Part shown: positions 1-7,951 of the stretch, piece by piece | How positions within the stretch are numbered: position 1 is the stretch's first letter | Layout of the letters: each line of letters opens with the position of its first letter | Virus record (IMG/VR): IMGVR_UViG_2648501208_000002 | Source: a virus | Lineage: Duplodnaviria; Heunggongvirae; Uroviricota; Caudoviricetes | Direction: 5' to 3' (one strand) | DNA: 7,951 nt | Position numbers and translations under genes: made by a program | Notes under the pieces: model-generated | What the model was told of the DNA's origin: nothing | The model's database searches: none | The model's input: only the letters and a program-made list of their open reading frames with translations

Positions 1-105
1 CAGCCGGATATGTGCCAGTACAGACGTTTCAGGGTTGCCATTACATACGCCAGTGATTCTTACCTGGCATTCCCGACCACGCGCTGCTTTTCTCAAATCA
101 GCCAT
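1..105 (-). CDS. Nin-region phage protein, N-terminal fragment (resembles DUF1364-type proteins); runs off the window edge
   Basis: Minus-strand ATG at 105-103 translates to MADLRKAARGRECQVRITGVCNGNPETSVLAHIRL... and is open to position 1. The start overlaps the upstream ninE-like stop (ATGGCTGA) and an AGGAGG lies about 6 nt upstream. The family assignment is from memory only. Confidence 0.4.
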   Translation of the reverse strand, partial: MADLRKAARGRECQVRITGVCNGNPETSVLAHIRL

Positions 106-268
106 GATTCCTCCTTGCTGCCAGTCGCAACCATTTTTTATCAACCAGGCTAGCGGTATATCCGAGCAGTGTTGGTATTTCGGATGGCTTCAGCTCAGGC
201 TTACGCTTACGACGATTTGGTACTCTGTAGATGTGTCCGTTCATGACACGAATAAGCGGTGTAGCCAT
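98..268 (-). CDS. ninE: NinE-like small basic protein (56 aa)
   Basis: Not in the ORF track because it is short. Minus-strand ATG at 268-266, preceded by GGAGG, overlaps the ninB stop as TAATG. Translation [56 protein letters not shown] resembles the C-terminal half of lambda NinE as I recall it (KPKPIPKE...YTAHLWDIRWLRRRARK). Stop TGA at 100-98. Confidence 0.5.
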   Translation of the reverse strand: MATPLIRVMNGHIYRVPNRRKRKPELKPSEIPTLLGYTASLVDKKWLRLAARRNHG

Positions 269-723
269 TACGCCTCCTGCTTGTCGCGCAGCAGCTGGAA
301 CTCGCAGCTCTGCGGAATAGTCAGGTGGCAGCCAATATTCATCGCCCAGGCTTCAACCTTACACAGGAAGACATACATCTCTCCGGTATCAAGATCGGAA
401 GTATGGCGTAACGACTGGATAGTAGTGATTTCGCCGGTTACGACATCAACCAGGTCCTTGGTTTCATAACCGAGGTATGTGTGTTTGAGAGCATCTTTTA
501 CCCAAGCTGGAGTGGCGAACGTTTTACCCCTGCTGATGAGGTATTCACTGATTTCGCTGTACCACATGTGGCTGAGTGCATTCTGGGAAAGACTGCGTTT
601 CTCACGCCACGGTTTAAGCACCATGCGAAAGCATTTCCCTTCCTCCAGATAAGGCTGGATCTGCTGGCCGATAGCGGTGAAGTTACCACGATGCAATTTG
701 ATGCCGTCTTGTGGGAGGTTCAC
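268..723 (-). CDS. ninB: NinB-like recombination protein (151 aa), GTG start
   Basis: 151-aa ORF. The start codon is GTG (plus-strand cac at 721-723) with GGAGG about 7 nt upstream. It sits where ninB sits in lambda, after ren and before ninE. The [13 protein letters not shown] segment resembles the NinB RSLDQN..LW segment; overall it is divergent from lambda NinB. Confidence 0.55.
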
Positions 724-750
724 GCTTCACCTCCGCAGAGGTCAAACGCT

Positions 751-841
751 GGATGCAAAAAATCGCAGGTGCATCTCTGCATCTGTGAAGGGAGAAGAGA
801 GTTTGGATTGTATGTGCGCATAAACGTCCCCGTTTAGCGCA
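751..841. repeat. Copy 1 of a 91-bp imperfect direct repeat (about 92% identical to 2684-2774); ends in a strong hairpin (815-841)
   Basis: Aligned by eye against 2684-2774: 7 mismatches over 91 nt, same orientation. The terminal hairpin is tgcgcataaacg / tccc loop / cgtttagcgca, an 11-bp stem with one bulge. It lies immediately upstream of the ninB start on the minus strand. Confidence 0.85.
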
Positions 842-917
842 GAAGTCACCGGAGTTGTTCAAGCTCCAATGGCATGATTATGGCTGGTTGATTATTGGAA
901 ATCAAATGTGCTGAAAA

Positions 918-1427
918 TTAGTCTGCCAAGTCTTCCTCAGTCGCAACTGGGTAATTCCAAATATCAAAAAAAGCTATAGCCTCCTGCCATTTGCTCCATA
1001 AGTTATCAAGTACTTGTGTAGGTTCCGTACTTTTAAAAACAGAATCAGCCGCATCACCGTTATGAACTTCCTCGTACAGTTCCATTATTAGCAGATTAAC
1101 AAAGTACTGTTTCAACATTAATGCCTGATTACCTTCTTTCTGCTGGCTATCCTGCTTGATGAGCTCCATCGCCCGTACTAGGCACCTGATGATATCCGCT
1201 GCATCATTAACGCTCCATTCAGATCCGCGCTTATCTTTAGCTGATGAATTAGCTCTCTCAGCGCAAGCCTTTAAAGACTCATAAAGGTAAACTCTATTTT
1301 GTAGCTGCAGCGCTTTTTTTGACGTGCACCAACTTGCAAGCGCCGACCCCGCTGCGGCTAATGTGCCAAACGCAGAAATGCCTGCTGCTATTGCACTTAA
1401 GTCGGCACTGTCAAAGTTCCACATCAT
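918..1427 (-). CDS. Hypothetical protein (169 aa) with a hydrophobic N-terminal segment; function unknown
   Basis: ORF with AAGGTG 5 nt upstream of the ATG at 1427. Residues about 9-33 (LSAIAAGISAFGTLAAAGSALASWC) are hydrophobic and could be a membrane anchor or signal; the rest is predicted helical with an acidic C-terminus. AT-rich codon usage unlike the lambda backbone. No family recognised. Confidence 0.55.
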   Translation of the reverse strand: MMWNFDSADLSAIAAGISAFGTLAAAGSALASWCTSKKALQLQNRVYLYESLKACAERANSSAKDKRGSEWSVNDAADIIRCLVRAMELIKQDSQQKEGNQALMLKQYFVNLLIMELYEEVHNGDAADSVFKSTEPTQVLDNLWSKWQEAIAFFDIWNYPVATEEDLAD

Positions 1428-1661
1428 CGTTACACCTTATATAAACACCCCTCAGTAATATCCAATAAGGTATGTGAACAATCAATATAATTTATATCCG
1501 TATCGGCACATAGCGATTTTAATGCTACTGATAATGGTATCTTTTAGATTATATCGTCCAGTTCCAGTACCCGTATTTTATGAAATGGACTCGCACATTA
1601 CCAAAAAAATGCCAGCACTTCCGTCATCGCAGAATGCTGGCAGTATTTCTAACTAGTGACT

Positions 1662-2270
1662 TTATTGCAACAGATTCTGACGGAAATATGGTAACACACG
1701 ACTCCACTTATCATCCTGCCACGGTTGGAATTTTACATGCGCCGTTTCTCTGGCAAGGATTTCTCGCGCCCTGTTGAGTATCCGAGGATATTCTTGTTCG
1801 ATTGAAGTGAATCTACCTGCTTCGCGATGCTCTGCGACCTGAAGAAGGGGCGTAACGTTCTGGCAGGCGGTTAACATCGTATCACTTGCTCGCCATAACC
1901 AGGCGAGTGTGCAAAGTTCGTTATCAGTGAATTGTTTTGTGATTGGGGATTGTTGAACTTCTCGATCGAGAATATCCAGAACCCAGCGGCGGAATTCTTT
2001 GGCCACAGGAGTACGAGCAAACATGGCGATCAAATGGGCTCCGCGAAGGCTAAATACTCGAGACTCCTGCATTCCACGAGGGGTGGTCACTTTGACCACC
2101 CTTGTCATCATATCTGTGAATTCATCTGAGTGCCGAGAGTAAATGCGCTGAACTGCTTTATCGTCCGCATATTCCAGTGCTAAACCAACTTCAGTGGCAG
2201 TAAGCCAAATTCTGTTATTGTGGCAAATCGGGGTAAACGTCGTTTTGTGGAATGCTAATTGAGTAGTCAT
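1662..2270 (-). CDS. BRO-N / phage antirepressor N-terminal-domain-like protein (202 aa)
   Basis: ORF with GAGGTGA 5 nt upstream of the ATG at 2270. The N-terminal region (RIWLTATEVGLALEY...SLRGAHLIAMFARTPVAKEFRRWVLDIL) fits the Bro-N/antirepressor pattern (..DVA..LGY... / ..AK.F..WV) from memory. The C-terminal half is unassigned. Confidence 0.55.
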   Translation of the reverse strand: MTTQLAFHKTTFTPICHNNRIWLTATEVGLALEYADDKAVQRIYSRHSDEFTDMMTRVVKVTTPRGMQESRVFSLRGAHLIAMFARTPVAKEFRRWVLDILDREVQQSPITKQFTDNELCTLAWLWRASDTMLTACQNVTPLLQVAEHREAGRFTSIEQEYPRILNRAREILARETAHVKFQPWQDDKWSRVLPYFRQNLLQ

Positions 2271-2426
2271 AGTATCACCTCATCAGGTTAACCATCACCA
2301 CCAACGACGCCAATCGACTGGTGGTGAACTGTGTAAGGTTGGCGTAACCGGCTACTCAAACCCGGCGCTTCCGAAGAAGCCCTCACACAGCCCACCATAA
2401 TTTGGGCATAGCCGTGCTTAGCGCAC

Positions 2427-2448
2427 AAAAAAACCGCTTAACGCGGTA
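2427..2448 (-). terminator. Putative intrinsic terminator on the minus strand
   Basis: Minus-strand RNA reads ACCGC-GUUAA-GCGGU followed by 7 U (plus-strand A-run at 2427-2433, stem-loop 2434-2447). The stem is short (5 bp) and only moderately GC-rich. Confidence 0.4.
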
Positions 2449-2533
2449 TGCGTTGAGTAGTATCCCGGGACGCCAATCCCGTGTGCCGATTTTGCGGCAA
2501 CGCACAGAATATAGCGCCGGATAAATCATGTCG

Positions 2534-2623
2534 TCAACCCCAGTAAATGGACACCATGATGATCACAGCCATAGCTGCTACAACAGTTACAACTACCTCA
2601 GGCCAAAACATAACGATTTCCAT
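2534..2623 (-). CDS. Possible 29-aa hydrophobic peptide (MEIVMFWPEVVVTVVAAMAVIIMVSIYWG)
   Basis: Not in the ORF track (too short). AAGGTGA lies directly upstream, but the spacing to the first ATG is only 2 nt; the internal Met at codon 5 would give a 25-aa product with more usual spacing. Almost entirely hydrophobic, single predicted transmembrane helix. The putative terminator at 2427-2448 follows about 85 nt downstream. Speculative. Confidence 0.3.
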   Translation of the reverse strand: MEIVMFWPEVVVTVVAAMAVIIMVSIYWG

Positions 2624-2683
2624 ATCACCTTTAGCCGCCAGACGAATAGAGACTCCCAATTCTGGCTGTCGAAGTAAAACACC

Positions 2684-2774
2684 GAATGTAAAAAATCGTA
2701 GGTGCATTTCTGCATCTGTGAATGGAGATGAGAGTTTGGATTGTGTGTGCGCATAAACGTCCCCGTTTAGCGCA
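2684..2774. repeat. Copy 2 of the 91-bp imperfect direct repeat; the same terminal hairpin at 2748-2774
   Basis: See copy 1. Copy 2 lies between the 500-aa gene promoter region and the small-peptide/BRO-N module. Confidence 0.85.
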
Positions 2775-2822
2775 ACCCCACCACCGGGTGTTCAGGCCGA
2801 CAGTAACTATATTATTCCCTAC

Positions 2823-2838
2823 TGATTTTTGAAAATCA
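2823..2838. promoter_or_regulatory. Perfect 7-2-7 palindrome TGATTTT-TG-AAAATCA; candidate operator
   Basis: Seen directly in the sequence, about 245 bp upstream of the 500-aa gene start in an AT-rich intergenic region. No cognate regulator identified. Confidence 0.25.
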
Positions 2839-2893
2839 AAGGTCTTTATACGTCACACGAGAGCAAATATTTCCGAAGAAGAAACCTTTCGCC

Positions 2894-2991
2894 TTGAAAG
2901 GATAAAGAGTTCATTTCATAAATTGAAATATTCAATAAGAATATTGCAAAAAATGAAATTATTTACTAGCGAGTCTATCTAACTGATAATT
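2894..2991 (+). promoter_or_regulatory. Candidate sigma70 promoter region for the 500-aa gene
   Basis: Two by-eye candidates: TTGAAA (2894-2899)-N17-CATAAA (2917-2922), and TTACTA (2963-2968)-N17-ATAATT (2986-2991). A hairpin CCTTTC-N5-GAAAGG (2885-2901) overlaps the first -35. Low confidence; AT-rich DNA gives many chance matches. Confidence 0.2.
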
Positions 2992-3082
2992 ATGAAGATT
3001 GTAAGCGGTAGCAATCACCCGCATACACATTGAACAGGATTTAATACAAAACGTCTTAAATTGTCCGTAAGGAATAGCACGA

Positions 3083-4585
3083 ATGACTCAAACTCCTCTA
3101 TTACTTGCAATCATATTTTTATTGGTTGTTCTTGTTCTTTATATAGCTGCAATCAAACGCATCAAAAAAATACAATTAGAATTAAGTGATAGCAATCAAA
3201 AAAATGAAGAATACAAATCTCGCTTTGCAGATTATTTTAATGTAGAAGAAGAATGTAAGAAGCTTATTGAGAAAACAGAGCAAGAATGCTCCATAATAAA
3301 AGAAGAATCCCTAAAAGTAAAAGAAAATGCCAATAATGAACTAACAAACACCATTGAAAAAATGGATGGTATCAATAAACAAATCCAAGAGCTAAGAAGA
3401 ACTTATAAAGAGAAGAAAGAAATATATGATAAACTAGTAAGGCAAATTTCTATTTATTCAGAAGATGTTGAGCTAGCCGAACTAGGATTTTACGAACCTC
3501 ATTTTAATTTTGAAGATTCAGAGCAATTTAAAAACAAAATAAAATCCATCAGGGATGAACAGAAATTAATGCTGCGGGATAAAACCCACTCTGGCGCAGT
3601 ATATTGTACAACCCAATGGACTGTTGAAGGCTCTCGAGCAGAGGGTAAAAAAATGACAGACAGAAATATCAGGCTAACTACTAGAGCATTTAATAATGAA
3701 TGTGATGCTGCAATTAGCAATTGCACGTGGAAAAACATCACTAAAATGGAAGAACGCATCACAAAGGCATTTGAGGCCATAAATAAACTAAACGAGCAAA
3801 ATCACATATATATAAACACTAAATACCTCAATAAAAAACTTGAGGAATTGTGGCTTACCCATGAATATCGTGAGCAAAAACAGAAAGAAAAAGAAGAACA
3901 GGCAGAAATAAGGGCACAAATGAGAGAGGAGGAGCGTGCACAACGAGAAATAGAAAAGGCCATGCAAGACGCAGAGGCAGAAGAGCGCCGTTATAAAAAA
4001 GCAATTGAAGCTGCAAGAAAGGAAATGGAAAAAGTTACTGGTGACATGAAGCAGCGCCTCGAAAATCGCATTGCCGAACTAGAACAGAGTTTGTCGCAGG
4101 CTGAATCAAAGCATCAAAGAGCATTATCCATGGCACAACAAACCAAACAAGGTCATGTTTATATTATTTCGAACATAGGTTCTTTTGGGGAGAATGTTTA
4201 TAAAATAGGCATAACACGACGTCTTGATCCGCAAGACCGTGTAAATGAGCTCGGTGATGCATCTGTTCCTTTTATTTTTGATGTACATGCCATGATTTAT
4301 TCGGAGGACGCTCCATCATTAGAAAAAAAACTACATGATGTCTTCGATAAAAAGAGAGTCAATCTTGTAAATCGTAGAAAAGAGTTTTTCTATGTTACTC
4401 TGGATGAGATCAAAGAAGCTGTTAAAAAACACTCTGATTCAGAAATTGAATTTATTGAGACAGCAGTCGCAAAAGACTTTAATGAGTCATTGGCTATTCG
4501 TAATCATGAAAATAAAAAAAGTGACAACAGCAACTCATCAATTATACCTGAGCGAAAAACCCCAGAGTTTGCAGATGCAATTTAA
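3083..4585 (+). CDS. Membrane-anchored coiled-coil protein with C-terminal GIY-YIG-like (T5orf172/MUG113-type) domain, 500 aa; candidate anti-phage or exclusion protein
   Basis: Longest ORF in the window, on the strand opposite the phage early operon, with AAGGA 9 nt upstream of the ATG. N-terminal hydrophobic helix (LLLAIIFLLVVLVLYIAAI). Residues about 250-340 are K/E/R/Q-rich heptad-like coiled-coil. C-terminal GHVYIISNIGSFGENVYKIGITRRLDPQDRVNELGD...EKKLHDVF...RKEFFYV matches the T5orf172/GIY-YIG-like signature from memory. The middle region (GFYEPHFNFEDS...CTTQWTVEGS) resembles the DUF4041 region that often accompanies T5orf172. Very AT-rich codon usage, by eye roughly 30-35% G+C. Confidence 0.85.
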   Translation: MTQTPLLLAIIFLLVVLVLYIAAIKRIKKIQLELSDSNQKNEEYKSRFADYFNVEEECKKLIEKTEQECSIIKEESLKVKENANNELTNTIEKMDGINKQIQELRRTYKEKKEIYDKLVRQISIYSEDVELAELGFYEPHFNFEDSEQFKNKIKSIRDEQKLMLRDKTHSGAVYCTTQWTVEGSRAEGKKMTDRNIRLTTRAFNNECDAAISNCTWKNITKMEERITKAFEAINKLNEQNHIYINTKYLNKKLEELWLTHEYREQKQKEKEEQAEIRAQMREEERAQREIEKAMQDAEAEERRYKKAIEAARKEMEKVTGDMKQRLENRIAELEQSLSQAESKHQRALSMAQQTKQGHVYIISNIGSFGENVYKIGITRRLDPQDRVNELGDASVPFIFDVHAMIYSEDAPSLEKKLHDVFDKKRVNLVNRRKEFFYVTLDEIKEAVKKHSDSEIEFIETAVAKDFNESLAIRNHENKKSDNSNSSIIPERKTPEFADAI

Positions 4586-4610
4586 TTAATTTGTAGTAGC
4601 AATAAAGCAG

Positions 4611-4650
4611 GCATCGTTGAGAATATTTTGTCAGCGATGCTTACTTCTCT
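4611..4650 (+). terminator. Possible terminator or hairpin downstream of the 500-aa gene
   Basis: Inverted repeat GCATCG-N18-CGATGC followed by TTACTTCTCT. The loop is long and the T-tract is interrupted. Confidence 0.2.
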
Positions 4651-4833
4651 AACAAAAACGGTGATTACCAACGAACTAACGGACTTCAGGTAATCATAAG
4701 ACAAATGGAACGACTCTCCGGTGATTAGATCCCTGCAATAACAGTAATTTTCTACTAACTGAAAAATCTTTAACTGCCGCTCCTATTTCTAAGCTGACTG
4801 CTAGATTACATGGTGTGTTACCGATGAAAACCG

Positions 4834-5136
4834 TCACAGCAAGTTTAAGTTCATATCTCCATACACTGCCAACACTCGTTTCATCGCGGCACTCTGGCGA
4901 CACTCCTTGAAAATCAGATTCGTGCTCACCTTTCCTTCCCGTTCTTCCCTGGTAGCGAACCGGTAATACACCGTTCGCCAGACCTTACCATCAACGACCA
5001 AGATTCCTGCCCGTGCCATTTTAGCCGCAGCCTGATTTATACTGGTTACTGTTGCGCCTGTTACCGCAGCAACGTCCTGCGCACAGAAGCTCTTATGCGT
5101 CCCCAGGTAATGAATAATTGCCTCTTTGCCCGTCAT
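4834..5136 (-). CDS. ren: Ren protein (lambda-type), with a divergent C-terminal tail
   Basis: MTGKEAIIHYLGTH...ATREEREGK...KECRQSAAMKRVLAVYG matches lambda Ren as I recall it. The last 7 residues (DMNLNLL) differ from the lambda ending. The ATGA start/stop overlap with P is as in lambda. Confidence 0.85.
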   Translation of the reverse strand: MTGKEAIIHYLGTHKSFCAQDVAAVTGATVTSINQAAAKMARAGILVVDGKVWRTVYYRFATREEREGKVSTNLIFKECRQSAAMKRVLAVYGDMNLNLL

Positions 5137-5834
5137 ACAGTTGCTCCTTTCAGTCCGAACTTCGCTTTGATTTCTGCGATCTTCGCCAGAGCCTGTGCAC
5201 GATTTAGAGGTCTACCGCCCATGACAGGAAGTTGTTTTACTGGTTCAGGTATCGCCTCACCACGGTTAATTCGCGCGGTCATACAAGTCAGTTCATCGGC
5301 AGCCTTGCGCCGTAATTCCGCATCAGTAAGCGCATTGGCCCGCATGTTCTGATACAGGTTGGTAACCAGCCAGTAGTGCGCGTTTGATTTCCACGGATAA
5401 GACTCTGCATCTGGATACAGGCCACGTTTCCGGCAATACTCGTAAACCATATCAACCAGCTCGCTGGCGTTTGGCAGCCCGGCGGTAACGGATGCTTCTT
5501 CCCGGCACCAGGCAACAAACTGCCCGGGTGATGGCAGGAATGGTCGATTCTGCCGACGGGCTACGCGCATTCCTGCGTCAACCTGTTCCATCGTGGTGAT
5601 CCCGTTTTCCCGGAAAGCCAGAACCCACTGGCGGCGGATTTCGTTCAGTTCGTTCTGGTCCCGGTTAGCCAGGCTCGCCGGGAAAGTTGCCAGTAACTGG
5701 CTGAACACACCATTGATGATCTGCGCTACCTGTTGTACCTGCGGCTTTTCGTCGTACTGTTCCGGCATGTTGTTGGCGATCCGGCGCATCTGCTCACGGT
5801 CAAAGTTAACCATCTGTGCGGCGATGTTTTTCAT
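5133..5834 (-). CDS. P: Replication protein P (lambda-type, DnaB helicase loader)
   Basis: 233 aa, MKNIAAQMVNFDREQMRRIANNMPEQYDEKPQ...AKFGLKGATV, almost identical to lambda P from memory. Confidence 0.95.
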   Translation of the reverse strand: MKNIAAQMVNFDREQMRRIANNMPEQYDEKPQVQQVAQIINGVFSQLLATFPASLANRDQNELNEIRRQWVLAFRENGITTMEQVDAGMRVARRQNRPFLPSPGQFVAWCREEASVTAGLPNASELVDMVYEYCRKRGLYPDAESYPWKSNAHYWLVTNLYQNMRANALTDAELRRKAADELTCMTARINRGEAIPEPVKQLPVMGGRPLNRAQALAKIAEIKAKFGLKGATV

Positions 5835-6726
5835 AAATCCACCCCGTAAATCCAGTCAGTGTTAAAGCCTGTTGCTTGTTACGGTTGATTTCGAGTTGGG
5901 TCCACTTGTCGCGGAGTTTGGCCGGACTTAGCACGTTACCGGACCAGAAGTTGTCCTGGCATGCCCAGCGGAACAGCACGCACATGTCGCGGTGGTTACG
6001 GCCGTCACGTTCACGCATCAGGCGGATATCGTTAGCCCACCCTGCAAAATTCGGTTTTCTGGCTGATGGCGCGATGGTCTTCACCATGTCAAACATCCAC
6101 TCTGCGGCGGTCAGGTCTTCTGCTGTCCCCCACCTGCTGCCGCTCTGAATTGCAGCATCTGGTTTCTCCACAGGAAGATCGTTTTCTGGTTGGTCAGAGG
6201 ATTCGCCAGAATTCTCGGACGAAAAAGGTTTTATATTGTCTTTTGTTAGTTTGTCTTTTGTGTTTACCTGATTCGGGTAAGTGCCTTTACCTGATTTGGG
6301 TAAACTTTTCTTACCTGATTCAGGTAAATTTACCTCTTTCAGGTAAACTTTATTTTTCTTACCTGATTCGGGTAATGTTGACCATTCACTGACCACATTA
6401 TTAATGCCGATATTCCGCCCGCTCTGAATAAAAATCCCACGCTTTACCAGAACACTTTTTGCAGCAGAACACTTGTGCGGCAATATCCCGGTCAACTCGG
6501 AAAGTTGCTCGTTGCTCACCCAATCCAGTTTTTTATTAAAGCCATATGTTTTGCGCATGACAGCCAGGAAGACCAGAAGCTGGTGCTGTGTTAATCCGGC
6601 CAGCATCACAGCTTCCAGCAACTCATTTGCAATGCGCGTATAACCATCATCGAGATCTGCCACGCGCGGCTCCTTTTGTGCCGCATCCGGCACTGGAAAA
6701 TTGAATATCTCAGCAGTGTTTGCCAT
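5806..6726 (-). CDS. O: Replication initiator protein O (lambda-type C-terminal domain; N-terminal iteron-binding domain diverged)
   Basis: The central and C-terminal region (YSSENSGESSDQPENDL...TAEDLTAAEWMFDMVKTIAPSARKPNFAGWANDIRLMRERDGRNHRDMCVLFRWACQDNFWSGNVLSPAKLRDKWTQLEINRNKQQA) is lambda O. I place the start at the internal ATG at 6726 (MANTAEIFNF..., GGGAGG 4 nt upstream), which corresponds to the lambda O N-terminus; the ORF track extends 30 codons further, to 6816. The 3' end overlaps P by 29 nt in an unusual way (see findings). Confidence 0.9.
   Translation of the reverse strand: MANTAEIFNFPVPDAAQKEPRVADLDDGYTRIANELLEAVMLAGLTQHQLLVFLAVMRKTYGFNKKLDWVSNEQLSELTGILPHKCSAAKSVLVKRGIFIQSGRNIGINNVVSEWSTLPESGKKNKVYLKEVNLPESGKKSLPKSGKGTYPNQVNTKDKLTKDNIKPFSSENSGESSDQPENDLPVEKPDAAIQSGSRWGTAEDLTAAEWMFDMVKTIAPSARKPNFAGWANDIRLMRERDGRNHRDMCVLFRWACQDNFWSGNVLSPAKLRDKWTQLEINRNKQQALTLTGFTGWIYEKHRRTDG
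6265..6375. repeat. Replication origin iterons (five 16-bp repeats, consensus TACCTGATTCGGGTAA) inside O
   Basis: Repeats at 6265-6280, 6288-6303, 6312-6327, 6331-6346 (degenerate) and 6360-6375, each with palindromic ends (TACC...GGTA). An AT-rich tract at about 6225-6264 lies on the side expected from lambda ori organisation, given that O is transcribed on the minus strand. Confidence 0.8.
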
Positions 6727-6812
6727 AATTCCTCCCGCAATGAGTGTGTTACGATTTGCACCTGAAAGTCGGTTCTGTTCCCGCAGACCGACTTTCGCCA
6801 TTTCTGAACCTG

Positions 6813-7352
6813 TCATATTGCCCCCAGCATGGTGGTCACCATCGCCATTAATGGACCAGCCAGATCCGGGTCCACACGAAACATCGACACAATACCTTCA
6901 CTCATTTCCTTCAGTTTCTGGTGGCGTGGTGCGTTGAGAATGACAGCCTGTTTTGCCTCACTGAGTTCCTTTTCCATTTCAGCCAACCGAGTCATGAAGC
7001 TATCCTGCTCAACCAGGTAACCGCGATATTCCAGCGGTAGTACCGCCAGAATTGCCGGGGTCAGTTCACGCACGTTATTTCGGTATTTTTCAGAATCGAA
7101 TTTGTTATCGAGGAAGCGGAACAGCTTCTGGCGTGCACGGCTGACATCATCAGGGAAATCGATGGTGCCGTCGCCCTGCTCCCGATACTCATTCACAATG
7201 AGTGCGGCAACGACATCCTGATTATCTACAGCCGACCAGGCGCGGACGGCATCACGGATTTTTTCGTGGCCTGGAGCTTGTTTTGTTTGAGAACGATTTA
7301 TCACCGCAGTCGGAATAAATCCGCTAGTCTGTTGGTATGTAAGTGGTTGCAT
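6813..7352 (-). CDS. YdaT-like protein occupying the cII position (179 aa)
   Basis: ORF with AAGGAG 8 nt upstream of the ATG at 7352, immediately downstream of the cro-like gene. The segment RELTPAILAVLPLEYRGYL resembles the conserved PAILAILP.ELR motif of YdaT-family proteins from memory. Confidence 0.55.
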   Translation of the reverse strand: MQPLTYQQTSGFIPTAVINRSQTKQAPGHEKIRDAVRAWSAVDNQDVVAALIVNEYREQGDGTIDFPDDVSRARQKLFRFLDNKFDSEKYRNNVRELTPAILAVLPLEYRGYLVEQDSFMTRLAEMEKELSEAKQAVILNAPRHQKLKEMSEGIVSMFRVDPDLAGPLMAMVTTMLGAI

Positions 7353-7421
7353 AATTGACTCCTTTAGTTTGAATTGACTGTTAAGTTGATTGCTTATTGT
7401 TAAAGAGCGTGAAATGGAAAT

Positions 7422-7652
7422 TTAAGCTGCGTTCTTTTCGGTGTGTGGAAACAACTTCGGAAGATCCGGGCGAATCTGGTATGCCTTCACAACTCCACCA
7501 GTAGCCGTAACAATGCTGCCGACATGTTCAGGGGATACCTTTGCTTTGTTGTGAAGCCACTTATAGACGGCCTGCTGTGAAACTTCGCAGGCATCGCCTA
7601 GTTTCTTTTGTGAACCAACGATATTGATCGCTGTTTTGATTGCTGGGTTCAT
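7422..7652 (-). CDS. Cro-like HTH regulator of the YdaS family (76 aa)
   Basis: GGAGG 5 nt upstream of the ATG at 7652. Divergent from the repressor gene across an operator region. AINIVGSQKKLGDACEVSQQAVYKWL is an HTH segment, and ...ATGGVVKAYQIRPDL fits the YdaS-type C-terminus. Confidence 0.7.
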   Translation of the reverse strand: MNPAIKTAINIVGSQKKLGDACEVSQQAVYKWLHNKAKVSPEHVGSIVTATGGVVKAYQIRPDLPKLFPHTEKNAA

Positions 7653-7690
7653 AACAACCTCCGTGGTTAATCCGAATCAAGATTAAAACT

Positions 7691-7715
7691 ATGGTTGTTT
7701 TTAGTCAACAACCAT
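7691..7715. promoter_or_regulatory. Operator-like palindrome ATGGTTGTT-N7-AACAACCAT in the divergent cro/cI intergenic region
   Basis: Perfect 9-bp inverted repeat. A related half-site, GGTTGT, recurs at about 7739-7745. Located between the cro-like start (7652) and the repressor start (7757), where the divergent promoters (PR/PRM equivalents) would be. Confidence 0.45.
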
Positions 7716-7756
7716 TTTCGTTTGATGAAATAAAACCTTGGTTGTACATTTGATCT

Positions 7757-7951
7757 ATGAAAACAACACTCTCAGAAAGACTTAAAGAAGCCAGATTAGC
7801 GCGAGGCCTTACACAAAAGGCGCTTGGGGATTTGGTCGGGGTTAGCCAAGCTGCTATTCAGAAAATCGAAACAGGGAAAGCTAACCAAACAACTAAAATC
7901 GTGGAGATCGCGAACGCTTTGGGTGTGCGCGCAGAATGGTTATCTTCTGGC
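7757..7951 (+). CDS. cI-type phage repressor, N-terminal HTH (XRE family), partial at the window edge
   Basis: ATG at 7757, translating to MKTTLSERLKEARLARGLTQKALGDLVGVSQAAIQKIETGKANQTTKIVEIANALGVRAEWLSSG..., a classic HTH_XRE repressor N-terminus similar in pattern to the 434/P22 repressors. Open to the end of the window; no obvious Shine-Dalgarno. Confidence 0.75.
   Translation, partial: MKTTLSERLKEARLARGLTQKALGDLVGVSQAAIQKIETGKANQTTKIVEIANALGVRAEWLSSG

Follow-up and report, generated by a model that had tools for sequence, protein, structure and literature searches.

In the window, i.e. the whole 7,951-nt stretch of viral DNA analysed here, one segment occurs twice in the same orientation, on either side of a cassette with an antirepressor gene. 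The question raised by this locus is what the repeated segment is and how it came to bracket the cassette. Our answer is that each repeat is a copy of the 5' leader of the operon running toward Q in lambdoid phages of the phage-82/DLP12 type, on the minus strand.

Extent and distribution of the repeated unit

The repeat search returned a single long direct-repeat family, 738-841 versus 2671-2774, in which 93 of 104 nt (89%) are identical and the start-to-start distance is 1933 nt. Because the remaining repeats in the window are all at most 30 nt long, with 73-95% identity, this pair is far beyond chance. A preliminary description had reported two copies, 751-841 and 2684-2774, of about 92% identity, and this is confirmed: 84 of the 91 positions (92.3%) are equal, with a longest identical run of 29 nt at the hairpin. 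The 11-bp-stem hairpin and the TGCA-N4-TGCA element that it had placed in both copies are also there; the hairpin, tgcgcataaacg-tccc-cgtttagcgca, lies at 815-841 and 2748-2774 with identical 27-nt spans, and the element at 770-781 and 2703-2714. The 91-bp similarity is thus real, but the unit to which it belongs is larger. A covariance model of the leader unit has exactly two matches in the window, 874-746 (97 bits) and 2807-2679 (67 bits), both on the minus strand, and promoter-like hexamers lie upstream of them (905-877 and 2839-2811). The homologous unit is therefore ~170-185 nt long, including the promoter-like segment, and the similarity visible by eye is confined to its 3' two-thirds.

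In phage 82 and 16 other phages, the sequence preceding orf151/ybcN shares 96-100% identity with copy 1, and among 5426 complete E. coli genomes, 2741 contain the unit. It stands directly before three types of NinB gene (95, 22 and 10 instances), before a DUF968 gene followed by Q, and before Q itself, and it follows unrelated cargo. Between unrelated contexts, the homology starts at the -35 hexamer and stops at the next start codon. Judged from these comparisons, the unit is a mosaic boundary, a homologous-recombination linker joining unrelated modules, in agreement with the earlier suggestion that the repeats are linkers at module boundaries.

A structured leader and its upstream open reading frame

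The complete leader, copy 1, runs from 905 to 721 on the minus strand and, with the gene behind it, has the following parts:

877-905, minus strand: putative sigma-70-like promoter from a consensus scan, with -35 TTGATT (905-900), a 17-nt spacer and -10 CATAAT (882-877)
847-871, minus strand: stem-loop A, from folding, with an 8-bp stem and the 9-nt loop CUUGAACAA
815-841, minus strand: stem-loop B, the 11-bp hairpin of the preliminary description, from folding and covariation
757-788, minus strand: stem-loop C (788-763) with the apex TGCA-GAGA-TGCA, followed directly by a U-run (762-757) and lying inside the uORF; a terminator-like scan match
720-821, minus strand: uORF of 33 codons from the ORF list, named orf33 in phage 82 (orf33/ylcH) and annotated as a hypothetical protein in E. 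coli genomes
722-749, minus strand: stem-loop D, from folding and alignment, which encloses the Shine-Dalgarno sequence (SD) of ninB, GGAGG (734-730), and extends into its GTG start codon
268-723, minus strand: ninB/ybcN, the first gene behind copy 1 (phrog_72, 5.8e-53; Pfam NinB, 9.4e-05, just below the cut-off)

NinB/YbcN is an Orf-family recombination mediator (Curtis et al. 2014, PMC4118853).

Over ~170 homologues, the stems covary strongly. Statistics were computed on a covariance-model alignment of 88 distinct sequences, i.e. related sequences in an alignment fitted to the model, in which 94.2% of paired cells can pair compared to 68.6% in shuffles and 26-35% when partners were slid by 1-3 columns. 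Double-sided changes occur at 27 of 30 pairs, and the covariation score of 0.587 compares to 0.170 in shuffles (0 of 500 reach 0.587) and at most 0.054 in slid controls. Because G-U pairs are numerous, the structure belongs to the sense RNA. With compensatory changes above those of the controls, comparative sequence evidence identifies the leader as a conserved structured RNA. In a search of the Rfam 15 covariance models at E <= 1, neither 720-905 nor 2671-2839 gave a match, and all matches in the window fell in the cassette.

Upstream, the -35 of copy 1 is overlaid by the palindrome TTGATT-N7-AATCAA. Of 166 distinct homologous upstream regions, 156 have a best promoter match of at least 8/12, with far lower values in shuffled controls, and in 148 of the 166, across two sequence families, the -10 is fixed at 34-38 nt before stem-loop B. 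The phage 82 entry X92588 annotates identical hexamers as putative -35 and -10. Stem-loop A is predicted to form the extreme 5' end of the transcript. Its stem exists in 79 distinct variants with covarying pairs (helices 1-3), while the loop is conserved as YCUGRRCAM, which implies a binding partner; X92588 labels this stem-loop a "possible regulator-binding site". Inspected by eye for nut features, the unit has no boxA and the loop of A measures 9 nt; a boxA-like CGCTCTTTAAC lies elsewhere, at ~7405-7395 on the minus strand. A promoter followed by two hairpins resembles a put antiterminator RNA, a resemblance that we treat only as a lead.

On the transcribed minus strand, stem-loop B folds stably (-14.4 kcal/mol), in line with its earlier description as a strong hairpin; its 11-bp stem has a single bulge and is capped by a GGGA loop. 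An SD-like GGGGA lies in or beside the loop and the uORF ATG (821-819) inside the 3' arm. Homologues have at least seven different stem sequences, with energies between -13 and -17 kcal/mol, and in every case the ATG or GTG is placed in the 3' arm; all 10 pairs of this stem (helix 4) show double-sided changes. The linker between stem-loops B and C is 39% C and 6% G. As a candidate intrinsic terminator, stem-loop B was rejected, given that the U-run is missing and that a ribosome-binding site and start codon are enclosed.

For stem-loop C, the terminator scan matched 781-764 plus ATTTTTTGCA, so that terminator features are present in part, and the element is plausibly terminator- or attenuator-like. 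Compensatory changes (AU/CG, CG/GC, AU/CG) are found in its stem, RNAalifold detects it independently, and three homologues (L193, L203, L206) have alternative stems at its position; in this region, GAUUUUCUGCAU is almost invariant across homologues. The extended stem contains two conserved A-C mismatches and is of modest stability (-9 to -14 kcal/mol), the U-run is interrupted, and termination may therefore be absent. On the 3' side of the U-run, CUGCAU is strictly conserved, for which a terminator offers no explanation.

Could this region simply be the tR2 terminator inherited from the ren-ninB region of lambda, as the preliminary description had proposed? The map position just upstream of ninB is that of tR2, and the presumed role, limiting transcription into the nin region toward Q, would be shared. 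However, the 3' flank of stem-loop B, CAUACAAUCC, has no U-run, the hairpin encloses an SD and start codon, and only stem-loop C with its U-run is a positional analogue of tR2. In lambda, the ren-ninB spacer contains tR2 alone, 20 nt ahead of ninB, and neither a promoter nor a uORF nor an SD-sequestering hairpin, and it has no similarity to the unit; the covariance model scores at most 5.3 bits on lambda 40200-41200, and lambda is absent among 31 phage blastn records. We therefore give the idea that the 11-bp hairpin is this phage's tR2 almost no credence.

Stem-loop D has a predicted energy of -16.8 kcal/mol in the window and of -12 to -18 kcal/mol across three sequence types, in all of which it covers the ninB SD. 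In the model-fitted alignment, 91% of its cells are paired versus 81% in shuffles, with 46 versus 12 double-sided cells; its covariation is weaker than that of the other stems, two of five measures being no higher than in shuffles.

The uORF ends at the start of ninB/ybcN, its TGA (722-720) overlapping the GTG (723-721) in the sequence GTGA, and such an overlap of stop and next start (ATGA or GTGA) is seen in 81 of 84 distinct variants. In three sequence classes, a uORF of 31-33 codons is open in 23/30, 52/53 and 41/41 distinct sequences, numbers to which common descent within a class contributes alongside independent maintenance; the exceptions are mostly of the copy-2 type. One homologue (L193) has 38 codons through an in-frame 18-nt insertion, and a separate class starts with GTG. 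The mean entropies of the three codon positions are 0.19/0.17/0.12, 0.24/0.21/0.27 and 0.16/0.16/0.14 in the three classes, i.e. free of codon periodicity, and the ratios of synonymous to nonsynonymous variants are 10:24, 15:40 and 16:35 (~1:2.4). Neither sign of purifying selection on the amino acids that we looked for, an excess of third-position or of synonymous changes, is present in any of the three classes. These substitution patterns indicate that the reading frame is kept while the peptide evolves neutrally, and that conservation acts at the level of the RNA.

The same patterns bear on the alternative that the unit is a small protein gene, ylcH/orf33, conserved for its 33-aa peptide, with copy 2 as its truncated pseudogene. 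Phage 82 and RefSeq annotations list the ORF as a CDS, NCBI's annotation pipeline PGAP calls copy 2 in O157:H7 an incomplete or truncated pseudogene, the frame is open in nearly every homologue, and the C-terminal DFLH..GGEA is fairly constant. But all three codon positions are equally variable, the nonsynonymous/synonymous ratio is near neutral, and compensatory stem changes rewrite the peptide (SQMQKCTC to SPMAKATG). The constant C-terminus coincides with the U-run, the SD and stem-loop D and is conserved at synonymous sites too; moreover, the peptide matches no Pfam or PHROG family, and conservation reaches 85 nt upstream of the ORF. We consider this alternative very unlikely. Thus, the repeat does form part of a known coding sequence, an outcome that the preliminary description had regarded as damaging to its proposal, yet the substitutions place the conservation at the RNA and not at the protein.

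Copy 1 and the orf33/ylcH locus of phage 82 and DLP12 are one and the same locus. Over 104 nt, copy 1 is 97.1% identical to X92588, and the 33-codon ORF, the overlap with orf151/ybcN, the -35 and -10 hexamers and the inverted repeat are all as in phage 82. The two accounts differ in that X92588 describes a protein gene with predicted signals and we describe an RNA structure with an open frame that is kept irrespective of its sequence. Moreover, stem-loops C and D are newly defined here, and the window has a second, truncated copy, which matches the orf33/ylcH locus only to codon ~28.

The truncated copy and the cassette between the copies

Copy 2 and the cassette comprise the following features:

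2811-2839, minus strand: promoter-like TTGATT-17-AATAAT (consensus scan, 9/12), aligning with the promoter of copy 1
2780-2804, minus strand: stem-loop A', within the covariance-model match 2807-2679, with an 8-bp stem containing three G-U pairs and the loop CCUGAACAC
2748-2774, minus strand: stem-loop B', the same as in copy 1 by folding and alignment; the 29-nt perfect block to which crossovers map
2690-2721, minus strand: stem-loop C' and U-run, weakened (folding)
2671-2689, minus strand: end of the homology in the pairwise alignment, with the break at uORF codon ~28, before stem-loop D and the coupled start
842-2670, minus strand: cassette between the copies, defined from Rfam, Pfam, PHROGs and empty-site contigs
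2623-2534, minus strand: small hydrophobic ORF in the cassette
2514-2427, minus strand: isrK/a1b1 (Rfam; isrK 58.7 bits)
2402-2317, minus strand: C4 RNA (Rfam C4, 74.8 bits)
2270-1662, minus strand: BRO-N/P22AR-C antirepressor (Pfam, PHROGs)
1427-918, minus strand: 169-aa ORF in the cassette

The Rfam family c4-a1b1 scores 39.6 bits, under its gathering score of 46.7 bits.

In copy 2, the single-sequence fold of A' favors an alternative structure, and a G-to-A change at 2699 creates a C-A mismatch in C', which is left with -4.4 compared to -9.3 kcal/mol. Mismatches in the inner stem of C occur in six of seven copy-2-type leaders versus two of ~80 copy-1-type leaders. The junction of copy 2 recurs in O157:H7 G5295 and in phage IdasGreatGrand, and the truncated leader joined to the small ORF is carried by ~300 of 5426 E. 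coli genomes. The best explanation of these sequence features is that copy 2 (2839 to 2671) is a 3'-truncated, partly decayed duplicate of the leader that heads a ~1.9-kb cassette.

Alternatively, copy 2 could be a working second regulator that drives or gates the small hydrophobic ORF and the isrK/C4/antirepressor cassette. Its promoter match of 9/12, its foldable A' and its intact stem-loop B would suit this role, and the arrangement has been kept in ~300 E. coli genomes; in O157:H7 G5295 and IdasGreatGrand, the extended uORF has its stop within TGATG, a sequence that also contains an ATG in frame with the small ORF, and the lesions in stem-loop C could have been selected for transcriptional read-through. 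However, the lesions differ between lineages: IdasGreatGrand has ATA in place of ATG as well as a changed loop, one contig (L040) has a TAG at codon 15, and another (L051) has a 1-nt deletion. In the window, the uORF of copy 2 runs 30 nt beyond the start of the small ORF, which itself has a stop codon in O157:H7 G5295, and stem-loop D and the coupled start are absent. Finally, the cassette has a 10/12 promoter match of its own (2537-2508), and in Stx phages, in which it is placed after ninE, it functions without the unit. A functioning copy 2 is therefore possible but doubtful. Accordingly, the earlier proposal of a reused regulatory element stands in that the unit lies on the transcribed strand, but its reuse before the small-peptide ORF is doubtful for a copy that is cut at its 3' end and carries lesions.

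How, then, did the decayed duplicate and the cassette come to lie next to the complete leader? The cassette plus one repeat is a 1933-bp unit that is either present or absent. Three sister contigs (L048, L037, L073) are collinear with 1-841 and 2671-7353 of the window, i.e. they equal the window minus 1933 bp and have one hybrid leader. Because they lack exactly one repeat and the cassette, the copies are recombination substrates, as the preliminary description had foreseen in suggesting homologous exchange of cassettes. Other crossover points are seen in L051 and L041, the flank beside PD-lambda-1 is joined to four different leader bodies, and a second duplicated leader, in L110, brackets bacteriocin cargo. 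The content between the copies varies as well, including the 169-aa gene, a HEPN pair and others. In the mechanism that we propose, general homologous recombination between the copies would add or remove the cassette and reshuffle the flanking cargo, and stem-loop B, as the longest invariant block, would be the usual crossover site. Red-beta-type recombination uses short, diverged homology of ~30 bp and up (PMC3945230). The event that separates the two arrangements may have been either an insertion or a deletion of the cassette.

Direct repeats flanking a cassette, with single-copy empty sites, are also the formal pattern of site-specific integration, and the repeats might accordingly be att- or integron-like sites, transposon ends or a long target-site duplication. 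Yet a survey of ORFs, Pfam and PHROGs in 842-2670 and the flanks gave no recombinase or transposase, the repeats are at least 104 nt long and 11% diverged, crossover points differ among contigs, cargo between the copies varies, and the unit stands single and cassette-free in thousands of genomes. Such sites are thus extremely improbable, and the repeats are not a target-site duplication, as the preliminary description had already held from their divergence.

Homologous exchange between the copies has much in common with the mosaic junctions of lambdoid phages (De Paepe et al. 2014, PMC3945230), in which a short conserved segment lies between non-homologous modules, with crossovers inside the segment and length and divergence in the Red-beta-type range. 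Here, by contrast, the boundary is conserved for a function, that of a regulatory leader, and two copies per genome make intramolecular exchange by deletion possible. The cargo itself is akin to the immI c4-ant region of P1/P7 and to isrK-orf45-anrP of Gifsy-1 (Hershko-Shalev et al. 2016, PMC4825925), with C4, isrK and c4-a1b1 ahead of an antirepressor. This likeness concerns the cargo and not the repeat, and in Stx phages the RNA-ant module follows ninE without a repeat.

A model for the leader

Taking these observations together, we suggest a model that we consider probable as a whole: a leader with uORF-based gating of an operon was duplicated, copy 2 was truncated, and the copies recombine the cassette. 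The model builds on the anatomy and covariation of the leader, on the maintenance of an ORF without conservation of its peptide, on the distribution of the unit and on the empty sites. Promoter activity, termination at stem-loop C and coupling are what we infer in addition. In this model, the leader would head a delayed-early operon running from ninB, or another first gene, to the late-gene activator Q. Stem-loop B would expose an SD in its loop and pair the start codon of the uORF. Ribosomes initiating on the uORF would melt stem-loop D, resulting in ninB expression by translational coupling, and uORF ribosomes trailing RNA polymerase would keep stem-loop C from terminating or attenuating transcription. 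In the absence of uORF translation, transcripts would end at C or remain untranslated, and the peptide would be irrelevant.

Control by a leader ORF is exemplified in E. coli by the pyrBI and tnaC leaders, with coupling by unmasking of an SD or a terminator inside the leader ORF. The phage leader is similar in having a short ORF with an unimportant peptide, a terminator-like hairpin and U-run inside this ORF, a downstream SD in a hairpin that the leader ribosome could open, and a stop that overlaps the next start. It differs in having no sequence relationship to them and no evident metabolite or stalling signal; in addition, the uORF start is locked in a hairpin, and the additional 5' hairpin with its conserved loop has no counterpart.

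In DLP12, the ybcN-rusA operon is silent unless insertions create a promoter (PMC4118853), and a K-12 transcriptome table lists ylcH RNA separately from ybcN as regulated (PMC8910356). An active promoter with a permissive leader predicts that rusA of DLP12 is not silent; silence fits attenuation and, equally, an inactive promoter. The two reports can also be read in favor of a stand-alone prophage sRNA that acts in trans, consisting of the ~110 nt from the promoter to the U-run (stem-loops A, B and C), with coupling of uORF and ninB as a secondary matter. A promoter at a fixed distance, three covarying hairpins of which the last precedes a U-run, and a conserved loop on the variable stem of A are in line with this alternative. 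By contrast, the strict frame, stem-loop D and the stop/start overlap imply functional read-through transcripts, the element always stands immediately before a gene, and no Rfam family was matched. On balance, we think an independent sRNA unlikely.

More speculatively, the leader of our model may be an undescribed riboregulator that gates transcription and translation into the operon ending in Q, and hence the late and lysis genes, a possibility that we advance only tentatively. The loop of stem-loop A might then dock a phage or host factor, or an RNA, that opens stem-loop B; alternatively, the promoter-proximal hairpins A and B might act in cis on RNA polymerase in a put-like manner. In phages like the present one, a second copy would place the antirepressor cassette under the same signal.

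Overall, we conclude that the cassette between the repeats is a recombination-borne insertion, i.e. ordinary lambdoid mosaicism, on a widespread, uncharacterised RNA leader. The pair of copies and the three empty-site contigs provide an unusually clean natural example of a regulatory segment serving as a homology patch, through which accessory and defence-related cargo is gained and lost at the ren-nin hotspot. The leader, with four covarying hairpins, a uORF fixed in frame and free in sequence, and a putative promoter, has seemingly never been characterised. It stands before Q-ward genes in thousands of prophages. Among them is DLP12 of E. coli K-12, in which the leader is directly testable, and it could explain the silence of the ybcN-rusA-Q operon of DLP12 and the restraint of N-independent Q expression. 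If the riboregulator reading were true, an undescribed switch would exist in roughly one of every two complete E. coli genomes.

The leader: extent, identity and distribution

The two 91-nt direct repeats that the preliminary description placed at module boundaries are real (84 of 91 positions identical), as is the hairpin that it assigned to both, which is a 29-nt block identical in each copy. In a repeat search, they form part of the single outstanding direct repeat in the window, 738-841 versus 2671-2774 (104 nt, 89% identity). A covariance model built from homologues has two matches in the window and no more, 874-746 (-) and 2807-2679 (-), with promoter-like hexamers upstream of both. Thus, the true unit spans ~170-185 nt, and its 5' third is too diverged between the copies for recognition by eye. 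An inverted repeat of 16 nt (1577-1592 and 2907-2922) was dropped because it is at chance level for 8 kb of AT-rich sequence.

Escherichia phage PhiR26_1 (PV340555.1) matches the window at 99.9% identity. Outside the interval bounded by the two copies, the window has the following genes:

7652-7422, - strand: cro-like gene, first listed of the early-right operon
7352-6813, - strand: cII, early-right operon
6816-5806, - strand: O, early-right operon, containing iterons at 6259-6375
5834-5133, - strand: P, early-right operon
5136-4834, - strand: ren, after which the accessory region begins
3083-4585, + strand: PD-lambda-1 anti-phage defence protein, 500 aa (PADLOC 1.5e-197; Pfam DUF4041 and T5orf172/MUG113)
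723-268, - strand: ninB/ybcN, beyond the accessory region
268-98, - strand: ninE, next after ninB/ybcN

From ren, the order in the accessory region is PD-lambda-1, copy 2 of the unit, a small ORF, c4-a1b1/isrK, C4, an antirepressor gene, a 169-aa ORF and copy 1. PD-lambda-1 lies antisense to the early operon, inside the ren-nin gap and directly upstream of copy 2. The five ~22-nt, TTACCTGATTCGGGTAA-like iterons within O are a lambda-type replication origin. A boxA-like CGCTCTTTAAC is present at about 7395-7405 (-), between the cro-like gene and cII, i.e. in the expected place of nutR; no boxB hairpin is obvious by eye near it.

In phage 82 (X92588), the region corresponding to copy 1 is annotated with orf33, which overlaps orf151, with a putative -35/-10 and with a "possible regulator-binding site"; the E. 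coli K-12 counterpart is ylcH-ybcN in prophage DLP12. The BLAST search of the unit proposed in the preliminary description finds it (blastn) in 31 phage records; among complete E. coli genomes, 2741 of 5426 carry it. Two scans of IMG/VR give ~170 true instances. Matches from a contig scan with a 16-mer were mostly due to chance; the only ones that the model confirmed were in Enterobacter vonholyi, two Pseudescherichia and, weakly, Yokenella. Single-copy units are always directly 5' of the first gene of the segment ending in Q. This gene encodes one of three very different NinB types (95, 22 and 10 instances), DUF968 or Q; for instance, DUF968 and then Q follow the unit in contig L115, and Q itself follows it in contig L110. 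The cargo upstream is unrelated among phages (ybcM, DNA polymerase III theta, an inverse autotransporter, PD-lambda-1 and others), and homology across contexts begins at the -35 hexamer and stops at the next start codon. In other words, the unit is a boundary element, as had been proposed, that joins unrelated cargo to different first genes of the segment ending in Q. Rfam has no family for it at E <= 1, and the searchable literature on ylcH holds nothing beyond a codon-usage table and one transcriptome table. The leader is widespread and strongly structured; it has no entry in Rfam, and no characterisation of it is apparent in the searchable literature.

Hairpins, upstream frame and a model for the leader

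Copy 1 has the following elements, including an upstream ORF (uORF) of 33 codons:

905-877, - strand: promoter-like TTGATT-17-CATAAT
871-847, - strand: stem-loop A
841-815, - strand: stem-loop B, the "11-bp hairpin" of the preliminary description
821-720, - strand: uORF, its TGA overlapping the ninB GTG
788-763, - strand: stem-loop C, followed by a U-run at 762-757
749-722, - strand: stem-loop D, covering the Shine-Dalgarno (SD) sequence at 734-730
723-721, - strand: ninB GTG

Stem-loop B carries an SD-like GGGGA in and beside its loop, and its 3' arm holds the start codon of the uORF; the reading of B as a terminator does not hold. The TGCA-N4-TGCA element noted previously is the apex of C. 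Folding of the 149-nt copy 1 on both strands gives z = -3.4 for the sense and z = -2.4 for the antisense strand. When variants are folded one by one, the stem of B takes at least 7 different sequences, each folding at -13 to -17 kcal/mol with ATG or GTG in the 3' arm. Stem-loop A occurs in 79 variants with a conserved loop YCUGRRCAM. Stem-loop C has several stems (e.g. GGC...GCC in Klebsiella, and unrelated ones in contigs L193, L203 and L206), and a nearly invariant GAUUUUCUGCAU follows every C stem type. Stem-loop D is of three sequence types, with GGAGG buried in each (-12 to -18 kcal/mol).

On a structure-blind, plain MAFFT alignment of 59 leaders, RNAalifold detects C with AU/CG, CG/GC and AU/CG exchanges. 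It recovered only C because A and B are out of register there between sequence classes, and covariance-model alignments were used instead. One of these, with 88 distinct sequences, has 94.2% of its cells paired versus 68.6% in shuffled controls, and double-sided changes in 27 of 30 pairs, figures to be read with the alignment being fitted to the model and the sequences being related; when partners are slid by 1-3 columns, pairing is only 26-35%. Covariation in D is weaker (91% versus 81% paired, 46 versus 12 double-sided cells), and two measures are no better than shuffles. Because G-U pairs are frequent, the structure resides on the sense RNA rather than on the DNA or the antisense strand.

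Three other pairings were considered and set aside. A long-range helix that RNAalifold places between the starts of the uORF and ninB (columns 68-71 with 171-174) stems from misaligned columns. Pairing of AUGCAGAAA with UUUCUGCAU is an alternative that competes with hairpin C in E. coli-type sequences, and was not adopted because two mismatches go uncompensated in the Klebsiella type. CUUCAC with GUGAAG is the MFE pairing in copy 1 and is not kept in the HK225 type.

The uORF is open at 31-33 codons in nearly all copy-1-type homologues, its frame is kept despite an in-frame 18-nt insertion in L193, GTG is the start codon in one sequence class, and in 81 of 84 distinct variants the stop and the start codon of the next gene overlap. 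Variability is equal across the three codon positions, synonymous to nonsynonymous variants stand at ~1:2.4, compensatory changes in C rewrite the peptide, and searches of Pfam and PHROG gave no family matches. Thus, the frame is open but the substitution pattern is neutral-like, arguing that translation of the frame is conserved and the peptide is not.

The earlier proposal of a regulatory element holds, and we infer that coupling together with attenuation is its likely mechanism. In this model, D would lock the ninB ribosome-binding site, and only a ribosome that ends uORF translation at the overlapping stop would open it, i.e. the two would be translationally coupled, while B would lock the start of the uORF. 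Because C and its U-run lie inside the uORF, a ribosome trailing RNA polymerase would suppress C, which would make C and the U-run an attenuator of the type whose leader ORF spans the terminator. As a result, expression of the genes leading to Q would be kept low until something opens B. This fits the report that the DLP12 ybcN-rusA operon is expressed only with promoter-creating insertions (PMC4118853) and the listing of ylcH RNA alone in a transcriptome table (PMC8910356). Leaders that are attenuator-like and coupled through a uORF form a known class, to which this one belongs. The invariance of the loop of A suggests that it has a partner. The linker between B and C (26 nt, 789-814, -) has 39% C and 6% G in every class despite sequence differences, and may serve ribosomes as a track free of structure, or Rho as a loading patch.

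The promoter match is at a fixed distance and is retained in two unrelated sequence families. Of 167 distinct upstream regions, 75 have a palindrome, TTGATT-N7-AATCAA (window 888-905), across the -35 hexamer and the spacer, and a Fur-box-like TGATAATCATT occupies its position in another subgroup of leaders; both could be operators.

The preliminary description had also suggested that the repeat derives from the region of the lambda terminator tR2. The 73-nt ren-ninB spacer of lambda holds only the tR2 hairpin and its U-run, and the covariance model finds no match there; this origin is rejected. Through hairpin C, the unit is analogous to tR2 in position and possibly in function, not derived from it.

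The cassette and exchange between the copies

Between the two copies are the following features:

2534-2623, - strand: small hydrophobic ORF MEIVMFWPEVVVTVVAAMAVIIMVSIYWG, phrog_4612, between the truncated leader (copy 2) and the isrK promoter
2537-2508, - strand: promoter match, 10/12
2514-2427, - strand: c4-a1b1, Rfam 39.6 bits, below that family's 46.7-bit gathering score
2514-2427, - strand: isrK, Rfam 58.7 bits
2447-2433, - strand: terminator within the c4-a1b1/isrK span
2402-2317, - strand: C4 antisense RNA, Rfam 74.8 bits
2270-1662, - strand: BRO-N/P22AR-C antirepressor (ant)
1427-918, - strand: 169-aa ORF, phrog_1779 (unknown function)

The RNA switch at 2317-2514 (-) before the antirepressor is P1-immI-like, and the GATTGGCGTC target motif occurs a second time directly ahead of the ant SD. 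The small ORF is conserved in phage IdasGreatGrand, where its changes are conservative, and is interrupted by a stop codon in O157:H7 G5295. The genes after ant vary by carrier, with the 169-aa gene in the window and a HEPN-domain pair in O157:H7 G5295. The 169-aa ORF has no match in Pfam or PADLOC; an AT-rich gap with a promoter-like site (1604-1575) lies upstream of it.

Copy 2 keeps promoter-like hexamers, an A' and a B identical to that of copy 1, and lacks D and the coupled start because the sequence diverges after about uORF codon 28. This junction, followed by the small ORF, isrK, C4 and ant, is also present in IdasGreatGrand, O157:H7 G5295 and several IMG/VR contigs; the junction occurs in ~300 of 5426 complete E. 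coli genomes. A C-A mismatch weakens C in window-type copies (-9.3 to -4.4 kcal/mol), a different C-A mismatch affects C in the O157/Idas type, and inner-stem mismatches in C are found in 6 of 7 copy-2-type versus 2 of ~80 copy-1-type units. Moreover, the uORF ATG is ATA in IdasGreatGrand, L040 has TAG at codon 15, L051 has a 1-nt deletion, and PGAP calls the O157:H7 G5295 copy an incomplete pseudogene. In Stx phages, the isrK-C4-ant module follows ninE without the unit. Based on this lineage-specific damage and the unit-free module, we interpret copy 2 as left over from the event by which the cassette was gained; it may retain a residual promoter role.

Three contigs without the cassette (L048, L037 and L073) align collinearly, at 97-99% identity, with 1-841 and 2671-7353 of the window, and each has one leader in which a copy-1-type body follows the 5' flank of copy 2; the hybrid in L048 shares its rare GAGA loop with copy 1 of the window. 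This structure is exactly what exchange between the repeats yields when the crossover falls in the 29 identical nt of hairpin B, bearing out the suggestion that the repeats are substrates for recombination. The relation may run in either direction, by insertion in the window or by deletion in the empty sites. The flank on the PD-lambda-1 side adjoins four different leader bodies; in L051, another flank precedes the copy-2 body of the window, and L041 has a mixed SNP pattern. Crossover points therefore vary, which points to general homologous recombination. A site-specific system is rejected because of these variable crossover points and because the cassette contains no recombinase genes; a target-site duplication was likewise considered and rejected.

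A second, independent leader duplication is present in L110 (IMGVR_UViG_2609459941_000002, 6849-11110). Here, a truncated ybcN comes after the first copy, then a tail-fibre-like gene and a gene for an S-type pyocin-like/cytotoxic-domain toxin; the second copy is directly 5' of Q. An SOS-box-like double palindrome lies upstream of the tail-fibre-like and pyocin-like genes (about L110:7540-7585).

In lambdoid phages, relaxed homologous recombination across short diverged segments has been demonstrated (PMC3945230). The duplicated leader and the cassette are a product of ordinary lambdoid mosaicism.

Follow-up and report, generated by a model that had tools for sequence, protein, structure and literature searches.

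The window analysed here, a stretch of 7,951 nt from a Caudoviricetes virus (IMG/VR record IMGVR_UViG_2648501208_000002), carries on its minus strand a lambda-like early operon in the order cro–ydaT–O–P–ren, an intervening interval, and then ylcH–ybcN–ninE (Table 1). From the ren stop (4834) to the ybcN start (723) the interval measures 4110 nt, compared to 73 nt in lambda, in agreement with a first-pass annotation that had reported a gap of about 4 kb between ren and ninB where lambda has almost none, with one gene, here identified as SNIPE, on the opposite strand. The gene named ninB in that annotation does belong to the NinB family, yet it is of the YbcN type and its score against Pfam NinB is slightly under the cut-off (22.7 versus 23.8 bits). 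PhiR26_1, a phage grown on MG1655 with lambda-type H and J tail genes, is 99.9% identical to the window over positions 1-5863.

Table 1. Genes, RNAs and sites of the ren-ybcN region, in window positions.
Feature	Position	Strand	Basis or remark
ninE	268-98	-	
ybcN (NinB family), opens conserved nin-type module	723-268	-	NCBIfam PRK09741 3.3e-84; PHROG NinB 5.8e-53
ylcH, 33 codons, stop overlaps ybcN start	821-720	-	K-12 ylcH b4588: size and position match, closely similar protein
Direct repeat, 104 nt	738-841 and 2671-2774		copies 89% identical
ylcH leader "anchor" type A, left conserved slot boundary	822-906	-	
orf169, narrow-family all-alpha protein, weakly hydrophobic N-terminus	1427-918	-	PHROG 1779 (unknown function) 1.7e-102
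isrK/C4 RNA leader and antirepressor cassette, whole	2537-1603	-	homologous to Gifsy-1 isrK–orf45–anrP and P1 ImmI type
Intrinsic terminator 3' of ant, GC-rich hairpin then U7	1603-1641	-	fold and sequence
ant, antirepressor (Ant/AnrP-like), 202 aa	1662-2270	-	Pfam P22_AR_C 1.7e-17, Bro-N 4.4e-10; PHROG anti-repressor Ant 2.8e-56
orf45-like upstream ORF	2288-2398	-	PHROG 20442 8.7e-09; analogy to Gifsy-1 orf45
C4-type antisense RNA, counterpart of P1 c4 and Gifsy-1 STnc1160 region	2317-2402	-	Rfam
isrK-like small RNA	2427-2499	-	Rfam isrK 58.7 bits (gathering score 50)
Promoter-like site of cassette, TTGACG-18-TATATT	2508-2537	-	10/12, best consensus match of the region
ylcH', 53-codon ORF, first ~24 codons a ylcH copy	2754-2593	-	holds repeat copy 2
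ylcH leader "anchor" type B, internal diverged copy	2755-2840	-	palindrome, promoter-like site, hairpin
Promoter-like site 5' of SNIPE, TTTACT-17-GATAAT	2962-2990	+	consensus scan 9/12, weak prediction
SNIPE/PD-lambda-1, 500 aa, membrane-anchored, DUF4041 and GIY-YIG (T5orf172) nuclease domain	3083-4585	+	PADLOC, Pfam
Strong hairpin between convergent SNIPE and ren, candidate SNIPE terminator, possibly bidirectional	4606..4646		both strands folded
ren, right-hand conserved flank	5136-4834	-	PHROG Ren-like 5.5e-42
P	5834-5133	-	
O	6816-5806	-	
ydaT-like	7352-6813	-	
cro-like	7652-7422	-	

The product of the plus-strand gene matches PADLOC PD-Lambda-1 over its full length (1.5e-197, residues 1-485) and Pfam DUF4041 (1.2e-19), MUG113 (1.5e-18) and T5orf172 (1.1e-16), and its residues 6-24 form a transmembrane stretch (Kyte-Doolittle hydropathy 3.37). 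It shares with published SNIPE (PMC9519451; 10.1101/2025.11.03.685801) the length, the N-terminal transmembrane helix, DUF4041 and the C-terminal GIY-YIG/T5orf172 domain; nine out of nine residues given in the SNIPE paper occupy their published positions (E414, E223, W257, L253, E264, K305, I308, T319 and N250), and no sequence-level difference was detected. As far as can be judged from sequence, the two are the same protein; RefSeq genomes already label it "SNIPE associated domain", and the PhiR26_1 annotation calls it "PD-lambda-1". Vassallo et al. cloned defence systems including PD-lambda-1 with their predicted native promoters, and some of these systems sit in lambdoid prophages (PMC9519451). 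PD-lambda-1 was described as carried by some E. coli strains, and SNIPE as an inner-membrane protein that cuts siphovirus DNA while it is being injected through ManYZ but spares an induced resident prophage (10.1101/2025.11.03.685801). As injecting DNA is cut and the induced prophage is spared, SNIPE is suited to serve a lambda-like prophage as a self-compatible gene for superinfection exclusion. Since its own putative promoter lies on the strand opposite the early-right (pR-equivalent) operon, SNIPE is probably expressed in the lysogen; promoter-like sites number 15 in the region, where shuffled sequence gives 10.0 (sd 3.1). The hairpin between SNIPE and ren folds at -20.9 kcal/mol on the plus strand (4598-4660; z -5.4, 0/200 shuffles as stable) and at -15.5 kcal/mol on the minus strand (z -2.2), and as its U-tract is weak we only infer a terminator role. 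What is added here for SNIPE is its native position from ren to ylcH, its neighbours, and its frequency, the allele being present in 131 of 5426 complete E. coli genomes.

The antirepressor cassette follows the same order as isrK-orf45-anrP of Gifsy-1 (PMC4825925) and c4-icd-ant of P1/P7 ImmI, that is, a promoter, an isrK-type RNA with its terminator, a C4-type RNA with a short ORF, and the antirepressor. The isrK-like RNA has its own terminator-like hairpin (2447-2433) and is overlapped by a c4-a1b1 target match (2514-2462) that at 39.6 bits stays under the Rfam gathering score of 46.7, while the C4 match is full-length (model positions 1-87) at 74.8 bits (gathering score 45). The C4 region is in turn overlapped by the orf45-like ORF, which has 36 codons from ATG or 46 from TTG at 2428 and stops 18 nt 5' of the ant start codon; the terminator 3' of ant folds at -18.6 kcal/mol (z -4.1, 0/200 shuffles as stable). 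By homology to Gifsy-1 and P1 ImmI, RNA pairing would gate read-through and translation of the antirepressor, which in turn may be able to inactivate a prophage repressor. The cassette differs from those two systems in the dimensions of its upstream ORF, whose translational coupling to ant is only putative, in having no adjacent antQ-type gene, in its placement in the ren-ybcN slot, and in its marginal computed pairing energies: 15 of 500 shuffles were equally good for isrK with C4, and pairing of C4 or isrK with the ant leader gave energies no better than shuffles.

Between this cassette and ylcH lies orf169. Its family is narrow: 5.8 billion proteins yielded just 14 clusters, all of them lacking Pfam domains. 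Its AlphaFold2 model is helical (mean pLDDT 70.7), a fold search with it gave no informative match, and the N-terminal hydropathy of 1.59 is borderline for a membrane helix; we regard it as a small helical protein, possibly membrane-associated.

The left junction had been placed at first pass next to a repeat adjoining ninB, and such a repeat does lie beside ybcN: the 104-nt repeat corresponds to the 5' portion of ylcH, with one copy in ylcH itself and the other in ylcH', which gave no match in family searches and is probably a recombination by-product. Both are preceded by a ylcH leader. In type A a TTGATT-N6-AATCAA palindrome overlaps a promoter-like TTGATT-17-CATAAT and is followed by a hairpin with the loop CUUGAACAA; type B is 80% identical to the region upstream of ybcN in PhiR34_1, and covariation is seen in the alignment of its hairpin. 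A block of 29 nt before ylcH is invariant in 17/17 distinct leader variants aligned. At the other end, the blastn match to lambda stops at 4854, 8 nt ahead of the lambda ren stop, and the matches to two sister phages stop at 4859 and 4874; the right junction therefore falls inside the last ren codons, as had been suggested. Ren is common to about codons 89-93, after which ten cargo-specific C-terminal tails follow ..MKRVL(A)VYG. As other cargo types match the window up to about 906, the variable part of the island spans about 907-4853 instead of the 842-4857 originally assigned.

Sharp junctions at both ends and the presence of a direct repeat would suit a single insertion of the whole 4 kb at the 3' end of ren as one mobile element, be it a transposon, an integrative element or a recombinase-delivered module, and the large serine recombinase ybcK found in other slot cargo could in principle have made such a site. 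However, the island showed neither a transposase, integrase or other recombinase nor terminal inverted repeats, the repeat is a ylcH gene fragment, internal at one island end, rather than a target-site duplication, and the parts of the island are found separately in relatives. We consider a single insertion very improbable.

Base composition is uneven along the island. GC is 0.354 in the SNIPE half (2775-4857) and 0.455 between the repeats (842-2774; orf169 0.443, ant 0.473, RNA leader 0.507), compared to 0.49-0.51 in the flanks, the much lower GC initially ascribed to the whole island being most marked in the SNIPE half. The SNIPE gene has a GC3 of 0.28, and in a GC profile of the near-identical complete phage, a check proposed at first pass, it is the most AT-rich stretch, its GC of 0.351 ranking in the bottom 0.2% of the 1.5-kb windows (genome-wide mean 0.503, sd 0.069, minimum 0.349).

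We surveyed the slot in the best 80 of more than 592 Ren matches in IMG/VR (Ren at least 93% identical), both flanks being present in 70. These 70 loci hold 23 gap configurations of 76 to 6243 bp, with gap GC mostly 0.33-0.43 against about 0.51 in the flanks, and relatives with nearly identical flanks hold a dozen or more gene sets that are unrelated to one another. Defence cargo in the sampled loci comprises SNIPE/PD-lambda-1, AbiLi/AbiLii and BstA, together with a weak HEC-07-like match; other cargo includes emrE-ybcK-ybcL-ybcM (as in K-12 DLP12), a GNAT acetyltransferase, IS elements and uncharacterised genes. In sister phages, as in DLP12, other cargo occupies this position, and relatives sharing the backbone, in which identical content was looked for, differ in content; the suspicion that the gap is a recurrent variable locus and a cargo or defence hotspot is borne out within this sample. 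In the same sample, all ybcN-type loci have a gap of at least 2 kb and short gaps are confined to loci with lambda-type ninB, as though the interval were ordinary conserved early-operon content and lambda a deletion derivative, with no hotspot; set against so many unrelated contents between nearly identical flanks, and against the strong compositional contrast, this is scarcely credible.

The survey also bears on how the cassettes relate to one another. SNIPE is alone in 7 loci (gap 2181) and with the ant cassette in 9, the window included, plus a variant with extra inserted DNA (L008), and the HEC-07-like gene is alone in 6 loci and with the ant cassette in 2, frequencies that are biased towards close relatives as they come from the best 80 of more than 592 Ren matches. 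In sampled loci the ant cassette also follows ren immediately or has another gene on its left, and many phages without SNIPE carry the isrK/C4 leader. Among the 131 SNIPE-bearing complete genomes, SNIPE lies directly beside ren in 110 and the SNIPE-ylcH'-isrK junction is present in 83. Such adjacency, seen also in 10 of the 18 SNIPE loci among the best 80 Ren matches, could point to one functional system, for example a prophage with a membrane defence that turns to Ant for escape or induction once this defence is challenged. We find this very unlikely, as each part occurs without the other and a single cloned PD-lambda-1 gene protects (PMC9519451; 10.1101/2025.11.03.685801). Every sampled ybcN-type locus has one ylcH leader, and within the best 80 matches a second copy appears only with a stacked second, ybcN-proximal cassette, which is isrK-ant-orf169 in three classes of locus (L005, L008 and L045) and ant' with a reverse gene in L075. 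The SNIPE-only junction is the exact chimera predicted for a crossover between the two repeats of the window.

Based on our data we propose, with a probability of about 0.85, that in lambda/DLP12-type E. coli phages the ren-ybcN interval serves as a cargo slot filled by recombination, and that it holds three stacked, separately transcribed accessory units here. The island is accessory cargo, as first thought; judged by sequence comparison, its parts are stacked, independently assorting cassettes rather than one insertion, and the promoter-like sites and terminators predicted between the units are consistent with separate transcription. Comparative anatomy suggests that homologous recombination within the conserved flanks, namely ren to codons 89-93 and the leader before ylcH, would swap the cargo, and that the duplicated ylcH 5' end would permit stacking or loss of a second cassette. 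The recurrent breakpoints could instead stem from an ancestral site-specific event, or from selection for joints that are viable, and not from ongoing homologous exchange. SNIPE is the only demonstrated defence gene among the cassettes, the second being a regulatory antirepressor module. All annotatable parts of the island are already known, and the near-identical PhiR26_1 already carries the PD-lambda-1 annotation. The novelty is modest, as prophage defence hotspots of this kind are known and the slot adds one more instance; in the literature searched we found no paper naming the ren-ybcN slot.

The cryptic prophage DLP12 of K-12 (renD-emrE-ylcJ-ybcK-ybcL-ybcM-ylcH-ybcN) has the same backbone and the same slot boundaries, the ren tail and the ylcH leader, and its cargo is also about 4 kb, yet wholly different, with every gene on the operon strand and with products that comprise an efflux pump, a serine recombinase, a periplasmic protein and an AraC-type regulator. 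In lambda (ren-tR2-ninB), which shares Ren up to about codon 93, this position is "empty": the short gap holds the tR2 terminator and is followed by lambda-type ninB, whereas the window has ylcH-ybcN instead and no tR2 was found in it. Known hotspots of prophage defence, namely those of P2/P4 (PMC9122126) and the cI-N region of lambdoid phages, which holds rexAB and BstA (PMC8585504, citing Degnan 2007), are likewise short, highly variable, low-GC intervals flanked by conserved core genes and enriched in one- or two-gene defence systems. Unlike them, the ren-ybcN slot lies in another phage module, between the replication and the nin/recombination genes, and it accepts a mixture of defence, regulatory and other cargo in cassettes that can be stacked via the reiterated leader.

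The interval between ren and the NinB-family gene ybcN measures 4110 nt in the window versus 73 nt in lambda, and it behaves as a cargo and defence hotspot, as the first-pass annotation had proposed: its flanks are conserved, its content turns over and several of its variants carry known defence systems. Our survey covered 80 IMG/VR loci, the best of more than 592 Ren matches, and 70 of these had both flanks. In the ybcN-type loci identity is at least 93% for Ren and 95-100% for YbcN, and among the 70 loci the gap takes 23 configurations, ranging from 76 bp (lambda-like, with tR2 only) to 6243 bp, with a G+C content mostly of 0.33-0.43 versus about 0.51 in the flanks. The defence systems found there are SNIPE, AbiLi/AbiLii (1.8e-83 and 8.7e-21) and BstA (3.8e-121), in addition to a weak HEC-07-like match.

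SNIPE occurs alone in seven loci and together with an isrK/C4 antirepressor cassette and orf169 in nine, the window included, as well as in a variant with extra inserted DNA (L008); elsewhere it adjoins an HD-domain protein. Other loci carry AbiLi/AbiLii, BstA, or a 472-aa protein with the weak HEC-07 match, the latter alone in six loci and together with the antirepressor cassette and orf169 in two. The slot also bears non-defence cargo: the DLP12 set emrE-ybcK-ybcL-ybcM (six loci plus variants), a GNAT acetyltransferase, IS66-type genes and several unknown genes. The order in DLP12 of K-12 is renD-emrE-ylcJ-ybcK-ybcL-ybcM-ylcH-ybcN, and the sister phages PhiR34_1 and PhiR5_1 have still other content. 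In sister loci the position of SNIPE is taken by two large uncharacterised genes (472 and 515 aa), which we regard as candidate defence genes. The BstA homologue of locus L059 adjoins ybcN (gap positions 2860-3804); BstA is typically found downstream of the prophage repressor (PMC8585504).

A Ren search of genome contigs was uninformative, since most matches were to Ren of the lambda type in assemblies of unrelated taxa, where the contigs were short or of low coverage. In the contig matches L088-L099 and L105 this Ren is 91% identical to that of the window, the level expected for lambda, and the assemblies are labelled Pseudomonas, Shewanella, Oceanobacillus, Bradyrhizobium, Paenibacillus and others; these are most likely lambda DNA contamination.

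Features of the window and of two sister loci (window coordinates unless marked as gap positions)
Feature	Position	Strand	Evidence or remark
ninE	268-98	minus	
ybcN	723-268	minus	NinB-family gene
ylcH	821-720	minus	stop overlapping the ybcN start
ylcH leader	822-906	minus	diverged copy 2755-2840
orf169	1427-918	minus	narrow enterobacterial family
terminator after ant	1641-1603	minus	strong; -18.6 kcal/mol, z -4.1, then U7
antirepressor (ant)	2270-1662	minus	Bro-N, P22_AR_C, PHROG Ant
C4-family RNA	2402-2317	minus	Rfam RF01695
isrK-family RNA with own terminator	2499-2427	minus	Rfam RF01394
promoter-like site TTGACG-18-TATATT	2537-2508	minus	region's best
promoter-like site upstream of SNIPE	2962-2990		
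SNIPE/PD-lambda-1, 500 aa	3083-4585	plus	PADLOC, Pfam, named residues
SNIPE 3' hairpin	4606-4646		strong; -20.9 kcal/mol, z -5.4
Ren	5136-4834	minus	
P	5834-5133	minus	
O	6816-5806	minus	with iterons, repeats 6259-6375
YdaT-family protein	7352-6813	minus	cII position
Cro-like YdaS protein	7652-7422	minus	
472-aa ORF	L034, gap positions 410-1828	opposite to ren	PADLOC HEC-07 1e-9 (weak), no Pfam domain
515-aa HD-domain ORF	L024, 392-1939	same orientation	between ren and SNIPE

The backbone, which runs along the minus strand, corresponds to the early-right part of a temperate coliphage of the lambda/DLP12 type. Over positions 1-5863 it shows only 4 differences (99.9% identity) from Escherichia phage PhiR26_1 (PV340555.1), whose complete 48-kb genome combines head and tail genes of the lambda type with nin, Q and lysis genes of the DLP12 type. 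The whole arrangement is found in 26 complete E. coli genomes. Beyond 5863 the divergence between the window and PhiR26_1 exceeds that within the island. A locally AT-rich part of the O gene contains five iteron-like repeats (TTACCTGATTCGGGTAA type), each about 22 nt long, which is the expected lambda-type origin. A boxA-like CGCTCTTTAACAA, near the rrn boxA consensus, lies directly downstream of cro, in the gap between the cro-like and ydaT-like genes (window 7353-7421; about 6832-6844 in PV340555.1), the place expected for a nutR site; the record of PhiR26_1 has no gene annotated as N, and lambda tR2 is absent from the window.

The boundaries of the slot are sharp on both sides. Homology to lambda ends at window position 4854, and that to two sister phages at 4859 and 4874, which places the right junction within the last codons of ren as originally described; Ren is common up to MKRVL(A)VYG (codons 89-93), after which each left-hand cargo type has a tail of its own, ten in all. 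At the other end ylcH is preceded in every ybcN-type locus by a conserved leader of about 85 nt, and all cargo stops just upstream of this leader. As the other cargo types share sequence with the window up to about 906, the variable part extends from about 907 to 4853. The repeat reported next to the ninB-like gene is real, a 104-nt direct repeat (738-841 and 2671-2774, 89% identical) that corresponds to the 5' end of ylcH. Likewise, exactly one island gene lies on the opposite strand, that of SNIPE. The claim of low G+C across the island held only in part: the contrast with the backbone is real but uneven, with 0.354 in the SNIPE half (2775-4857), 0.455 in 842-2774 and about 0.50 in the flanks. 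The SNIPE gene itself (G+C 0.351, GC3 0.28) ranks among the lowest 0.2% when the whole PhiR26_1 genome is divided into 1.5-kb windows (mean 0.503, sd 0.069, minimum 0.349); elsewhere in that genome, low G+C marks the usual moron regions.

Only loci in which a second cassette is stacked on the ybcN side have a second copy of the ylcH 5' end. Three classes (L005, L008 and L045) have isrK-ant-orf169 as this cassette, and L075 has a truncated ant copy with a reverse-strand gene. Moreover, the junction of the SNIPE-only loci is the exact chimera predicted from a crossover between the two ylcH copies. Accordingly, we interpret the island as SNIPE with a further cassette that, as we infer from the comparative anatomy, was stacked by homologous recombination within the 5' segment of ylcH. 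A transposon, an integron or another integrative element would bring a recombinase or transposase of its own along with terminal repeats or att sites; the island (842-4857) contains no transposase, integrase or terminal inverted repeats, and its direct repeat is a fragment of the ylcH gene, so that we consider this explanation very unlikely. Insertion targeted to a tRNA gene is ruled out since the window contains none. In L075 (gap of 4837 bp) the isrK promoter and leader begin directly after ren, and a second ylcH leader separates the contents, namely two ant copies, one of them truncated, and a pair of reverse-strand paralogues (254 and 241 aa), in a duplication-like tandem stack.

The 500-aa product of the plus-strand gene resembles PD-Lambda-1 over its full length (PADLOC PDLC03976, E=1.5e-197, residues 1-485 on a 491-position model). 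It has a single N-terminal transmembrane helix (residues 6-24, LLLAIIFLLVVLVLYIAAI, Kyte-Doolittle hydropathy 3.37), a central DUF4041 (Pfam PF13250, 1.2e-19, residues 198-252) and a C-terminal GIY-YIG-type nuclease (T5orf172 and MUG113, residues 357-449). All nine positions named in the SNIPE paper are conserved, the catalytic E414 and E223, W257, L253, E264, K305, I308, T319 and N250. The gene is annotated as PD-lambda-1 in PhiR26_1 and as 'SNIPE associated domain' in RefSeq; the PDB holds no sequence relatives of SNIPE, nor of Ant. The gene is flanked by a promoter-like site upstream and a strong 3' hairpin, and SNIPE is probably expressed in the lysogen. In published work on this protein, SNIPE stops siphoviruses by cleaving their DNA as it is injected, and the yield of an induced lambda prophage is unaltered by it (10.1101/2025.11.03.685801). 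Because the induced prophage is unaffected, a lambda-type prophage can carry SNIPE safely, and the location of the gene on a prophage related to its own targets fits this published sparing. This allele is present in 131 of 5426 complete E. coli genomes, directly adjoining ren in 110 and the isrK cassette in 83; in one strain the same island resides within a decayed prophage at the argU/DLP12 site. IS elements (IS5, ISEc48 and IS3) interrupt or flank SNIPE in E. coli genomes H33, H51, H52 and H57 and in locus L008, which suggests recurrent inactivation.

The layout of the second cassette is that of the Gifsy-1 isrK-orf45-anrP locus, a type of module to which P1 ImmI also belongs. It encodes an isrK-type RNA (RF01394, 58.7 bits, gathering score 50) with a terminator-like hairpin followed by a T-run, a C4-type RNA (RF01695, 74.8 bits, gathering score 45) and an antirepressor downstream (PHROG Ant 2.8e-56). 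A short upstream ORF of 36-46 codons overlaps the C4 RNA, its stop being 18 nt ahead of the ant ATG. The a1/b1 target sites of C4 scored 39.6 bits with RF03163, under the gathering score of 46.7, the isrK-C4 duplex was marginal (15 of 500 shuffles equally stable), and neither C4 nor isrK paired with the ant leader any better than shuffled sequences did. As the computed RNA pairing is marginal, the case for regulation of this cassette is drawn from homology. In Gifsy-1 the short form of IsrK switches on translation of the read-through mRNA, and the prophage is induced through AnrP (PMC4825925); by the same logic, expression of ant in the window's cassette would be RNA-gated. The RNA leader is present in more than 200 phages at 69-78% identity, many Stx phages among them. 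The adjacent orf169 belongs to a narrow enterobacterial family without an annotated domain; its product is predicted to be helical, and a fold search found no informative structural relative.

The ylcH leader matches 2740 of the 5426 complete E. coli genomes, about half, and ren matches 2887. In its 17 variants 29 nt are invariant. It carries an operator-like palindrome, TTGATT-N6-AATCAA, with an invariant TTGATT half, an invariant ATCA core in the other half and a variable spacer, which overlaps a promoter-like TTGATT-17-CATAAT. It also forms a hairpin with the conserved loop CCUGAACA(A/C) (98.3% of cells paired), in the stem of which the two leader types differ in both members of four of six pairs, essentially a single split between type A (that at 822-906) and type B (the diverged internal copy). 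We considered an additional nut/boxB site and dropped it, as the phage genome has no similar hairpin elsewhere and the boxA-like sequence is downstream of cro as expected. The leader may be more than passive homology. On a reading that we consider unlikely, it would be a dedicated, reiterable docking and regulatory element that restarts or controls expression of the nin genes whatever cargo precedes it and enables lambdoid phages to stack cassettes one after another; the uncharacterised genes of the slot (orf169, the 472-aa protein, the 515-aa HD protein and the 254/260-aa proteins) would then be new anti-phage or inter-prophage competition genes.

Both SNIPE/PD-lambda-1 and the isrK/C4-antirepressor module have been described before, and the copies in the window show those defining features that could be tested. 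Our literature search found no paper naming the ren-ninB/ybcN slot, which is not proof that it is undescribed. The slot offers a simple, well-bounded site in the most studied temperate coliphage family at which accessory and defence genes can be sought, its several sizeable unannotated genes are directly testable for phage exclusion, and it places SNIPE in its native setting, a lambda-type prophage whose relatives are the targets of SNIPE. Current ideas are not overturned: the slot behaves like the hotspots of P2 and P4 (PMC9122126) and like the lambdoid cI-N region (PMC8585504), and the picture of prophage hotspots is thereby extended from these to the junction of the replication module with the nin module.

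Follow-up and report, generated by a model that had tools for sequence, protein, structure and literature searches.

Between two direct repeats in the early operon of a lambdoid E. coli prophage lie two neighbouring genes, one for an antirepressor-like protein and the other for a 169-aa protein. Do they travel and act as one exchangeable functional unit, as a sequence-only reading of the locus had proposed, or are they separate pieces of cargo that have come to adjoin? We addressed this in the window, by which we mean the whole 7,951-nt stretch of DNA that was analysed (IMG/VR record IMGVR_UViG_2648501208_000002), and in related loci and genomes. It is likely, in our judgement, that the interval consists of two independent cassettes, an immI-type antirepressor module and a moron carrying the 169-aa gene, which adjoin in one E. 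coli lambdoid prophage lineage and do not make up a functional unit. The finding as a whole is an ordinary one, and the c4-ant module is of an already known type (P1 immI / Gifsy-1).

Two co-directional genes in a prophage early operon

The window belongs to a lambdoid prophage of E. coli, with 99.9-100% identity to PhiR26_1, and its minus strand carries the prophage's early rightward operon. Both open reading frames hold up where they were first read (2270-1662, 202 aa, and 1427-918, 169 aa), and both run on that strand in the direction of cro/YdaS, YdaT, O, P, the Ren-like gene and NinB, as had been claimed (Table 1). The Shine-Dalgarno sequences ascribed to them are also there on reading the sequence, GAGGTGA 4 nt 5' of the ATG for ant and AAGGTG 5 nt 5' of the ATG for the 169-aa gene. 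The adjoining plus-strand gene is PD-Lambda-1 (PADLOC-DB 2.0, E 1.5e-197). The expectation that the two genes would be expressed with the early operon stands as far as orientation goes. As simple co-expression it is incomplete: a promoter of its own and an RNA switch are predicted for Ant, and the 169-aa gene comes after a terminator-like hairpin and a conserved promoter-like motif. Overlooked between the repeats in the earlier reading were three Rfam RNA matches, the promoter-like site at 2537-2508 and the intergenic terminator-like hairpin with its seven U.

Table 1. Features of the interval between and including the two repeats; positions are those of the 7,951-nt window.
Feature	Coordinates	Strand	Remarks
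Downstream repeat copy	738..841	-	104-nt direct repeat
orf33/ylcH-like frame in downstream repeat	821-720	-	stop overlaps ninB GTG
Terminator-like hairpin in downstream repeat	781-764, then T-run	-	position of lambda tR2
169-aa orphan protein gene, PHROG 1779	918..1427	-	N-terminal hydrophobic helix, all-alpha C-terminal domain
Promoter-like motif TTGATT, 17 nt, GATATT	1457..1485	-	conserved upstream of 169-aa homologues
Terminator-like hairpin, then seven U	1600..1643	-	directly 3' of ant stop codon
Antirepressor gene ant, 202 aa	1662..2270	-	Bro-N residues 17-100 and P22AR_C residues 110-180
Putative upstream ORF overlapping C4	2288..2428	-	46 codons from TTG, or 36 from ATG at 2398
b2 site GATTGGCGTC	2315-2306	-	in upstream ORF overlapping C4
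C4-type antisense RNA	2317..2402	-	RF01695, full-length model match
IsrK-like leader RNA with a1/b1 target hairpins	2427..2514	-	Rfam
IsrK intrinsic terminator	stem 2447-2433, then seven U	-	
b1 site GATTGGCGTC	2478-2469	-	in IsrK-like leader
Sigma-70-like promoter TTGACG, 18 nt, TATATT	2508..2537	-	10/12 consensus matches; predicted
57-aa ORF, phrog_4612	2534..2707	-	doubtful gene
Internal 29-aa hydrophobic ORF	2622-2534	-	inside 57-aa ORF 2534..2707
Transcription-proximal (upstream) repeat copy	2671..2774	-	104-nt direct repeat
Hairpin GCGCTAAACGGGGACGTTTATGCGC and 5' part of ylcH/orf33-like frame	inside repeat 2671..2774	-	

A cargo region bracketed by repeats

The flanking repeats had been described as 91 bp long. 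They exist, at 738-841 and 2671-2774, and are 104 nt in length and 89% identical. About 2,900 E. coli genomes have the repeat sequence as a single copy 5' of ybcN/orf151, and so does phage 82, whose annotation labels the repeat hairpin a 'possible regulator-binding site'. The downstream copy brings a terminator-like hairpin to the position that tR2 holds in lambda, directly 5' of ninB. Between the copies, the block from 907 to about 1660 is exchanged for other cargo in three related loci (L002, L003 and L011), with discrete boundaries. The interval is thus a cargo hotspot bracketed by two 104-nt repeats, and the part of the original proposal that saw the inter-repeat space as an exchangeable cargo region stands; the part that saw the pair of genes as one functional unit does not.

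The 57-aa ORF is retained in L002 with an in-frame 6-nt indel and has a stop codon in L003. A type I toxin-like reading of the small hydrophobic ORF within it (2622-2534) was dropped on account of that stop codon, which is also why we leave this ORF as doubtful.

An antirepressor gene behind a C4/IsrK RNA module

The assignment of a BRO-N domain to the 202-aa protein passes an HMM search: Pfam PF02498 scores 40.5 bits (cut-off 25.6, E 4.4e-10), and a stronger match is to P22AR_C, PF10548 (63.7 bits, cut-off 22.4, E 1.7e-17). The protein also matches phrog_245, 'anti-repressor Ant', at E 2.8e-56. By its domain content, then, the product of gene 2270-1662 is an Ant-type antirepressor.

Upstream of ant, the C4 model RF01695 matches at 2402-2317 with 74.8 bits (gathering score 45) and the isrK model RF01394 at 2499-2427 with 58.7 bits (gathering score 50), while the c4-a1b1 model RF03163 reaches 39.6 bits at 2514-2462, below its gathering score of 46.7. 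The C4 and isrK matches have the order and strand expected of such a module, with a promoter match directly 5'. This predicted promoter, 2537-2508, stops 9 nt short of where the isrK model match begins, sits where PisrK / P1 P51 would be, and is identical in L002 and L003. No LexA box was seen by eye at the Ant promoter. When L002 and L003 are compared with the window, there is hardly any variation in the promoter, a1b1, C4 and b2, and the flanks diverge. The decamer GATTGGCGTC is present twice, once on either side of C4, against 0 expected by chance, and the C4 segment ACGCCAA (2345-2339), predicted to be unpaired, is complementary to both of these b sites. Near C4 only this b-type complementarity was convincing, and a convincing a2 site was not found. 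Duplexfold energies for the whole of C4 against its flanks were no better than those of shuffled controls, and the b sites are therefore argued for solely from the 10-mer, which is repeated exactly, and from its complement. The upstream ORF that overlaps C4 (2428/2398-2288) ends 17 nt ahead of the ant ATG, and by position it would be an analogue of Gifsy-1 orf45 and P1 icd.

What the analysis shows is the RNA elements, the promoter-like site, the protein domains and a conserved synteny; the pairing outcome, the translational coupling and the repressor target in the following scheme are inferred by analogy with P1 and Gifsy-1. The module's own promoter would drive an IsrK-like leader with a1/b1 hairpins and a leaky terminator, and read-through past that terminator would enter C4 and the overlapping short ORF, and then ant. 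Pairing of the C4 segment with the repeated GAUUGGCGUC sites would hold the long transcript translationally silent, until free IsrK or an altered RNA balance opens the upstream ORF and translational coupling yields Ant. Ant could then inactivate a CI-type repressor of its own or a co-resident prophage, leading to induction.

Comparison with known immunity modules

In Gifsy-1 of Salmonella, the isrK-orf45-anrP RNA switch was shown to trigger prophage induction (Hershko-Shalev et al. 2016, PMC4825925). The locus described here resembles it in having an IsrK RNA (RF01394, above the gathering score), a promoter of its own (here a predicted one), a leaky terminator, and a short upstream ORF followed by an antirepressor-like gene, and both loci lie inside a lambdoid prophage upstream of the Q antiterminator region. 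They differ in that the host here is E. coli, that the module has its place between ren and ninB, with the 104-nt repeat on either side, and that no isrJ follows ant; IsrJ matches occur only in other loci, 3' of their Q genes.

The immI operon of P1/P7 was reportedly described by Citron and Schuster in 1990 as consisting of the c4 antisense RNA, icd and ant. Common to P1/P7 and the window are the C4 RNA (RF01695, 74.8 bits) with ant downstream of it, and an upstream b1-type and a downstream b2-type site complementary to the single-stranded stretch of C4. P1 Ant is a protein of other architecture, however, P1 icd is a separate gene whereas the upstream ORF here overlaps C4, and a clear a2 site was not found in the window. 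With P22 immI (mnt, arc, sar, ant) the locus shares the P22AR_C domain, but the predicted control is by C4/IsrK RNA, and neither an Arc nor a Mnt repressor is present.

By analogy, then, the ant locus is the E. coli counterpart of Gifsy-1 isrK-orf45-anrP and P1 immI c4-ant, so Ant's conserved partner would be the RNA switch and not the 169-aa protein. Homologues of Ant are found in c4-ant or mnt/arc/sar/ant immunity modules. In Aggregatibacter phage Aaphi23, C4 likewise lies 5' of an Ant homologue (42% identity), and in SPN3UB and Klebsiella phages the homologues (40-58% identity) sit in P22-type mnt/arc/(sar)/ant modules, with a sar RNA detected in SPN3UB. In RefSeq and GenBank, ant of these E. 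coli prophages goes under the name 'Rha protein' or 'P22AR C-terminal domain-containing protein'. The analogy suggests a correction to this annotation, in that a C4/IsrK RNA switch probably has this gene as its output. Should the switch operate as in Gifsy-1, these prophages would have an induction route independent of RecA-mediated repressor cleavage.

Two cassettes that adjoin in one lineage

BLAST breakpoints fall at about 906, at 1660-1680 and inside ant at about 2045, and the 169-aa and c4-ant cassettes are therefore swapped separately. Each is also found without an intact copy of the other: L002 and L003 retain c4-ant with different downstream cargo, such as a HEPN gene, and DLP12-like prophages keep the 169-aa gene intact beside an Ant remnant or pseudogene. 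Among 5,426 complete E. coli genomes, c4-ant is at least 80% covered in 135 and matched at least in part in 839, many of the partial matches being the 3' (P22AR_C) part of ant only and some being Ant remnants. The 169-aa cassette is present in 181 of the same 5,426, and the whole block in 112.

The alternative is that the genes form a two-gene system for anti-repression, infection sensing or abortive infection, exchanged together between the repeats, in which, for example, sensing or binding DNA falls to the Bro-N protein, with the membrane protein as effector. We regard this as quite improbable. The two genes are adjacent and co-directional, the 112 genomes with the full block speak for it, all IMG/VR loci at 95% identity or above have the order antC, intergenic region, 169-aa gene, and the 169-aa cassette is physically linked to a P22AR_C-coding 3' end in all the E. 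coli genomes examined, so that a lineage-specific functional link between Ant and the 169-aa protein may exist. But the adjacency is confined to E. coli prophages at 95% identity or above, and in about a dozen distinct contexts neither Ant nor C4 was found near 169-aa homologues at or below 83% identity; co-occurrence of the two families, on which the sequence-only reading had staked its proposal, thus ends with near-identical E. coli prophages. The breakpoints that part the genes, the other cargo found downstream of c4-ant and the intact 169-aa genes beside truncated or pseudogenised Ant weigh against a single unit as well, as do the terminator-like hairpin and conserved promoter-like motif between the genes and the fact that Ant homologues have conserved partners of their own in C4, or in Arc/Mnt.

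The 169-aa protein family and its predicted topology

That the 169-aa protein has no recognised family agrees with our searches: nothing matched in Pfam, NCBIfam or PADLOC (PADLOC-DB 2.0: 0 families with E up to 0.01), nor in the structure libraries searched. When 30 family members were scanned against Pfam, the outcome was scattered single-member noise only, and a profile search of PDB sequences returned nothing. Its sole match is PHROG 1779, a small family whose members, in a set of 1.84 billion proteins, fall into 34 clusters at 50% identity. Could the frame be open by chance alone, in a spacer between genes, with no real gene behind it? It has no annotated function, and the O104:H4 locus tag seems to have been added to the annotation at a late stage. 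Against this, in-frame conservation over the full length, a check that the earlier reading had called for, extends down to 47% identity, and a profile search extends the family to 18-29% identity with invariant residues. This pattern effectively refutes the chance-frame explanation, which we find hardly credible given also the good Shine-Dalgarno sequence and the confident helical core of the structure model.

The hydrophobic N-terminus noted at the outset recurs as a helix in 30/30 aligned members, and an acidic N-flank and basic C-flank of that helix fit in most of these 30. In the window's protein the helix contains much Ala, Gly and Ser and is only moderately hydrophobic (Kyte-Doolittle 1.59). 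An AlphaFold2 model is all-alpha (pLDDT 70.7, pTM 0.63), with a confident helical core and an N-terminal helix of low confidence. We predict an inner-membrane anchor formed by this one N-terminal helix, N-out/C-in, with a cytoplasmic helical domain. That domain has no enzyme-like invariant residues, and the family has a conserved acidic C-terminal tail, T/S-D-E-D-L-x-D; the protein may be an accessory protein that works through partner binding.

A probable self-contained cassette

The hairpin at 1600..1643 (-22.3 kcal/mol, z-score -2.5) belongs with the 169-aa cassette, for it lies inside 907-1660, a block exchanged in one piece. Downstream of it, the hexamers of the promoter-like motif are kept 5' of 169-aa homologues that share only 50-83% protein identity. 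The TTG and GATATTA columns are invariant and the spacer is variable, and the Shine-Dalgarno columns are conserved too. The motif scores 8/12, and our consensus scan, with its threshold of 9/12, did not report it. A structured 5' UTR element was considered for the conserved region upstream of the gene and rejected in favour of the promoter reading, as the RNAalifold prediction was a weak hairpin of 7 pairs with next to no covariation.

The closer homologues of the 169-aa protein lie just 5' of ninB and have this promoter-like motif in common, and the motif and the location together fit a self-contained moron. Such a moron would comprise the terminator-like hairpin, the promoter-like motif, the Shine-Dalgarno sequence and the 169-aa gene, and would end at the tR2-position hairpin before ninB; the 169-aa protein is probably made from the prophage.

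The moron concept is said to come from Juhala et al. in 2000. Compared with lambdoid morons and exclusion genes near nin (lambda ren, sieB, rexB), the 169-aa gene is likewise a discrete swap-in cassette between conserved genes, is surrounded by terminator-like and promoter-like elements, encodes a predicted membrane anchor, and occupies a slot common to ren-like, PD-Lambda-1 and HEPN cargo. It differs from SieB and RexB in having no sequence or profile similarity to them (hhalign probability <1%), and both were rejected as relatives (0.04% for SieB, 0.2% for RexB).

What the 169-aa protein might do

Superinfection exclusion or defence is our guess at the most likely role, a tentative one drawn from location and topology alone: the slot adjoins PD-Lambda-1, and elsewhere the same slot holds a HEPN gene. 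A fuller version, which we think possible though somewhat doubtful, is that the 169-aa protein (PHROG 1779) is the founder of a family of single-gene, membrane-anchored prophage proteins. Made from a conserved promoter of its own at the ren-ninB cargo hotspot, it would guard the lysogen through superinfection exclusion or abortive infection, with the cytoplasmic helical domain and the conserved acidic tail binding a phage or host partner.

It is also conceivable, if on the unlikely side, that the protein is an early lytic accessory factor with a host or membrane target during infection, N-antiterminated early transcripts being its sole source; the gene would then be no lysogen-expressed moron or defence gene. 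The gene follows the direction of the early operon in every context, its predicted promoter is weak, and the protein has no PADLOC match, all of which would suit such a factor. In distant relatives its place is between N and int in the leftward early operon. Twice it lies directly 3' of a DNA_pol3_theta-like gene, which it overlaps by 4 nt in one case; this leftward placement fits an early lytic as well as a lysogenic function. The -35/-10 columns, however, are conserved among nin-proximal homologues whose proteins are no more than 50-65% identical, and in the E. coli cassette a terminator-like hairpin lies 5' of the gene. Moreover, the gene is intact in decayed DLP12-like prophages that are incapable of lytic growth, which argues for a benefit to the lysogen.

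With regard to the lysogen-expressed moron, the 169-aa protein represents a well-defined orphan family that we predict to be a membrane-anchored, lysogen-expressed accessory or defence factor. Nothing remarkable is evidenced for it so far, and the gene merits a place in a defence-gene screen. A scan of genome contigs for related loci with alignment A1 returned a single locus.

Linkage of ant and the 169-aa gene

Two minus-strand genes, ant (2270-1662) and a 169-aa gene (1427-918), lie between two repeats, and the sequence-only reading suggested that they may be one exchangeable functional unit. Both ORFs are present, each with a readable Shine-Dalgarno sequence, but the unit itself does not hold. 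Pairwise BLAST gives three breakpoints: ~906, which is 12 nt beyond the 169-aa stop codon; 1660-1680, where ant has its stop codon; and ~2045, within ant and separating its two domains. Phage IdasGreatGrand (L002) and O157/STEC prophages (L003, L011) keep c4-ant, the segment with the C4 antisense RNA and ant, while block 907-1660 is replaced by other cargo that includes a HEPN-domain gene, with a weak match to the candidate defence model PDC-M28A. In PhiR5_1 (L001) the 169-aa cassette sits behind a different Bro-N variant, and C4 was not found in this locus. DLP12-like prophages (including those of O104:H4 and B7A) have an intact 169-aa gene (96-99% identity) preceded by a P22AR_C remnant that is either truncated or a pseudogene. 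In a set of 5,426 complete E. coli genomes, the 169-aa cassette is present in 181, at least 80% of c4-ant in 135, and the whole block in 112. Nor did co-occurrence bear out the unit, as no Ant or C4 was found near any 169-aa homologue of 83% identity or less, across about a dozen contexts from Logan, ENA, JGI and IMG/VR. Breakpoints, swapped cargo, genome counts and divergent contexts together argue that the two genes are adjacent because they are linked by descent in a single lineage.

The notion of exchange fares better for the slot between the repeats. The repeats exist, at 104 nt and not the 91 bp first given. A single copy of the 104-nt sequence lies upstream of ybcN in ~2,900 E. coli genomes and in phage 82, where a hairpin annotated 'possible regulator-binding site' falls within it, as does the start of orf33/ylcH; the stop codon of this frame overlaps the start of ninB. 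The repeat is the ylcH/orf33 leader of ninB. Duplicated copies bracket c4-ant and the 169-aa gene in the window, and an esterase (BD-FAE/alpha-beta hydrolase) in phage 4A7 and relatives (Lambda_4C10). Because the bracketed cargo differs, the duplicated repeat marks a recombination-prone cargo slot, and it seems to serve as a linker at which recombination exchanges the cargo.

Features of the window and of related loci
Feature	Position	Strand	Basis or remark
104-nt repeat copies	738-841 and 2671-2774		89% identical
Sigma-70-like promoter (predicted)	2537-2508	-	TTGACG, 18 nt, TATATT; 10/12 consensus
c4-a1b1	2514-2462	-	Rfam
isrK	2499-2427	-	Rfam, 58.7 bits (gathering score 50)
GATTGGCGTC copy in leader	2478-2469	-	exact match
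IsrK terminator (predicted)	2447-2433, then seven U	-	stem and U-run
C4 antisense RNA	2402-2317	-	Rfam, 74.8 bits (gathering score 45)
Short ORF overlapping C4	2428 or 2398 to 2288	-	ends 17 nt ahead of ant
GATTGGCGTC copy just 3' of C4	2315-2306	-	36 nt ahead of ant ATG
Promoter-like motif of 169-aa gene	1485-1457	-	conserved columns among homologues
Terminator-like hairpin after 169-aa gene	781-764	-	inside 104-nt repeat
Region of homologue adjoining DNA_pol3_theta	5762-6540 in L066/L067		Pantoea ananatis and related assembly
Region of homologue adjoining DNA_pol3_theta	5804-6519 in L071-L073

A predicted antirepressor module with RNA elements

The Bro-N assignment survived an HMM check of the 202-aa ant product (Pfam, E 4.4e-10, above cut-off); P22AR_C matches more strongly (E 1.7e-17), and PHROG families annotated as anti-repressor Ant also match. 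Because these domains agree with the immunity-module neighbours of its homologues, the protein is predicted to be an antirepressor by domain content and conserved context. The gene is a mosaic with a joint at ~2045. Its P22AR_C-coding 3' part (1662-2045) moves together with the 169-aa cassette and occurs fused to three or more different 5' parts: the window Bro-N, the PhiR5_1 Bro-N (49% identical, with an N-terminal extension) and a truncation in DLP12-like prophages.

The predicted RNA control of ant is overlooked by current annotation, and the sequence-only reading did not notice it either. Three Rfam elements precede ant on its strand, in the order c4-a1b1 (a match below its gathering score), isrK and C4 antisense RNA, and the predicted promoter ends 9 nt ahead of the isrK match. 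The window has exactly two copies of the 10-mer GATTGGCGTC, against a chance expectation of none, and the 10-mer is complementary to ACGCCAA of C4 (2345-2339), a stretch predicted to be unpaired. The promoter, a1b1 (leader hairpins), C4 and b2 (a target site complementary to C4) are almost invariant between the window, L002 and L003, and the flanks diverge. The P1 immI c4-icd-ant operon has the same architecture. In Gifsy-1 isrK-orf45-anrP, whose architecture the window also shows, translation of the read-through transcripts is silenced until the short IsrK acts in trans; translation of orf45 then starts, and coupling yields the antirepressor AnrP, leading to prophage induction (PMC4825925). 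The ant module would thus belong to a known kind of module that experiments have characterised.

C4 and isrK also stand ahead of Ant homologues in two further E. coli prophage types (L002, L003), and in Aggregatibacter phage Aaphi23 C4 (58 bits) precedes a homologue of 42% identity. Homologues of 40-58% identity are held by P22-type mnt/arc/ant modules in Salmonella phage SPN3UB, where sar RNA was detected, and in two Klebsiella phages. In these contexts, the conserved companions of Ant are immunity-I regulators, not the 169-aa protein. Directly upstream of the C4 match and Ant homologue in Aaphi23 (L065) lies the Rfam element AaHKsRNA82 (1759-1944), probably an a1b1/IsrK-equivalent leader under a separate sRNA name.

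The 169-aa gene and its product

Homologues with 50-83% identity sit in the slot that the gene has in the window, as the last gene ahead of NinB (or a DUF1367 analogue), in early-operon direction and usually downstream of a DUF551-type gene. About 75 nt upstream of them are conserved in a promoter-like pattern, with invariant TTG (-35) and GATATTA (-10) 17 nt apart, variable spacers and a Shine-Dalgarno sequence after. In the E. coli cassette a hairpin with seven U precedes this motif (-22.3 kcal/mol, z-score -2.5), and the hairpin after the gene occupies the position of lambda tR2, directly upstream of ninB. These predicted elements would form the layout typical of morons. More distant members (18-29% identity) are located between N and int, in the leftward early region. 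Given such varied contexts, this is a family of accessory genes of lambdoid early regions, and it has no fixed partner. Immediately upstream of the distant homologues, in two prophage backgrounds, is a DNA_pol3_theta (HolE/Hot-like) gene, overlapping by 4 nt in one of them; this adjacency may be a replication link or mere synteny.

As first read, the protein has no recognised family: PHROG 1779 (unknown function) is the sole match among the libraries searched, with none in Pfam, NCBIfam or PADLOC. Its family is small (14 clusters at 90% identity among 5.8 billion proteins; 34 representatives at 50% among 1.84 billion; 2 of 50,697 phage records), and the protein is a true orphan. The reading frame is conserved, some residues are invariant, the acidic C-terminal tail is conserved too, and the hydrophobic N-terminus recurs as a single segment in 30/30 aligned members. 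Since its flanks, acidic on the N side and basic on the C side in most members, fit the positive-inside rule, the segment is predicted to be a membrane anchor in N-out, C-in orientation, followed by a cytoplasmic domain. The AlphaFold2 model is all-alpha (pLDDT 70.7, pTM 0.63; N-terminus low confidence). The nearly invariant polar and aromatic positions in a wide alignment (S32, Q43, N60, W71, W147) do not look catalytic, which makes a binding role more likely than an enzymatic one. The gene most likely encodes an independently transcribed, membrane-anchored accessory protein. Location, and not homology, makes a superinfection-exclusion or defence role plausible.

Other features

The cargo region that holds ant and the 169-aa gene also contains a known defence gene, PD-Lambda-1, with a ren-like gene on one side and the upstream copy of the repeat on the other. 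Its 500-aa DUF4041 and T5orf172/MUG113 product (3083-4585, plus strand) matches the PADLOC models at E 1.5e-197, and the gene runs opposite to the early operon and is low in GC (~28-39% over most of its length). A 29-codon ORF (2622-2534, minus strand), very hydrophobic (MEIVMFWPEVVVTVVAAMAVIIMVSIYWG), lies within a 57-aa ORF (2534-2707); it comes with a Shine-Dalgarno-like AAGGTGA, and the -35 of the predicted IsrK promoter overlaps its stop codon. It is kept in L002 with an in-frame 6-nt indel and interrupted by TAG in L003, and may encode a small membrane peptide, or nothing. Five 22-nt iterons (TTACCTGATTCGGGTAA type; 6259-6375) inside the O gene are the lambdoid replication origin.

Three prophages with divergent 169-aa homologues carry Rfam isrJ matches (L004, 8567-8643; L005, 7784-7854; L057, 8371-8443), and Rfam found neither isrK nor C4 in them. 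Whereas isrJ follows anrP in Gifsy-1, here it comes just after the Q antiterminator genes and is apparently where the Q-dependent late transcript begins.

Follow-up and report, generated by a model that had tools for sequence, protein, structure and literature searches.

PD-λ-1 was discovered in a functional selection from E. coli ECOR26 by Vassallo et al. 2022 (PMC9519451). The supplement of that paper lists it as protein RCP76574.1 on contig QOXL01000020, encoded by a gene at 49060..50562, that is, 1,503 nt, and gives HHpred boundaries at residues 197-252, 357-448 and 373-449. The protein was later renamed SNIPE, and its mechanism was worked out by Saxton et al., Nature 2026 (PMC13190303). 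In both studies, which used the native promoter, the defence against λ and other siphoviruses was observed directly (PMC9519451, PMC13190303). The published mechanism is that of the protein with methionine at position 377, here called the M377 protein.

PhoA and LacZα fusions place the N-terminus of SNIPE in the periplasm and the remainder of the protein in the cytoplasm, and the SNIPE-GFP signal is uniform along the membrane (PMC13190303). SNIPE that lacks the transmembrane (TM) helix is toxic; it binds to the nucleoid and introduces double-strand breaks, an effect abolished by E414A. The role of DUF4041 is to promote DNA binding (PMC13190303). The defence is direct and non-abortive, that is, the cells survive infection: in time-lapse microscopy and in growth curves at high multiplicity of infection SNIPE cells grow on, unlike those of the abortive-infection control PD-λ-3 (PMC13190303). 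Phage adsorption is unchanged (PMC13190303, PMC9519451). ParB-marked λ genomes never show up in SNIPE cells, injected 32P-labelled DNA is degraded in a manner dependent on E414, and neither an induced resident prophage nor transformed plasmids are attacked (PMC13190303). Hence self and non-self are set apart by location, since the nuclease cuts only DNA that comes in through the injection apparatus.

SNIPE associates with the ManYZ mannose permease, the route of λ DNA entry, and ManZ labels the λ tape measure protein during injection (PMC13190303). The N-terminal region is highly variable in the SNIPE family and acts as a specificity adapter; in the published model it is this region that associates with ManYZ (PMC13190303). 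For most siphoviruses of the BASEL collection the protection is weak and independent of ManYZ (PMC13190303). In the case of Bas14, defence is strengthened by DUF4041 mutations, the tape measure protein is where escape mutations lie, and when a pBPA probe is placed at N250 of a defence-enhancing DUF4041 mutant, it crosslinks to this Bas14 protein (PMC13190303). Wild-type SNIPE is inferred to bind siphovirus tape measure proteins weakly.

Zorya and Kiwa are discussed as the nearest functional analogues of SNIPE (PMC13190303). Like SNIPE, both are membrane-associated and act at the inner membrane during genome injection, but they are multi-gene systems made of unrelated proteins, whereas SNIPE is encoded by a single gene. 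The genes rexAB and sieB of λ and sieA of P22 are independently transcribed prophage morons that protect the lysogen from other phages. They share with SNIPE the genomic logic, an analogy that the earlier note had drawn for rexAB and sieB, without any sequence or domain relationship. Moreover, Rex is abortive, whereas SNIPE defends directly by degrading incoming DNA.

Identity and architecture of the window protein

The window, that is, the whole stretch of 7,951 nucleotides analysed here, contains on its + strand a complete open reading frame (ORF) at 3083..4585, with an ATG start and 500 codons followed by a stop codon. Its length, 1,503 nt, equals that of the published PD-λ-1 gene. The protein matches the PADLOC model PDLC03976 (PD-Lambda-1) with E 1.5e-197, residues 1-485 corresponding to profile positions 1-485 of 491, and a second PD-Lambda-1 model, PDLC03977, is also matched over the full length (E 5.8e-194); the only PADLOC models matched are those of PD-Lambda-1 and PDC-S57. 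PHROG 1847 is a full-length match as well. The NCBIfam search of the window protein yielded only sub-threshold coiled-coil noise, with an SMC-related match at 18.6 bits against the cut-off of 300.

Over its full length the window shares 99.9% identity with Escherichia phage PhiR26_1 (PV340555.1), and the PhiR26_1 coding sequence annotated as "PD-lambda-1" (XSB42081.1) shares 499 of 500 residues with the window protein. By its name, PhiR26_1 originates from ECOR26. A literature search on the name "PhiR26_1" gave no match; the ΦR phages come from the work of Brenes and Laub in 2025. The RefSeq protein WP_000195116.1 has been labelled "DUF4041 domain-containing protein" and, more recently, "SNIPE associated domain-containing protein", and the current Pfam name of PF13250 (DUF4041) is SNIPE. 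All nine published mutation sites (E223, N250, L253, W257, E264, K305, I308, T319 and E414) are in register here. The ECOR26 protein (RCP76574.1; XSB42081.1; WP_000195116.1) and the window protein agree in length, in domain limits and in their place in the ren-nin slot of one type of prophage; the differences include M377I in the window protein and a frameshift in the O gene of the window prophage.

Hence we assign the gene, with high confidence, to SNIPE/PD-λ-1, a moron that lies in the ren-nin hotspot of an E. coli prophage of the DLP12/λ type and whose one protein acts against phages directly, without abortive infection. The earlier note had proposed a prophage-borne anti-phage system, and its biological reading was correct wherever it could be checked. 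Its further suggestion that the system may be uncharacterised was wrong, as PADLOC models exist and Pfam and RefSeq use the name SNIPE. The system is already known, named and mechanistically characterised, and the finding is correct and not new, because SNIPE has been published and named in public annotation.

The N-terminal transmembrane anchor, supported by hydropathy and by a helix in the AlphaFold2 (AF2) model, comprises residues 6-24 (3098..3154, + strand). This segment is the top-scoring hydrophobic 19-mer of the protein, with a mean Kyte-Doolittle value of 3.37, and is followed by the basic stretch KRIKK. The N-terminal helical region extends over approximately residues 25-125 (3155..3457, + strand), where the AF2 helices span residues 5-47 and 54-125. 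DUF4041 occupies residues 198-252 (3674..3838, + strand; Pfam E 1.2e-19), scoring 70.4 bits against the cut-off of 27, and in this region E223, N250, L253 and W257 sit at the published positions. It is connected to the nuclease by a long helical linker, approximately residues 246-355 (3818..4147, + strand; AF2 helices 246-317 and 321-355), with E264, K305, I308 and T319 also at the published positions. The C-terminal nuclease domain of the GIY-YIG type (T5orf172/MUG113) covers residues 357-449 (4151..4429, + strand), Pfam T5orf172 matching at 357-449 (E 1.1e-16) and MUG113 at 373-449 (E 1.5e-18). These Pfam limits agree with the HHpred boundaries of PD-λ-1 (PMC9519451). In the AF2 model as a whole (pLDDT 78) long helices, 5-125 and 246-355, flank the compact DUF4041 domain. 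Thus hydropathy, structure prediction and Pfam agree on the arrangement described earlier from the letters alone, namely, a membrane anchor, long helices (a charged coiled-coil in the earlier note), DUF4041 and a C-terminal T5orf172/GIY-YIG module. The profile searches that had been suggested as a check place T5orf172 and DUF4041 above their cut-offs, in addition to the PADLOC PD-Lambda-1 match.

For the analysis of conservation we used two sets, 120 close homologues and 149 divergent representatives, for the latter of which the nuclease domain served as query in an exhaustive search. The family is large: the homologue search produced at least 8,000 candidates, and the nuclease-domain search 3,168 representatives at E ≤ 0.001. 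SNIPE homologues from Vibrio, Shewanella, Photobacterium and the Enterobacterales have the same three-part architecture, the same Pfam domains and an invariant nuclease core; among the matches listed, they are 48-62% identical to the window protein. The E. coli variant forms a tight cluster, the next relatives among the matches listed being those from Vibrio and Shewanella, about 56% identical.

The residues of the GIY-YIG motifs are present (V359-Y360-I361, Y373-K374-I375-G376, R379/R380, E414 and N427/N430), and, with the exception of positions 359, 361, 373 and 375, they vary little or not at all among the homologues. The codon of the catalytic E414 is at nt 4322-4324, and this glutamate is invariant among 269 homologues. 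The invariant polar residues Y360, K374, R379, R380, R386, E389, D400, H402, E414, N427, N430 and E434 are all intact, which answers the question, raised in the earlier note, of whether the catalytic residues have been retained.

Structural comparison provided less. The sequence search of the PDB gave no significant match, the best one (E 0.065) falling on a charged helix, and the matches of the full-length structural model are limited to helical proteins. When the nuclease domain was modelled separately, the top structural matches were the SLX1 GIY-YIG nucleases. This goes in the direction of the expected resemblance of the C-terminal domain to GIY-YIG nucleases, but the matches are weak, with 11-13% identity. 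Compared with nucleases of the SLX1 and I-TevI type, SNIPE has in addition the membrane anchor and DUF4041. The main grounds for the nuclease assignment are the matches to Pfam, the conservation of the motifs and the published effect of E414A.

Genomic setting and expression signals

All other complete genes of the window are on the - strand and form a lambdoid early-right operon. These are the genes for a YdaS/Cro-like protein (7422-7652), a YdaT/"cII"-like protein (6813-7352), O (5806-6816), P (5133-5834), Ren (4834-5136), a Bro-N/P22_AR_C antirepressor (Ant/Rha; 1662-2270), a phrog_1779 protein (918-1427), NinB/YbcN (268-723) and NinE (98-268). On the + strand there is otherwise only the gene of a cI-like repressor (7757-7951), which is cut off at the window end. 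Further, the ORF list of the window contains no same-strand partner ORF of at least 40 amino acids flanking the SNIPE gene. The GC content is 0.351 in the ORF and 0.357 in the insert at 2757-4833, as opposed to 0.469 in the left flank and 0.493 in the right one. The earlier description of a 500-residue, opposite-strand, single gene of foreign composition holds on each of these points, as it is the only complete + strand gene, has no such partner and differs from both flanks in GC content.

The AT-rich SNIPE cassette, located in the ren-ninB/ybcN hotspot, was delimited as 2775..4858 by breakpoints in comparison with PhiR34_1, PhiR5_1 and strain E8. Its left edge is a copy of a 104-nt repeat (2671-2774). 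On the right side homology to other lambdoid phages restarts at about 4859-4874, within ren (ORF 4834-5136). More exactly, the homology with PhiR34_1 stops on the left at about 906 and restarts on the right at about 4874, the respective positions for PhiR5_1 being about 2048 and 4859. Between these points the cargo of the two phages is emrE-ybcK-ybcL-ybcM or small genes for hypothetical proteins.

The region 2757-4833, counted as present when at least 80% of it was matched at an identity of 95% or more, was found in 131 of 5,426 complete E. coli genomes (about 2.4%), and all these copies are chromosomal. In the plasmid collection, one record has the cassette; among phage records, PhiR26_1 alone matched the window across it. 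Every sampled copy is situated between ren and ybcN/ninB in a DLP12-type lambdoid prophage, as would be expected from the earlier suggestion that homologues lie in variable hotspots: the ren-nin slot is a variable cargo hotspot. The sampled SNIPE carriers include decayed prophages that lack O and P, and in other genomes there are SNIPE copies interrupted by insertion sequences (IS) or annotated as truncated.

PD-λ-1 defended from its native promoter on a fragment of 1,847 nt, with flanks of only 62 and 282 nt (PMC9519451). Since a cloned fragment with such short flanks defends, a working promoter should lie close to the gene. In this respect the earlier claim that the gene has its own promoter is supported; the motif scan, on the other hand, adds nothing above chance. 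It produced a candidate sigma-70 promoter, TTTACT-17-GATAAT, with 9 of 12 positions matching, 93 nt upstream of the ATG (2962..2990, + strand). The region contains 11 promoter-like sites, compared with 6.6 ± 2.3 expected from shuffled sequences, which is no clear enrichment, and the 2962-2990 site is not above chance. The site would lie on the published fragment, and count as a promoter candidate, only if the 282-nt flank precedes the gene.

Downstream of the gene, repeat search and folding identify a stable hairpin, formed by an inverted repeat that begins 20 nt past the stop codon (4605..4646, + strand). It falls inside the 62 nt that follow the stop codon. The folding energy on the + strand is -24.6 kcal/mol (z -4.37), and none of 200 shuffled sequences was as stable; on the - strand it is -18.2 kcal/mol (z -2.27). 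The hairpin noticed at first reading is thus real. It is not followed by a U-tract, and the terminator scan called no + strand terminator downstream of the gene. We infer that the hairpin is possibly a transcript-end or insulating structure; in the latter case it may insulate the gene from convergent pR transcription.

The M377I allele and the state of the prophage

The sole difference between the window protein and that of PhiR26_1 is M377I, an ATG to ATA change at nt 4213 (codon 4211-4213). Residue 377 directly follows K374-I375-G376 of the second GIY-YIG motif of the nuclease. The same G-to-A change alone sets the 2,077-nt cassette apart from the chromosome of strain E8, and each of the top complete E. 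coli genomes listed has a bit score of 3831, consistent with one mismatch in each. The exact I377 protein is on record only on contig LJCG01000079.1 (assembly GCA_001421045.1), which is the window itself. This allele is the only feature of the window that is absent from the literature.

In the remaining part of the alignment with PhiR26_1 there are a net 34-nt deletion at nt 5864-5865, a 1-nt intergenic deletion at 1603 and single-nucleotide differences at 637 and 1251. The 34-nt deletion, unless it is an assembly error, frameshifts the 3' end of O. As the O gene is frameshifted, the prophage element may be decaying.

Position 377 is occupied by Met in 119 and by Leu in one of the 120 close homologues; in the 149 divergent homologues the counts are 118 for Met, 28 for Leu and 3 for Val. 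Ile is found in none of the 269. Since the homologues allow Leu and Val here, Ile is probably tolerated, and, judging by the alignment, M377I is probably neutral.

The main competitor of this reading is that the SNIPE copy in the window is hypomorphic or dead, with M377I impairing folding or catalysis and the prophage itself already in decay. We consider this unlikely. It draws on the near-uniform Met of the close homologues and the complete lack of Ile, on the fact that nt 4213 is the lone cassette difference from E8, with one mismatch likewise in the listed top E. coli matches, on the frameshifted O of the same contig, and on the interrupted or truncated SNIPE copies seen elsewhere. However, the Leu and Val of the divergent homologues (28 and 3 of 149) demonstrate that an aliphatic residue, including a beta-branched one, is accepted at this position; the ORF is otherwise intact, with all invariant polar residues kept; and a one-base difference in a draft contig could be a sequencing error. 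A variant of the same idea, in our opinion just as doubtful, would give residue 377 a role in tuning nuclease activity or auto-inhibition, so that the window copy would be a hypomorph or an altered-activity variant kept in a decaying prophage.

Proposed working of the window copy

Given that the two proteins are identical at 499 of 500 positions, the mechanism of the M377 protein would be expected to carry over to a functional SNIPE in the window. A single N-terminal helix would anchor the protein in the inner membrane, with DUF4041 and the GIY-YIG nuclease facing the cytoplasm, and this anchoring would keep the nuclease off the chromosome. The nuclease, acting through E414, would cut phage DNA during injection, being positioned by ManYZ and the tape measure protein. 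This is essentially the published mechanism (PMC13190303), and the earlier note came close to it when it spoke of a membrane-tethered sensor coupled to a possible effector that targets nucleic acids. The gene would be expressed constitutively from a promoter of its own in the preceding 300 nt or so, without dependence on the convergent pR operon, and the hairpin after the stop codon may end or insulate the SNIPE transcript. The M377I substitution would be tolerated.

The gene might also encode a free-standing GIY-YIG homing endonuclease, that is, a selfish gene cutting empty sites in related phages. The T5orf172/GIY-YIG domain, the foreign composition, the precise insertion between conserved lambdoid genes and the near-identical cassettes in 131 genomes could all be read in this way. 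However, the cutting of a co-resident phage genome cannot be reconciled with a membrane anchor by which the nuclease is kept away from intracellular DNA, and SNIPE spares the induced λ prophage and plasmids (PMC13190303). Besides, direct defence has been observed against λ and other siphoviruses (PMC9519451, PMC13190303), and the homologues are widespread in bacterial chromosomes and carry variable N-terminal membrane adapters. This reading is largely refuted by the N-terminal anchor and the published sparing of resident DNA, and we give it hardly any credence.

Equally slim are the chances of an abortive-infection toxin, a nuclease released or activated on infection that degrades host DNA and kills the cell: this is a common mode among single-gene nuclease defences, and SNIPE without the TM helix is highly toxic and causes chromosomal double-strand breaks, but for the M377 protein this reading is rejected, as SNIPE cells infected at high multiplicity stay alive and go on growing, unlike those with PD-λ-3, and it is the injected phage DNA that is degraded, ParB-marked genomes never showing up (PMC13190303).

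As a direct, membrane-anchored defence, the window gene would protect the lysogen against superinfecting λ-like and other siphoviruses. The significance of SNIPE is that self is told from non-self by location and not by sequence or modification, which has already been published. To this the window makes a modest addition, namely, one conservative allele and a confirmation of where SNIPE occurs natively, in the ren-nin hotspot of lambdoid prophages of the DLP12 type.

The O gene and the replication origin

The window differs little from its close relative, Escherichia phage PhiR26_1: outside the SNIPE gene there are SNPs at positions 637 and 1251, an intergenic deletion of one nucleotide at 1603, and a larger change at the 3' end of the replication gene O (5806-6816, minus strand). 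In the latter, sequence comparison shows 'AA' at 5864-5865 in place of 36 nt of PhiR26_1, a net loss of 34 nt. The resulting frameshift replaces the last 22 residues of O and extends the open reading frame 25 nt into P, and O is not called as a gene in the contig annotation. A 151-nt query spanning this place corresponds to 185 nt in all eight best-matching complete E. coli genomes listed, and therefore these genomes retain the sequence missing from O in the window. The change could be a true defect of a decaying prophage or else an assembly error.

Inside the O gene, a partly palindromic repeat of about 22 nt, resembling TTACCTGATTCGGGTAA, occurs in five copies at 6259-6375. Where they lie and how they are built identify them as the ori iterons at which replication of a lambdoid phage starts.

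SNIPE copies in other genomes

Damaged or rearranged copies of SNIPE, the gene of the membrane-anchored anti-phage nuclease, are seen in some E. coli genomes (loci L006 and L007; matches H20, H21, H52 and H63). Some have IS3, IS5 or IS1 inserted within or beside the gene. The SNIPE annotation of P276M (L006), situated in a prophage remnant, is cut to 338 aa, and in M23917 (L007) SNIPE is followed by an HD-domain protein, where ren-P-O would stand.

The neighbours of the SNIPE cassette

The Rfam search of the window yielded two RNAs on the minus strand, the C4 antisense RNA (74.8 bits) and the Hfq-binding sRNA isrK (58.7 bits), at 2317-2402 and 2427-2499. Since the pair is located immediately 5' of a Bro-N/P22_AR_C antirepressor gene (ORF 1662-2270, minus strand), what adjoins the SNIPE cassette looks like an antirepressor module of the isrK/C4/ant type. 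Between this module and the SNIPE promoter region, the terminator scan found a terminator-like hairpin with a T-run (2885-2901, minus strand), which could stop leftward transcripts that have passed SNIPE in antisense.

The variable hotspot that holds the cassette also contains a phrog_1779 gene (918-1427, minus strand). Its product, of 169 aa, has an N-terminal hydrophobic stretch and no match in Pfam, NCBIfam or PADLOC. The antirepressor and phrog_1779 together form a module flanked on both sides by copies of a 104-nt direct repeat (738-841 and 2671-2774, 89% identical). As E. coli strain E8, whose chromosome carries the SNIPE cassette, has a single copy of this repeat and no such module, recombination at the repeat appears to be the route by which the module is gained or lost.

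Follow-up and report, generated by a model that had tools for sequence, protein, structure and literature searches.

The reading-frame anomaly at the 3' end of the replication gene O in the DNA analysed here (the window, a single stretch of 7,951 nt) very probably stems from a short gap left unresolved in a draft genome assembly and disguised as real sequence during preparation of the window, as the comparison of sequence records suggests. The frameshift in O is thus not a real feature of the gene but an assembly error. The window corresponds to the whole of the 7,951-bp contig LJCG01000079.1 from assembly GCA_001421045.1, the draft genome of Escherichia coli SLPE, and a base-by-base comparison over all 7,951 positions found the two to be the same at 7,948 of them and to differ only at 5864-5866, exactly where the frame of O is lost.

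Reading frames at the O-P junction and the deposited contig

The features of the junction and its surroundings are as follows:

5806..6816, minus strand: apparent O ORF of the ORF list, 336 aa, ending ...NKQQALTLTGFTGWIYEKHRRTDG*
5867..6816, minus strand: properly sequenced part of O, codons 1-316 plus the GC of Ala317 (...NRNKQQ then GC)
5864..5866: placeholder bases, written AAA in the window (minus strand: TTT) against NNN in LJCG01000079.1, very probably standing for about 37 nt of unassembled sequence
last 19 codons of 5806..6816, minus strand: LTLTGFTGWIYEKHRRTDG; this tail and the stop 29 nt inside P are, in all probability, products of the gap
5831..5863, minus strand: true 3' end of O in its native frame, NTDWIYGVDL-stop, the same in relatives and annotated there as the end of O
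5133..5834, minus strand: replication protein P, 233 aa, intact, start codon 5834-5832, annotated as P in relatives
6259..6375: five iterons of about 22 nt inside O, the presumed origin (repeat family D2 plus inverted repeats I8-I10 and I15-I16)

Three-frame translation places the end of the O reading frame at ...QQALTLTGFTGWIYEKHRRTDG-stop, 29 nt inside P, and shows the lambda-type ending NTDWIYGVDL-TGA to be encoded in a frame other than that of the ORF 5806..6816, a discordance that a preliminary description of this DNA had pointed out and that is indeed present in the sequence as written. The same description had O stopping 29 nt into P, in agreement with the ORF list, where the apparent O (5806..6816) and P (5133..5834), both on the minus strand, overlap by 29 nt. 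Across the junction the minus strand reads ...AAC AAG CAA CAG GCT TTA ACA CTG ACT GGA TTT ACG GGG, followed directly by TGG ATT TAT GAA AAA CAT CGC CGC ACA GAT GGT TAA. The native ending at 5831..5863 reads AAC ACT GAC TGG ATT TAC GGG GTG GAT TTA TGA, its TGA lying within the ATGA at the start of P; the NTDWIYGVDL tail is out of frame with the rest of O across the N gap and falls into frame once a 37-nt fill is inserted.

The stretch directly preceding the P start (5836-5856, minus strand) contains the 8-nt word TGGATTTA twice, 13 nt apart, and because of this repetition two frames encode W-I-Y, the native one as DWIY and the shifted one as GWIY, which is probably a coincidence. In lambda-type alleles the second copy of the word reads TGGATCTA instead.

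In the deposited contig the junction reads CAGGCNNNAACACTG, and the NNN at 5864-5866 are the only Ns that LJCG01000079.1 contains. Since the record has N at these positions, the 'TT(T)' of the junction consists of placeholders and not of base calls; called bases have no continuity across the site, the two O flanks being joined by Ns only. A second locus (L016) also carries Ns in its source record (20 of them), which argues against a masking effect peculiar to LJCG01000079.1. The annotation of LJCG01000079.1 has no gene called between P and the ydaT-like gene (5834 to 6813). As a rule, NCBI counts only runs of at least 10 Ns as gaps, so a scaffold gap of three Ns would remain inside a contig. 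The SLPE genome (LJCG00000000), that of an extraintestinal pathogenic (ExPEC) strain from pig lung, was assembled with SOAPdenovo from Illumina MiSeq paired-end reads into 336 contigs on 152 scaffolds (PMC5466758).

Intact relatives and the missing nucleotides

What, then, belongs between the two flanks? With a 401-nt query that spans the junction, matches came from 152 phage records, all as full-coverage places, and from 3,246 E. coli records, of which 40 were listed; each of the listed matches, in phages as well as in these 40 of the 3,246 E. coli records, consists of two pieces spanning 435 nt, 34 nt more than the corresponding stretch of the window. When phage PhiR26_1 and the E. coli Z0117EC0116 prophage are aligned with the window, the shortfall lies at 5864-5866, between CAGGC(T) and AACACTG; where the window has its three placeholders, the relatives have 37 nt, TGGCGTGATAGCCGGAAAATCAAAACTCGACCTGACA, between CAGGC and AACACTG. 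The preliminary description had located the anomaly near 5861-5866 and, relative to lambda O, had put the missing sequence at about 34 nt; the alignment with near-identical relatives bears out the place and gives a net shortfall of exactly 34. The O gene of both PhiR26_1 and the Z0117EC0116 prophage measures 1,020 nt and overlaps P at its end by an ATGA, and when the relatives' 37 nt are put in place of the placeholder, the window encodes an O of 339 aa that ends NTDWIYGVDL, stops within the ATGA shared with P and matches the Z0117EC0116 protein exactly.

Outside the gap the intact relatives are 99.97-100% identical to the window. By local BLAST and base-by-base comparison, the Z0117EC0116 prophage has no mismatch to the 2,086 nt that form positions 1-2086 of the window's reverse complement, up to the gap, and shows, over the 5,863 nt on the other side, two substitutions without any indel (M377I in the DUF4041 protein and S90A in the P22AR-like protein), and the isolated phage PhiR26_1 differs by 1 mismatch in 5,250 nt. 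Over 5867..6816, where O was properly sequenced, it is 100% identical to O of both. All ORFs other than O have the lengths found in the relatives, with no further indel in the 7.9 kb, and no signs of decay in the form of extra indels, stops or IS elements were seen in the module.

The truly closest record, NZ_CP098192.1 (99.97%), surfaced in the 401-nt search and by local BLAST and was not among the top 25 of a megablast with the whole window. That megablast against E. coli genomes put records of 99.0% identity first, although NZ_CP098192.1 is 99.97-100% identical over the full window by local BLAST; with long queries, the nearest relative may be lost from view in the megablast ranking.

Where the gap begins and ends also carries information. 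The 12 intact loci compared, which represent six distinct alleles, vary at 19 of 230 columns in and around the site; nine of these 19 fall within the 37-nt gap, whose first and last columns are both variable. At a variable-site density of 8%, the probability that both edges would fall on such sites by chance is roughly estimated at less than about 1%. The E. coli genomes carry up to six copies of the O-P junction region each (401-nt query, among the matches listed). That the gap edges lie on variable sites of O alleles would fit an assembly that stalled where the reads of similar prophages diverge.

On this evidence the following course of events can be proposed. The assembler or gap closer might have stalled because polymorphism in the O-P region is highest here and reads derived from two or more lambdoid prophages, including a putative second prophage of SLPE, would branch at exactly the two edge positions, and the run of three Ns would then underestimate the size of the gap. 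The real SLPE genome would almost certainly have about 37 nt at the site, most simply TGGCGTGATAGCCGGAAAATCAAAACTCGACCTGACA, and with such a fill O would be a normal protein of 339 aa ending ...QQAGVIAGKSKLDLTNTDWIYGVDL, its stop in the ATGA overlap with P. As 37 - 3 = 34 is no multiple of three, reading on through the placeholder accounts for a false frameshift, a false tail of 19 residues and a false O/P overlap of 29 nt.

Short N-run scaffold gaps of SOAPdenovo assemblies resemble this site in several respects: a run of Ns stands between collinear and correct flanks, its length differs from that of the true gap, the region is a polymorphic one present in multiple prophage copies, and a gene is lost or misread in annotation. 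Unlike in an ordinary gap of this kind, the Ns had been replaced by A in the window, which rendered the gap invisible in the raw sequence. Accordingly, of the three causes between which the preliminary description had left the choice, only the sequencing or assembly error stands, in the shape of a 3-N gap in a SOAPdenovo draft contig, and the genuine variant and the decaying prophage find no support. Its wording of a non-triplet indel relative to a lambda-type ancestor does not hold either, the site being an assembly placeholder (NNN) and not an evolutionary event.

Deletion, allele or recoding

Could the shortfall nevertheless be real? That the SLPE prophage underwent a genuine private deletion, with some 34 nt truly gone and the Ns representing ambiguous calls at its junction, is improbable, even though exactly three Ns could in principle be three ambiguous bases at a real deletion junction and the deposited record is indeed 34 nt short. 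It is true that O decays in real prophages: in the complete genome CP043406.1 (locus L005, 265-1241), O is genuinely damaged, its iteron region having changed in net length by about 43 nt, which shifts the frame and leaves O annotated as a fragment of 169 aa, so that real decay of O does occur, at the iterons. Against a deletion in SLPE speaks that the site is an N run in a scaffolded short-read assembly, with flanks that called bases do not join. The polymorphic sites at the gap edges are likewise what is expected where an assembly stalls. Base-by-base comparison with the relatives found no microhomology at the endpoints, and the parental DNA has no significant hairpin (z = 0.00). A search for a local template of the junction returned none, the single match being the junction itself, against 0.74 expected by chance.

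Moreover, the junction is absent from all other records searched, namely 5,426 complete E. coli genomes, 50,697 phage records and three contig collections (among the matches listed). A 65-nt query centred on it had no contiguous match in the 5,426 complete E. coli genomes, the best matches consisting of two pieces with 97% cover; none of the three contig collections (viral, genome and metagenome) contains the 32-mer of the junction, and a variant junction pattern was not found in viral contigs. A query with the right flank matched 2,104 places in E. coli, the best 10 of which all start at query position 3 (94% cover); these 10 of 2,104 are informative about the rest because a record extending across the placeholder bases would rank higher. 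The O product with the frameshifted end, tried with three start codons, has no exact counterpart among the proteins on record. This unique junction had at first been taken for a private event in which 2 nt replaced 36 nt; that reading was rejected, the uniqueness now being explained by the Ns.

A separate case is an O fragment in a protein from an ENA metagenome (P0027), which continues through the O-P junction and enters P in a garbled frame (...NTDWIYGDLDLWKTSPQMVNFDRGG...). It looks like the outcome of indel errors in a noisy assembly, i.e. a further artefactual frame change at the O-P junction.

Had the tail truly been lost, the consequences could be gauged from lambda. There the Oam205 mutation changes TAC to TAG and creates an amber codon at position 295, which leaves 294 of the 299 residues of O, and the efficiency of plating of this mutant on a sup0 host is 0 (PMC6022878), so the tail matters in lambda, a point that lends a true deletion here some weight. 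At the same time lambda O tolerates a C-terminal tag of 76 residues (PMC6022878). Oam205 is a real loss of the extreme C-terminus of O, and the apparent tail change in the window would remove the same residues; the former, however, is a verified point mutation in a phage, and the latter an assembly placeholder. The tail, ...(K/R)(L/I)DL(T/N)NTDWIYGV(D/E/Q)L, is kept in homologues from E. coli and Salmonella and in one that is 62% identical, where a gene of the lambda-P type comes next and overlaps O by 4 nt. The tails of more distant O homologues are different, and downstream of these genes lies a shorter, divergent member of the P family, an IstB/DnaC-like loader or a DnaB-like helicase. For the C-terminal part of intact O, AlphaFold2 predicts a confident helical domain at about residues 58-145, with low confidence for the last ~21 residues; a structure search found no solved structure of O.

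Taken together, Oam205 and the conservation of the tail imply that a true loss would probably disable O, a question that is moot if the site is a gap. Were the deletion real, O would be devoid of its conserved tail and the prophage probably unable to replicate; the new tail would retain the W-I-Y motif by chance, via the 8-nt repeat TGGATTTA, and termination of O would be uncoupled from initiation of P, a natural test of the extent to which the tail and the ATGA coupling are needed.

It is far less probable still that the ending represents a natural, recurrent allele of O with a shorter and different C-terminal tail. Such an allele would find a precedent in the linker before the tail, where the O C-terminus varies most, and in the quite different tails of distant homologues; yet close and moderately distant homologues accompanied by a lambda-type P (about 233-242 aa) all keep ...NTDWIYGV(D/E/Q)L, and the bases that create the ending are Ns. 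The preliminary description had named, as what would overturn its view, that the O frame seen here be the common form in lambdoid phages; in fact no other record searched carries this ending (among the matches listed). Finally, recoding at GCT TTA A through a programmed -1 ribosomal frameshift, which would re-enter the native NTDWIYGVDL frame right after the junction, can be dismissed because the would-be shift site consists of N placeholders and is absent in the relatives; even as written, C TTT AAC does not match an X XXY YYZ slippery heptamer.

The O-P module and its neighbours in the window

With the assembly gap as the preferred explanation of the anomaly, the O-P module is an ordinary lambdoid replication module, essentially that of the isolated and viable phage PhiR26_1. 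O matches Pfam Phage_rep_O (PF04492; 8.4e-34) and P matches Phage_lambda_P (PF06992; 1.7e-61). As befits an O protein of lambda type, the Phage_rep_O domain is N-terminal, iterons lie inside the gene and a loader of the lambda-P type follows downstream. The iteron array at 6259..6375 is untouched by the gap and identical to that of the relatives. With the lambda module the window shares the Phage_rep_O and Phage_lambda_P domains, the iterons in O, the conserved C-terminal domain and, out of frame across the N gap, the tail NTDWIYGVDL, as well as ATGA overlaps, which it has at the ydaT-like/O, O/P (in the native frame) and P/ren boundaries. It differs from lambda in the iteron sequence and in the N-terminal domain of O, and by having YdaS- and YdaT-like genes at the positions of cro and cII, respectively.

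As to the start of O, the ORF reaches 30 codons upstream of the lambda-type start (MANTAEIF...), over 6726-6816 on the minus strand, and the upstream start is the ATG in the ATGA overlap with the ydaT-like gene. The choice of start differs among annotations, O being given as 339, 334 or 309 aa in different records.

The remaining features of the window are listed below:

3083-4585, plus strand: DUF4041/SNIPE protein of 500 aa with a T5orf172/MUG113 domain, encoded on the opposite strand and flanked by ren and the nin region
2317-2402, minus strand: C4 antisense RNA (Rfam, 74.8 bits)
2427-2499, minus strand: isrK Hfq-binding sRNA (Rfam, 58.7 bits)
1662-2270, minus strand: Bro-N/P22AR-C antirepressor-like gene, with the C4 and isrK matches directly upstream
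738-841 and 2671-2774: 104-nt direct repeat, 89% identity (family D1; also an internal BLAST match)
6813-7352, minus strand: gene with a YdaT toxin domain, at the cII position (cII in one record's annotation)
7422-7652, minus strand: YdaS/Cro-like gene, at the cro position (Cro in one record's annotation)

The DUF4041/SNIPE protein is annotated as PD-lambda-1 in phage PhiR26_1, and an exact-product look-up found the form with the private M377I on record in LJCG01000079.1 only. The C4 and isrK RNAs together with the antirepressor-like gene look like an antisense-controlled antirepressor module of the P1/Gifsy type in a lambdoid nin region. The two 104-nt repeats flank a block that comprises a gene for a hypothetical protein of 169 aa, the antirepressor-like gene and the C4/isrK RNAs, and they may be module boundary sequences used in recombination.

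For the biology of the O-P module, these results bring nothing new. Their value is procedural: source Ns shown as A made an assembly gap look like a frameshift with a 'filler' dinucleotide, and what seems to be a conversion of N to A during window preparation can create false indels, frameshifts and motifs in other windows too. Where a claim depends on a handful of bases at an indel or a junction, the source record needs a check for Ns, and ambiguous bases need to be kept or flagged.
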